Below, in pieces: positions 1 to 64,000 of a DNA stretch of 64,000 bases. A program made the translations under genes and the position numbers. The stretch spans positions 64,001 through 128,000 of the forward strand of contig CAWELD010000004.1 in assembly GCA_963809895.1 (NCBI GenBank), in the 5' to 3' direction. The notes under the pieces are model-generated. The model saw only the letters and a program-made list of their open reading frames with translations. It was not told where the DNA came from and did no database searches. Source of the DNA: an uncultured Gemmatimonadales bacterium. GTDB lineage: Bacteria; Gemmatimonadota; Gemmatimonadetes; Longimicrobiales; Gaopeijiaceae. Within the stretch, counting starts at the first letter, position 1. Each line of letters starts with the position of its first letter.

Positions 1-191
1 GACGACCGCGTGGTGCCGGCCCACTCGTTCAAGTACGCCGCGGCCATGCAGGCGGCCCAGGCCGACGACGATCCCATCCTGATCCGGGTGGAGACCAATT
101 CGGCCCACGGCGCCAGCTCCACGGGCAAGGCGCTGGACATCACCGCCGACATCGATGCCTTCGTCTTCAAGCAGCTGGGGGTGACGCCGCG

Positions 192-195
<4 letters not shown>
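1..195 (+). CDS. Prolyl oligopeptidase (S9) C-terminal fragment, truncated by window start
   Basis: Frame from base 1 reads [17 protein letters not shown]...[13 protein letters not shown], the catalytic Asp and His regions of S9A peptidases. Confidence 0.9.
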
Positions 196-2153
<1,958 letters not shown>

Positions 2154-2181
2154 GGCGCTCACCCGTCGCCACGGCGGGTCC

Positions 2182-3150
2182 CTATCCGAGCACGGCTCGC
2201 TTCATGGCGTCGGCGGCGCGACGCACGAAGGCCTCGACCCCCGAGCGTTGCGCGGCGGCATTCCCCATCGCCACCACCGCCTCGGCCTCGAGCACGGCGC
2301 CGGTCCAGCCCTCGGTGTGCCATCCCCCGGGCCCGTCCAGGACGGGCAGCTCGACCGGATCGGGTGCCGGCCATCCGTTGACGTAGAAGTAGGGGGCGTC
2401 GTAGCTCCCGTCGCCAGGTGACATCCCCACGCCGACGTAGCGGGGGTCCGGGCCCTCGCCGTCGCCGCTCTCCGCGCCGTCGCCCGCTCGATCCTCGCCT
2501 CCATACGTCAGCAGCGCGGCCATGTCGAAATGGTGCGGCCAGCAGCGAACGACAGACGCTTCCGGCGTGGCGGCGGACAACGGCGCCAGGACCGCGAAGG
2601 CGTCCTGGTACCAACGCGCCAGCTCCTCGAGGGCGTCTGCACCGGCCCGGAGGGGGGCGCCGCCGGTGGTGGTAGCGGCGCGGCCGTGGTCGCCTTCGCT
2701 GGCGGCGCGGCTGCCGCCGCCGTCGCCGTCGGACCGCGGAGGGATCTCGTACTCGGGCCAAGCCATCGCCACCGGGGCCCCGCCACGCGCCTCACCGACG
2801 GCGGCGCCCAGCCACGTTCGCGCTCCCTGCACGGTCTCGCCCTCGAGGTCGAGGGTCGCCAGCACTTCGGCGCCGCGGCGCAGTTCGAGCCGGAGTTCGG
2901 CGACCCGCACCGCGGCCCGCAGGCCATCAGCGGCGGCCTGACTCAGGAAGGTCCCCTGGCCCGCCTGCCAGTCCAGGCTGCGGTGGCTGTCGTCGTCGCG
3001 TGGTTCGACCAGCGTGTGCCCGAACGACGCCAACAGCTGGACCGCGTGATGGACGACCAGGCGGGGGCGTTCGAGGCGGGTCGGAGGGACGGCGCCCAGC
3101 CGGGCCCAGGTGGGCTCGTGGGCTTGGCCGTCCAGGGAGGAGGATCTCAT
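2182..3150 (-). CDS. Hypothetical protein, possibly DUF5996-like
   Basis: Coding-like ORF with WPHHFD and GMSPGDGSYDAPYFYV motifs; family assigned from memory only. Confidence 0.6.
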   Translation of the reverse strand: MRSSSLDGQAHEPTWARLGAVPPTRLERPRLVVHHAVQLLASFGHTLVEPRDDDSHRSLDWQAGQGTFLSQAAADGLRAAVRVAELRLELRRGAEVLATLDLEGETVQGARTWLGAAVGEARGGAPVAMAWPEYEIPPRSDGDGGGSRAASEGDHGRAATTTGGAPLRAGADALEELARWYQDAFAVLAPLSAATPEASVVRCWPHHFDMAALLTYGGEDRAGDGAESGDGEGPDPRYVGVGMSPGDGSYDAPYFYVNGWPAPDPVELPVLDGPGGWHTEGWTGAVLEAEAVVAMGNAAAQRSGVEAFVRRAADAMKRAVLG

Positions 3151-3359
3151 CACGCGCTCTCGATTGCTGGATCAGGGGTTCGGCTACCCACTCCAATGCC
3201 TTTGCCGTGCGCTCTGTTCCTGGCCGCCCCTCGTCGCCCACCTCCGCGTGTCGGGAACATCTGCCGGGCCCTCTTGCTTCGGACCTACCGAACGACCGAT
3301 CCGCCGACCCACCCCGGGTGGAACCGACGGATCCCTCACCCGCAACAGGAGGAACCGTC

Positions 3360-3803
3360 ATGTCCGGACGACTCGATCTCGGACGCGCCGTGCTCGCTGG
3401 AGTCCTCGGTACCGCCGCCATGACGCTCGTCGGCGTGTACGTGGCGCCGATCATGGGAATCCCTCGCATGAACCCCGCCGTCATGCTCGCGGGAGCCATG
3501 GGCGGCAACCTGGTTCTGGGGTGGATGGGCCACCTCATGATCGGTATCGTCCTGGCCCTCGGTTTCGCCCTGGTTGCTCCGGCGCTGCCGGGCCCGGCCG
3601 CGCTTCGTGGCGCCCTGTGGGGCCTCGCACCCTTCTTCCTGGCCCAGATCGTCGTGATGCCGATGATGGGCATGGCCGTCTTCTCCGGTTCCCTCGTGAT
3701 GGCCATGGGCAGCCTGGTCGGCCACCTGGTCTACGGCGGGGTCGTCGGAAGCATCTATGGGACGCCGGATTCGGCCGGGAGCGTGGCGCACGCGACGGCG
3801 TGA
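3360..3803 (+). CDS. Small four-TM membrane protein (DUF6789/DUF2938-like)
   Basis: AGGAGG RBS before ATG 3360; GTAAMT, GWMGHLMIG and LVGHLVYG intramembrane His motifs. Confidence 0.75.
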   Translation: MSGRLDLGRAVLAGVLGTAAMTLVGVYVAPIMGIPRMNPAVMLAGAMGGNLVLGWMGHLMIGIVLALGFALVAPALPGPAALRGALWGLAPFFLAQIVVMPMMGMAVFSGSLVMAMGSLVGHLVYGGVVGSIYGTPDSAGSVAHATA

Positions 3804-3868
3804 CCCCCAGGCGGGAGGCGCCGGCCGCAGCCGGCCCGGCGCCTCCCGGCGGATCCGCCCCGACGATC

Positions 3869-4471
3869 ATGGACGTGCCCGGTCAGCGTGAGCGCCGCAC
3901 GGCGAGCTTCGAGGAGGAGGCACTCCCCTATCTCGACGCCGTGTACCGCTTCGCCGTGCGTCTCACCGGCGCGCGGGAGCAGGCCGAGGATCTCGCCCAG
4001 GAGACCTTCCTGCAGGCGTTCAAGGCCTGGGATCAATACACGCCTGGCACCCGATGCAAGAGCTGGCTCTTCACCATCGCCCGCAACCTGCATCTCCGCG
4101 GCGCCAACCGCCGGCATCGCTACGACGAGATCCTCGCCGAGAACGCCGGGAGATCGTGGGATCCGGAGAATCCCGTGAATCCGCTCTGGGCATCGATCGT
4201 CGCCGTGGATCCCGAGGGTGAGTTCTTCAGCTCTATCGTGGACGAACGCGTGCTCACTGCGATGGACGACCTGCCCGAGGAGTTTCGCACCGCCGTGATG
4301 CTCTGCGATGTCGAGGGCCTCACCTACGAGGAGATCGCCGCCCTCATGGAGGTTCCGGTAGGCACGGTGAAGAGTCGCCTGTATCGCGGTCGCCGACAGC
4401 TCCAGGAGACCCTGTACGACTACGCGGTGGCGGCGGGCTACATCTCGCCGCGCACACCGCCGAAGCCCTGA
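3869..4471 (+). CDS. ECF sigma-70 factor (SigR/SigH-like)
   Basis: AEDLAQETFLQAF, KSWLFTIARN and EGLTYEEIA...PVGTVKSRLYRGR (regions 2 and 4). Confidence 0.92.
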   Translation: MDVPGQRERRTASFEEEALPYLDAVYRFAVRLTGAREQAEDLAQETFLQAFKAWDQYTPGTRCKSWLFTIARNLHLRGANRRHRYDEILAENAGRSWDPENPVNPLWASIVAVDPEGEFFSSIVDERVLTAMDDLPEEFRTAVMLCDVEGLTYEEIAALMEVPVGTVKSRLYRGRRQLQETLYDYAVAAGYISPRTPPKP

Positions 4472-4493
4472 CCGACGAGGAGGGGGAGAGGCC

Positions 4494-4802
4494 ATGACCT
4501 TCGCAGGCTGGCTCCGGGGATTGCTCGCCCGGAAGGACCCCGCCCGGAATGAGACCCGTTCCGGGATCACATGCTCCGAGGCGTTGGCCGCGCTGCAGGC
4601 CTACCTCGACGGGCGCCTGACCGGGGATGATCACGACCGGGTGAAAGCGCACCTCGACGTCTGCGCGCGCTGCTACCCCCGACTCAGACTCGAAGAGTCG
4701 TTCCGGCTCGCCGTGCAACGCGCGGCCAGAGGAGAGCGGGCTTCCCCCGCCCTGCGCGGCCGCCTCCAAGCCCTGCTCCGGGAGGCCGCCCTCGACGATT
4801 GA
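4494..4802 (+). CDS. Soluble zinc-binding anti-sigma factor (zf-HC2, RsrA-like)
   Basis: C...YLDG...HLDVCARC (HxxxCxxC) directly downstream of the ECF sigma; no TM segment. Confidence 0.88.
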   Translation: MTFAGWLRGLLARKDPARNETRSGITCSEALAALQAYLDGRLTGDDHDRVKAHLDVCARCYPRLRLEESFRLAVQRAARGERASPALRGRLQALLREAALDD

Positions 4803-4855
4803 GCGGAAATGTCGCTCGGCCCATGGGCGCCCGTGCGCCGAGCGGCAACAGCGAC

Positions 4856-4871
4856 CGGCCCGATGCTTGCA
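4856..4871 (+). promoter_or_regulatory. Candidate sigma-54 (-24/-12) promoter
   Basis: CGGCCCG-ATGC-TTGCA versus consensus TGGCACG-N4-TTGCW; GG-N10-GC spacing exact; about 70 bp before ATG 4942. Confidence 0.45.
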
Positions 4872-4941
4872 AGTCCCTTCGCGCATCCCGACCGGCTCGC
4901 GGCAGCCGCTCGCAACGTCCATCGCGCGCACGGAGCATCCA

Positions 4942-5379
4942 ATGAGCCCGAAACGATACCTGTTGAGCCGGGACGCCCGCACCGTCCTGGACGAGCTGGG
5001 CATCGACCTGTTCTACGTCGATGGCGGCCTCGTCTGGATGGGCGGCACCGAAGGGAGCCCCTACTCGCCGGCGTCGATGGAGTCCGTGGAGGACGCGTGT
5101 GCGGCCGTCCATGACGCCGGCTCGTTCCGGGACGAGGCGCACCGCTTCGAGGTCTTTCTGGCGCGTCTCGACTCCGAACAGGGTCCGGCCATGGCCCCCC
5201 CTCGGCCTGAGCCCCTCGGTCAGACCCTTCGCTCGCTGGGTGCGGCATCGCCGAACGCCGTCGTGGACGGTCGCACCCCCGAGCTGTCACGCTGGGAGCG
5301 GATCCTGTATGAGCTCCGCCCCGATCGCCCTCGTCGCCCCCGTCGCCGCCATTCCCGGAGGACCGGCGCCGGCGAATAG
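4942..5379 (+). CDS. Hypothetical protein
   Basis: GGAG RBS before ATG 4942; GC3-rich codons; no recognised motif. Confidence 0.6.
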   Translation: MSPKRYLLSRDARTVLDELGIDLFYVDGGLVWMGGTEGSPYSPASMESVEDACAAVHDAGSFRDEAHRFEVFLARLDSEQGPAMAPPRPEPLGQTLRSLGAASPNAVVDGRTPELSRWERILYELRPDRPRRPRRRHSRRTGAGE

Positions 5380-5542
5380 CACCCCAGGTTGGGCGGCCGA
5401 GGTCGCCTCCGACGCCCGCCCCGGGCGCGCGACCGACGAGGGGCCGACGGGTCGGGCGTCCGAATGGGCTGTTATCGGGACCGGCGGGGCCTCCGACCGC
5501 ATCGGGCCGGCGGGCCCCCAACCTCGTCGGGCCGGCCGCGCC

Positions 5543-5596
5543 GCCCCCGACCTCGCCGCCGGCCCCGACCTCGTCGCCGGCCCCGACCTCGTCGCC
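5543..5596. repeat. Tandem repeat, 3 x 18 bp (GGCCCCGACCTCGTCGCC)
   Basis: Units at 5543, 5561 and 5579; the last two are identical. Confidence 0.9.
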
Positions 5597-5633
5597 AACT
5601 GGTAACTGGAGGGGGGTATTTCGACGATCTGCC

Positions 5634-5723
5634 AATTCGACTCGCTCAGCGAGTTGAATCCGTAGAACCGGCGATCCGGCCCGTCACGACCTGTCGAGAT
5701 TGACTCGCTCAGCGAGTCGAATC
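5634..5723. repeat. Pair of ~27-bp palindromes, consensus GATTCGACTCGCTCAGCGAGTCGAATC
   Basis: 5634-5660 AATTCGACTCGCTCAGCGAGTTGAATC and 5698-5723 GATTGACTCGCTCAGCGAGTCGAATC, 37-bp spacer. Confidence 0.85.
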
Positions 5724-5850
5724 GGTGAATGGTGATCGAGAGGGCCTCCATTGTCCCGTTGGCGTCGGGTCTTCGAGCCCGCCATCGGAACCGCCGCCGG
5801 GCGCCTCCACCCCGGCGGGCTGCCGCGGAGACCGCCTGGCCGCCGACTCC

Positions 5851-6399
5851 TCAGCCGCCTCCGCCCTGGCTCGACGGCGGCACCATGCCATTCAGCCGGA
5901 AGTAGGTGATGAGGTTCCCATAGTGCTCGAAGTCGTGCGACACGTTGTAGATGAGCGGGAAGAGGCGGTTCTGCCGGCCGCCGAACGCAGCGCTCGGTGC
6001 GGCCAGGTCCGCGGCGCTCATGTCGCTGTAGAGCTCGTCGCAGTAGGCGAACGAGGCCGCGAGCGCCTCCATGATCTCGGACTTGGTGGCGAGCTTCTCG
6101 GCATCCCCCGGCGCCGGGTTGTCCTCGTTCCGGGCAGCAGAGCAGAAGTAGTACTGGTCGTTGGTCACGTGTCCCAGGATTTCGCCGAACGAGCGCACCT
6201 CGGGTGTGGGCCGATACGAGAACTCGTCCTCGGGCATCTGCTCGGCCGACTGGGTCAGATAGCCCTTCACCTGCATGTACAGCGGCCGCAGCGCGTCCAA
6301 CGAGGTGTTCGAGCCCGAAGCCATGGCGGCCTGCTGGGCACCGAGTGGCGCCGCCGCGCACAGGGCCAGGACCGGCATCATCATCCAATTCCGCTTCAT
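5851..6399 (-). CDS. Secreted DinB-family protein
   Basis: GGAGG RBS; signal peptide; RSFGEILGH and HDFEHYGNL (DinB metal-binding His residues). Confidence 0.85.
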   Translation of the reverse strand: MKRNWMMMPVLALCAAAPLGAQQAAMASGSNTSLDALRPLYMQVKGYLTQSAEQMPEDEFSYRPTPEVRSFGEILGHVTNDQYYFCSAARNEDNPAPGDAEKLATKSEIMEALAASFAYCDELYSDMSAADLAAPSAAFGGRQNRLFPLIYNVSHDFEHYGNLITYFRLNGMVPPSSQGGGG

Positions 6400-6627
6400 C
6401 ACGTCACCTCCACTCGAGAGCGGGCCTCGTAGTTCCCGTGGCGCCGCGCGGCCCGACCCGGCCCGGCGCCCACCGACACGATCGGGGCGGAAAGCGCGCC
6501 GATCAAGGGATTGTCTGCCGACGGCGCATCCATGCGACGCGGGGTCCGCCCCCCTGGCGCAGAGTCCCCGGAGGGCCGACCCTGATCTCGTCACATCGCT
6601 TCGCCGCCCCCGGAGTCCCCGCGCGCC

Positions 6628-7221
6628 ATGCCCGATGTCCGCCTCCAGTCCCAACTCCGCTTCATCGCCGAAATCGACAAGCTCAAGAACATCGAGCGAA
6701 TGATCAGCGTCATCGGAGGGACGCGCCGCGAGAACAGCGCAGAGCACTCGTGGCACCTGGCGACCATGGCGCCGCTGCTGGCCGAGTACGCCCCCGAGGG
6801 CACCGACGTGCTGCGGGTCCAGACCATGCTCCTGATCCACGACATCGTGGAGATCGATGCCGGCGACACCTTCGCCTTCGACGCCGAGCTGGCAGCCGAT
6901 CAGCACGAGCGGGAAAGGCGGGCGGCCGAACGCCTCTTCGGCATCCTCCCCGACGACCAGGGCGCCGAGCTCCGCGAGTGCTGGCTCGAGTTCGAGCGAG
7001 GTGACACCCCCGAAGCCCGCTACGCCGTGGCCCTCGACCGTTTCCAGGCGCTCCTCATGAACCGGGGCAACGGCGGCGGTACCTGGAAGATCCACGGCAT
7101 CTCACGCGAGCAGGTCCTGGACCGCATGGCACCGATCCGTGATGCGGCACCGGCGCTCTGGAACGTGGTGTTGGCGGTGATGGACGAGGTGGGATTGGAT
7201 TCCTCCGAGAACGATACGTAG
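6628..7221 (+). CDS. HD-domain phosphohydrolase (HD_3, 5'-deoxynucleotidase-like)
   Basis: ENSAEHSWHLA, LIHDIVEIDAGD and ALDRFQ motifs. Confidence 0.9.
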   Translation: MPDVRLQSQLRFIAEIDKLKNIERMISVIGGTRRENSAEHSWHLATMAPLLAEYAPEGTDVLRVQTMLLIHDIVEIDAGDTFAFDAELAADQHERERRAAERLFGILPDDQGAELRECWLEFERGDTPEARYAVALDRFQALLMNRGNGGGTWKIHGISREQVLDRMAPIRDAAPALWNVVLAVMDEVGLDSSENDT

Positions 7222-7272
7222 CTGGCAGTCGCCAGAACGAGCTCGCGGCCGACCTCCGGGCCCTCCTCTTCC

Positions 7273-7323
7273 TTGACAACCCCGGCCGGCAAGCTCCATC
7301 CTTACCCCTCAACACTCACGGGG
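7273..7323 (+). promoter_or_regulatory. Sigma70-like promoter and candidate PadR operator
   Basis: TTGACA 7273-7278, weak -10 CATCCT 7297-7302; imperfect inverted repeat CCCCTC...CACGGGG 7305-7323. Confidence 0.45.
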
Positions 7324-7343
7324 AACGTTCTGGGGGCAATCCC

Positions 7344-7682
7344 ATGCCGGACGACCTGCCGCTTCTGAAGGGCACGCTGGACCTCCTGATCCTCAAGGCG
7401 CTGAGCGTCGAGCCCACGCACGGCTACGGTATCGCCCGCTGGCTGGAGGCGCGGTCCGGGGGCGCGTTGGGCATCGACGACAGCGCGCTCTATCAGGCGC
7501 TCCACCGCCTCGAAGCCCGGGGACTCCTCACGGCGTCGTGGGGCCGCTCCGAGAACAACCGCCGCGCCCGCTTCTACGAGCTCTCGCCCAAGGGGCGGGG
7601 CCAGCTGGCGGACCAGGCCGACACCTGGACGCGCTACGCGCGCTCGGTGGAGCATGTGCTGGCCGCGGAGGGCGGGGAGTAG
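7344..7682 (+). CDS. PadR-family transcriptional regulator (ADOP-associated type)
   Basis: LLKGTLDLLILKAL...HGYGIA...LYQALHRLE...SENNRRARFY. Confidence 0.93.
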   Translation: MPDDLPLLKGTLDLLILKALSVEPTHGYGIARWLEARSGGALGIDDSALYQALHRLEARGLLTASWGRSENNRRARFYELSPKGRGQLADQADTWTRYARSVEHVLAAEGGE

Positions 7683-7784
7683 CGCAGCCCCGCGAGCATC
7701 CGTGTCGCACCGGGAGCGACGAAGCGCGGCTCCCGCGTGGCGGGCCACGCGCCCGCGCCGAGACGGGACGACGAGGAGGAGGAC

Positions 7785-10415
7785 ATGGGCAAGAGGGAGC
7801 GAGACCGCATCCGCCGCGACCTCGAAGAGGAGCGCGCGGCGCACCTCGACATGCGTACCGAGCAGCTCGTGGCCGAGGGGATGGACCCCGACGCGGCGCG
7901 CGAAGAGGCTCGCCGCCGCTTCGGCGACATGGACGAGGCTCGTCGCCGGACCGAAGCCAGCGCCCGGGCTCTGGCCCGCAGCCGCCGCCGGACCGCCTGG
8001 GGGACCAGCGTCGCCCGGTGGCTCCGCTATACGGTGCGCCGGGCCTGGCGTTCACGAGGCTATACCCAGATCTCGATCCTCATCTACGCGCTGAGCGTCG
8101 GGCTCACGACCTTCACCTTCATGATGGCCGATCAGGTTCTCCTGCGGCCGCTCCCGTTCCCGGAGCCGGACCGCCTGATCGCCCTGCAGGGTGTGGCAGA
8201 GAAGGGCAACCCCGTCTCCCGGGTCTCCATGGGGAACTGGGTGGATTGGAAGGAGGGCGCCACGACGCTGGCCTCCACGGCCCTCTTCAGCGCTGAAGAC
8301 GCCAGCGTCCTCCTGGGAGCCGACGACGCGTCGTGGGTCAGAGCCGCCACGGTGCACGGACCCTTCTTCCGCACCATGGGCATTCCCGCGGCCGTGGGCC
8401 GGACCCTCACCGAAGACGACGGCCAGAGCCGGGCGCCGGTGGTGGTGATCAGCCAGACCTTCTGGATGAGCGCCTTCGGCGGAAACCCGGACCTGGAATC
8501 CCTGGACCTCACGGTGAACGGGCGCCGGGTCCAGGTGGTGGGGGTGGTCGCGGCCGGACGAGAATTCCCCGAGGGCACCCAGGTCTGGATCCCCTTGCCC
8601 TACCGGGCCGAGTCGGGTGCGATGAGGAACAACATCAACTACGAGGCGGTGGCCCGCCTCGAGCCCGCCGTCACCCCGGAACGTGCCGAGCAGGAGCTCG
8701 ACCGCATCGCCGACGCCATCCGCGAACGCGAGCCGGAAGCCATCTACTCCTACGGGGTCCACGTTCTGCCCCTGCGGGACACCGTGGTGGGCGATGCCCG
8801 GAACTGGCTTCGGCTTCTCGCCGGCGCCGTGATCTTCGTGCTCCTGGTGGCGTGCGCGAACCTGGCCGGGCTGGGCCTGGCCCGGAGCCGCCGCCGCGAG
8901 CAGGACACCGCCGTCCGTCTGGCACTGGGGGCGGGCCGCGGGCAGCTGGTGGCCGACCAGCTGGCCGAACATCTGCTCCTCGCCCTGCTGGGGGGCACGC
9001 TGGGGGTGGCGCTGGCCGCGGTGGGCAGCGGCGCGCTCCTGCGACTGTTCGCCGACCACCTGCCCCGCTCGGCAGAAGTGGGATTCGACACCAGGATCGC
9101 CGCGTTCGGGATCCTGGCGGCGCTGGCCGCCGGCGTCCTCGCGGGCCTGGCGCCGGCCCTGCTCGGAGCTCGAAACGTGGCGCCCGGGCTCGCCGGAGGC
9201 GCCCGGGGATCCGTGCGCGGCGGCCGCCGCATGCCCGGTGTCCTCATGGTGGGCACGGAGATCGCGCTGGCGGTCATGCTCCTGGTCGGGGGCGGCCTCC
9301 TGCTGCGCTCGCTCCTCTCCATCGTTTCCCGAGACCTGGGCTTCGATCCCGACGACGTGGTCGTCCTCGACATCGCGCTGACGGCCCCGGAGTACCGCGA
9401 CCTCGGGACCCGCATGACATACTGGGATCGCCTCCTGGAGGGACTACGGGCCGATCCCGGCGTCGTTCAGGCAGGCCTCGGAAACTGGATCCCCACGGGG
9501 GGCGGAGGCACGAGCTTCATCGAGCTCGACGGGCTGCCCGATCCGAACGGCGGCGCGGGCTACCGGGTCGTGAGCGACGGCTACTTCGACGCCATGGGGA
9601 TTCCGCTGCTGCAGGGACGCCGCTTCGACCGCGGTGATGCGCTGGGCACGGAGCGCGTGGGCCTCGTGAACCAGGCGGCGGCCCGCGCCTTCTGGCCCGA
9701 CGAGGACCCTCTGGGAAAGCGCATCAAGGCGCCCAGCATGGAGGCCTACTACAACGGCGGCACGGCCGACTGGATCACCGTGGTCGGGGTCGTGGGAGAC
9801 GTGCGCCACTACGGGCCCGAGTCCGACCCGAGGCCCGAGCTCTTCGTCCTCCATCGCCAGATGCCCGGGTGGACCGGGTACATGTCCGCCGTGGTCAAGG
9901 TGCGGCCCGGCGCGTCGGCCACCCTGCCCGCGTCGTTGCGGCAGACGGCCCGGGACCTGGACGAGCGCCTGCCCGTCCAGGTCGCTACGCTCGCGCAGCG
10001 GGTGCAGGCGCTGCTCAGCGAGCGGAAGCTCATTCTCGGGGTGCTGGCGACCTTCGCCGCCAGCGCCCTCCTCCTGGTGTGCCTGGGGATCTACGGCCTG
10101 GTGTCGTTCGCGGTCTCGGCGCGCACCCGCGAGATCGCCGTCCGCACCGCGCTGGGAGCCCAGAGAGGCGGGATCATGGCCATGGTGCTGGGCGACGCCG
10201 GCCGGGTGGCGTTGGCCGGTGCCGCCGTGGGACTCCTGCTGGCCCTGCTGCTGAGGCGGGCGCTGGACGCCATGGTGGTCGGGGTGTCCACCACGGATCC
10301 GGTCACCTACGTGGGCGCGGCGGTGCTCGTGGTGGCCTCCGCCCTGGCCGCCGCCTTCGTCCCCTCGATCCGCGCAGCACGACTCGATCCCCTGAAGGCG
10401 CTCACGAAGGACTGA
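7785..10415 (+). CDS. ADOP-like duplicated MacB/FtsX permease
   Basis: ARRRFGD prefix; LLRPLPFP; LLVACANLAGL; REIAVRTALGA; AARLDP C-terminus; GGAGGA RBS. Confidence 0.92.
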   Translation: MGKRERDRIRRDLEEERAAHLDMRTEQLVAEGMDPDAAREEARRRFGDMDEARRRTEASARALARSRRRTAWGTSVARWLRYTVRRAWRSRGYTQISILIYALSVGLTTFTFMMADQVLLRPLPFPEPDRLIALQGVAEKGNPVSRVSMGNWVDWKEGATTLASTALFSAEDASVLLGADDASWVRAATVHGPFFRTMGIPAAVGRTLTEDDGQSRAPVVVISQTFWMSAFGGNPDLESLDLTVNGRRVQVVGVVAAGREFPEGTQVWIPLPYRAESGAMRNNINYEAVARLEPAVTPERAEQELDRIADAIREREPEAIYSYGVHVLPLRDTVVGDARNWLRLLAGAVIFVLLVACANLAGLGLARSRRREQDTAVRLALGAGRGQLVADQLAEHLLLALLGGTLGVALAAVGSGALLRLFADHLPRSAEVGFDTRIAAFGILAALAAGVLAGLAPALLGARNVAPGLAGGARGSVRGGRRMPGVLMVGTEIALAVMLLVGGGLLLRSLLSIVSRDLGFDPDDVVVLDIALTAPEYRDLGTRMTYWDRLLEGLRADPGVVQAGLGNWIPTGGGGTSFIELDGLPDPNGGAGYRVVSDGYFDAMGIPLLQGRRFDRGDALGTERVGLVNQAAARAFWPDEDPLGKRIKAPSMEAYYNGGTADWITVVGVVGDVRHYGPESDPRPELFVLHRQMPGWTGYMSAVVKVRPGASATLPASLRQTARDLDERLPVQVATLAQRVQALLSERKLILGVLATFAASALLLVCLGIYGLVSFAVSARTREIAVRTALGAQRGGIMAMVLGDAGRVALAGAAVGLLLALLLRRALDAMVVGVSTTDPVTYVGAAVLVVASALAAAFVPSIRAARLDPLKALTKD

Positions 10416-10492
10416 AACCGCCGGGGCTCGCGCCACGGGGCCCTCTGCACGGGAAAACAGCGAGTCCATTCGGCCGCCGCGGACCCCTTGTC

Positions 10493-10521
10493 CATCGTAG
10501 TCTGCAATGTACACTTCGATG
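10493..10521. promoter_or_regulatory. Inverted repeat, candidate operator upstream of ADOP permease
   Basis: CATCGTAGT-N11-ACTTCGATG (one mismatch) in an AT-richer patch. Confidence 0.5.
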
Positions 10522-10618
10522 AGGAGACCGCCCCAGCAACCCCTGGATCCGCCCACTCCCTACCCGGATTTCCCATGAGCTTCCACGACCGGCTCGATCC
10601 CGAAGGCGGTTGCACGCC

Positions 10619-13264
10619 GTGAAGCCCGCCGCACCGGCTCCGCCACGCTGGGCCGTCCGTCTGCTCGAGCGCGCGCTGCGCCGTGACCCCGCCGCCTCCG
10701 CCATCCTGGGTGACCTTCGGGAGGACTTCACGCGCATGGCCCGGGAGCGGGGTCGAGGGGCGGCCCGCCGCTGGTACGCACGCGAAGCCCTCCTCATGGC
10801 GCTGGGCCGCTGGGGCCGGGGGCAGGGGGTGCTGGGCGCCCTGGGTGAGGACGCGCACCACGCCTTCCTCTCCATTCGGCGAAATCCCGGCTTCGCGCTC
10901 ACCACGGCCACCATCATCGGCGTGGGCGTGGGTGCCGCCACCGCCGTCTACAGCGTCCTGAAGCCGCTGGTGGTGGCGCCGCTCCCCTTCGACCAGCCGG
11001 GTCAGTTGGTCTGGATCACCAACGACGCCACCCCCGACGACAACTCGCTGTCGTCGGTGAGCTCCCGCACCGCCAATCTCCACGACCTGCGGGAGCGGGC
11101 GAGCTCCTTCGAGGGCCTCACCGGCTACAACGCCTTCTTCGGACGCGAGCCGTACACGCTCACCGCCGCCGCCGGCGAGCCCGAGCGGCTCGTGGGCGTG
11201 GACGTGGCCCACGACTTTCTCGACGTGCTGGGCGTGGACCCCGTCCTGGGTCGCAGCTTCACCCGTGAGGAGGGCGAGCCCGGCGGATCTCCGGCCGTCA
11301 TCCTGTCCTGGGGCCTCTGGCAACGCCGCTTCGCCGCCGACCCGGACATCGTGGGCCGATCCGTGACGCTCAACGGCACACCTCGTTCCGTGGTGGGCGT
11401 GCTGCCCCGGGACTTCGACTTCTCGTCGGTGTTCGCGCCCAGCGCCCGGGTGGATGTCCTCGTGCCCTTCCCCGTCCTGCCCGCCGGCGGCGGCGGATTC
11501 CAGGGCAACACCATCTTCATCGTCGGACGGCTGAGACCCGGCGCCACCATCGCCTCGGCCCAGGCCGAAGTGGACGCCGTGTTCGCGGCCCTGCACGACG
11601 CGGATCCACGGCGTTGGGGGCTGTCGGCCCGCATCCAGTCGCTTCGGGACCATGTGGTGGGACCCTTCCGGCCGGCGCTCTGGCTCCTGTCCGCCGCGGC
11701 CCTGGTGCTGCTCCTCGTGGTGTGCGTGAACGTCTCCAACCTGCTCCTGGCTCGCTCGCCCCGGCGCGCCCGCGAGGTCGCGGTACGCAAGGCGCTCGGT
11801 GCGTCGCGCGCGAGGCTGGCTCGTCAACTCGTCCTGGAGTCGTTGGGCGTGGCGCTGGCCGGCTCGCTGCTGGGCTCGCTGTTGGCGTGGGGCGTCACGG
11901 CGGCGGTGGCCGGCAGCGCGGGGATCGACATCCCGCTCCTCGACCGGGCGAGCGTCGACGGCGCCACGCTCCTGCTCGCCGTCGGGCTGGCCCTGGTGAC
12001 GGGACTCGTGGTCAGCGTCGTGCCCGCCCTTCAGGTGACCGAGGGCGACGAGGCCCGGGTTCTCAGGTCCGACTCCCCCGGCAGCGGACAGGGCCGCGGC
12101 GCCCGGCGCCTCCGCGAGGGGCTGGTGGTAACCGAGGTCGCGTTGGCCTGCCTGCTCCTCATCGCCAGCGGCCTGCTGGTGCGAAGCTTCCGGGCCGTGC
12201 TGGCCGTGGACATGGGCTTCGATGCGAGCGGGGTGGTCGCCTGGCAGCTGAGCCCCGGTCGAGTCTTTCCGTCTCCACGCGCGCGCAGTGACTACTTCGC
12301 CGCCCTGGCGGCTCGCGTGGCGCAGGTGCCGGGTGTCTCCGACGTCGGCGTGAGCGACGCCCTGCCCCTGGGTCGCACCCGAAGCTGGACCGTGGGCCTC
12401 GCCGGCGCGGAATCGGGCTCAGCGCCCCAGGTCCAGGCCTATCCACACGTCGTGGACCCCGGCTATCTGGCCACCCTTGGTATTCCGCTCCTGAACGGGC
12501 GCAGCTTCACGCCCGACGACGGTCCCGACGCCGAGTCGGTGGTCGTCATCAACGAGTCGGCGGCACGCCGGCTGTTCGGAGACGGGCCGGCCGTGGGGCG
12601 GAGTCTTCGATTCTGGTCGGGGGATTCCCGGGTGGTGGGCGTCGTGCGCGACGTCCGGCACCTGTCGCCCGAGATGGGCGCCGGGGTCGAGGTCTACTTT
12701 CCCATGGCGCAGATGCCCGATTACGGCACCCCCGAGCTGGCGGTGCGCTCCAGCCGCCCGCTGCCCGAGGTGGCCGCCGCCGTCTCCCGGGCCGTCCACG
12801 ACCTGGACCCGTCCCTGCCGGTGCACGACTTCTGGACGCTGCAGTCGCGTGTCGACCGTGCGGTCTCGGCGCGGCGGTTCACCCTGTCCATCCTCGGCGC
12901 CTACGGAGCCGTCGCCCTGCTGCTCGCCGGCCTGGGCATCTACGGCGTCGTGGCCCAGACGGTGGCCGAGCGCAGGAGCGAGATCGGGGTGCGCATGGCG
13001 CTGGGCGCATCGTCGCGCGCGGTGCTCGGCGACGTGCTGGGGCGCTCCCTCCTGCTCACCGTGATCGGCATCCTGGCGGGCACGGCCCTGGCTCTCGCGG
13101 CCGCGCGCGTGCTGGCCTCACAGCTCTTCGAAGTGGGAATCGCGGACCCGGTGACCCTGGCAGGGATGGTGCTCACCGTGGTTGCCGTGGCATCGCTCGC
13201 CGCCGGCGTCCCCGCTACCCGCGCCGCTCGCACGCGGGGCAGCGACGTGCTGCGATCGGATTGA
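10619..13264 (+). CDS. ADOP-like duplicated MacB/FtsX permease
   Basis: ILGDLREDF prefix; LVVCVNVSNLLLAR; REVAVRKALGA; EIGVRMALGA. Confidence 0.92.
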   Translation: MKPAAPAPPRWAVRLLERALRRDPAASAILGDLREDFTRMARERGRGAARRWYAREALLMALGRWGRGQGVLGALGEDAHHAFLSIRRNPGFALTTATIIGVGVGAATAVYSVLKPLVVAPLPFDQPGQLVWITNDATPDDNSLSSVSSRTANLHDLRERASSFEGLTGYNAFFGREPYTLTAAAGEPERLVGVDVAHDFLDVLGVDPVLGRSFTREEGEPGGSPAVILSWGLWQRRFAADPDIVGRSVTLNGTPRSVVGVLPRDFDFSSVFAPSARVDVLVPFPVLPAGGGGFQGNTIFIVGRLRPGATIASAQAEVDAVFAALHDADPRRWGLSARIQSLRDHVVGPFRPALWLLSAAALVLLLVVCVNVSNLLLARSPRRAREVAVRKALGASRARLARQLVLESLGVALAGSLLGSLLAWGVTAAVAGSAGIDIPLLDRASVDGATLLLAVGLALVTGLVVSVVPALQVTEGDEARVLRSDSPGSGQGRGARRLREGLVVTEVALACLLLIASGLLVRSFRAVLAVDMGFDASGVVAWQLSPGRVFPSPRARSDYFAALAARVAQVPGVSDVGVSDALPLGRTRSWTVGLAGAESGSAPQVQAYPHVVDPGYLATLGIPLLNGRSFTPDDGPDAESVVVINESAARRLFGDGPAVGRSLRFWSGDSRVVGVVRDVRHLSPEMGAGVEVYFPMAQMPDYGTPELAVRSSRPLPEVAAAVSRAVHDLDPSLPVHDFWTLQSRVDRAVSARRFTLSILGAYGAVALLLAGLGIYGVVAQTVAERRSEIGVRMALGASSRAVLGDVLGRSLLLTVIGILAGTALALAAARVLASQLFEVGIADPVTLAGMVLTVVAVASLAAGVPATRAARTRGSDVLRSD

Positions 13265-13268
13265 GGGT

Positions 13269-13718
13269 TCAGGGGATCCGGGGATTCACTTTGCGCGCGA
13301 CGCTGGCGATGCTGTCGATCCCCTCGTCGCCGAGCAGTTCCTCGGTCCACGCCTGGGCCTCGGACCACGGTTCGTAGGCCTCCTCGAGCACCTTCGCTCC
13401 CGCCGCGGTGACCTCGAGCAGGCTCGAGCGCCCGTCCTCGCGGTCCACCCTTCGCGCGAGCCAGCCGTTGTCCACCATCCGGCTCAGGTTGCGGCTGAGC
13501 GTGGATTGCTCCATGGCGAGAAAGGGCTCGATGTCGCTGCTGCGGCTGGGCCCCAGCACGGTGATCACCGCCAGGATCGTGAGCTGGTTGGCGGTCACCC
13601 CCACCTCGCGCAGGTGCGTGTCGTAGCGCGCGGTGATGATCCGGCTGATCTGGCGCACGCGGCCCGCGGCGCAACGGTGGATGATGGCGCGGGCGACGTC
13701 CGCTGACGAAGCAGACAT
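13269..13718 (-). CDS. MarR-family transcriptional regulator
   Basis: CAAGRVRQISR..TARYD, GVTANQLTIL, EQSTLSRNL, DREDGRS; start may extend to 13754. Confidence 0.88.
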   Translation of the reverse strand: MSASSADVARAIIHRCAAGRVRQISRIITARYDTHLREVGVTANQLTILAVITVLGPSRSSDIEPFLAMEQSTLSRNLSRMVDNGWLARRVDREDGRSSLLEVTAAGAKVLEEAYEPWSEAQAWTEELLGDEGIDSIASVARKVNPRIP

Positions 13719-13746
13719 GATGGAAGCCGAGGCAGGGGAAGGCGGA

Positions 13747-13766
13747 ACATGCATGCGAATGCATGT
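13747..13766. promoter_or_regulatory. Palindrome upstream of marR-like gene (candidate autoregulatory operator)
   Basis: ACATGCAT-GCGA-ATGCATGT, perfect 8-bp arms. Confidence 0.55.
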
Positions 13767-13810
13767 AAGCTACCGCAACGAAATCCCCCGGCCAACGGCC
13801 CTCGGGCGCG

Positions 13811-14199
13811 TCACGAGGCCCGGCAACGTTCGTAACGGACCACGCCGGGCTCCGACCCCTCGCCGATCAGGCTGAAGCCGCTCTTCTCCAGCACCCGGAT
13901 CGAGGGCGCCAACTCGGGGAGCGTCTCGGCGATGACACGCCGCACCTCGGGCGAGGCGAAGGCACGTTGCAGCATGCCCTCGACGGCTTCGGTGGCGAGG
14001 CCACGGCGCTGATAGGTGGGGATGACGAAATAGCCGATCTCCACCGTGCCGTCGTCGGTGGGGGGGCCCTTGAAAGAGGCCAGGAAGGGTGGACCGCGAC
14101 CCCAAGCGCCGCGGCGAGGGCGCCCGGTCCACGGAGTTCGGCTTCGAGGGTGGCCCTCGATCCGGGTATGAGTAGCAGGCGGGGTGTGCGGATCGGCAT
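13811..14199 (-). pseudogene. GNAT (RimL-like) acetyltransferase with frameshift and probable internal deletion
   Basis: N-terminus MPIRTPRLLL...VHPSWP is in one frame; FKGPPTDDGTVEIGY...YQRRGLATEA...SIRVLEKSGF is in another; junction about 14070-14080. Confidence 0.8.
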
Positions 14200-14275
14200 G
14201 GCTCAGGCTCTTTCGTCAGGATGCGAGCGGTGCCCCGAAAGCGCCAGGAAATCGTGTCGCTGGAGGAACGTAACA

Positions 14276-14285
14276 TGTATATACA
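14276..14285. promoter_or_regulatory. AT-rich palindrome TGTATATACA, candidate repressor site
   Basis: Perfect 10-bp palindrome in an AT-rich island between divergent genes. Confidence 0.5.
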
Positions 14286-14317
14286 CTTATTTTCTGGAGC
14301 CCTTTCTGGAGATCCCG

Positions 14318-15043
14318 ATGCGCCGACTCACTGTCGCAATCCTGGCCGCCGTGGGCCTGGTTGCCACCTCCACCGCCGCCAGCGCGGCCGCTCAGACCAC
14401 CCTGGCCGACGTCACGCCCTTCCTCATGGACCGGGACGCGGAGGTCGCCCTCGCCCGCTCCGCGGCTCCCAACGGAATCGGAGACCGGGCCACCGTCTGG
14501 GTCCTCACCCCGTCGGGATACGAGCAGGTCGCCGAAGGCAGCAACGGCTTCCATTGCTTCGTCGGCCGCGGCTGGTCGGGGCCGATCCTCATCGGTCAGG
14601 GCGAGAATCAGCGGGTTCATCCCGACCTCTTCGATCCCTTGCTGCACGCCCCGCATTGCTTCAACGCCATGGCGGCACGCTCCGTCCTGCCGTGGCAGAT
14701 CGAGCGCACCCGGCTGATCCTCGCGGGTGTGCCGGCGGAGGAGGTCAACGAGCGCATTCAGGCCGACGTCCACGCCGGGCGCATCGAGCTACCCGAACCG
14801 GGAGCCATGGCCTACATGATGTCGCCCCGCCAGGACCTCGGCCCGGATTTCGGCGCCTGGCGCCCCCACGTCATGGTGTATCTGCCCGACCTCTCCAACG
14901 GCGACTGGGGGATCACGGGATTCACCAACGACTATCCCTTCGTGGCCGAGTCCGGCACCCCGTGGTCCGTCGCGGTCTTGCCCATGCGCCGCTACTCCGA
15001 CGGCTCGTGGGCCCCCGAAACGGTGACGGGACGGAAGCGGTGA
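14318..15043 (+). CDS. Secreted hypothetical protein
   Basis: GGAG RBS; signal peptide MRRLTVAIL...AAAQ; GSNGFHCFVGR, PHCFN, MAYMMS and WRPHVM motifs. Confidence 0.8.
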   Translation: MRRLTVAILAAVGLVATSTAASAAAQTTLADVTPFLMDRDAEVALARSAAPNGIGDRATVWVLTPSGYEQVAEGSNGFHCFVGRGWSGPILIGQGENQRVHPDLFDPLLHAPHCFNAMAARSVLPWQIERTRLILAGVPAEEVNERIQADVHAGRIELPEPGAMAYMMSPRQDLGPDFGAWRPHVMVYLPDLSNGDWGITGFTNDYPFVAESGTPWSVAVLPMRRYSDGSWAPETVTGRKR

Positions 15044-15061
15044 CTCCGAGGGTTGATGGCA

Positions 15062-15084
15062 CGTAGTCTAAAAAGTATACTACG
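15062..15084. promoter_or_regulatory. Inverted repeat CGTAGT-N11-ACTACG, candidate operator
   Basis: AT-rich spacer; about 30 bp before the start of the BNR-repeat gene. Confidence 0.45.
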
Positions 15085-15115
15085 CCTCCGGATCACTTTT
15101 CGTCGGGAGGCAGGG

Positions 15116-16456
15116 ATGCGTCGTCTGGGACTCGTATCGGCGTTGTGCGGGAGCGTGGTGCTGGGCGGTGCATCGTCTGCGAGCGTGGCCGCTCAACAGC
15201 CGACGCTTCGGGTCGGGCCGGAGGTGCTGATCGCTCCCGCCACGGCCGAGGACGTGTGGATCGAGCCGGCGCTGGCAGCGGATCCCAGCGATCCGGATCA
15301 CCTCCTCGCGGTGGGCTGGCGGCATCCGTTCGGGAGCGACCGGGCCGCCTCGCCCGACGAGCGCTGCGTGACCTTCCTCTCGAGAGACGGTGGTCAGAGC
15401 TGGAGCGAGCACGAACTGGGCGGTATCTCGTGCGCGGATCCCTGGCTCGCCGTCACGGAGGGTCGCGCGGTCCTCACCGCTCTGGGCAGGCATGCGAGCC
15501 TGCCCGACTCCGCCGACCAGCTGCTGGCGTACTTCTCACCGGACGGCGGCGCTTCCTGGCACGACGTGCCCCAGAGCCTGGGACGAGGCCACGACGGACC
15601 GCGGACCGTGGCCGCCGCCGACGGCACCGTCTACCTGACGTCCGGGCAGTCGTGGCCCGATGCCGCGGGTCGCGGCCGTTTCTCGATCCTGGTGGCGCGG
15701 GCTCGAGGAGGCATTCCCTACCTGGCGACGCTGGACCGTCTGGTGCCCGCCAACGTCAATTTCAACCCCGACGGCCTGGCCGTGCTCTCCGGCGGCGCAC
15801 TGGTGATCACCTACGACGACTATCAGCGCAAGGTGAACGGCTTCCGCTCCCGGGCCGGCGCGCTGGAGGGTCGCCGCGCCTGGGCGGTGGTGTCCGACGA
15901 CGGCGGCCGCAACTTCTCCATCCCCCTGCTCATCAACGAGGCCTGCTACGGCCGCCCCACCGACCTGGCCGCCGACACGTCGGGCGGGCCCTTCCGGGAC
16001 CGTCTCTATCACGTCTGCTCCGGCGACGACTACCGCTCGATCCTCCTGACCTACTCGGCGGACCGGGGCGACGAGTGGTCCGAGGCTACGCCCATCGAAG
16101 TGGAGGCGACTCGAGACGGCTCGCGGCGCGAGCCTCAGGTGGCGGTGAGCAGCGCGGGCGTCGTCGCCGTCGCGTGGATGGATCGCCGCGACGACGACTC
16201 CGGTGCCTGCTACGCGCCTTACGTGGCGGCCTCCACGGACGGTGGCCAGACCTTCGGCGCGCCCGTGCGCGCGTCCGCCGAGCTCTCCTGTCCCGACGGC
16301 GAACGCCTCGGATTCCCGGGCCGCCGCTGGCCTACGGGCGGCGACTACTTCGGATTCACCGCCGGAGCGGACGGCCGCTTCCACCTGGTGTGGCCCGACG
16401 CGCGCACGGGGCTGTTCGAGCTGCGGACGGTGACCGTGGAGGTGTCGGGCGGCTAG
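15116..16456 (+). CDS. Secreted Asp-box (BNR) beta-propeller, sialidase-like fold
   Basis: Signal peptide; five SxDxGxxW/F boxes (SRDGGQSW, SPDGGASW, SDDGGRNF, SADRGDEW, STDGGQTF); GGDYFG near C-terminus. Confidence 0.85.
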   Translation: MRRLGLVSALCGSVVLGGASSASVAAQQPTLRVGPEVLIAPATAEDVWIEPALAADPSDPDHLLAVGWRHPFGSDRAASPDERCVTFLSRDGGQSWSEHELGGISCADPWLAVTEGRAVLTALGRHASLPDSADQLLAYFSPDGGASWHDVPQSLGRGHDGPRTVAAADGTVYLTSGQSWPDAAGRGRFSILVARARGGIPYLATLDRLVPANVNFNPDGLAVLSGGALVITYDDYQRKVNGFRSRAGALEGRRAWAVVSDDGGRNFSIPLLINEACYGRPTDLAADTSGGPFRDRLYHVCSGDDYRSILLTYSADRGDEWSEATPIEVEATRDGSRREPQVAVSSAGVVAVAWMDRRDDDSGACYAPYVAASTDGGQTFGAPVRASAELSCPDGERLGFPGRRWPTGGDYFGFTAGADGRFHLVWPDARTGLFELRTVTVEVSGG

Positions 16457-16908
16457 CGGCCTCCTTCTTCGTCGGCCTCCTCGGCAGCCCCTTCATGCTC
16501 CTGCGCCAGCACCTCGCCGGTGAGCGCGTCCACGTGCACCTCTTCGATGCCTTCCATCCCCTCCACGGCGATGTCGAAGGAGAAGATGAGCGCGCCGTCT
16601 TCCTCTTCGAGCTCGCCGGCCTTGATCGTACCGCCGGGCACCCGGGCCAGCGCCGCGGCGCGCGCCGCTTCGACGCTCACTTTCGCCCGCGCCAGCAGGG
16701 CGGCCGGAAGCTCGATCGCTCCGACTTCGTCCGCTTCGTCGGCTTCGTCGGCCTCGGCCGCTTCTGCGGCCTCCGACGCTTCCATGGCCTCGTTCTCCAC
16801 GGCCTCCGCCGTCTCTTCGTCTCTGGCCTCACCACGCTCCGGGCCTTCGGAGCACGCCGCCACCATGGTGAGCATGGCGGCCATGACCATCATCGTGCGA
16901 ACTCGCAT
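16453..16908 (-). CDS. PepSY-domain lipoprotein with acidic linker
   Basis: Lipobox VAAC; AKVSVEAARAAALARVPGG...ELEEEDG...EVHVDALTGEVL. Confidence 0.85.
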   Translation of the reverse strand: MRVRTMMVMAAMLTMVAACSEGPERGEARDEETAEAVENEAMEASEAAEAAEADEADEADEVGAIELPAALLARAKVSVEAARAAALARVPGGTIKAGELEEEDGALIFSFDIAVEGMEGIEEVHVDALTGEVLAQEHEGAAEEADEEGGR

Positions 16909-16976
16909 GTTCTCTCCTGGGAGTGGTCCGACTCGTGTCAGCGCGAACAATGTGTCACGGGCCACCTGTCACGCCG

Positions 16977-17005
16977 ATTATACGCTCGCTTCAGGCGTCT
17001 GAAAG
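16977..17005 (-). promoter_or_regulatory. Promoter of the PepSY gene: -10 TATAAT plus candidate response-regulator box
   Basis: ATTATA 16977-16982 (TATAAT on minus strand); CTTCAG-GCGT-CTGAAAG inverted repeat 16989-17005. Confidence 0.5.
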
Positions 17006-17071
17006 GCGACACGTGTAGCTTCCTGATCGAGAAGTCGATCCATCGGGTGCGCCACGACCGGGGGAGATGGC

Positions 17072-17740
17072 ATGAGGGTCCTGATCGTCGAGGACGACGA
17101 CGAGCTCCGCACCGCACTGCGGGAAGGCCTGGAAGAGGAGGGCGTGAGGGCGGACACCGCCACGACCTACTCCGACGGCGCGCTGCAGGCCGCCCTGGGC
17201 TCGCACGACGTCCTGATCCTCGACGTCATGCTGCCCGGGGGGACCGGCGTCGAACTGTGCCGCTACCTCCGCGACGAAGGCATCCTCACGCCCATTCTCT
17301 TCCTCACTGCGCTCGGGGCCGAGGACGACCGCGTGGGCGGATTCCAGGCCGGTGGCGACGACTACCTCACGAAGCCCTTCTCCTTCCGCGAGCTTCTCGC
17401 CCGACTGCGCGCCCTGGCCCGGAGGCCTCCCGAGCTCCTTCACGAGGTGCGCCAGGTCGCGGACCTGAGCGTGGATCTGGATGCGCACACCGCCTCGCGC
17501 GGCGGTACCGACCTGGCGTTGACGGCCCAGGAATGGGCGCTCCTGGAATTCTTCGTCCGACACGAAGGGGTGGTCGTGTCCCGGGCGGACATCACCGCCT
17601 ACGTGTGGGACGACAACCACGACCCCTTCACGAACCTCCTCGAGGTCCTCGTCTGGCGCCTGCGCCGCAAGGTGGACGACGGATACGAGCCCAAGCTCAT
17701 CCACACGGTACGGGGCGCGGGATATCGGTTCGGTGCATGA
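17072..17740 (+). CDS. OmpR-family response regulator
   Basis: LIVEDD, LDVMLPG, DDYLTKPF, RLRRKVD, IHTVRGAGY. Confidence 0.95.
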   Translation: MRVLIVEDDDELRTALREGLEEEGVRADTATTYSDGALQAALGSHDVLILDVMLPGGTGVELCRYLRDEGILTPILFLTALGAEDDRVGGFQAGGDDYLTKPFSFRELLARLRALARRPPELLHEVRQVADLSVDLDAHTASRGGTDLALTAQEWALLEFFVRHEGVVVSRADITAYVWDDNHDPFTNLLEVLVWRLRRKVDDGYEPKLIHTVRGAGYRFGA

Positions 17741-19005
17741 GTGACGACGCGTTCCGCCGGATCCGGAGGCGCATCACCCTCTGGTACGTGGGTGTGTTCG
17801 CAGGGATTCTCCTGCTCTTCGGAGGCGCCGTCTATCTGGCGATCACCCACCAGGTGGGCCGGTCGCTGGATCGACAGCTCGTGGCCGCCACCGGCGAGAT
17901 CGAACGGGCGCTCCGCATCCGGGAGCAGGAGCGGGGCCTGCCCGAGCACACGGTGGACGCACTGGACGAGCTGCGTATTCCCGGCACCAGCCTCTACGTG
18001 TTCGATGCAGAGGGGAATCCGTTGCGTGGCACGGCGCCCCCCGCATTCCTGGCAACCCTCGCCCGGACCGTCCTCGACCGGGGCGAGGTGTGGGCGAGGC
18101 CGGAGGCGGAGCCGGATGCGACCCTGCGTGTCTACGGGCGTCGCATCTCGGTGGCGGATGAAGTCTACGCGGCCCTGGCCGCGACTCCCGTGCTGGAAGT
18201 GGAAGAGCGCTATCCGGGGTTGCTGGCGTCCTTCCTCCTGGCGGCCCTCGGCGCCCTCACCCTCGTGGGGCTCGGAGGCGCGGCGCTGGCGCGCAAGTCG
18301 CTGGTGCCCGTGGAGGAATCCATGTCCAGGATGCGTCGCTTCGTCGCCGACGCCTCGCACGAGCTCCGGACCCCCGCCGCGGCCCTCCGCACGCGCGCCG
18401 AGGTGGCGCTCCAGCGCGCGCGCTCGGTGGAGGAGTACGCGGATCTCATGGAGCGGGTGCGGCGGGAGTCCGAGAGGCTCGGCCGCCTCGTCGACGGCCT
18501 CCTCCTGCTGGCCGCCGCCGATGAGGACCGGTTGCCCATGCGTCGCCAGCCGGTCTTCCTGGACGACCTGCTCGTCCAGGCCTCGGAGACGGTTCGCACC
18601 CTCGCCACCTCCAAGGGCGTGACCCTGGAACTGGGAACCTTCGACGAGGCACCCATCAATGCCGATCCCGAGCTGGTGCGTCAGCTCTGTCTGATCATTC
18701 TCGAGAACGCCGTCAAGTACACGCCCTCACCCGGCACCGTGCACGCCGACGTGGCGACCGATGGTGACCTTTGCCGCCTCACCGTTCGAGATACCGGCCC
18801 CGGGATCGACGCTGAGACGCTGCCCCATGTCTTCGAGCGCTTCTACCGCGCTGATCCCGCGCGGGGCCGCGCGGGCGGAAGCGGGCTCGGGCTGGCCATC
18901 GCCAGGAGCATCGCCGACGCGCACGGGGCCGACATCCAGGTGCGCTCCACCGCCGGTCGGGGCACCACCGTGGAGGTGGCGTTCCCACGGCGCAGCAACC
19001 GCTAG
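17737..19005 (+). CDS. Membrane sensor histidine kinase
   Basis: ATGA overlap with the regulator; two TMs; FVADASHELRTP, ENAVKY, DTGPGI, FERFYR, GSGLGL. The 1286-aa track ORF is an upstream overcall. Confidence 0.93.
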   Translation: MSDDAFRRIRRRITLWYVGVFAGILLLFGGAVYLAITHQVGRSLDRQLVAATGEIERALRIREQERGLPEHTVDALDELRIPGTSLYVFDAEGNPLRGTAPPAFLATLARTVLDRGEVWARPEAEPDATLRVYGRRISVADEVYAALAATPVLEVEERYPGLLASFLLAALGALTLVGLGGAALARKSLVPVEESMSRMRRFVADASHELRTPAAALRTRAEVALQRARSVEEYADLMERVRRESERLGRLVDGLLLLAAADEDRLPMRRQPVFLDDLLVQASETVRTLATSKGVTLELGTFDEAPINADPELVRQLCLIILENAVKYTPSPGTVHADVATDGDLCRLTVRDTGPGIDAETLPHVFERFYRADPARGRAGGSGLGLAIARSIADAHGADIQVRSTAGRGTTVEVAFPRRSNR

Positions 19006-19053
19006 CAGGTCGCTGCGTTGCCCCCGGCCAGGCCGGGCGTCTACAATGCCTCG

Positions 19054-20478
19054 ATGAACGCCGAATCCTCCCCCCCGGATCTGGTCGAACGTCTCCGGCA
19101 GCACCGCGCCCTGGCGAAGGTGCCCGACGCCGAGCTCCAGTGGCTCGCGGAGCACGGCCGCCTTCAGCGCTTCGAGGCGGGCCAGTTCATCGCTCGCAAG
19201 GGACAGGAGGTAGGTGAGGCCAACTTCGGGCTCGAAATCGTCCTGAAAGGGCGTTTCGGGGTCTATCTGGATCGCGGCGGCGGACCCCGAAAGGTGATGG
19301 AATGGCAGGCGGGCGAGCTCAGCGGCGCGCTGCCCTTCTCCCGCATGAAGTCCACGCCCGGCGACCTCGTGACGGAGACCGCGATGGAGATCCTCTCCAT
19401 CGATCCCACGCACTTCCCCGAGCTCATTCGCGAGTGTCCAGTCGTCACCGGCGTGTGCGTGCACGTGATGCTCGATCGGGCACGGGTCTTCAAAACGACG
19501 GACCTGCAGGACGAGAAGATGGTCTCGCTGGGCAAGCTGTCAGCCGGATTGGCCCACGAGCTCAACAACCCCGCCTCGGCGGTGGCCCGGAGCGCACACC
19601 TGCTCCAGCGCTCCATGGCCGAGGCGGACCGGGCCGCGCGTCAGCTCGCGCAGATGGAGCTCGACAAGGAGCAACTCGCGGCCGTGGACCGCGTGCGCGA
19701 AGCGTGCATGCGGGAGCCCCCGGTCGTGTCGCTCTCGCCCCTGGAGCGACTGGACCGCGAAGACGAGATCGCGGCGTGGCTCCTGGCCCACGGCGCCGAC
19801 CGCTCGGCCGTGGACGCCCTCTCGGACACCGCGGTCACCTTCGAGGCGCTGAACGACCTCGCGGAATACCTCGAAGGCCAGGCGTTGGACGCCGCCCTGG
19901 ATTGGGTCGCGGCGGGGTGCGCCGTGCGTACGCTGGCGTCCGAAACCGAGCGCGCCGGGGCGAGGATTTCCGCTCTCGTGAGCGCCATGAAGCGATTGAC
20001 CCACATGGACCGGGCCCCCGTCGCCGAGGCCATCGACATCGAGCAGGGACTGCGGGACACGCTCACCGTCCTGGGTCACAAGGCCCGGCACAAGTCCGTG
20101 AGCGTGCAGATCGACGTCCCTTCGGACCTGCCCGCGGCGAATGCCATCGGAGGCGAGTTGGATCAGGTCTGGATGAACATCCTCGACAACGCGCTGGACG
20201 CCGTCGAGCCGGGTGGGCAGGTCTCGGTGACGGCGGCGCCCGAGGGGCACATGCTCGTGGTGCGCATCGTGGACGACGGGCCCGGCATTCCTCCCGAGCA
20301 CCAGGGACGCATCTTCGACCCGTTCTTCACCACGAAGCCCCCTGGCGAGGGCACCGGCCTGGGTCTCGACATCGCGCGCACGTCCCTGAGGGCGCAGGGC
20401 GGAGAGATCGACTTCGACTCCCGCCCCGGCCGCACCGAGTTCCGTGTCTTCCTGCCGCTGGCCGAGCCGGACGCGTAG
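19054..20478 (+). CDS. Cytoplasmic histidine kinase with cNMP-binding-like N-terminal domain
   Basis: LGKLSAGLAHELNNPA, QVWMNILDNALDA, DDGPGIP, FDPFFTTKPPGEGTGLGL; no TM. Confidence 0.9.
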   Translation: MNAESSPPDLVERLRQHRALAKVPDAELQWLAEHGRLQRFEAGQFIARKGQEVGEANFGLEIVLKGRFGVYLDRGGGPRKVMEWQAGELSGALPFSRMKSTPGDLVTETAMEILSIDPTHFPELIRECPVVTGVCVHVMLDRARVFKTTDLQDEKMVSLGKLSAGLAHELNNPASAVARSAHLLQRSMAEADRAARQLAQMELDKEQLAAVDRVREACMREPPVVSLSPLERLDREDEIAAWLLAHGADRSAVDALSDTAVTFEALNDLAEYLEGQALDAALDWVAAGCAVRTLASETERAGARISALVSAMKRLTHMDRAPVAEAIDIEQGLRDTLTVLGHKARHKSVSVQIDVPSDLPAANAIGGELDQVWMNILDNALDAVEPGGQVSVTAAPEGHMLVVRIVDDGPGIPPEHQGRIFDPFFTTKPPGEGTGLGLDIARTSLRAQGGEIDFDSRPGRTEFRVFLPLAEPDA

Positions 20479-20510
20479 CCTCCCGACTCCACTGACGCGG
20501 GCTGAGCCGT

Positions 20511-20642
20511 TCAGGCAGCCTCGGCCAGAATCCCGTCCATCTGGCCCGCGGCGGCCCGGATCCTCTCTTCCATCCCCATGGCGACGAGCTGCTCCATGGC
20601 CTCGAGCGCCGGGAAGGTCATGACCGTGGTCATGCGCGTTCC
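20511..20642 (-). pseudogene. C-terminal remnant of an SRPBCC/AHSA1-like protein
   Basis: Reads GTRMTTVMTFPALEAMEQLVAMGMEERIRAAAGQMDGILAEAA*; an in-frame stop lies just upstream. Confidence 0.65.
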
Positions 20643-20690
20643 CTGCAATGGTCAGGGAGTCAGGAGCGGGCGTGCGTCGTGGACCGACGG

Positions 20691-21818
20691 TCATCCATCG
20701 CCGCGCGACCTCCCCCCACCCGGAATCCCCGCAGGCACCGCGCAGTTCTCGATCCCCGCCAGGGTGGCCGACGCGTCGGGGAAGTACCGGGTCCGCCACC
20801 GGAGCGCCACGTTCACGAGCCCGATCAGCACGGGGACCTCGACCAGGGGGCCGATGACGGCGGCGAAGGCGGCGCCGTGCCCGATGCCGAAGGTCGCCAC
20901 CGCCACGGCGATGGCCAGCTCGAAGTTGTTCGACGCCGCCGTGAACGAGAGCGTCGTGGTCCGCCGATAGTCCGCGCCCAGCCGCCGGCTCATGAAGAAG
21001 GTCAGCGCGAACATCACCACGAAGTAGATGAGCAGCGGCACCGCCACCCGCACCACACCCACGGGTTGCTGGAGGATGGCGCGCCCCTGGATCGAGAACA
21101 TGACGACGATGGTGAACAGCAGCGCGACCAGGGTGAGCGGCCCGATGCGGGGGACGAACTCGGCGTGATACCACGCCTTCCCCTTGAGCTTCACACCCAC
21201 GAAACGCGTGGCCATGCCGGCGATGAAGGGAATCCCCAGATAGATGAAGACGCTGCGCGCGATCTCACCCATGGTCACGTCGACTTCCGTGCCCTGGAGC
21301 CCCAGCCATCCGGGCAGCACGGTGATGAACAGCCACGCGTACACACTGAAGAAGAGGACCTGGAACACGGAATTGAACGCCACCAGACCCGCCGCGTACT
21401 CCGGGTCCCCCTCGGCCAGGTCGTTCCAGACGATGACCATGGCGATGCATCGCGCCAGCCCGATGAGGATCAGGCCGATCATGTACTCGGGATACCCGCG
21501 CAGGAAGATGACCGCGAGGGCGAACATGAGGATCGGTCCGACGATCCAGTTCTGCACGAGCGAAAGCCCCAGGATCTTCCCGTCGCGGAAGACGTCGCCC
21601 AGCTCCTCGTAGCGCACCTTGGCCAGCGGCGGGTACATCATGAGGATCAGCCCCAGCGCGATGGGCAGCGACGTGGTGCCGACCTGGGTGCGCTCGCTGA
21701 GCGTGCGCACGGCGTCGGGCCACAGGTAACCCAGCGCCACCCCCAGGGCCATGGCCGCGAAGATCCAGAGGGTGAGGAAGCGATCCAGGAAGGACAGCCT
21801 CTTCGGCAGCGCACTCAT
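20691..21818 (-). CDS. acr3: ACR3-family arsenite efflux transporter
   Basis: [50 protein letters not shown]. Confidence 0.96.
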
Positions 21819-21819
21819 G

Positions 21820-22725
21820 TCACGAACAGCACGACGGGCCGCAGCAGGGGCGTTCCTCGGTCTCGACCTCGGCCGCCGCCGAGGGTGCCAGCGGCTTCCG
21901 CGCCCGCACGAAGGCCGACATGATCCGCCCCCCGACCGCTTCCGCCATGGCGTCGACGTCGAGTCCCGCCTCTTCCAGGAACGAGCGGGCGTCCTCGGGC
22001 TCGTAGACGCGGGTGGGCTCCAGACTCGGGTCCTCGAATCCCACCTCCCGCAGCAGCGTCTCGAACTCGCGCTCCTCCAGGGCGCCGGCGACGCAGCCGA
22101 CCCAGAGCTCCATGCTCCGTCGGATGCCGGCGGGAATCTCGCCCCGGACCACCACGTCCGAGACCGCGAAACGGCCACCCGGCTTCAGGACCCGGAACGC
22201 CTCGCCCAGCACCTGACGCTTGTCCGCCGAGAGGTTGATCACGCAGTTGCTGATGATCACGTCCACGCTGGCGTCCGGCAGCGGAATCGCCTCCATGTCG
22301 CCCCGCAGGAACTCCACGTTGGTCGCGCCGGCCTCCGCGGCGTTCTGCCGGGCCAGCGCCAGCATCTCGTCGGTCATGTCGAGTCCGTAGGCCTTGCCGC
22401 TCGCGCCCACGCGCCGCGCGCTCAGAAGCACGTCGATTCCGCCGCCGCTCCCCAGATCCAGGACGACCTCGCCCTCGTTCAACTCCGCGAGGGCCGTGGG
22501 ATTTCCGCAACCGAGCGACGCCAGCACCGCCTGCTCGGGCAGCGAGTCCGCCGTCACGGAGTCGTAGAGGTCCCGGGTGATGGGATCCGAGAACCCGCCG
22601 TCGGCCTTGGTGTCTCCGCATCCGCACGACGTGCCGCAGCAGGTGCCTTTGGTGCCGGCCTGGGCCCGCAGCGCCGCCTCGCCGTACTTCCGCCTCACCG
22701 TAGCCTTCAGATCATCCTGGCTCAT
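21820..22725 (-). CDS. arsM: Arsenite S-adenosylmethionine methyltransferase
   Basis: [35 protein letters not shown]; Cys-rich termini; alternative TTG start at 22746. Confidence 0.95.
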
Positions 22726-22737
22726 GCCGTTCTCCGT

Positions 22738-22753
22738 ATCAATCAATCTTGAT
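22738..22753. promoter_or_regulatory. Candidate ArsR operator before arsM
   Basis: ATCAA-TCAATC-TTGAT inverted repeat. Confidence 0.55.
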
Positions 22754-22798
22754 GTGTCACCGAAAAAGAAGACGTGCCCACGAGTTCACCGCCGAGGC

Positions 22799-23131
22799 TC
22801 ACGAGCAGCACGGACCTTCGCGAGATGCGGGATCCCGCCAACGCGGCTCGGGCGTAACCTCGCCCAGGAACGCCCGCATCTCCTCCAACGCGTCCGGCAC
22901 CAGCGAATAGTGCACCCAGCGCCCGTCACGCCGGTCCGACACCACACCCGCATCCTTGAGCTTCTTCAGATGGAACGACAGGCGCGACTGGGCCGCATCC
23001 AGCGCCCCCTGAAGCTCGCACACGCAGTGCTCCCCGTCGGAGAGGAGCTGAACGATGCGGTAACGCGTGGGCTCGGCCACGGCCTGAAAGCGCTGTAGCA
23101 GTGCCTCGTCGGCAGCGAGTGTGTTCGACAT
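22799..23131 (-). CDS. arsR: ArsR/SmtB-family repressor
   Basis: EHCVCEL, QSRLSFHLKKL, RDGRWVHYSL; C-terminal PCCS. Confidence 0.93.
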   Translation of the reverse strand: MSNTLAADEALLQRFQAVAEPTRYRIVQLLSDGEHCVCELQGALDAAQSRLSFHLKKLKDAGVVSDRRDGRWVHYSLVPDALEEMRAFLGEVTPEPRWRDPASREGPCCS

Positions 23132-23138
23132 GGAGACA

Positions 23139-23165
23139 ACATATCAACGAATGTAGATATGTCAA
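23139..23165 (-). promoter_or_regulatory. arsR promoter/operator
   Basis: ACATATC-N10-GATATGT inverted repeat overlapping TTGACA (minus strand, 23160-23165). Confidence 0.65.
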
Positions 23166-23213
23166 CGGAGGCTGCCACCGGGACGGCTGCGAAGCCGCAG
23201 GACCCCTCCCCCA

Positions 23214-23242
23214 TTGCCCGCTGCGAACCCTCGGACCACAAT
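23214..23242 (+). promoter_or_regulatory. Sigma70 promoter for the riboswitch transcript
   Basis: TTGCCC-N17-CACAAT; predicted +1 falls at about 23249, the riboswitch 5' end. Confidence 0.6.
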
Positions 23243-23248
23243 TTCGTC

Positions 23249-23299
23249 GGCGATGGAGTTCGCCCTGAACCACCGCGGCCGCGGTTGATGACTCCTACC
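23249..23299 (+). ncRNA. Fluoride riboswitch (crcB motif)
   Basis: GGCGATGGAGTTCGCC...AAC..(ACCGC/GCGGT stem)..TGATGACTCCTAC; stem GGCGA/TCGCC and pseudoknot GGAGT/ACTCC. Confidence 0.9.
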
Positions 23300-23330
23300 G
23301 GATCCTCTCCGACGCCAGGAGTCGCACGCC

Positions 23331-23744
23331 ATGTCTCTCAACGATTCCCAACGGCGGGCCGTCAGCGCGACGTTCGCGCAGGTCAACGATCTGCTCGAAG
23401 ACGTGGAGCGCCTGGCCCGCTCGGAGTCGAACGGCTTCAGCCGCGAACGCTCGGATCTGACCGCCTCCGAGGCGGAGCGCCTCACCGTCCTCACGGCACA
23501 GGTGCGCGAGCGCATGCTCGAGGCCCTCGCCAACCTCTCCATCCCCCCGCCCGAGCCCGATGGCTCGGCTCGCTGGAGCGCGCAGACCGCGTTCCTCTTC
23601 GCCGGCATCGCCCTCTCGGAGCTTCAGGGCCGCCGCCTACGGGCCTACGGTGCGCTCACCGAAGACGATGAGGAGCACGTCACGGCGCTGGCCCGGGACC
23701 TCCGCCGCCTCGTCGAGCAGGGCCAGGCGCTCCTGAGGGGGTGA
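23331..23744 (+). CDS. Uncharacterised soluble helical protein under fluoride-riboswitch control
   Basis: AGGAG RBS 23317-23321; 137 aa; no convincing TM segment or signal peptide. Confidence 0.85.
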   Translation: MSLNDSQRRAVSATFAQVNDLLEDVERLARSESNGFSRERSDLTASEAERLTVLTAQVRERMLEALANLSIPPPEPDGSARWSAQTAFLFAGIALSELQGRRLRAYGALTEDDEEHVTALARDLRRLVEQGQALLRG

Positions 23745-23795
23745 CGGCGCGTGCGGAGCGCGTGAGCCGGCCACGCGAGGCGGGCACCCGCGCCC

Positions 23796-23837
23796 TTGAC
23801 GATGTCGTGATTTCGTCTATAGTGCTTTTCACGATAT
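23796..23837 (+). promoter_or_regulatory. Sigma70 promoter with overlapping candidate PadR operator
   Basis: TTGACG 23796-23801, TATAGT 23818-23823; ATGTCGTGA...TCACGATAT inverted repeat. Confidence 0.65.
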
Positions 23838-23870
23838 TTGGAAGATCAACTCGCCGGAGAGCCCGCCCGC

Positions 23871-24233
23871 ATGCCCGATCCCGCACCGACCGACCACCAC
23901 CCCCTTCCCGAGCTCGCGTTCAACGTCCTCCTGGCCCTGGGCGGTGAGCCGCGCCACGGTTATGCCATCATCCAGGACATCGAGGCACGGACGGGAGCGC
24001 AGAGCACGGTGCGCTCCGGAACGCTGTACGCCGTCCTCCAGTCCCTGCATTCCCGCGGGCTGATCGCGGACGCAGCGGCTCCGGACGGGGTGGATCGCCG
24101 GCGTCGCTACTATCGGATCACCGGTGCTGGACGCGAGGCCGTGGCTCGTGAAGCGTCGCGTCTGGCCGGGCTCGTGCGTCGTGCCGTGGAATTGGATCTC
24201 GCGCCCGGCGCCCTGGACCCGGGGACCCCTTGA
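23871..24233 (+). CDS. PadR-family transcriptional regulator
   Basis: FNVLLAL..EPRHGYAII, SGTLYAVL, DRRRRYYRIT. Confidence 0.92.
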   Translation: MPDPAPTDHHPLPELAFNVLLALGGEPRHGYAIIQDIEARTGAQSTVRSGTLYAVLQSLHSRGLIADAAAPDGVDRRRRYYRITGAGREAVAREASRLAGLVRRAVELDLAPGALDPGTP

Positions 24234-26865
24234 GCCGGCACCTGTCGAGGACACACCGCATCCTCCTGCGCCTGCATCGGTTCCTGCTGGCTCGCTTCCC
24301 GCGCAGTTTCCCCCGGCCTGGGCCACGGATGCGCACGAAACGACGCGCAACCTGGTCGCGAGCGCGTGCCGGCGCGGATGGTGGGCGGGAGTCGTCACAG
24401 GCGTCGCGGAGTGCATGGACGTCGTGCGCCTGGGCCTGTCCGGCCTCGCCCCGCCACCTTCGCGAGTCCTCCGGGACGCGCTGTACGGACTCCGGCGCCT
24501 CCGGGCCCGGCCGGTTCGCACGCTGTCGCTCGTCCTCGTGTTGGCCGTGGGCATCGGCGCCAGCACCGCGGTCTTCAGCGTGGTGAACAACACGCTGCTC
24601 CGACCCATGATGCTGCATGACATCGATGGCCTCGTGCGCATCGACGACGTGGTACCCGGCAGCTCCCAGAACTCGAACGTTTCGCCGTTGAACGCCCAGG
24701 CTTTGGCGGAGGACGCCACGACCCTCGCGCCGGTCATCGTTCAGGACTATCGGCCCTTCGTCATCACCGGAGAGGGCGAGCCCGAGCGGGTGCGGGGTGC
24801 GGGTGTGTCCGGGGGATTCAGCGCGGGGCTGGGCGTCGAGCCCGTGCAAGGGCGCTTCTTCACGGCCGACGAGCAGCGCCTTGGCGAGGCCGCCGGAACG
24901 GTACTGGTGAGCTGGGAGCTGTGGCAGAGGCGTTGGGGAGGAGCGCCCGACGCGCTGGGTGCCACGGTGACGCTCAATGGCACACCCCGCACCATCGTGG
25001 GCGTCATGCCCCGGGGATTCCACTTTCCCTACGAGGCGGACGTCTGGGTTCCTCTGGACTACGAGCCGACACAGGCCGACGCGCACTATCTGCTCGTCTT
25101 CGGACGCCTCGCCCCGGACCGGACGGCAGGGGACGTTCAGCGCGAGCTGGACCGGATCTCGGCACAGGTGCGCGAAGCGGCCCCGGCGGCCAATCGCGAG
25201 CTGACCATGCGCGCCATGTCCCTGCGCGACAATCTCGTGCGTGGGTATGATCGCACGGCGCTCGCCCTGCTGTCGGTGGTCGGATTCCTGCTGCTCGTGG
25301 GAGCGGTGAACGTCGCGAGTCTGGGGCTGGCCGAAGCCCGCTCGCGTGCCCGGGAAATGTCGATCCGGTCGGCGCTGGGAGCCAGTCGCCGAGCACAGAT
25401 CGCTCAGCTCCTCACCGAAGCGGGCCTGCTCGCGACCCTGGGGGGCGTGGCGGGTCTCGGCCTGGCGCGAGCCCTGCGTCCGCTGCTCTCGCTCCTGGTT
25501 CCTCCGGTCATGAGCGTGGAGCTGGCCCAGGATGCCATCGTCTTCGATCATCGGGTGCTGCTCTTCGCGCTGGGCGCTTCGGTCCTGGCGGCGCTGGTGG
25601 CCGGCGTGCTTCCCGCGACTCGGGCCGCCGTCCGGGATCCTGCGACGACGTTGCGTGCCGGCGGACGCGTGGAACGCGGAGGCCGCGCGAGCTCGGGCTT
25701 GATGATCGTCGGACTGGAGCTGGCGCTGGCCGTGGTGCTCCTCACCGGTGCGAGCGCGGTCACCGCTGCCTTCGTGCGGGATCGGGCACGCCCCCTCGGC
25801 TACCGACCCCAGGGCGTACTCACGCTGCGCACCTCGCTCCCGGAAGATCGATACCCTGGAGAAGGGCGCCGCACCGATGTCGTGGAAGCGCTTCGCGCCG
25901 CCGTCGAGGAGCTCCCCGGAGTGGCCGCGGTGGGGCTGCAGACCGGCAATCCGGTTCGCGGCGGCTGGGTCGCGCGAGCGAGCGCCCTCCAGCCCACCAC
26001 AGCGACGGACTCCATCCCGGCCTACGTGCGACTCGCCACCCCCGGGGTCCTGGAGAGCCTGGATGTGCCTCTCCTCGCTGGACGCCCTCTGGATCGTCGC
26101 GACGACGGGGGCCCTCCGGCGGTGGTGGTCTCCCGCGATCTGGCTCGGCGTCTCTGGGGCGATGCACGGGCGGCGGTGGGGCAGCGCTTGAGGCTGCCGG
26201 ATGCACCGGCCGACGCCACCGAATGGCAGGTGGTCGGTGTGTGCGGCGACGTGCGCGAGCAGGGCGAGGTCACCGCTGCCGTGTATCTGCCCTATGCCAG
26301 ACAGAGGGGCCGCCTCCCCGCACAGGAGGTCGACCTGTTCGTGCGGGCCGCCAGTGGACGCGCCGGTGACGTCGCCGTGGCCGTCCGCGACGCGGCGCAC
26401 CGCGTCGACCCCGACCTGGCCCTGTACGGTGTGCAGCCCATGACCGAGGTGCGCACCGTGGCGCAGGCACTGGAGCGGGCCGGCGCCACACTCGCCGCCG
26501 GTTTCATCGGCTTCGGCCTGCTCCTCTCCGCCATCGGTGTGTTCGGCGTCGTATCCAACATCTCGGCGGGAGCCGCCCGCGCCATGAGTGTCCGCAAGGC
26601 TCTGGGCGCGCGACCGGGCGCGCTCCTGCTTGCGGCCCTGCGGCCCACCACGCAGGCCGTCACAGGCGGTCTGGTCGTGGGTCTGGCGAGCGCCTGGCTC
26701 GTGAACCGCCTGTTGGCGGCGCGTGTGGAGGGACTGCCGCACCCGGATCCCTGGCTCTACGCCCTGGTCGCAGCAGTCCTCGCAGTGGTGGCGTTCGCGG
26801 CGGCGCTGGGGCCATTGATCAGATCCACGCGCGTCGATCCCGCGCGGGTGCTCCGAGAGGGCTGA
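24230..26865 (+). CDS. ADOP-like duplicated permease with an apparent frameshift near 24310
   Basis: TTG start overlaps the padR stop; LLRLHRFLLARFPRSF is in one frame and the rest (REMSIRSALGA...STRVDP) in another. Confidence 0.8.
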
Positions 26866-26972
26866 CCCGGTGGCCACACGTCATCCTTGCAATCGGAAAC
26901 CTCGGTGACCGACTGTAGGCGCATTCCCGAATCCCCGGGATCTGCTGTTGTACCTCCAGTCAGGGGGAATTC

Positions 26973-27353
26973 ATGCGACGATTGGCGTTGGTCCTCGTCC
27001 TGGCCATCGGGCTCGGTGGCTGCTATCACGTCACGGTGAACACCGGGATCACGCCCGGCACCCAACAGATCCACCAGCCGTGGGCGAAGAGCTTCGTCTA
27101 CGGCCTGGTTCCCCCCGAGACCGTCGAAGCGATGGAGCAGTGCGGCTCGGCGGGCGTGGCACGGGTGGAGAGCCAGATCACCTTCCTCAACGGGCTCGTC
27201 TCGGTGCTGACATTGAGCATCTTCACGCCCATGGACATTCTGGTCACCTGCGGCAACAGCTCCATGGAAGACCTCCAGGTCGTGAAGGACCGCGCCGGCT
27301 TCGAGGCAGCGCTCGAGAGCGGCCAGCCGTTCCTGGTGCCCGTGACACCGTAG
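26973..27353 (+). CDS. Bor/Iss-family lipoprotein
   Basis: Lipobox LGGC; SFVYGL..C...VESQITFLNGL...IFTP...C. Confidence 0.8.
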   Translation: MRRLALVLVLAIGLGGCYHVTVNTGITPGTQQIHQPWAKSFVYGLVPPETVEAMEQCGSAGVARVESQITFLNGLVSVLTLSIFTPMDILVTCGNSSMEDLQVVKDRAGFEAALESGQPFLVPVTP

Positions 27354-27365
27354 GCGGGCGCCCCC

Positions 27366-27420
27366 AGCAGGTCGCTGAAGAAGGGGAGCACCCCGGCAGC
27401 CGCGCGTCGCTGGGGTGCTC
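27366..27420. repeat. Dispersed repeat end (shared with 55608) plus hairpin between convergent genes
   Basis: AGCAGGTCGCTGAAGAAGGGGAGC is identical at 27366 and 55608; GAGCACCCC...GGGGTGCTC hairpin 27386-27420. Confidence 0.75.
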
Positions 27421-27907
27421 ACCCGCGCGCGCGCAGCGCCTCGTACTCCCGCCAGACGAGCGCCATGATCACGAGATCGAGGGCGGTCAGGAACGCCAGG
27501 CCGGTCGAGTAACCCACGAGGAGCCGGTAGCCCTGGTAGAGGATGAAAAGCCCCAGGAAACCGAGCGCCCACGGAAAGACCCGGATCCTCTCGCGGATGA
27601 GGCCCCCGACCAGCACGAGCTTCACCACGCCGTGCACCAGAAGGTAGGCGGCCGCGAAATGCGCGGTCCCGGCCCCGATGTGGGCGAAGTGCTCGACGAG
27701 CCATCCGGCCACCGCGTCTCTGGGGTCTTCGGACAACTCGTGCTGGGTCAAGAAGGTGACGGCTCGCCCCACTCCCGCCGGCCCGAAGACGACGAGCAAG
27801 CCGCCACCCACGATCTCCAGGAGGCCGTCGAAACCCTTCACCACCACTCCGGCCTGGAAGAGCCGGTGGCGCCACCAGCTGGAGGGCCGGCCCCATACGG
27901 TCTTCAC
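27419..27907 (-). CDS. DUF2127-like membrane protein
   Basis: KGFDGLLEIVGG, ELSEDPRD, YLLVHGVVKL, WREY. Confidence 0.8.
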   Translation of the reverse strand: MKTVWGRPSSWWRHRLFQAGVVVKGFDGLLEIVGGGLLVVFGPAGVGRAVTFLTQHELSEDPRDAVAGWLVEHFAHIGAGTAHFAAAYLLVHGVVKLVLVGGLIRERIRVFPWALGFLGLFILYQGYRLLVGYSTGLAFLTALDLVIMALVWREYEALRARG

Positions 27908-28033
27908 GCGGTACCGGCTCCTCGGTTGGAGTGGAAGGAGTACGATCGAACGCTTCAGCCCTCACGAACATATCGGAAGACCACGGTCACGCCCTCCCCG
28001 TTCAGATCCTGTGGGATTTCGAGCGCGCCGTCG

Positions 28034-29053
28034 CTAGCCGGGCCGGTAGATCTCCAGGACCGGGCGCCCTCCGACCCGCTCGATGGGCAGGTAGACCCGA
28101 TGCGTGGCCGGGTCCACGGCCACGGTGTGGGCGCTGGGGATGCGGAGATCGCCGAGCTCGACCAGGGTGCCGCCGTCCTCCTCGAACACGTTCACCACGC
28201 CCGATTCACAGGCCACGTAGAGGCGTCCGAGTCCCGGATCTACGGCCAGGACATCGGGACCTGCACCGACGGAGTGGGTCGACAGCAGACGCATGGACGG
28301 CAGCTCGAGCACGAACAGGGTGGCGTTCTCTTCATCGGCCACGAAGAGGAGCCGGCGGTCGGGGTCGAGGGCCAGGCCGTGAGGCCGTTTCGCCCCCGCG
28401 ACCGGGAAACGCTCGACGATCGTCGCGGTGGCCGGGTCGATGGCCGCGATCTCCGCGCGGGTCTGCACGGCTACCAGGATCCGCTTGCTCACCGGGTCCC
28501 AGATCGTGTTTCCGGCCTCTCCCCCGAGCTCTACGATCCCCACGACCGTGTCCGCGACGGCATCGATGACGAGCTCCCGCCCGGCACGCGACTCGTCGGA
28601 GACGAACACCCGGGTCGACCCGGGAGCGTAGGCGAGGCCGTCGGCGTAGCCGATGGGTCCCAGACGGGCCGCGGTCTCGAGGCTTGCCGCGTCGATGACG
28701 GCGACCTGGCGATCCTCCGTGGCCGTTGCGAACACCTTGTGCAGCTCAGGCACCGCGATCACCCCGTGGACCGCGGAGAATCCAGGCAGGTCGGCCACGA
28801 CCTCCTCGCTCCCGGTGTCGAACACGAGAAGGCTGCCCGCGTTCATGTGCGCGACGTAGAGCCGCCCGGCCGCGGTGTCCACGCTCTGATAGTCGAAGCG
28901 CACGGCGCTGCCCGGGAGCGGGATCTCGGCCACGTGTCGGAGGCCGGCCGCTGCCTCGGGCACCCGCACCGCCTGGCCCTGACACGCGGTCGGTCCTGTG
29001 ATGAGTCCGAGCGCGAGGGCTATGCGGGATGCGATCCTGACGTGGGGGGTCAT
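28034..29053 (-). CDS. YncE/YVTN-family beta-propeller, probably exported
   Basis: Signal-like N-terminus ending TAC; RFDYQSVD, RLYVAH, VHGV, PHGLALD, GPDVLA, AHTVAVDP. Confidence 0.85.
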   Translation of the reverse strand: MTPHVRIASRIALALGLITGPTACQGQAVRVPEAAAGLRHVAEIPLPGSAVRFDYQSVDTAAGRLYVAHMNAGSLLVFDTGSEEVVADLPGFSAVHGVIAVPELHKVFATATEDRQVAVIDAASLETAARLGPIGYADGLAYAPGSTRVFVSDESRAGRELVIDAVADTVVGIVELGGEAGNTIWDPVSKRILVAVQTRAEIAAIDPATATIVERFPVAGAKRPHGLALDPDRRLLFVADEENATLFVLELPSMRLLSTHSVGAGPDVLAVDPGLGRLYVACESGVVNVFEEDGGTLVELGDLRIPSAHTVAVDPATHRVYLPIERVGGRPVLEIYRPG

Positions 29054-29338
29054 GTAGCCCCACTCCAACTCGAGTCGTTGTCGTCCTGTCTCCATCCGAC
29101 AGTGTAGCGCGGTGTTGAGGGCTCCGTCAGACCGCCGGCCGCAGGTGCTCTCCCCGGGCGAGCACGAGCCAGATGGATGGCCAACCCCCAAGGTCGAGGT
29201 CGAGTATGCGACCCGAACCTGCAGATGTACGGCGCAGATCGGGTCGCTCGTCCGAGACACGAGCGCCGCGATAAGGCGTGCGGCCCGGGCGCGATGGTGC
29301 AAACCCTCCGCTCGTGCGCCTGCGATCGGCGTTCGGTC

Positions 29339-29427
29339 GATTCGACTTGACCGATGGGTCGAATCAAACTCCCACCGAATCCATGGATCGCGCTTGGCTC
29401 GATCGAACCGACTCAGCGAGCCGAATC
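29339..29427. repeat. Second, more degenerate pair of the 27-bp palindrome
   Basis: 29339-29365 GATTCGACTTGACCGATGGGTCGAATC and 29401-29427 GATCGAACCGACTCAGCGAGCCGAATC, 35-bp spacer. Confidence 0.7.
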
Positions 29428-29552
29428 GCCCGTTCGTGCGCGCAGGCACGGCCGCTACACCCGAAAGGGCCCGACCTCGTCGACTCGCCAAATGACCGAC
29501 CGATGGACCGTTGTCGACCACGTCTACCCCAAGGTGCCCCCGACCCCTACGA

Positions 29553-29587
29553 AAGCGCCCCGACGACCTGAGGCCGTCGGGGCGCTT
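29553..29587 (-). terminator. Rho-independent terminator after the tRNA pair
   Basis: AAGCGCCCCGACG-N9-CGTCGGGGCGCTT stem. Confidence 0.75.
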
Positions 29588-29605
29588 CTCATTCGGACAC
29601 CACTA

Positions 29606-29678
29606 TGGTCGCTGCAGGACTCGAACCTGCGACTTCTACGATGTGAACGTAGCGCTCTACCAGCTGAGCTAAGCGACC
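29606..29678 (-). tRNA. tRNA-Val (CAC), CCA not encoded
   Basis: Acceptor GGTCGCT/AGCGACC; anticodon arm CTACG-TTCACAT-CGTAG; T-loop TTCGAGT. Confidence 0.96.
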
Positions 29679-29682
29679 CCAG

Positions 29683-29755
29683 TACCCCCACGGGGAGTCG
29701 AACCCCGGTCTCCGCGCTGAGAACGCGATATCCTGGACCACTAGACGATGGGGGC
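29683..29755 (-). tRNA. tRNA-Glu (CTC), CCA not encoded
   Basis: Acceptor GCCCCCA/TGGGGGT; anticodon loop TTCTCAG; T-arm CGGGG-TTCGACT-CCCCG. Confidence 0.95.
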
Positions 29756-29787
29756 AAAGCAGCCTCCCAGAATTCGGGAGGGCCCTA

Positions 29788-29815
29788 AATCTACCAGGGC
29801 CCAGGGGGCTGTCAA
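29788..29815 (-). promoter_or_regulatory. Sigma70 promoter of the tRNA operon
   Basis: TTGACA-N16-TAGATT on the minus strand. Confidence 0.7.
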
Positions 29816-29972
29816 CTCCCGGGGAGCGCCGATCCAGGCGCTCTTCCGCCAGGTTCCCCCTCACCCCGTCGCCGCCCCGTCTCGCGGGTCCGCGCATGCG
29901 CCCGGATCCGACGACCGGCTGCGGGGTTATGCCTCCGGTCGCATACGGTTCTCTCGCGGAAAGCAGCCAGCT

Positions 29973-30254
29973 ATGAAGCTCAACGATGCGTCCATCCAGG
30001 ATTGGCTCGGCGGGCGCCCCGGCTGGAGCCGGGACGGTGACGCTCTGGTGAAGACCTTCGCCTTCGACTCCTTCCGGAATGCCATCGTATTCGTGAATCG
30101 GCTGGCGACGTTGGCCGATCAGCACGAGCACCATCCGGACATCGACATCCGCTACAACAAGGTCCGCGTCTCGCTCAGCACGCACGATGCGGGGGGGATC
30201 ACCGACAAGGACACGTCCATGGCGGAGCAGATCGAGTTCGCCACGGGACGATAG
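29973..30254 (+). CDS. phhB: Pterin-4a-carbinolamine dehydratase
   Basis: HEHHPDI...LSTHDAGGITDKD. Confidence 0.92.
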   Translation: MKLNDASIQDWLGGRPGWSRDGDALVKTFAFDSFRNAIVFVNRLATLADQHEHHPDIDIRYNKVRVSLSTHDAGGITDKDTSMAEQIEFATGR

Positions 30255-30280
30255 CCCCACCACGTGCTCCACGGACGGCG

Positions 30281-31684
30281 ATGCGCACCCCGCCCGGCGG
30301 CTCGCTCGCCCCTCCCTCCCTGGATCGCCGCGCCTTCCTGAAGCGCATGGCCGGCGGCCTGGTCGTCACTCGACCCGCCATCTGGAGCACCTTCTCGGGG
30401 CTTCGACCGCCCCGGCCCCTGCCCAGTTTGCCTCAGCTCCAGTGGCAGCGCGACGAGCGGGCCATCTTCGTCCACTTCGGCATCAACACCTTCACGGGTC
30501 GGGAGTGGGGTGACGGCACCGAGGATCCCGCCCTCTTCGACCCGTCCGCGCTGGATGCCCGCCAGTGGGCCCGCAGCGCGCGCGAGGCCGGATTCCGGGC
30601 CATGGTGCTCACGGCCAAGCACCACGACGGCTTCTGCCTGTGGCCCACCTCCACCACCGAGCACTCGGTGGCCAGCAGCCCGTGGCGCGGAGGTGAGGGA
30701 GACGTGGTGCGGGAGTTCGTAGACGCATGCCGGGCCGAAGGGCTGAAGCCCGGCCTCTACTGCTCGCCCTGGGACCGCAACGCAACGGTCTACGGGACCC
30801 CTGGCTACAACGACTTCTACGCGCAGCAGCTCACCGAGCTTCTCACGAACTACGGGCCCATCCACGAGGTGTGGTTCGACGGCGCCAACGGCGAGGGGCC
30901 GTCGGGTCGGCGGCAGGAGTACGATTGGCCCCGGATCTGGGGATTGGTGCGCGGGCTTCAACCCGACGCGGTCATCTTCTCCGACGCCGGGCCCGACGTG
31001 CGCTGGATCGGCAACGAAGCCGGCGTGGCCGGCGACCCCAACTGGTCCACGGTGGACCCCGAGGTGGTGCCCGTGCCGGGCGTGAGCGGAGAGGCCGTGA
31101 TCGACCAGCTCCAGCACGGGGATCCCCGGGGCAGCGTCTGGCGCCCGGGCGAGGCCGACGTCTCGATCCGACCCGGTTGGTTCTACCACCCGGAAGAGGA
31201 CGATCGCGCGCGGTCGGTGGACGATCTCGTCGAGCTCTACTTCACCTCGGTGGGCCGGAACTCCAAGCTCCTCCTGAACGTGCCACCGACGCCCGCGGGA
31301 CTCTTCCATGCCGACGACGTCCAGCGACTCCGGGGCATGAACGCTCGGCTCAGCGAGATCTTCGCCGCCGACGTCACCGAGGGCGCGGCCCTCACGCGAC
31401 GCCCCACCGGCACCCGTCGCGCCGCTCGGGAAGCCACGCTCCCCGCACCGACCAGCGTCGCCATCGTCGATCTCCGGGAAGACATCACTCGCGGCCAGTC
31501 CATCGCGAGCTGGACCCTCGAAGGCGCCCTGGAGGACCGCTGGCGGCCGCTGGCGGAAGGGACCACCATCGGCTACCGGCGCCTCATCCGGTTCTCACCG
31601 ACGGCGGTCCGGCGGGTGAGGCTCACCCTCTACGACCAGTGGGGACCGCCGCCCACCGTGGCCATCGGGTTGTACACCGCCTGA
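30281..31684 (+). CDS. Alpha-L-fucosidase (GH29), Tat-exported
   Basis: DRRAFLK Tat motif; FVHFGINTF, LTAKHHDGFCLWP, EVWFDGA, DVSIRPGWFY, LLLNVPP. Confidence 0.93.
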   Translation: MRTPPGGSLAPPSLDRRAFLKRMAGGLVVTRPAIWSTFSGLRPPRPLPSLPQLQWQRDERAIFVHFGINTFTGREWGDGTEDPALFDPSALDARQWARSAREAGFRAMVLTAKHHDGFCLWPTSTTEHSVASSPWRGGEGDVVREFVDACRAEGLKPGLYCSPWDRNATVYGTPGYNDFYAQQLTELLTNYGPIHEVWFDGANGEGPSGRRQEYDWPRIWGLVRGLQPDAVIFSDAGPDVRWIGNEAGVAGDPNWSTVDPEVVPVPGVSGEAVIDQLQHGDPRGSVWRPGEADVSIRPGWFYHPEEDDRARSVDDLVELYFTSVGRNSKLLLNVPPTPAGLFHADDVQRLRGMNARLSEIFAADVTEGAALTRRPTGTRRAAREATLPAPTSVAIVDLREDITRGQSIASWTLEGALEDRWRPLAEGTTIGYRRLIRFSPTAVRRVRLTLYDQWGPPPTVAIGLYTA

Positions 31685-31816
31685 CGGGGCCCGGCCGACC
31701 CGCAGGACCCTCCCGACGCTCCCTCGGGGGCTCCTCCCCACGGCGCCCCGGCCGCCCATCCACGATCCTTTTCCTGGGTCCCTCCTCCGCATCCACACTT
31801 CAACCGGAGAAGGAAC

Positions 31817-32278
31817 GTGAGCGTGCCGCAGACCGTCGAAGGCCTGAACCGCCTTCTCGCCGACGCCACAGTCTTCTATCAGAAGCTCCGCCACTATCAC
31901 TGGAACGTGAAGGGTCAGGACTTCTTCGCGCTCCACGCCAAATTCGAAGCGCTCTACGATCAGTGGGCCGCGTTCATCGACGAGGTGGCCGAGCGCATTC
32001 TCGCCATGGGGGGCGTGCCGATCCACACGCTCTCCGAAGTGCTGGACACCGCCGCGCTCGCCGAAGACGACGACATCCCGTCCGCCCAGGACATGGTGCG
32101 CCGAATCGCCCGCGACCTGGGCACGCTGGATCGCACCAGCGGCGTGCTGGTGGCAGCGGCCGAAGAGCTGGGCGACCGGAGCACGGTCAACCTCCTCGAC
32201 GGCATCCGCGACGTCCTGGAAAAGGACCGCTGGATGCTCGAAGCCTGGCTCGAGCAGCGGGAACCCGCCCTGGTCTGA
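31817..32278 (+). CDS. dps: DNA starvation/stationary-phase protection protein
   Basis: HYHWNVKG..FFALHAKFE...DEVAERI...KDRWML. Confidence 0.95.
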   Translation: MSVPQTVEGLNRLLADATVFYQKLRHYHWNVKGQDFFALHAKFEALYDQWAAFIDEVAERILAMGGVPIHTLSEVLDTAALAEDDDIPSAQDMVRRIARDLGTLDRTSGVLVAAAEELGDRSTVNLLDGIRDVLEKDRWMLEAWLEQREPALV

Positions 32279-32336
32279 ACGCGCCGTCCCGGGCGCTCGT
32301 CAGCGGCGAGCAGTCCCGCAGGCGTTCTCAGCTGAA

Positions 32337-32372
32337 ACGTCGGAGGTCCGGTGTCCGCCGGGCCTCCGACGT
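32337..32372. terminator. Hairpin downstream of dps
   Basis: ACGTCGGAGGTCCGG...CCGGGCCTCCGACGT stem. Confidence 0.55.
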
Positions 32373-32462
32373 CGTAGCGGGTGCGCACGGAGCCCTGGCT
32401 GATTAACGTCCGGTGCTGAGCTACCGATCCCCCCACCCTCCACTCGTCTCCCGGTCCCTCCC

Positions 32463-33068
32463 ATGGCCACCCGCGATCCTCGAATCGACGACTACATCGA
32501 AGCAGCCGGCGACTTCGCCCGCCCCATCCTCCGTCACCTCCGTGAGGTCGTCCACACGGCCTGCCCCGACGTCGAAGAGACCATGCGCTGGAGCATGCCC
32601 AACTTCGACTACCAGGGGATCCTCTGCAGCATGGCGGCATTCAAGGAGCACTGCACCTTCGGCTTCTGGAAGCCGGAGTTGGTGCTGGGCGAGAACAGCG
32701 GAGGCGACAGCGGCATGGGTCAGTTCGGGAAGATCCGGTCGCTCGAGGATCTCCCCTCCGACCAGGTCCTCGTCGGACACCTCGAGAAGGCGATGCAGCT
32801 CAACGAGAAGGGTGTGAAGCCCAAGCGGCTTCAGCGCTCGCGCCCCCGCGAGAAGAAGCCCCCGGTAGAGGTCCCCGACGACCTCCAGGCCGCGCTCGCA
32901 TCCAGCCCGAAGGCCCGGGCCGCCTTCGAGGACTTCAGCCCCAGCCACCGCCGGGAATACGTGGAGTGGATCACCGAAGCCAAGCGCGACGCCACCCGCC
33001 AGCGCCGGATCGCGCAGGCCGTGGATTGGATGGCCGAGGGCAAGCCCCGCAACTGGAAGTACATGTGA
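32463..33068 (+). CDS. YdeI/OmpD-associated family protein (DUF1801 + OmdA-like)
   Basis: DPRIDDYI, EETMRWSMP, FSPSHRREYVEWITEAKRDATR. Confidence 0.88.
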   Translation: MATRDPRIDDYIEAAGDFARPILRHLREVVHTACPDVEETMRWSMPNFDYQGILCSMAAFKEHCTFGFWKPELVLGENSGGDSGMGQFGKIRSLEDLPSDQVLVGHLEKAMQLNEKGVKPKRLQRSRPREKKPPVEVPDDLQAALASSPKARAAFEDFSPSHRREYVEWITEAKRDATRQRRIAQAVDWMAEGKPRNWKYM

Positions 33069-33967
33069 GCAGCCTGGTCTTCGTGACGGGGGACTTCAGC
33101 TCGGGCAGCACCCTTCTCTTCACGCTGTTCCGCAAGACGGGCTCCTTTCATTGCCTGTACGAGCCCTTCCACGAGCGGCTCCTCGAATATCTGATCTGGC
33201 CGCTGCGGGCCTACGATCGACACTTCCACGTGGACGACTACTTCACGGAATATCGCGGCTTCCGGCAGGTCCCCCGTCTGTTCGACCCCGTGTGGGGATT
33301 GAGCCAGCTCCACCGGGATGCCACCGACCGTGATCCACAGCTCTACCGGTACCTGAGTTACGTCATCGGACAGTCGTTCGGGCGCCGCTCGCGCGTGATG
33401 CTCAAGTTCAATCGTGCCACCTTCCGGCTGGGGTGGCTGAAGGCACGTTTCCCCACGGCCCGCATCGTCCACGTGTACCGGGACAAGGACGATCAGTGGA
33501 ACAGCATCGTCCGCAGATCGCAGGAGTTCTACGGGCGCGAGGACGTGGGGCAGAACCGGGTCGATTTCAACGGCTTCAGCCTGCAACGCTGGTGCGACGA
33601 CCTCCAGCACACCTATCCCGAACTGGCGGCCTCGGCGTGTAGCTCCGGCTACGAGCGGTTCTCGCGCCTGTGGGACCTGAGCTATCGCGAGCACACCCGC
33701 CACGCGGACGTGTCCGTGGCCCTGGCCGACCTGACTGCCGATTTCAGGACCACCGGTGGGGAGATCTTCGAGACGGTGGGTTGCCCCGTGGACCTCCATC
33801 ACCTGGACTCCTTCGTGGTCCGCTCGGCCGCACCCGGCGCAATGGCGCCGGGCCGGCTGGTGAAGGCGATGCGAAGTATCCGCCGGCGGGTCGACAACCT
33901 GGGCCACCGCTACGCTCGCGTGCGCGTCCGCCTGCGTCGAGAATGGTGGGAGCGCCGTCGCAGTTGA
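33065..33967 (+). CDS. Sulfotransferase-family protein
   Basis: GTG overlaps the upstream stop; TGDFSSGSTLL (5'-PAPS-binding loop-like), YEPFH, IVHVYRD. Confidence 0.7.
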   Translation: MSSLVFVTGDFSSGSTLLFTLFRKTGSFHCLYEPFHERLLEYLIWPLRAYDRHFHVDDYFTEYRGFRQVPRLFDPVWGLSQLHRDATDRDPQLYRYLSYVIGQSFGRRSRVMLKFNRATFRLGWLKARFPTARIVHVYRDKDDQWNSIVRRSQEFYGREDVGQNRVDFNGFSLQRWCDDLQHTYPELAASACSSGYERFSRLWDLSYREHTRHADVSVALADLTADFRTTGGEIFETVGCPVDLHHLDSFVVRSAAPGAMAPGRLVKAMRSIRRRVDNLGHRYARVRVRLRREWWERRRS

Positions 33968-33980
33968 ATCGCGCGTTCCC

Positions 33981-35531
33981 CTACCAGAACACCGCGTACA
34001 GCACCGCCGTGGTCGCCACCACCGCCAGCGCCCATCCCCTGGCACCCCGTGCGGGCTCCAGCGAGAACTCGCCGGCCGGCGACTCCTGTTGCCGCAGAAC
34101 CGCCGCCGCCGCCTCGCTCTCCGGAAGCGGGCGCAGGCGGGTCCACACCACCATGAAGGTCACCAGCACGATGAAGGTGATGGCCATGTGGTGCAGGAAG
34201 GCCACGCCGGGAGCCAGCAGCAGCAGGAGACCGTAGACGGGCACCCCCAGGACCATGGCGCCGATGGCCGCCCCGGCCGGTGCGCGCCTGGAGAGGAGTC
34301 CCACGACGAAGACCGCGACGATCCCCGGCGACACGAATCCCCAGAACATCTGGATGTACTCGAAAACGCTGGGAGCGCTGGCCACCACCGGCGCCCACAG
34401 GCATCCCACCACCACCAGGACCGCGGTGGCGATGCGACCCATGCGCATGAGCTTGCGCCCGCTGGCGTCGGGCCGAAGGTGGCGGCCGTAGATGTCCACC
34501 ACGAAGATGGTGGCCGCCGAGTTCAGCATGGAGTCCAGCGAGCTCATGACCGCGCCGAAGAGCGCGGCGAACATGATGCCGGTGAGCCCAGCCGGCAGCA
34601 GGTCGCGGATCAGCAGCGGGTAGGCCTGATCGGGATTCGCGATGGAGCCACCGTAGATCTCAGCCGCGGCGATCCCCGGAAAGACGATGATGAAGGGGAT
34701 GAGCAACTTCAGGAACGCCGCCAGGAAGATCCCCTTCTGGCCCTCGGCCAGGCTCCGGGCGCCCAACGTACGCTGCGTGATGAACTGGTTGAGTCCCCAG
34801 TAGAAGAGGTTGGGGATCCACAGGCCCCCGATGAACACCGCCACCCAGGGCATCTCGGGGTGGTTCCAGGGGAGCACGGTGTGCAGGCGGTCGCTGCCCG
34901 CCTCCAGGAAGCTCCCGAGTCCGCCCACGGCATGGATGGCCAGCACGGTGACCAGCGCGCCGCCGGCCAGGAGCGCCACGCCCTGGATGAGATCCGACCA
35001 CACCACCGCCTTCAGACCGCCGTAGACGGTGTAGCCGCCCGCCAGGATGCCGATCATCCAGATGCCCCAGAACGTGGGCACGCCGAAGATGGCCTCCAGG
35101 GCGAGGGCGCCGGAATAGAGCACGGTGGCCAGCGCCACCAACACGTACGCCAGCATCATGTAGGCGGCCATGAGCGTGCGCGCCCGCACGTCGTAGCGCC
35201 GCTCCAGGTACTCGGGGATCGTGTAGATCCCGGCCCGCAGGAAACGCGGCAGGAAGACCACCGCCACCACCACCAGCGTGACGGCGGCCATCCACTCGTA
35301 GCTGGCGATGGCCAGGCCCAGCTCGAACCCCCGGCCCGCCATCCCCACGAAGTGCTCCGTGGAGATGTTGGAGGCGATGAGCGAGAAGCCGATCAGCCAC
35401 CATGGAAGCGAGCGGCCGGCGAGAAAGTAGTCCTCCGAGTCCTCCTCGCCTCGCGACGCCCACAGCGACACCCCCACGACCAGGGCGAGGAAGGCGGCGA
35501 AGGCGAGCAGGTCCAGGGCGTTGAGCGTCAT
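33981..35531 (-). CDS. Sodium:solute (sugar) symporter, SSS family
   Basis: YFLAGRSLPWW, ASNISTEHFVG, GGLKAVVWSD, NQFITQR, AVMSSLDS. Confidence 0.93.
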   Translation of the reverse strand: MTLNALDLLAFAAFLALVVGVSLWASRGEEDSEDYFLAGRSLPWWLIGFSLIASNISTEHFVGMAGRGFELGLAIASYEWMAAVTLVVVAVVFLPRFLRAGIYTIPEYLERRYDVRARTLMAAYMMLAYVLVALATVLYSGALALEAIFGVPTFWGIWMIGILAGGYTVYGGLKAVVWSDLIQGVALLAGGALVTVLAIHAVGGLGSFLEAGSDRLHTVLPWNHPEMPWVAVFIGGLWIPNLFYWGLNQFITQRTLGARSLAEGQKGIFLAAFLKLLIPFIIVFPGIAAAEIYGGSIANPDQAYPLLIRDLLPAGLTGIMFAALFGAVMSSLDSMLNSAATIFVVDIYGRHLRPDASGRKLMRMGRIATAVLVVVGCLWAPVVASAPSVFEYIQMFWGFVSPGIVAVFVVGLLSRRAPAGAAIGAMVLGVPVYGLLLLLAPGVAFLHHMAITFIVLVTFMVVWTRLRPLPESEAAAAVLRQQESPAGEFSLEPARGARGWALAVVATTAVLYAVFW

Positions 35532-35581
35532 GGCGCGTCTCGTGGTGTGGATAGGTGCCGGGAGGTAGTTTGCGACTCTGA

Positions 35582-39463
<3,882 letters not shown>

Positions 39464-39527
39464 GCCGGGCCGGCCGGTTGCGGCCGATGTGGGCTGCCTT
39501 CTGGACAATCCCACGCGCTGATCAACA

Positions 39528-39584
39528 TTCCTATTGCGTTTCGACAGGAACCGACGAATAATTCCTGTAGAAATCCGAAAGCAA
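39528..39584. promoter_or_regulatory. Two candidate PadR operator sites
   Basis: TTCCTATTGCGTTTCGACAGGAA (39528-39550) and TTCCTGTAGAAATCCGAAAGCAA (39562-39584); half-site TTCCTGT. Confidence 0.6.
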
Positions 39585-39653
39585 CGGGATGGCGCATCGA
39601 TCACAGCCGCCCGGAGTTGATCTGCTCGCGCCGCCCACCTGGAGACGTCTGCC

Positions 39654-39989
39654 ATGCCTGATCCCGTCGGAAGTGACGTTCTGCGCGGCACGCTGGACCT
39701 GCTGATCCTGAAGACGCTGTCGCTGGAGCCCATGCACGGATGGGGCCTCAGCCAGCGCATCCAGGAGATGTCGCGGGGACTGCTGGACGTGAATCAGGGC
39801 TCTCTCTACCCGGCCCTCCAGCGTCTGGAGCACCGGGGCTGGATCGCCAGCCGCTGGGACACCACGGAGAACAACCGCCGCGCCAAGTACTACAGCCTCA
39901 CCGACGACGGCACCCGGGGTCTCGCCTCCGAGACCGAGGGCTGGCGCCAGTACGTGGGGGCGGTGGAATGGATCCTGGAGACGACATGA
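39654..39989 (+). CDS. PadR-family transcriptional regulator (ADOP-associated type)
   Basis: LRGTLDLLILKTL...MHGWG...NQGSLYPALQRLE...TENNRRAKYY. Confidence 0.94.
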   Translation: MPDPVGSDVLRGTLDLLILKTLSLEPMHGWGLSQRIQEMSRGLLDVNQGSLYPALQRLEHRGWIASRWDTTENNRRAKYYSLTDDGTRGLASETEGWRQYVGAVEWILETT

Positions 39990-42658
39990 CCGGGGGCGAA
40001 CGGGGCGGTGGCCCCCGGCGTCGCCGCAGGGGCGGCCGTCGTCGTCTGCGAGGACTGTTGGCTCGCGTGCGAGACATGGTCTTTCGCCGCGCAGCCGAGC
40101 GCGACATGGACGAGGAGCTCCGCTTCCACCTGGAGATGGAGACCGAGAAGAACCTGCGCGCCGGCATGGAGCCGGCCGAGGCGCGTCGCCGGGCCCTGGT
40201 GGCCTTCGGCGGCGCCGAACGCCATCGGGAACGCCTGCGCGAAGGCCGGCGCGTTCCGATCTTCGAGCCCCTCTGGAACGACGTGCGCTTCGGCCTTCGC
40301 TCACTGGCTCGCACCCCGGGGCTGGCGCTGGTGGCGGCGCTGACCATCGCCCTCGGCGTGGGCGCGACCACCGCCGTCTTCAGCGTCGTCAACGCCCTCC
40401 TGCTCCGGCCACCGCCGGTCCCGGCCGCCGAGCGGGTCATGACGATCCAGGAGGAGCGGTACGGGGCCGTGTCCACGGGCATCGAAGGCATGAAGATCCC
40501 GTATTCGCGCTACCTCGCGTACCGCGACGCCACCACCGAGGTCTTCCAGGGCCTGGCTGCCTATCGGCTGGACAACTTCGCGCTCCGGCTTGCCGACGCG
40601 ACCGTGCCCGTCGACGGCGCGCTCACGTCGGGCGATTACTTCCAGGTGCTGGGCGTCCGGCCGCTGCTCGGACGCGCCTACACCTCCGACGAAGCGGCCG
40701 AAGTGGTGCTGTCGCACGACCTGTGGACATCGCGTTTCGGCGGCGACCGGGAGGTGCTCGGCCGCACCGTCTCGGTCGACGGACAGCGCGTGACCGTGGT
40801 CGGCGTGGCTCCCCCGGGTTTCCGGGGCGTGTCACCGGTGTCGGATGCCCTGTGGGTGCCGTCCGGCGTGCGCGGTCTCGACCAGAACGCCTGGACCATG
40901 CGCGTCGTGCCCGTGGGACGGCTCCGCGACGGCGTGACCCGGGAGCGGGCCGGCCTGGTGGTGGAAGGCGCCGGAGCGCGCATCCCCCTGGAGGAGTCGG
41001 CGCAGCTTCGTGGCTCCCGGCTCGAGCCGGTGGGCTCGCCTCCCAGCGGGGTGAAGGGCCCGGTCTTCGGGTTCATGGGCATGCTGCTCGGCATGGCCCT
41101 CCTGGTCCTGCTCATCGCCAGCGCCAACATCGCCGGCGTCATGCTCGCTCGTGGATTCGCCCGCCGCCGCGAGATCGCGGTGCGCCAGGCCATCGGCGCG
41201 GGACGCACCCGCCTCGTGCGCCACCTGCTCGCCGAGAGCCTCATGGTGTTCGCCGTGGGCGGAGCGGCCGGCGTCGCCCTCGCGTGGCTGGGCACGTCGT
41301 GGATCGCTCGCATTCCCCTTCCCCCACAGGTGCCGCTCATCCTGGAACTGACGCCCGACGGCCGCGTCATGGGGTTCGCCGTCCTGCTGACGGGCCTCAC
41401 CGGCATCGTCTTCGGACTCGTCCCAGCCCTGAAGGCGTCGCGTCCCGACCTGGTGCCCGCCCTGAAGAGCGGGGGCCACGGCGCCGCGGGAGGCTCCACT
41501 CGCGCCCGCGACCTGTTCGTAGCTGGCCAGGTCGCCTTCGCGGTGCTCCTCCTCCTCACGGCGGGCCTCTTCGTGCGCTCCTTCCAGCGGGGCGCCAGCG
41601 CCGATCTCGGCTTCGACCCCGACGGCGTGGTGGTGGCCACCGTCAATCTGGGACCACCGCAGGACTACAGCGTGGAGCAGGCCCGCACCTTCTATGCGAC
41701 CCTGGTGGAGCGGGTGCGCCGGCTCCCGGGTGTCGAGGACGCCGCCCTGTCGCAGTTCGTCCTGCTCGCCGGCGACCGCTGGGGCTCGCAGGCCAACCGG
41801 CCCGATGCCCCCGAGGCCGGCTCGGTGAGCGCCGCCTGGGATGCGGTGGATCCCGACTTCTTCCGGACCATGGGCGTCGACCTCGTGGCGGGCCGCGGCT
41901 TCACCGAGCGGGACGCCGAGGGGAGCCCCCCGGTGGCGGTCATCAACCAGACGCTGGCAGACCGTCTGTGGCCGGGCCAGAGCCCCATCGGCCATCTCGT
42001 GCAGGGCTTCACCACCGAGCCCCTGGAGGTGGTGGGTGTCGCCAGGAACGGACGCTACATCTTCATCACCGAGACGCCCGGCGCCTTCCTGTTCGTACCC
42101 GTCGCCCAGGCCTTCCGGTATTCCATGGCGCTGCACGTGCGGGCGCCCGGCGCCGAAGCGGCGACGCTGCGGGCGGTGCGCGATGAGGTCCGGCGCCTGG
42201 ATCCCGACCTGGCCCTCCGCAACGCCGCTCCCATGAGCGAGGTCATCGGTCTGAGCCTGGTTCCCCAGCGCGTCGCGGCGCAGCTCGTCGGAACCTTCGG
42301 GATCGTGGGATTGGTGCTCGCCGCCCTCGGGATCTACGGAGTGCTGGCCTTCCAGGTGGCGCGGCGCACCAAGGAGTTCGGCATCCGGCGCGCCCTGGGG
42401 GCCGGGCGGGCCGGCGTGATCCGCCAGGTGGTGCGCAAGGGGGGATGGCTGGCGGGCGTGGGTTGTGTCCTGGGGATGGCCGCCGGCGGCGGCATCGCCA
42501 TGCTGCTCCGGAGCTTCCTGTTCGGAATCCAGCCCCTGGATCCCCCGACCTTCGTCGCCGTGCCGGTGATCCTGCTCGGCGTCGCGCTCCTCGCCGCCGT
42601 GATCCCCGCGGCTCGCGCCAGCAGCGTGCAGGCCTCGGTGGCGCTCAAGGAGGAATGA
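39986..42658 (+). CDS. ADOP-like duplicated MacB/FtsX permease
   Basis: ATGA overlap with padR; DMDEELRFHLEME prefix; LLIASANIAG; REIAVRQAIGA; KEFGIRRALGA. Confidence 0.93.
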   Translation: MTGGERGGGPRRRRRGGRRRLRGLLARVRDMVFRRAAERDMDEELRFHLEMETEKNLRAGMEPAEARRRALVAFGGAERHRERLREGRRVPIFEPLWNDVRFGLRSLARTPGLALVAALTIALGVGATTAVFSVVNALLLRPPPVPAAERVMTIQEERYGAVSTGIEGMKIPYSRYLAYRDATTEVFQGLAAYRLDNFALRLADATVPVDGALTSGDYFQVLGVRPLLGRAYTSDEAAEVVLSHDLWTSRFGGDREVLGRTVSVDGQRVTVVGVAPPGFRGVSPVSDALWVPSGVRGLDQNAWTMRVVPVGRLRDGVTRERAGLVVEGAGARIPLEESAQLRGSRLEPVGSPPSGVKGPVFGFMGMLLGMALLVLLIASANIAGVMLARGFARRREIAVRQAIGAGRTRLVRHLLAESLMVFAVGGAAGVALAWLGTSWIARIPLPPQVPLILELTPDGRVMGFAVLLTGLTGIVFGLVPALKASRPDLVPALKSGGHGAAGGSTRARDLFVAGQVAFAVLLLLTAGLFVRSFQRGASADLGFDPDGVVVATVNLGPPQDYSVEQARTFYATLVERVRRLPGVEDAALSQFVLLAGDRWGSQANRPDAPEAGSVSAAWDAVDPDFFRTMGVDLVAGRGFTERDAEGSPPVAVINQTLADRLWPGQSPIGHLVQGFTTEPLEVVGVARNGRYIFITETPGAFLFVPVAQAFRYSMALHVRAPGAEAATLRAVRDEVRRLDPDLALRNAAPMSEVIGLSLVPQRVAAQLVGTFGIVGLVLAALGIYGVLAFQVARRTKEFGIRRALGAGRAGVIRQVVRKGGWLAGVGCVLGMAAGGGIAMLLRSFLFGIQPLDPPTFVAVPVILLGVALLAAVIPAARASSVQASVALKEE

Positions 42659-42671
42659 GGCAGGCGCCGCT

Positions 42672-43325
42672 TCAGCCGTCGGCAGCCAGCCGCAGCACGT
42701 CGCTGAGAGCATCGACCAGCCAGTCGGGCCGCTCCCGCTCCAGGCGGGCCCTGGCGAACGGTCCCCAGGTGGCGGCCGCCGTGCGGACCCCGGCAGCGCG
42801 GCCCGCCGCGACGTCGTAGGGGGAATCCCCCACGAACAGCACCCGCGAGGGCGTCGCCTGCAGGCTCAGCCGGTCCAGAGCCACCTGCACCGGCTCGGGG
42901 TCGGGCTTGCCCCGGGTCACGTCCTCGGGCGTCACCAGGACCGGGAACGCGCCGTCCAGTCCGCACCTCGCCAGCGTGCGCAGCGCCATCTCGCGCCGCT
43001 TGCTGGTCACCACGCCCACGGCGGCTCCCCGCCCGGTCAGCTCGGCCACGAGCTCCGTGGCCCCCGGAAAGGCCTGAACCATGTCGTCGTGGATGGTGCG
43101 CTGATAGGTCACGTAGGTGTCCACCATGGCCTCGGCCTCGGCCGTGTCGGTGGTGAACTCCCGCATGCTCTCCCGGAGTGGCCGTCCCAGGGTGTCCAGC
43201 CACAGCTCGTCCGGCAGCTCCTCGCCGCGATGCGAGCGCATGGTGTGGCGGTAGCACGCCAGGATGAGCGGCACCGTATCGGCCAGGGTGCCATCGAGAT
43301 CGAAGAGGACCGCGGACCAGCTCAT
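42672..43325 (-). CDS. HAD-IA phosphatase (PpaX/Gph-like)
   Basis: FDLDGTL, VTSK, KPDPEP, VGDSPYD. Confidence 0.9.
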   Translation of the reverse strand: MSWSAVLFDLDGTLADTVPLILACYRHTMRSHRGEELPDELWLDTLGRPLRESMREFTTDTAEAEAMVDTYVTYQRTIHDDMVQAFPGATELVAELTGRGAAVGVVTSKRREMALRTLARCGLDGAFPVLVTPEDVTRGKPDPEPVQVALDRLSLQATPSRVLFVGDSPYDVAAGRAAGVRTAAATWGPFARARLERERPDWLVDALSDVLRLAADG

Positions 43326-43346
43326 GCGACGACCTTCGTCATGGAA

Positions 43347-44075
43347 TCAGCGCTCCAGGAAGGAGAGAATCACCTTGAAGGTCTCCTCGTCGTCCAGGAG
43401 ACCGGCGTGGGTGGGGCAGCACACCTCGATGTCGGGTAGCGGCGGCAGCGTCGCGCTCTCGGGCGGCAGGATGTGCAGGTCCACCGGCGTGCGCACGGTG
43501 ATGCCCTCGACCCCGGGCGGGACCGCCCGCCCCTTCTGCAGAGAGAGCAGGAACAGACTGCCCGGATCCATCTCCTCGCCCCCCTTTCCCCAGGCGAGCC
43601 ACGCGGCGTACGTGCCGCGATGCGGTGTGGCCAGGAAGACCACTCTGCGCACGTTCTCCGCGCCACCGTTCTGCAGGTAGTAGCGCAGGGCCAGCCCCCC
43701 CATGGAGTGCGCCACGACGTCCACCTCGGGCGCCCCCGTGCGCTCACGCAGCCGCTCCACCGCCATCGCCAGGGCCCGGGCGTGCACCCGGTTGCTGCCT
43801 TCCGGGTCTTCGAAGGAGAGGGACACCACCTGGGAATCGGGCCAGCCGGCCTCCAGGAAGCGGTCCCTCAGGGGCCGCAACTGCTCGGAATCGTCACTCC
43901 ACCCGGGTACCAGCACCACCGGCACCCGGGACCCGAGCCTCGCCGCCAGGTCCGAGGCGACGTCGACCTGGGCCGACGCCCTCCGCGGCAGGGCCACGGC
44001 CATGAGCGAGAGGCCCCCCATCACCAGGGCCACGCGCACCGCGAAGCGGGCCCCACGGGGCCGTCGCTCACCCAT
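43347..44075 (-). CDS. Secreted lipase/esterase (alpha/beta hydrolase)
   Basis: Signal peptide; VAHSMGG nucleophile elbow; ATPHRGT; THAGLL. Confidence 0.88.
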   Translation of the reverse strand: MGERRPRGARFAVRVALVMGGLSLMAVALPRRASAQVDVASDLAARLGSRVPVVLVPGWSDDSEQLRPLRDRFLEAGWPDSQVVSLSFEDPEGSNRVHARALAMAVERLRERTGAPEVDVVAHSMGGLALRYYLQNGGAENVRRVVFLATPHRGTYAAWLAWGKGGEEMDPGSLFLLSLQKGRAVPPGVEGITVRTPVDLHILPPESATLPPLPDIEVCCPTHAGLLDDEETFKVILSFLER

Positions 44076-45448
44076 CAGACCCGCTGACGGGCCACGTCGC
44101 GCCACGCGGCGGACAGGCGTTGCGCGGCGCACTCTTCCTGCTCGTCGGTGAGGCACACCGGCGGAGTGACCTCCACCACCTCGCCGACCTCGCCCGCAGG
44201 GAGCACGAGCACGCCTTCTGCGAGGGCGAGGGCCGCTACGCGGGCGCCGATCCCTTTCGCCGAATGCCCGGCCCCTCCCCGGAGCTCGGTTCCCAGCAGC
44301 AGGCCCAGCCCCCGCACCGAAACGGCGGGCTCCAGGACCCGGGACAGACGGGCCGCAAGACGCGCCCCCAGCGCCTCGGCCCGCTCGGGCAGGCCGTCGG
44401 CCACGGCCTCCAGGACCGCACAACCGGTGGCACACGCCAGCGGATGGCCCAGGAACGTGCTCGTGTGGAGCGCCTCACCGGGCGACTGGGGCCAGGCGTC
44501 CATGACCTCCGCCGGACCGGCGCACGCGCTCAGGGGCAGGCCTCCGCCCAGGACCTTGCCCAGGCACACGAGGTCGGGCTCCATGCCCAGGCGTGACGAC
44601 GCCAGCACGGCCCCGCACCGGCCCAGACCGGTGAAGACCTCGTCGGCGATGAGGATCGCTCCGTGGCGGCGGGCCACCTCGCTCAACGCGCGCCCGAAGC
44701 CACCGGGCATGACGCGCACGCCGGCCCGCGCCTGCACCGGCTCCACGATGACGGCCCCCACCGGATCCCCGTTGGGTGCGCCTCGCCGCAGCACGTCCTC
44801 CAGCGCGTCCAGGACCGCCTCGGGCCGCCGTTCCGGATGCTGGGCGGCCTCGTCGGAGTCCACCTCGGCGGGAAAGGGAACGCGCGCCACGCCCGCGTAG
44901 ATCCGCTCCTGGAAGGGCGTCCGGAAATAGGGCCGGCCCGTGGTGGCCAGCGCACCCAGCGTCAGGCCGTGGTAACCGCCTTCGAAGGCCACGATCCCGG
45001 GCCGGCCCGTGACCATGTGGGCCGTCTTCAGGGCCACCTCCACCGCCTCGCTCCCCGTCGACGCCAGCACCGCGCGCACCTCCGGCCAGGGCAGGAGCCC
45101 GGCGAGCCGCTCGAGGAGCTCCACCTTCACCGCCGTCGGATGCACGTCGCCCATCCCGTGGACCAGCCGAGCCGCCTGCCGCGCCAGCGCTCCGGTCACC
45201 GAGGGCGCGCGATGGCCCAACAGCGCCACGCCGAAGGCCGCGGTCAGATCCAGGTAGACGTTCCCGTCGGCGTCGCGCACGTTGGCGCCCAGCGCCTCTT
45301 CCCAGAACACGGGAAAGGACTCGTCCAGGTAGGTGACGTTGCGCGACTCCACGGCCCGGAGGCGCACCGCCAGTTCGCGTGAGGCGGGGCCCGGCGGGGG
45401 TACGCGCAGCGACGGAAGCTGTGTGCCCGACTCCATGCGGTGATTCAC
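44075..45448 (-). CDS. Class III PLP aminotransferase (GabT/ArgD-like)
   Basis: GSEAVE, YHGLT, VEPVQ, DEVFTGLGR, GKVLGGG, HTSTFLGHP. Confidence 0.92.
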   Translation of the reverse strand: MNHRMESGTQLPSLRVPPPGPASRELAVRLRAVESRNVTYLDESFPVFWEEALGANVRDADGNVYLDLTAAFGVALLGHRAPSVTGALARQAARLVHGMGDVHPTAVKVELLERLAGLLPWPEVRAVLASTGSEAVEVALKTAHMVTGRPGIVAFEGGYHGLTLGALATTGRPYFRTPFQERIYAGVARVPFPAEVDSDEAAQHPERRPEAVLDALEDVLRRGAPNGDPVGAVIVEPVQARAGVRVMPGGFGRALSEVARRHGAILIADEVFTGLGRCGAVLASSRLGMEPDLVCLGKVLGGGLPLSACAGPAEVMDAWPQSPGEALHTSTFLGHPLACATGCAVLEAVADGLPERAEALGARLAARLSRVLEPAVSVRGLGLLLGTELRGGAGHSAKGIGARVAALALAEGVLVLPAGEVGEVVEVTPPVCLTDEQEECAAQRLSAAWRDVARQRV

Positions 45449-45487
45449 GTCGTCTCGGGGAACGGGAGAGCCCCCGACGACGGACCC

Positions 45488-46393
45488 TCAGTCCGAACCG
45501 CCCAGGAGCTCCGGATCGGCAACCATGCCCATGGCGTGGTACCCCATGTCCACATGCAGGGTCTCGCCGGTGACCGCCCGTGCCAGGGGTGAGCACAGAA
45601 ACGCCGCCGCCATGCCCACGTCCTCGGCGGTGTTGCAGTCCGGGAGTGCCGAGTTGGCGGTGTAGTAGTCCACCATGCGGTCGATGGTCCCGATGGCTCG
45701 CGCCGCCCGGCTGGCCAGCGGGCCGGCGCTGATGGTGTTCACACGGATGCCCCACTTGCGGCCGGCCTCGTAGGCCAGGAGCCGGGTGTCGCTCTCCAGC
45801 GCCGCCTTGGCCGAGCTCATGCCGCCGCCGTAGCTCGGGACCACGCGCTCGGCCGCAAGATACGACAGCGACACGACTCCCCCACCCGCACGCATGTGCT
45901 GGCCGAAATGCTGCACCATGCTGACCATGGAGTAGGCGCTGGCGCTGATCGCCGCCAGATACCCGGCCCGCGAGGTCTCCACCAACGGCTTCTTCACCTC
46001 CGGCCCGTTGGCCAGCGAATGGACCAGAACGTCGATGGCCGGGCTCCCGAAGTCCTCCGCCATCTGTGCGGAGACCTCGGAGATGGTGTAGCCCGAGAGA
46101 TCGCGGTAGCGCTTGTCCTCCAGCACCTCGTCCGGGACCTGATCCGGCGTGTCGTAGAGAGCCTCCAGGGGATAGATCTTCTCGATGTCCCACTCGCCTC
46201 CGCCCGGCAGCGAGCGGTCCAGCTTTCCCCGTTCCAGGAGCCGCGTGAAGATGCCCATCGCCGGGGGCCATGTGCCCACGCACACCGATGCGCCGGCGGC
46301 GGCCAGCACCCGGGCGATGGCCCAGCCGTAGCCCTGGTCGTCGGCGACGCCCGCGACGAAGGCACGTTTCCCGGCGAGGTCGATGGAGAGCAT
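45488..46393 (-). CDS. fabI: Enoyl-ACP reductase, plant/chlamydia-type
   Basis: [51 protein letters not shown]. Confidence 0.93.
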
Positions 46394-46532
46394 GCTGGGC
46401 TCCTTCGGCGAGTGTTTGGAGGTGGCGACCGGCACTCGGGCGGTCAGGCCGGAAGGTAGGGAATCGCCCGCCTGCCGTCGACGGCCCAGCGACCGGCCCG
46501 CCTCCACGGCGCCCCGGGCGCAGCGCGCGGGC

Positions 46533-47669
46533 TCAGTCCGGCGCGATATCCCGGATGCGCGTGGAGACCCAGAACAGCAGCGCCGCGGTCACCACCAGCG
46601 CGCCCACGGCTCCGAAGCCCGCGGCCCGCTGCACCCCGTAGATCCACGCGCCGGTGGCCAGCGCCCCGGCGCCCGCCAGCAGCACTCCCCGGGCGTCGGT
46701 GCGGAGCCCGTAGCGCACGGCCCACGCGCCCAGCCCCGCCTGGGCCAGCCCCGTGACCTCGGCCGGCAGGTCCAGCGACTCCATGGTCGTGAACGCCAGC
46801 ATGGGAATGGCCAGGATCACGCACAGGGCCAGCTGGGCGTGGTACCACTCCCGGCGAAACGCCTGCGGAGCCCGATGCAATCCCCAGAGCACCAGCAGGG
46901 TCATGAGCACGAGCCACACGTCGGCGGGCAGGAGCGCCCTCTCCTCCATCTCCATGGGACCGAGCCCCGAGAGGAGCGAAAGCACCAGACCCGCGTACAG
47001 CGCCGCCGCCAGCGCCGCCAGCGTGCCGTCGTCCGGATCGTCCCGGCGTCCCGCCAGCCGCGCCATCAGCGCGGCGATCACCAGCACCAGCATGCCGTCC
47101 AACGCCCACAGGATGGCATTGAAGTCGATGTCCAGCGCCCGGTGCAGGAAGGTCGCCGCGAAGGGAAACGCGAAGGCGGTGTGGAGCGCAAGCGTGGCGG
47201 GGTGCCGTCCCCGCTGACCGCTCACCAGGATCGCCATCGGGGTGGCCAGCGCCAGGATGCCCATGACCACACCGCCGGTGGTGGCGTTGGCCCACGCGTT
47301 CCACGAGCCCAGCTCCGCAACCAGCAGCACCGCGAATCCCCCGGCTTGCAACAGCAGCGCCGACGGATACCACAGGCCCTTCCACTCCAGCCCGGCGCCC
47401 AGCGCGTACGCCGCGGCGCCGGCCGCGAGCAGGATGGCGTTCTGCTGTGCCATGCTCAGCAACGGCCAGGTGCGATCCACGAAGAAGACCGCCGCCAGGA
47501 ACAGCACGAAGGCGCCGACCCCCGCCAGCAGATAGCGGGCGTCCCGACGCGTTTCTTCGGTCCGGTGCCGGTGTTCCTCGTCGCCGAGACGCTGCGCGGT
47601 GTCGGCGTCCAGCAGCCCCTTGTGCACCCACCGCTCGAGCGCGGTCTCCACGTGTCGTCGCAGGCGCAT
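46533..47669 (-). CDS. Polytopic membrane protein (DUF2157-like)
   Basis: [19 protein letters not shown]-terminus followed by many TM segments. Confidence 0.75.
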
Positions 47670-47853
47670 GTGCCCTCCTCGTTGCCGAAAGCTGCGGCAG
47701 GAGCACACGGCCCCACAAGGAACGCCTGGCAGGCAGGCGGCCCGTAGCGCGCCGGGGTGGAGGGCCCGCGCCCTCTCCGGTAGCTTTCAGGGGCCGGGTC
47801 CGACCTCCTCCCTGCCGGGCCAATCGCACCTCATTTGCATCGGGGGCCTGACC

Positions 47854-49131
47854 GTGTGGGACAAGACCAGGAAGCGCCGGATCGGAGAGCACCAGCTCCG
47901 GCCCGAAAGCCTGATGATGAGCTACGGGTACGAGCCCGAGTGGTCCGAGGGAGCGGCCAAGCCGCCGATCTTCCAGACCTCGACCTTCGTCTTCAAGACG
48001 GCCGAGGAAGGCAAGGCCTTCTTCGAGATCGCCTACGGTCTGCGTGAGAAGCGCGGCGACGAGACGCTGGGGCTCATCTATTCGCGCCTCAACAACCCCT
48101 CGCTGGAGATCCTGGAAGATCGTCTCACGCTGTGGGACGAAGCCGAGGCCGCGGCGGCTTTCGAGAGCGGCATGGCCTCCATCGCCACCACCGCCTTCAC
48201 CTTCCTGAGGCCCGACCAGGTGCTGGCCTTCAGCGAGCCGGTCTACGGCGGCACCGAATACCTCTTCCACGAGGTCCTCCCCCAGTTCGGGATCGAGACG
48301 GTCCCGTTCCGCGCGTGGGAAGGCCGGGCAGGACTGGAGCGCGCGCTGGGCGAGGGCGACCGCCGCCAGCGGCTGGCCATGATCTACGTGGAGACGCCGG
48401 CCAATCCCACCAACCACCTGGTGGACATCGCCATGTGCGCCGAGATCGCCCGGGAGTGCTCCGACGACGAGCGCCGGGTACTGGTGGCCGTGGACAACAC
48501 GTTCCTGGGCCCCCTCTGGCAGCACCCGCTCAAGCTCGGGGCCGATCTGGTGCTCTACTCCCTCACCAAGTTCGTGGGAGGGCATTCGGACCTCATCGCC
48601 GGCGCCGCCCTGGGCAGCGAAGATCTGATCTCACAGATCAAGGCCACCCGCACCTTCTTCGGGAGCATGGCCGGCCCCTGGACCGGCTGGCTCCTGATGC
48701 GCAGCATGGAAACCCTGAAGCTGCGCATGACGAGTCAGATGAAGAACGCCCGTTACGTGGCGGACTTTCTGGTGGATCATCCCCGGGTGGACAAGGTCCA
48801 CTATCTGGGCCACATAACCGAGGGCGACCCCGGCTACGAGGTCTATCGACGGCAGTGCCTCAGCCCCGGATCCATGATCAGCTTCGACCTGCACGGTGGA
48901 GAGGAGGAGGCGTTCCGCTTCCTCAACGCGCTCAAGCTCGTGAAGCTGGCCGTCAGCCTGGGCGGGACGGAGTCGCTGGCGGAGCACCCGGGCACCATGA
49001 CCCACTCCGACGTACCGTCGGAAGACCAGGCGCGCATGGGGATCACCCCGTCCATGGTGCGGCTCAGCGTCGGTGTGGAGCACCCCGAGGACCTCATCGC
49101 CGACCTGGCCCAGGCGCTGGACGCGGTGTAG
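47854..49131 (+). CDS. Cys/Met metabolism PLP enzyme (cystathionine gamma-synthase/methionine gamma-lyase family)
   Basis: PPIFQTSTF, YSRLNNP, ETPANPT, VDNTF, YSLTKFVGGHSD, AVSLGGTESL. Confidence 0.92.
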   Translation: MWDKTRKRRIGEHQLRPESLMMSYGYEPEWSEGAAKPPIFQTSTFVFKTAEEGKAFFEIAYGLREKRGDETLGLIYSRLNNPSLEILEDRLTLWDEAEAAAAFESGMASIATTAFTFLRPDQVLAFSEPVYGGTEYLFHEVLPQFGIETVPFRAWEGRAGLERALGEGDRRQRLAMIYVETPANPTNHLVDIAMCAEIARECSDDERRVLVAVDNTFLGPLWQHPLKLGADLVLYSLTKFVGGHSDLIAGAALGSEDLISQIKATRTFFGSMAGPWTGWLLMRSMETLKLRMTSQMKNARYVADFLVDHPRVDKVHYLGHITEGDPGYEVYRRQCLSPGSMISFDLHGGEEEAFRFLNALKLVKLAVSLGGTESLAEHPGTMTHSDVPSEDQARMGITPSMVRLSVGVEHPEDLIADLAQALDAV

Positions 49132-49160
49132 GCACACCCTCACCCTCACCCGGGAGCCGC

Positions 49161-50549
49161 ATGTCGGAGATCATCGAGCCGTTCCGCATCAAGGTGGTGG
49201 AGCCCATCCGCATGACGGACCGGCGCGAGCGGCACGACTGCCTGGTGGAGGCGGGCTACAACGTCTTCAAGCTCCGGGCCGAGGACGTGCTCATCGACCT
49301 GCTCACCGACTCCGGCACCTCGGCCATGAGCGCCGATCAGTGGTCGTCGCTCATGCGGGGCGACGAGTCCTACGCGGGCAGCCGGTCGTTCTTCCGCTTC
49401 CGCGACGTGGTGCGGGACCTCACGGGCTTCTCCCACGTGATCCCCACCCACCAGGGACGCGCGGCGGAGCGCATCCTGTTCTCCACGGTCTGCGAGCCCG
49501 GCGACGTGGTGCCCAACAACACGCACTTCGACACCACCCGGGCCAACGTGGAGGCCAGCGGAGCGCGGGCTGTCGACCTGCCCTCGCCCCAGGGGCTGGT
49601 GCCCTCCGAGCCGCACCCCTTCAAGGGCGACATGGACGTGGACGGGCTGAGGGCGCTCATCGACGAGGTGGGCCCCGAGCGCATCCCCCTGTGCATGGTG
49701 ACGGTCACCAACAACACCGGGGGCGGGCAGCCGGTGTCCATGGCCAACCTGGAAGCCGTCTCGGCCGTGTGTCGGGACCACGGCATCCCCCTCTATCTCG
49801 ACGCCTGCCGCTTCGCCGAGAACGCCTTCTTCATCAAGGAGCGCGAGGAGGGCTGGTCCGACGTGCCGGTCATCGATATCGCCCGGCGCATGTTCCGGCT
49901 CACCGACGGCTGCACCATGTCGGCCAAGAAGGACGGACTGGCCAACATCGGCGGCTTCCTGGCCACCAACGATCCGGGGCTGGCCCGGCAGGAGGAGAAC
50001 CTCCTCATTCTCACCGAGGGATTCCCCACGTACGGCGGTCTGGCCGGGCGGGATCTGGAGGCCATCGCCACCGGCCTGGAAGAGGTGGTGCACGAGGACT
50101 ATCTCACCTACCGGATCGCCTCGGTGCGCTACCTGGGTGAGCACGTGGCCGCCGAGGGCGTGCCCATCATGCAGCCGCCCGGCGGCCACGCGGTCTACCT
50201 GGACGCCGCCGCCTTCCTGCCCCACGTGCCGCGCACCGAGTTACCGGGCCAGGCGCTGGTGGCGGAGCTCTACCTCGAGGGTGGGGTGCGGGGCGTGGAG
50301 GTGGGCACGGTCATGTTCGGCCACACGGATCCCGACAGCGGCGAGGAGGTGCCGTCGCGCATGGAGCTGGTGCGGCTGGCCGTGCCTCGTCGGGTCTACA
50401 CCGAGAGTCAGATCAAGTACGTCATCGACGTGATCCTGACCGTGTGGGGGCGCCGCGACCGCATCGGCGGCTTCCGCTTCGTGGAGCAGGAGCCGGTGCT
50501 GCGTCACTTCACCGCGCGCTTCGAGCCCCTCTACGAGATGGAGGCCTGA
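49161..50549 (+). CDS. tnaA: Tryptophanase
   Basis: EPFRIKVVE, DLLTDSGT, HQGRAAE, MSAKKD; HFDTT and LRHFTA favour tryptophanase over tyrosine phenol-lyase. Confidence 0.9.
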   Translation: MSEIIEPFRIKVVEPIRMTDRRERHDCLVEAGYNVFKLRAEDVLIDLLTDSGTSAMSADQWSSLMRGDESYAGSRSFFRFRDVVRDLTGFSHVIPTHQGRAAERILFSTVCEPGDVVPNNTHFDTTRANVEASGARAVDLPSPQGLVPSEPHPFKGDMDVDGLRALIDEVGPERIPLCMVTVTNNTGGGQPVSMANLEAVSAVCRDHGIPLYLDACRFAENAFFIKEREEGWSDVPVIDIARRMFRLTDGCTMSAKKDGLANIGGFLATNDPGLARQEENLLILTEGFPTYGGLAGRDLEAIATGLEEVVHEDYLTYRIASVRYLGEHVAAEGVPIMQPPGGHAVYLDAAAFLPHVPRTELPGQALVAELYLEGGVRGVEVGTVMFGHTDPDSGEEVPSRMELVRLAVPRRVYTESQIKYVIDVILTVWGRRDRIGGFRFVEQEPVLRHFTARFEPLYEMEA

Positions 50550-50610
50550 GGGGCCTGGAGGGCAGAGCGCCGTCGCCGGCGCGCCGGGCCGAGGACCCAT
50601 CCCCCCGATC

Positions 50611-51579
50611 TCAGAAGCGGAACAGCCAGAACCCCAGCGCGGCGTAGACCGCGAGCAGGATGGCGCCCTCCCACCGCCGGATGCGATGGGCGCTGCGAGT
50701 CACCGGAAAGGCCAGCAACGAGATCATGAGCACCGCCGGCAGCTCCTGCGTCAGGACGCTGCTCCTCACCTCGATGGGCTGCACCAGCGAGGTGATGCCC
50801 AGAATGGCCGTCAGGTTGAAGATGTTGGAGCCGATGATGTTGCCCACGGCGATGTCGGCCTCCTTGCGGATGGCCGCCACCAGCGACGTGGCGAGCTCGG
50901 GAAGCGACGTGCCGATGGCCACCACCGTGAGGCCGATGACGATCTGGGGAACTCCCGCCGCTTCTCCCAGGAAGCGCGCGGAACGGACGATGGCGGTGCC
51001 TCCCAGGACCAGGCCCACCGATCCCCCCAGGACCAGCCCTACGTCCGCGAACCCCAGCCGCGACTCCGAGTGCGTCACCTGCTTGGCGAACGCCTCGTAT
51101 TCTCCCACCACCTCGGGGGTCTCCTCGCCTGCGGCGCGGTTCACGAAGAGCACGTAGAGGGTCAGGATCATGACGAGGATGAGCCCGTCGGGCCGCGTGA
51201 GCCGGCCGTCCAGGACCAGCGGAAAGATGAGCAGGGTCACCCCGATCATGATGGGGATCTCGCGCGATACCACGCGGCCCGCGACCTCCAGGGGACGGAT
51301 GATGGCGGTGAGACCCAGGATCAGGCCGATGTTGGCCAGGTTCGAGCCCATGACGTTGCCCATGGCCAGGTCGCTGTCTCCGTGCATGGCCGCGACCATG
51401 CACACCACCATCTCGGGCGCGGAGGTGCCCAGAGAGACCACGGTCAACCCCACCACGATGGGCTTCACGCCCAGAGACGACGCCAGGCGGGCGGCGCCGC
51501 GCACGAGCCACTCCGCCCCGAAATAGAGGACGGCGATGCCGCCCACCAGGAGCAGGATGTTGGCCGTGAGCTGACTCAT
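50611..51579 (-). CDS. Calcium/sodium antiporter (YrbG-like, CaCA family)
   Basis: Duplicated alpha repeats GTSAPE...GSN and GTSLPE...GSNIFN. Confidence 0.93.
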   Translation of the reverse strand: MSQLTANILLLVGGIAVLYFGAEWLVRGAARLASSLGVKPIVVGLTVVSLGTSAPEMVVCMVAAMHGDSDLAMGNVMGSNLANIGLILGLTAIIRPLEVAGRVVSREIPIMIGVTLLIFPLVLDGRLTRPDGLILVMILTLYVLFVNRAAGEETPEVVGEYEAFAKQVTHSESRLGFADVGLVLGGSVGLVLGGTAIVRSARFLGEAAGVPQIVIGLTVVAIGTSLPELATSLVAAIRKEADIAVGNIIGSNIFNLTAILGITSLVQPIEVRSSVLTQELPAVLMISLLAFPVTRSAHRIRRWEGAILLAVYAALGFWLFRF

Positions 51580-51583
51580 CCCC

Positions 51584-53347
51584 TCACCTCCGCCTCGCCA
51601 GCCAGGCCGTCACCTCGTCCACCGGACGCGTGTTCAGCACGTGCTCCGGCTCGAGCCAGCCACGGCGGGCCTGGTCCACCCCGTAGCGTAGCACGTCCAG
51701 ACCACGAACTTCGTGGGCGTCGGTGTCGATGACCACCCTGACACCCAACTCCCGCGCCCGGAACACCTGCCGGTCGTTGAGGTCCAGCCGCCGCGGATGG
51801 GCGTTGATCTCCACCGCCACGTCGTGCTCGGCGCACGCCTGCAGCACCGCCTCGACGTCCACGGCGTAGGGCTCGCGGCGCCCCAGCAGACGGCCGGTGC
51901 CGTGCCCCAGGATGTCCACGTGCGGATGCGAGACCGCCCGGATGATCCGACGCGTCATGGTGTCGCGATCCTGGTCCATGAAGGAGTGGACCGACGCCAC
52001 CACCACGTCCAGCTCCGCTAGCACGTCGTCGGGCTGATCCAGGGTGCCGTCCTTGAGGATGTCCACCTCCTGGCCCCGGAAGATGCGGATGGCGTCGCCC
52101 ATCTCGTCCTGGACCGCGGCGATCTCCTCCCACTGCTCCCGGAGCTTCTCCGGCGTGAGCCCCCCGACCATGGTCACGGCCTTGGAGTGGTCCGTGATCG
52201 CCATGTACGCGTAGCCCCGCTCCACGCAGCCGCGAGCCATCTCCAGGACCGAAGCCTTGCCGTCGGTCCAGGTCGTGTGCATGTGCAGGTCGCCCCGGAT
52301 GTCGTCGGGCGTCAGCAGATGCGGAAGCGTGCCCTGGCGGGCCGCCTCCACCTCGCCCCGGTCCTCCCGGAGCTCGGGCGGAATCCACGCCAGGTCCAAC
52401 GCACCGAAGACCTCCTCCTCGGTGGCGCCGGCCACCCGCTCGCCCTCGTCCTTGGCCAGGCTGTCCGGATCCACTCCCTCCGGCACACGGAAGACACCCC
52501 ACTCGTTGATGCGCAGCCCCCGCTTCACCCCCAGCGTGCGGATGCGGACGTTGTGCTCCTTGGACCCCGTGAAGTAGTGGAGAGCGGCGCCGTACGACCG
52601 CCCCGGAATCACGCGCATGTCCACCGACAGCCCCGACCGCAGCACGATGTTGCCCTTGGTCGGTCCGGCGGCTTCCACGCGCACGGCACCCGCAAACGCC
52701 GTGAAGTGATCGACCACGGCGCGACCGTCGCCGTCACACGCCGCGAGCAGGTCCACGTCGCCCACGGTCTCCCGTCGCCGACGATAGCTTCCGGCCACCT
52801 CGATCCGGTCCACCCCCGGGGCGCGTTCCATGTGCTCCAGCAGCGACCGGATGTAGGGCTCGGCCTCGGCCCGCAGAAAGCGGCCCTGCTGCTTGCGGTG
52901 GTCCTCGATGGCCTGACGCATCTTGGCGACGCTGCGGGCGCCGAAGCCCTTGAGCACCTCCACCGTGCCCTTGTCGATCTCGGCCTCCAGCCCCTCCACC
53001 GACTCCACGCCGAGCTCGTCGAAGAGCTGCTTGGCCTTCTTGGGACCCACCCCGTCGAGTCGGGTCAGCTCGGCCAGGGTGCGGGGCACCTCGCGGGTGA
53101 CCTCGTTCAGCGTGGACAGCTGCCCGGTCTGCAGGAGCTCGCGGATGTGGCGGTCCATCTCCTTGCCCACGCCCTGCAGCTCCGTGAGGTCCTCGCCGGC
53201 CTCCACCAGATCCTGCAGCGAGCGGGTGAGAGCGCGCACCGTGCGCACGGCGTTCCGGTAGGCGCGGATCCGGAACGGATTGGCGCCCTGGATCTCCAGG
53301 AGGTCGGCCGTCTCTTCCAGCACCCGGGCGATGTCCAGGTTCTCCAT
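51584..53347 (-). CDS. polX: DNA polymerase X with PHP domain
   Basis: NPFRIRAY, GSYRR..ETVGDVD, YFTGSKEHN, GDLHMHT, TDHS, DTDAH. Confidence 0.95.
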   Translation of the reverse strand: MENLDIARVLEETADLLEIQGANPFRIRAYRNAVRTVRALTRSLQDLVEAGEDLTELQGVGKEMDRHIRELLQTGQLSTLNEVTREVPRTLAELTRLDGVGPKKAKQLFDELGVESVEGLEAEIDKGTVEVLKGFGARSVAKMRQAIEDHRKQQGRFLRAEAEPYIRSLLEHMERAPGVDRIEVAGSYRRRRETVGDVDLLAACDGDGRAVVDHFTAFAGAVRVEAAGPTKGNIVLRSGLSVDMRVIPGRSYGAALHYFTGSKEHNVRIRTLGVKRGLRINEWGVFRVPEGVDPDSLAKDEGERVAGATEEEVFGALDLAWIPPELREDRGEVEAARQGTLPHLLTPDDIRGDLHMHTTWTDGKASVLEMARGCVERGYAYMAITDHSKAVTMVGGLTPEKLREQWEEIAAVQDEMGDAIRIFRGQEVDILKDGTLDQPDDVLAELDVVVASVHSFMDQDRDTMTRRIIRAVSHPHVDILGHGTGRLLGRREPYAVDVEAVLQACAEHDVAVEINAHPRRLDLNDRQVFRARELGVRVVIDTDAHEVRGLDVLRYGVDQARRGWLEPEHVLNTRPVDEVTAWLARRR

Positions 53348-53384
53348 CAGCCGCCCCCACCCCGTCCGCCACCGACACCCCGCC

Positions 53385-55782
<2,398 letters not shown>

Positions 55783-55878
55783 CCATCCATATGCGGCCTA
55801 TGAACTTGGACGGCAGTGGGTTGGGGCGGCACGGCCCCGTCCCCGAGATCACACTCGTGCCCGGAAGTGGAGGACGTC

Positions 55879-57075
55879 GTGTCGGACCCTGATCTCGACC
55901 TCACCAGACTGCGGGCGGAGACGCCGGGGGCAGCCCATTGCACCCACCTGAACAACGCGGGTGCCTCGCTCATGCCAGCCCCGGTGCTGGCGGCGATCCG
56001 TGCCCATCTCGAGCTGGAAGCCCACATGGGTGGATACGAAGCCGCCGACCGGGTCGCCGGCGAGGTCGCTGCGGTCTACGACGCCGTGGCCCAGCTCCTG
56101 GACACAACCCCGGGCAACGTGGCCATCACCGAGAACGCGACCGCCTCGTTCCAACAGGCCCTCTCCAGCGTTCCGTTCCGCCCGGGCGACGTGCTGCTCA
56201 CCACGACCAACGACTACGTCTCGAACCAGATCCAGTATCTGTCGCTGGAGCGGCGCATGGGCATCGAGGTGGTGCGGGCGCCGGATCGTCCCGACGGCGG
56301 CGTCGATCCGCTGGCCATGGCCGAGCTCATCCACCGCCGACGGCCACGTCTGGTGGCGGTCACCCACGTGCCCACCAGCTCGGGCCTGGTACAGGACGTG
56401 ACCGCCGTGGGCGAGATCTGCCGGAGCGAGGGCGTCCTCTATCTCGTGGACGCGTGCCAGTCCGTGGGTCAGATGCCGGTGAGCGTGGCCGAGCTCCGCT
56501 GCGACTTCCTCTCGGGCACGGCACGCAAGTTCCTCAGGGGACCCCGAGGCGTGGGCTTTCTCTACGTGTCCGACCGCGTCCTGGACTCGGACCTGGAGCC
56601 GCTGTTCCCGGATCTGCGCGGCGCGGACTGGGTCGACGACCGACTCTACCAGCCCGCGCCCGACGCGCGCCGGTTCGAGAACTGGGAGTTCCCGTATGCG
56701 CTCGTGCTCGGGTTCGGGGCCGCGGTCCGGTACGCGCTGGACGTGGGGCTGCAGGCGGCCGCCGTCCGTGCCCGGGCGCTCGCCGGCCGGTTGCGAGAGG
56801 GTCTGTCGTCGCTACCCGGGGTCCAGGTCCTCGACCGTGGCCCGGAGCTGTGCGCCATCGTCACCGCCGCCGTTCCGTCGTGGACCGCCCGGGAGCTCAT
56901 GCTGGATCTGCGGCGTGAAGCCATTCACACCAGCGTCCTGACGCGAGAGGCTGCGGTGCTGGACTTCGACGACAAGGGGGTGGAGGATGCGCTCCGCCTG
57001 TCACCCCACTACTACAACACGGACGAGGAAGTGGACCGCGCCCTGTCTGCGCTGGAGTCCCGGTTGCCGAGCTGA
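55879..57075 (+). CDS. Class V PLP-dependent enzyme (cysteine desulfurase/C-S lyase-like)
   Basis: HLNNAGAS, VDACQSVG, SGTARKFLRGPRG, RLSPHYYN; GGAGGA RBS. Confidence 0.9.
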   Translation: MSDPDLDLTRLRAETPGAAHCTHLNNAGASLMPAPVLAAIRAHLELEAHMGGYEAADRVAGEVAAVYDAVAQLLDTTPGNVAITENATASFQQALSSVPFRPGDVLLTTTNDYVSNQIQYLSLERRMGIEVVRAPDRPDGGVDPLAMAELIHRRRPRLVAVTHVPTSSGLVQDVTAVGEICRSEGVLYLVDACQSVGQMPVSVAELRCDFLSGTARKFLRGPRGVGFLYVSDRVLDSDLEPLFPDLRGADWVDDRLYQPAPDARRFENWEFPYALVLGFGAAVRYALDVGLQAAAVRARALAGRLREGLSSLPGVQVLDRGPELCAIVTAAVPSWTARELMLDLRREAIHTSVLTREAAVLDFDDKGVEDALRLSPHYYNTDEEVDRALSALESRLPS

Positions 57076-57141
57076 ACCTTGTGCTCGGGCCGTTCGGGTG
57101 AAGAAGTTCGCACAGCCCTCCGTACCCTGTCTGAACCCTGA

Positions 57142-57720
57142 ATGGGAGCCGCATTGCAACCGGAGGTCGAGAAAGAGTTGATCCGCAAGTGCCAAGCTGG
57201 AGACGCGCGGTTCTACGAACCACTGGTGCGGGCCTACGAAGGTCCCGGCATCCGCGTGGCCACCGGCATGATGGGCAATCCCGACGACGCCCGGGATGCC
57301 CTCCAGGAGGCCTTCGTGAAGGCCTTTCGGAACTTGCGGAAATTCGACCTCCGACGACCGTTCGGGCCCTGGTTCTTCCAGATCCTGAGGAACCAGTGCC
57401 GCGACATGCTGCGCAGCCGACAGGCGCGATTCAAGGTGGAGACCGTAGACGAGCACCTGGCCCTGAGGCCCGCCGACCCCGCGAAGAGCCCCGAGCGTGC
57501 GCGGCAACGCGCGGCGGCGAAGGAGCTTCTCTGGCGCGGCCTGGAGCGCATCGGCGCCGAGCACCGCGAGGTGCTGGTCCTCAAGGAGCTCCAGGGTTTG
57601 AGATACAATGAGATCGCGGAGGTTCTCGACATCCCCGAGGGCACCGTGGCCAGCCGCCTCTTTCACGCCCGCCGGGCGCTGAAGGAGGCTCTCGAGGAGC
57701 TGGGCGTCGAGCACGCCTGA
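57142..57720 (+). CDS. ECF sigma-70 factor
   Basis: DARDALQEAFVKAF, PWFFQILRN, YNEIAEVLDIPEGTVASRLFHAR. Confidence 0.92.
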   Translation: MGAALQPEVEKELIRKCQAGDARFYEPLVRAYEGPGIRVATGMMGNPDDARDALQEAFVKAFRNLRKFDLRRPFGPWFFQILRNQCRDMLRSRQARFKVETVDEHLALRPADPAKSPERARQRAAAKELLWRGLERIGAEHREVLVLKELQGLRYNEIAEVLDIPEGTVASRLFHARRALKEALEELGVEHA

Positions 57721-57730
57721 GGAGACGTTC

Positions 57731-58153
57731 GTGCATCGCAGCGTGAGCAACGAAGACCTGATGCGCCTCCTGGACGACGAGTTGTCGCAGGAGGCCAGGG
57801 AGCGGGTGGAGCGGGAGCTGGCTCGCTCCACCGAGCTCCAGCGCGAGCTCGCCATCTACCGGGACATGCAGGCGGGATTCCGGGAACTGAGCTTCGCGGT
57901 CCGCCCCGACCAGTCGGTATGGGACACGGTGGATCGACGCCTGACCCGGCCCGTGGGCTGGATTCTCTTCGTGACGGGATCGGTCCTGTGGCTCCTCTAC
58001 AGCGGGTGGGTGTTCGCCACCTCCACCGTGGACCCCTGGGAGAAGATCGCCGTGACGGGGGTGGCCCTCGGCTTCCTCATCCTCCTCGGAAGCACCATTT
58101 TCGAGCGCCTACGGGAATGGCGAACGGACCCCTATCGGGACATTCAACGATGA
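57731..58153 (+). CDS. Putative membrane-anchored anti-sigma factor (two TMs)
   Basis: LMRLLDDELS anti-sigma-like N-terminus lacking HxxxCxxC; two TMs; TDPYRDIQR C-terminus. Confidence 0.7.
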   Translation: MHRSVSNEDLMRLLDDELSQEARERVERELARSTELQRELAIYRDMQAGFRELSFAVRPDQSVWDTVDRRLTRPVGWILFVTGSVLWLLYSGWVFATSTVDPWEKIAVTGVALGFLILLGSTIFERLREWRTDPYRDIQR

Positions 58154-58470
58154 TCGTGGTGACGACGCCGGACATCCCCGGCCGTCAGATCGACCGTGTG
58201 CTCGGCCTCGTGCGCGGCAACACCATCCGCGGACGTCATGTGGGCCGTGACATCCAGGCGGTGTTCCGCAACATCGCCGGGGGCGAGATCCGCGAGTACA
58301 CCAAGATGATGGCCGAAGCCAGGGAGCAGGCCATCGACCGCATGGTCGAAGAGGCCGAAGCGCTGGGCGCCGACGCGGTCATCGCCGTGCGCTTCCAGAC
58401 GTGCGAGGTGATGAAGGGTGCCGCCGAGATGCTCTGTTACGGCACGGCGGTGACCCTCTCCCAGGGGTAG
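58150..58470 (+). CDS. YbjQ/UPF0145 family protein
   Basis: IVVTTPDIPG...GLVRG...GGEIREY...AREQAIDRM...LGADAV...YGTAV. Confidence 0.92.
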   Translation: MIVVTTPDIPGRQIDRVLGLVRGNTIRGRHVGRDIQAVFRNIAGGEIREYTKMMAEAREQAIDRMVEEAEALGADAVIAVRFQTCEVMKGAAEMLCYGTAVTLSQG

Positions 58471-58677
58471 CTCTCCCACCCACCCCACCTCCGACGGCGG
58501 GCCCTCACCCAGCGGCCCCACTCCGACGTGGTCTGCCCCCGCATCACGCGACTCGACTCGATCCCGACTCCCGAGGGTCAGCCGAGGGCCCCTCACGCGT
58601 ATGCTTGAACCGGGCGTGCCGCGCCGCGCCCCCGCGTTCCGCCAGAGCCGAACCGTGGACCTTCCGACGGGAGCTTC

Positions 58678-59865
58678 ATGAGCGCCTCATCCGCACTGAC
58701 ATCGCCATCGGCCGACCAGCTCGCGGAGCCCCGCTGGCCGCGCCCGGCCGCGCCGGCCGATGCATCGCCAACGGCAGCGCATACGGGCTCGGATCGCCGT
58801 CACCGCATGATCCTGATCGCGGCCCTGCCACTCGTACTGGGTGCGGCGCTGGTCGCGCAGTCAGCGGCGATGGGCCGCGCAGGAAACCCCGATCCCGTCC
58901 CGCTCCGTTACCTGCCCGGGCTCTTCTTTCCCTGGTTGTTGTACGGGCTCCTCGCGCCAGCGGTCTATCTGTTGGTCGAGCGCGTACCCTTGGCGGGCCC
59001 GGGATGGACCCGTCGTGTTCCGGTCCACGCGGTCGCCGCACTGGGCTTCGCCATGATCCACCAAGCCCTGGGCACGACGCTGCACCTAATGGTCTATCGC
59101 CCGCCGGACCTGAGCTGGCTTTCGTTCTACCGAAACAACCTCGGGGGATACCTGGTCTCCGAGGTCGTGCAGTACGTCTTCCTGGCCGGCACCTGCCATG
59201 CCCTCTTGTTCCGGGCGGATATCCGCGACCGGGAGCGGGCGCGCCTCCAACTGGAAGCGCGACTGGCCGAAGCCCGGTTGCAGGCGCTCTCCCGCCAGGT
59301 CAGTCCCCACTTTCTGTTGAATGCCCTCAACACCGTGGCGGCGCTCGCTCGTCGCGGCGATGCAGATGCAGTGTGCGAAGTGGTGAGCGACCTAGGTGAC
59401 CTGCTCCGTTTCACGCTGTCGGACGCCCACGGCCCACTGGTGCCCGTGTGGCGCGAGATCGAGGGCCTGGAGCGGTACGTCGCAATCCAGCGAGCCCGGT
59501 TCGGAGAGCGGCTCACGGTGCACATCGCCGTGGCTGCGGACGTGAGAGACGCGGCCGTACCCACCATGGTGTTGCAGCCCCTGGTGGAGAACGCCGTGAA
59601 GCACGGCCTTGCGCGCCACCGCGATGCGCTCACGGTCTCTGTCCGGCTGCGAACCGCCGACTCCACCGTGGAGCTGACCGTGGTGGACGATGGCCCGGGC
59701 TTTCCGACGCCACCGGACGGGCTGGAGTTGGGCGTCGGCCTGGAGAACCTCCAGGGCCGGCTGCAGGCGCTGTTCGGTGCCGAGAGCACTCTGGATCTGG
59801 GAAGGTCCGAGGCTGGCGGAGCCCGGGTTTGTGTCCGCTTTCCCTTCGCTGCGGCCGTGGCATGA
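58678..59865 (+). CDS. LytS-type sensor histidine kinase
   Basis: TM N-terminus; QVSPHFLLNALN, RFGERL, LQPLVENAVKHG, GVGLEN. Confidence 0.92.
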   Translation: MSASSALTSPSADQLAEPRWPRPAAPADASPTAAHTGSDRRHRMILIAALPLVLGAALVAQSAAMGRAGNPDPVPLRYLPGLFFPWLLYGLLAPAVYLLVERVPLAGPGWTRRVPVHAVAALGFAMIHQALGTTLHLMVYRPPDLSWLSFYRNNLGGYLVSEVVQYVFLAGTCHALLFRADIRDRERARLQLEARLAEARLQALSRQVSPHFLLNALNTVAALARRGDADAVCEVVSDLGDLLRFTLSDAHGPLVPVWREIEGLERYVAIQRARFGERLTVHIAVAADVRDAAVPTMVLQPLVENAVKHGLARHRDALTVSVRLRTADSTVELTVVDDGPGFPTPPDGLELGVGLENLQGRLQALFGAESTLDLGRSEAGGARVCVRFPFAAAVA

Positions 59866-60626
59866 ACCGTGTCGTGACGGCCGTCCTCGTGGACGATGAG
59901 CCCATGGGGCGAGAGTTCCTCACCCACGAGCTGGCACGTATCGGGGGTGTGGAGGTCACGGGCGCCGCCGCCGATGGCGCGACCGCGGTCGACGTGATCC
60001 GGCGGCTACGGCCCGACGTGGTATTCCTGGATATCGAGATGCCAGAGCTATCAGGAATCGGCGTGATCCGGGCCCTGGAAGACCGGCCGCTCGTCGTCTT
60101 CGTCACGGCGCACGACCGGTTCGCGGTGGAGGCGTACGAGCTGGATGTCCTGGATTATCTCACCAAGCCCATCCGGCGCGGCCGTCTGGAAGAAACCCTG
60201 CGGCGGATCCGAAAAGAACTGCGGCGACGCGCATCCGACGAGATATCACCTGCTCAGGAGACGCCGGACCGCAGGACAGACGCCATCGTGGACGAGAGCG
60301 GCAGGATCACGCGCTTCGTGTCCCGCAGCGGCGCGCGCATCCGTCTGGTCCGAGCCGACGCCGTGCACTGGGCATCCGCTGCCGGGAACTACGTGGAACT
60401 GCACACCGGTGACGAGACCCACCTCGTGCGCATGACGCTCAGCGAGTTGCAGGAGGGCCTCGACTCGGCGCGGTTCCAACGCATTCACCGCTCTCATCTC
60501 GTCAACCTCGACCGGATCGCGGAGATCCGCTCGGACGGCCACGGAGCGTGGGATGTCGAACTCCTGGGAGGCCGGATCCTCCGCCTCACGCCCACCTTCC
60601 GTGACCGTCTGCTCGGGGGACCCTGA
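59862..60626 (+). CDS. LytTR-family response regulator
   Basis: LVDDEP, FLDIEMP, DYLTKP, GNYVELH, FQRIHRSHLVN. Confidence 0.94.
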   Translation: MNRVVTAVLVDDEPMGREFLTHELARIGGVEVTGAAADGATAVDVIRRLRPDVVFLDIEMPELSGIGVIRALEDRPLVVFVTAHDRFAVEAYELDVLDYLTKPIRRGRLEETLRRIRKELRRRASDEISPAQETPDRRTDAIVDESGRITRFVSRSGARIRLVRADAVHWASAAGNYVELHTGDETHLVRMTLSELQEGLDSARFQRIHRSHLVNLDRIAEIRSDGHGAWDVELLGGRILRLTPTFRDRLLGGP

Positions 60627-60644
60627 CCCGCGATCCCGAATGGG

Positions 60645-61727
60645 CTACCTGGGTACGTAGCGGAGGTTCATGGCCTCCTTCCAGGTAGCGCCCCCGTCCC
60701 TGGACACCTGCCATGTCTCCAACACGCCCGAGCCCTCGGGCGCCAGGGTGTTCCGGACCTGGAACGATGCTCCATCGGGACCTTGATCCGTGCCCGTCAG
60801 TACCATCCGCTCACCATCCAGGTTTCCGCTGAGCTGCAGATAGCCTCCAGTATTGTCCGCGAGCGTGCGGAACCAACGGTCCTCCGCGAAATCCCAGAAG
60901 AGGAAGCTTCGGCTCCGATACCCGTTCTTGCCGACGAAATCCTGTTGAAGCAGACATCCGTTGAGGTCCGCGCGCACCTCGGCCGTACCGGCCTGCGTCC
61001 CGGGCGCGGCGACGGCGGTCCAGGACCCGAGCCAGAAATCCATCTCACGGAAGCCGGCCAGCACAACCTGGCAAAGGGTGAAGGCGGCGGGATCCGCGCG
61101 GTCGAGCTCCTCTGCCGGCTCGTAGATGCCGTCGAAGAGCACCTGCTGAGCGGCGTCGTCGAAGGATCCGACGATCGTCTGATGGACCGATCCGTCGCCG
61201 ACATCGGTCCAGGTCGAGGTAGCCTCACGGCTCACGATGGCGCCCAGCCCGAAGTGGTAGACCTGCTGAACGCTGGACATCTCCATCTGCCCCGGAGAAG
61301 CCATACCGTCGACACGGTAGTTTCCGAGCAGGTTGTCCTGGTAGACCTGGTGCCATTGCCCGGTGGCGGCCTCGTAGACGCTCATGCTGCGGGCCTCGGC
61401 ACCGCCGGAGTTGATGAAGTCCTCCATGACCACGCAGCCGTCCAGGGCCGTGGTGACCACATCGGTGGCCACCACGTTCCCGTCGCGCAGAACATTCCAG
61501 TTGCCCAGCCAGAAGTCGAAGTCGCGGGTTCCGGGCGCGGGGCAGGGGTGGGGCACGGCGCGCGTGAGCGTTCCCAGGCCGTACACGGACAGGCCCGACG
61601 CCTTCGCGACGGTGGGCGCTGCCGGACCCATGGCGGAATCGGGCGTCGTGCCAGTGTCGACACACGCAGCTCCCGCGAGGAGGACGCAAGCGCAGGTAGT
61701 GGCGAGAATCGGTAGAGAAAGTCGCAT
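60645..61727 (-). CDS. Lipoprotein with a tandemly duplicated beta-rich domain (DUF1579-like)
   Basis: Lipobox GAAC; two copies of C...D-F-W-L-G-x-W...GC...DF...W...DN. Confidence 0.75.
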   Translation of the reverse strand: MRLSLPILATTCACVLLAGAACVDTGTTPDSAMGPAAPTVAKASGLSVYGLGTLTRAVPHPCPAPGTRDFDFWLGNWNVLRDGNVVATDVVTTALDGCVVMEDFINSGGAEARSMSVYEAATGQWHQVYQDNLLGNYRVDGMASPGQMEMSSVQQVYHFGLGAIVSREATSTWTDVGDGSVHQTIVGSFDDAAQQVLFDGIYEPAEELDRADPAAFTLCQVVLAGFREMDFWLGSWTAVAAPGTQAGTAEVRADLNGCLLQQDFVGKNGYRSRSFLFWDFAEDRWFRTLADNTGGYLQLSGNLDGERMVLTGTDQGPDGASFQVRNTLAPEGSGVLETWQVSRDGGATWKEAMNLRYVPR

Positions 61728-61966
61728 GGCGTCGCTCATGATCAGGGAGTGAATGGGAAAGGGACGTTGGAGAGGGTGGGATCGTCGCTCGCCCCGGGAA
61801 ACGGCCGTGGGGCGTCCGTGTGACCAGGACCGTGCCTCGGGGCCGGACGCTGTGGAGCCGCATCCCGCCACGTGGCCCGTCGCCGATGGAGCCTCCTTGC
61901 CTACCAGCGACCACCGGAGGCACCTTGCGTGCCCGGATCCCTCATGTCGCGACGGCCGGGAGCGCC

Positions 61967-62812
61967 ATGCCCACCCTCCTCATCCTGTCCGATGACGACG
62001 CCCGGCGCAGAGCGCACCTGACGGGCAGCCTCGGACGCCGCCACAGACTGGTGGACGCCGTCTCCTGGGCCGGGGTGCCCACCCTCATGGAGCGCGACGA
62101 CATCCACGGCGTGTTGGTGGACGCGTCCATGGCTCGGCGGCTCCCCTTCGGCGAGCTCGCCTGGCTGCGTCGGCAGCACGACGGGGTGGCCACCGTGGTG
62201 CTCGTGGATCCGCGGGGTCGGGAGCTGGAGCTCTTTCGGCTGGGTCGCCTCGGCGTGGACGGCATCGTGCTGGATACGCCCACCAACGGCACCCCGCAGC
62301 ATCTGAGGGAGGCCCTGGAACGGGCGCTGGCGCGCGCGGCGGGGCGCCGGGTGGCGGCCCGCCTGGCCGGCCACGCCCCCTCGCTGCTGGTGGAGGGCGT
62401 GGCCTGGGCCGTCGCCCATGCCCACTCCGATCCGGGTCCGGCGGACCTGGCGCGCTCCACCGCCCGCTCTCTGCGCGCCTTCCGGCGCGAGCTCCGACGC
62501 GCGCAGTTGCCGTCCCCCTCGCGCATTCTGCTGTGGGGCCGTCTCTTGAGGGCCGCCCATCTCCTGGATCGGGACGATCGGGCCGTGGAGCCCGTGGCAC
62601 ACAAGCTGGGCTACTCCACCGCCTCGTCCCTGTCCCGGGCCCTGCGCCGCGAGACGGGCCTTCCACCCTCGGAGATCCGGAATCGCGGAGGCGTGACATG
62701 CGTGCTGGACGCCCTTCTCAAAGGTCCGGACCTGCCGCCGCGGTGGCCCCGGCCGTCGCAGGCCCCGGGAGGCCGGCGGGTTCCCGCGAGAAACGCCCTG
62801 CCGCGCGGATGA
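61967..62812 (+). CDS. AraC-family regulator with a degenerate receiver-like N-terminus
   Basis: PSRILLWGRLLRAAHLL...VAHKLGYSTASSLSRALRRETG. Confidence 0.8.
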   Translation: MPTLLILSDDDARRRAHLTGSLGRRHRLVDAVSWAGVPTLMERDDIHGVLVDASMARRLPFGELAWLRRQHDGVATVVLVDPRGRELELFRLGRLGVDGIVLDTPTNGTPQHLREALERALARAAGRRVAARLAGHAPSLLVEGVAWAVAHAHSDPGPADLARSTARSLRAFRRELRRAQLPSPSRILLWGRLLRAAHLLDRDDRAVEPVAHKLGYSTASSLSRALRRETGLPPSEIRNRGGVTCVLDALLKGPDLPPRWPRPSQAPGGRRVPARNALPRG

Positions 62813-64000
62813 AGGGCATCGGCACCCTCTGGCTCGTGTTCCTGCTGTCGGGGCTGACGAGCGCCTGCGGACCCCGCGTTGCTCCTCCGGCGCCCCCGCC
62901 GGCCTCCATCGACGCCCTTCTCGACCATCCGCCGTTGTCCGCGGTGCACTTCGGGATGCTGGTCTTCGACCCGAGCACCGGCGACACGCTCTACCGGCGC
63001 AATCCCGCGCGACACTTCGCGCCCGCCTCGAATCAGAAGCTCCTGTCCACCTCGGCGGCGATCCTGAGGCTCGGTCCCGACTATCGCTTCGTCACGGAGC
63101 TGCGGGGGCCGGCCTCGGGCTCCGACGCCGACGGCGTGCTCGACGGCGACCTGGTGCTCGCGGGCCACGGCGATCCCACGCTCTCCGATCGTTTCTGGCC
63201 CGACGCCCAGGCACCGTTGCGGGCCCTGGCGGATTCTCTCCTGGCCGCCGGCGTGCGCACGGTCCGGGGGCGCCTCGTGGTGGACGTGTCCCGATGGGAC
63301 TCCGCCACGGTGCGCACCACCTGGATGGTCGACGATCTCCCCTACCGCTACGCCTCCACCGGCGGCGCCTTCGTTCTGGCAGAGGGCGAGACCACGGTCT
63401 TCGTCACGGGAACGACACCGGGTCGGCCGGCCGAGGTCCGCTGGTCACCGCTGGGTGACGACGACTTCGTGCGGAGCGAGGTGCTCACGGTTCCGGCCGG
63501 CGACAGCGCCCGGGTGCGGGTGTCCTATCTGCCCGAGTCGCGCCGCCTGCACCTGGTCGGCGAGGTGGAGGCGGGGGCGGTGGACACCCTGCACCTGGCG
63601 ACGCGGGATCCCGTGGGCCAGTCCTCCCGCGCTCTGCTGCGCGCCCTGGAAGCAGCCGGCATCCGGATCGAGGGGGGACTCCACGTGGCCTGGGACGCCG
63701 ACGAGCCTCTTCAGGGGGGATGCCGGACCGGCGACCATGGAGTCGTGCACGGGCATGCGCCCACTGGCGACGCTCACCTCGCCTCCCCTCATGGAGATCG
63801 TGGCGGCCCTCCTGAAGCCCAGTCAGAACTGGATGACCGAACAGCTGGTGCACCATCTGGGCGAGGTGGAGACGGGTCACGCGTCGTGGCCCGACGGGCT
63901 GGACGTGGTGCGCTCGATGATGCGGGACTCCCTGGGCGTGGACACCCTGGACCTGCATCTCGTGGACGGCTCGGGGCTGTCGGCCTACGACCTGGTCACG
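62809..64000 (+). CDS. dacB: D-Ala-D-Ala carboxypeptidase/endopeptidase (PBP4, S13), partial, frameshifted near 63733
   Basis: Lipobox TSAC; PASNQK (SxxK) and GHGDPTL in one frame; KPSQN (SxN) and DGSGLS in the next frame; runs off the window; absent from the ORF track. Confidence 0.88.
   Translation, partial: MKGIGTLWLVFLLSGLTSACGPRVAPPAPPPASIDALLDHPPLSAVHFGMLVFDPSTGDTLYRRNPARHFAPASNQKLLSTSAAILRLGPDYRFVTELRGPASGSDADGVLDGDLVLAGHGDPTLSDRFWPDAQAPLRALADSLLAAGVRTVRGRLVVDVSRWDSATVRTTWMVDDLPYRYASTGGAFVLAEGETTVFVTGTTPGRPAEVRWSPLGDDDFVRSEVLTVPAGDSARVRVSYLPESRRLHLVGEVEAGAVDTLHLATRDPVGQSSRALLRALEAAGIRIEGGLHVAWDADEPLQGGCRTGDHGVVHGHAPTGDAHLASPHGDRGGPPEAQSELDDRTAGAPSGRGGDGSRVVARRAGRGALDDAGLPGRGHPGPASRGRLGAVGLRPGH

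Follow-up and report, generated by a model that had tools for sequence, protein, structure and literature searches.

A fluoride riboswitch ahead of a free-standing N-terminal domain of dynamin-like GTPases, a likely part of the bacterial fluoride response

A riboswitch-controlled gene and its neighbourhood

The window (the whole stretch of DNA analysed, 64,000 nucleotides from an uncultured Gemmatimonadales bacterium) carries a cassette in which a fluoride riboswitch stands ahead of a gene for a 137-aa protein, here called X (Table 1). The earlier note on this DNA had read a complete crcB-motif aptamer at this site and proposed a covariance-model search as a check; the Rfam model gave a match above its cut-off, covering model positions 1-64. 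The promoter suggested in the same note, TTGCCC-N17-CACAAT, holds up in part: both boxes and the 17-nt spacer are present, but they score 8/12, below the threshold of the promoter scanner. Their placement is nevertheless typical, since a -10 box of at least 4/6 lies 4-9 nt before the aptamer in 42 of 85 related riboswitches, versus 3 of 85 in a control window further upstream. One RNA run (word share 0.05) showed no reads over the riboswitch or over most of the X gene and is uninformative on transcription. The ATG of the X gene follows 27 nt beyond the end of the Rfam match.

X has a pI of about 5 and, as proposed, no convincing transmembrane helix, because its highest 19-residue Kyte-Doolittle mean is 0.81. 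Given this value and the lack of a Pfam match to PF02537 or PF00654, X is not a Fluc/CrcB or CLC-F exporter. The separate promoter claimed for the next gene was also found, ahead of a PadR gene and a MacB/FtsX permease. A monocistronic unit is therefore plausible, but no intrinsic terminator was found after the ORF, so that read-through is possible.

On the other side, back to back with the fluoride cassette, lies an arsenic-resistance-type operon (window 20691-23165, reverse strand) encoding ArsR, a methyltransferase, a short ORF and an Acr3/SBF transporter; the short ORF, judged by its motif, presumably resembles ArsC. This arsR/methyltransferase/Acr3-type operon is kept in most genus relatives, up to about window position 23170, where DNA similarity within the genus stops. 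The riboswitch-X cassette was matched in none of 19 genus relatives, X was not found in the 69 family genomes searched, and a riboswitch above the cut-off was found in 0 of 36. Since similarity ends at this border and neither the riboswitch nor X was found in these relatives, the cassette looks like an accessory insertion. A protein named Gemmatimonadaceae clusters with P0046, which groups with loci from the class of this genome and makes a Gemmatimonadota host likely. To give a background rate, 60 relatives of this genome were scored for the riboswitch; 7 exceeded the cut-off, mostly ahead of crcB. Further along the window, two adjoining tRNA genes lie at 29606-29755 on the reverse strand.

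Table 1. Features of the riboswitch-X cassette and its borders (window coordinates)
Feature	Position	Strand	Basis
Divergent promoter-like site of arsR operon, 5' border of cassette	23138..23165	-	Promoter scan; genus DNA similarity ends at about 23170
Putative -35 box TTGCCC	23214..23219	+	Sequence; TTG commonest at about the same distance in 85 related leaders
Putative -10 box CACAAT	23237..23242	+	6 nt before aptamer GGCG at 23249
Fluoride riboswitch aptamer (crcB motif, RF01734)	23240..23304	+	55.2 bits (gathering score 34), E 1.4e-12; sole match in the 5.3-Mb genome
3' strand of aptamer pseudoknot, GACTCCT, also the predicted anti-Shine-Dalgarno	23290..23296	+	Predicted pairing with 23317-23323
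AGGAGTC containing Shine-Dalgarno, predicted sequestered without fluoride	23317..23323	+	AGGAG ends 9 nt before ATG
Gene for X, 137 aa, stand-alone N-terminal domain of fluoride-linked dynamin-like GTPase DynA	23331..23744	+	55% identity to P0009 residues 1-137
Promoter-like site of next unit (padR and ABC permease), 3' border	23796..23823	+	TTGACG-16-TATAGT, 10/12; Pfam PadR, MacB_PCD, FtsX

The leader between aptamer and gene suggests control at the level of translation. Pairing of GACTCCT with AGGAGTC is predicted with a probability of 0.93-1.0, and the Shine-Dalgarno sequence is unpaired at only 0-0.06 in the free fold. The full 7-bp match recurs in 8 of 14 stand-alone leaders, and compensatory pairs occur in L044/L047/L071 and in L067; the pairs seen in relatives are GGCTCCT/AGGAGCC and AACTCCT/AGGAGTT. 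By this predicted pairing, together with the compensatory changes in relatives, the 5' leader holds an expression platform that overlaps the aptamer. No U-tract follows this aptamer, although one is present in 6 of the 14 stand-alone relatives, and this copy is therefore predicted to be a translational ON switch. Without fluoride, the 3' strand GACUCCU would pair with AGGAGUC and hide the ribosome-binding site; with fluoride bound, the same strand would be held in the pseudoknot, allowing translation. A mimic of the bound state speaks against this prediction: with the pseudoknot strands blocked in silico, the Shine-Dalgarno sequence was not clearly freed but for the most part found other pairing partners (unpaired probability 0.02-0.6), in a fold weaker by about 9 kcal/mol. 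Among Acidobacteriota aptamers, many read GGCGTTGG or GGTGTTGG instead of GGCGATGG.

The earlier note had also stated that no fluoride exporter is present in the window. None adjoins the X gene, but the genome does encode crcB and DUF190 elsewhere (C3:1120817-1121155); at this second locus (L003, G000:C3:1120369-1121266) crcB is followed by DUF190 beside a tRNA gene, without an Rfam fluoride riboswitch. The genome's only riboswitch thus serves X, not crcB. The two CLC genes of the genome are likewise without a riboswitch and, on their motifs, do not look like CLC-F. The cassette shares with known crcB-motif regulons (crcB/Fluc, CLC-F, Na+/H+ antiporter, enolase, pyrophosphatase, formate hydrogenlyase) a full aptamer above the cut-off and a predicted ON switch, and the operons of its relatives carry crcB, DUF190, Na+/H+ exchanger and Usp genes; genes of this sort are listed in the available part of the review PMC11139923. 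It differs in that the gene controlled here encodes an unnamed soluble domain.

Identity of X and its genomic settings

X had been described as an uncharacterised protein, and it is indeed unnamed, with no family in Pfam and none in NCBIfam when 73 members were searched. That description overlooked that X is an N-terminal domain shared with a family of dynamin-like GTPases, here in detached form. X corresponds to the N-terminal domain of about 140 aa in dynamin-like GTPases of about 620-700 aa (DynA), with up to 55% identity, a value reached against residues 1-137 of P0009, a 625-aa Dynamin_N protein (E 1.2e-33). Its homology to residues 1-140 is full-length, and D42, R59, Y106 and G107 are retained. 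A full scan found 428 relatives at E <=0.001 (representatives at 50% clustering). In the best 150 of these, 53 are at least 580 aa long, all with a P-loop, and 26 are of intermediate length, 16 of them having a P-loop. The other 71 do not exceed 200 aa, and some of these short ones may be contig-end fragments. Every one of the 17 longer relatives scanned was a Dynamin_N protein, with the X query aligning to the first ~137 residues; P0112, which looks frameshifted, carries the match internally.

The fused relatives resemble the mitofusin/Fzo1/IniA/BDLP class (PF00350) in their G1/G3/G4 motifs and in the fold of the GTPase portion. A model of a fused protein matches the dynamin-like protein (DLP) fold from residue ~153, with Z scores of 22-26 against Fzo1, MFN1 and IniA (Fzo1: Z 26.4, rmsd 3.2, 310 aligned). 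Because the DLP fold begins only at this point, X is an added domain. The window protein, in contrast to that class, consists of this added N-terminal domain only and lacks GTPase, neck and trunk: the G-domain motifs (P-loop, DxxG, xKxD; PF00350) are absent from its 137 residues, and no remnant of them was found downstream of the gene.

Other searches added little. The best PDB sequence match with profile A1 had E 0.15, the ESM Atlas gave no family for X (BssR at 0.83 serves as a lead only), and a genome scan with P0086 alone found no match. A dedicated search for longer X homologues returned none, although fused forms exist according to the full scan. No X was found in viral contigs, plasmids gave G-domain matches only (0 covering X), and a metagenome scan gave two X loci. 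In L021 and L024, X seemed at first to be fused at its C-terminal end, but the extra parts proved to be off-frame ORF extensions over a Na+/H+ exchanger gene.

Within the phylum, the X domain occurs in 31 of 400 genomes at 33 places, 2 fused and 31 stand-alone, the latter in 30 genomes and including two identical copies in one genome. Across these 31 stand-alone loci (up to ~10 kb each, gene labels checked on examples by Pfam), a riboswitch lies directly upstream of X in 14 and within the locus in 22, leaving 9 without one nearby. Of the genes looked for, DUF190 occurs in 19 loci, crcB in 15, a Na+/H+ exchanger in 8 and a dynamin in 6, and 8 loci lack every one of these features. At the level of genomes, 23 of the 31 that bear X have an Rfam riboswitch and 8 have no Rfam match at all. 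In one genus the arrangement departs from the expected operon: in L040 (4018-4419) and L041 (1154-1555), DUF190 is inverted between the riboswitch (or antiporter) and X-crcB and so breaks the operon.

A similar picture holds for the fused form. In the best 80 of at least 543 fused loci (Planctomycetota, Acidobacteriota, Verrucomicrobiota and others), a riboswitch-like element, defined by an nhmmer model at >=18 bits (best score on reversed sequence 12.3), occurs in 73. In 67 of the loci it lies upstream at a distance of up to 5 kb, and in 46 it immediately precedes the fused gene. When 16 fused loci were tested with Rfam, 12 were confirmed; nhmmer had called 14 of the same 16. The recurring operon reads riboswitch, X-DynA, crcB, DUF190 genes and DynB, a second dynamin, and stand-alone X takes its first slot. 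Many of these loci (L072-L151) contain 2-4 riboswitch-like elements in 16 kb, fluoride islands with further unannotated genes. In L043 a fluoride riboswitch (3309-3377, reverse strand) sits just past X-DynA and heads a membrane operon of the NADHdh family (formate hydrogenlyase-like). In 301 Acidobacteriota genomes drawn separately, the X domain turned up in 22, in fused, split, stand-alone and tandem forms; for 20 of their 27 loci, picked by protein alone, Rfam found the riboswitch in 12. In L176 and L177 (G480, G507), a tandem pair of diverged stand-alone X genes stands ahead of crcB-DUF190, with FG in place of YG in the second copy.

The earlier note had proposed that this protein belongs to the fluoride response and had suggested the neighbours of its homologues as a check. 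Taken with the covariance match, the computational results agree with that proposal: a riboswitch or crcB/DUF190/Na+/H+ antiporter neighbours mark 23 of the 31 stand-alone loci, next to the riboswitch-like elements of the fused set. On these comparisons of sequence, X likely has a working role in the bacterial fluoride response that has so far gone undescribed, and we regard its identity and its place in the fluoride regulon, taken jointly, as very highly probable.

Not every X gene fits this setting. In one genus (g66, 4 genomes) X is conserved, with a dN/dS of 0.11-0.31, in loci without a riboswitch, crcB or DUF190, and no riboswitch match was found anywhere in the four genomes, which counts against a strictly fluoride-specific role. 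The g66 loci L061, L063, L064 and L065 have TATCAT a few bases before the ATG of X, which suggests constitutive leaderless expression. X could accordingly be pictured as a general factor of envelope or protein stress, recruited into the fluoride regulon, whose amphipathic helical bundle would act on membranes or on enzymes that are inhibited. Its persistence in g66 outside any fluoride context and the strong amphipathy of helices 1 and 5 (moment ~1.5) fit such a role; yet amphipathy is expected of any helical bundle, the ESCRT-type hairpin matches of the model cover only ~60 residues at Z <=8.1 and are non-specific, and the link to the riboswitch is far tighter than a general stress gene needs. 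We consider this explanation quite improbable.

Selection, partner dynamins and conserved residues

If X is merely what is left after loss of the GTPase, it might be decaying, or might persist only as a leader whose translation links crcB to the riboswitch. X-crcB overlaps are indeed common, the cassette was not found in the 19 genus relatives, and in a quick tree of 201 rows the window X falls in a clade of 8 short proteins (support 98) that is sister to a group with fused members (96). However, stand-alone X genes of unrelated lineages stop at the domain boundary, and a separate clade with support 99 unites 28 other stand-alone rows. In 14 distinct stand-alone pairs dN/dS is 0.11-0.31, an estimate that covers only pairs above 50% identity, includes the window gene in no pair and can be biased by GC-rich codon use; by this measure, stand-alone X is under purifying selection, as shown for its relatives. 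Neither the window nor L066, moreover, has a same-strand fluoride gene after X to couple. A mere remnant thus seems to us a poor explanation, with little probability. For the stand-alone rows verified in genomes, the tree requires 5 or more label changes, of which one is an artefact of a frameshifted gene; it leaves out about two thirds of the fused loci, has few columns and counts changes regardless of direction. Read in this way, X has been detached or fused repeatedly, as shown for its relatives.

The closest precedent for an extra domain on a bacterial dynamin comes from Campylobacter, where the N-terminal assembly domain of Cj-DLP1 captures the first helix of DLP2, according to the accessible portion of Liu, Noel and Low 2018 (PMC6104087). 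By analogy, X could be an assembly domain that joins DynA to its partner dynamin DynB, with lone copies serving as split halves, decoys or leftovers. The two domains occupy the same position on one member of a DLP pair and are of similar size (119 aa in Cj-DLP1, as given in that portion of the paper, vs ~140 aa in X), and 5OWV (Cj-DLP1: PDB 5OWV/5OXF) is the best solved sequence relative of the fused family (E 1.4e-24). A second dynamin was counted in 51 of the 80 fused loci, by a rough count, and split pairs of an X gene and a dynamin gene exist (L156, L161). On the other hand, no sequence similarity between the Cj-DLP1 assembly domain and X was detected, the match to 5OWV_A begins only at its residue 146, and the same portion of PMC6104087 calls the Cj domain Campylobacter-specific. 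A whole-chain structural alignment of the fused model (191-624) with 5OWV_A (161-677) spans a range that does not exclude a shared N-terminal fold.

DynB was found in 12 of 401 genomes, under a strict cut-off with 3 candidates scored per genome: in 8 of the 31 that bear X (7 of the 30 with stand-alone X) and in 4 of 369 other genomes. This enrichment, in which kin are not independent, counts against an X that acts on its own. DynB was not found in 23 of the 30 stand-alone genomes, and X therefore mostly persists where no partner dynamin could be detected. In the window's genome, HMM and tblastn searches turned up neither DynA nor DynB, and hence no partner DLP with an extra N-terminal helix and linker as in the Cj-DLP1 system. 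Where DynB does occur, the stretch before the G-domain is just ~30-40 residues long in 6 of 7 aligned proteins, so that these have no room for a docking helix and linker as in Cj-DLP2 (P-loop K74), and a profile-to-profile comparison of X with DynB gave a probability of 0.5%. X also stands alone in most carriers of the phylum, tied to fluoride riboswitches, unlike the Cj-DLP1 domain. We therefore think it unlikely that X is such an assembly domain. Separate X genes lie directly ahead of an X-less dynamin gene in L170 and L171 as well as in the two split loci named above, with a riboswitch between the two genes in L170 and L171. In L055, L067 and L182, an X-less DynB lies directly behind a fluoride riboswitch of its own, often convergent with an X-crcB operon.

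The structure model of X (pLDDT 93.9) is all-helical, its five helices forming two hairpins. No Foldseek match reached E <=0.001, the weak ferritin-like rows having TM <=0.39 and rmsd ~17-18, and VIA structure searches returned single hairpins only, at best Z 8.1 over 60 residues with rmsd 2.2. 5OWV was not among the matches listed for the X model, a result that does not by itself rule out its fold. Across 230 sequences, the best-kept positions are L3, N4, Q/H7, R9, L22, D42, R59, E/D97, L103, R104, Y106 and G107. Covariation is weak (best z 5.4, ~205 effective sequences) and places helix 1 antiparallel to helices 3-4 (S6-A105, A10-L103, F15-A94), which suggests that the N-terminal motif and the LRxYG motif are neighbours.

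Such a set of residues could bind either a protein or a small molecule. In the latter case, X would bind a fluoride-metal, phosphate or nucleotide species, gating the GTPase when fused and acting as a sensor or buffer when alone. The conserved residues that are polar or charged (N4, Q/H7, R9, E/D97, R104, Y106, G107) are predicted neighbours, and a ligand of this kind requires no protein partner, which fits both the missing dynamin and the unlinked crcB. On the other hand, G107 is the only invariant residue of the set in the 230 sequences, either Q or H stands at position 7, a conserved metal cluster of His/Cys/Asp/Glu is lacking, and a stoichiometric sink would presumably be a weak defence against a permeant anion. 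A small-ligand domain is in our estimate a minority prospect, on the unlikely side.

A proposed binding adaptor in the fluoride response

We favour an autonomous adaptor, because DynB lacks the extra helix and is usually missing. That stand-alone X has a function of its own is probable, judging from its sequence relatives; that this function is to bind another protein is a tentative suggestion, which we hold at somewhat less than even. X is a soluble domain that fills one operon slot in two forms, joined to the front of a mitofusin/IniA-like DLP core or by itself. In this proposal, the seven polar or charged residues listed above would make up a single patch for binding a conserved partner in the cell, and in fused proteins the patch would bring the GTPase to that partner. 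Alone, X would be a fluoride-induced binding adaptor, for which the Fluc (CrcB)-DUF190 export module is the most probable partner. This module leads because of its conserved adjacency to X and the X-crcB stop/start overlaps of several loci, for example L044, L045, L047, L049 and L056. As X and crcB are unlinked in the window's genome and crcB is common in any case (11 of 14 control genomes), their co-occurrence is weak evidence of contact, and Fluc/DUF190 as the specific partner is an improbable choice taken singly.

A bolder version of the adaptor proposal, which we rate as conceivable but a little more doubtful than binding to a protein as such, is that fluoride defence has an undescribed arm whose core effector is X, a new domain family that works independently of dynamin and binds Fluc-DUF190 or a fluoride-derived ligand, with the dynamin as an optional attachment. 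X would then be a soluble, fluoride-specific accessory factor of a kind absent from the literature searched, since it has been repeatedly detached, is retained under its own riboswitch and is, here, the only riboswitch-controlled gene of the genome.

Early gene lists for the crcB-motif riboswitch reportedly may include a dynamin-related GTPase COG, so that this link may already have been published within a table. Our literature searches found nothing on the X domain and no paper joining the fluoride riboswitch with dynamin. The words 'dynamin', 'GTPase' and 'DUF190' do not occur in the available main text of PMC11139923. Neither the stand-alone domain nor a fluoride-dynamin link appears in the accessible parts of that review, PMC7266159, PMC2864571 or bioRxiv 10.64898/2026.10.21.760802, while the gene tables of the early surveys (Baker 2012, Weinberg 2010) may bear on both; the available Weinberg 2010 supplementary files gave no match. 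The riboswitch class itself is known, and X as a riboswitch-controlled free-standing domain is new relative to the literature searched.

The accessible text of PMC11139923 points to further determinants of fluoride tolerance, and the present family supplies a concrete case in which evolution isolated a 15-kDa soluble domain from a fluoride-switched dynamin. A domain isolated in this way should be expressible, crystallisable and testable on its own. Exporters are the main explanation of fluoride resistance, yet bacteria differ widely in their tolerance, and the engineered defluorination of organofluorines is limited by fluoride toxicity. The stand-alone form makes the question of what a dynamin-like GTPase does in fluoride operons directly testable, and it gives an unnamed family (the 428 representatives) a physiological context.
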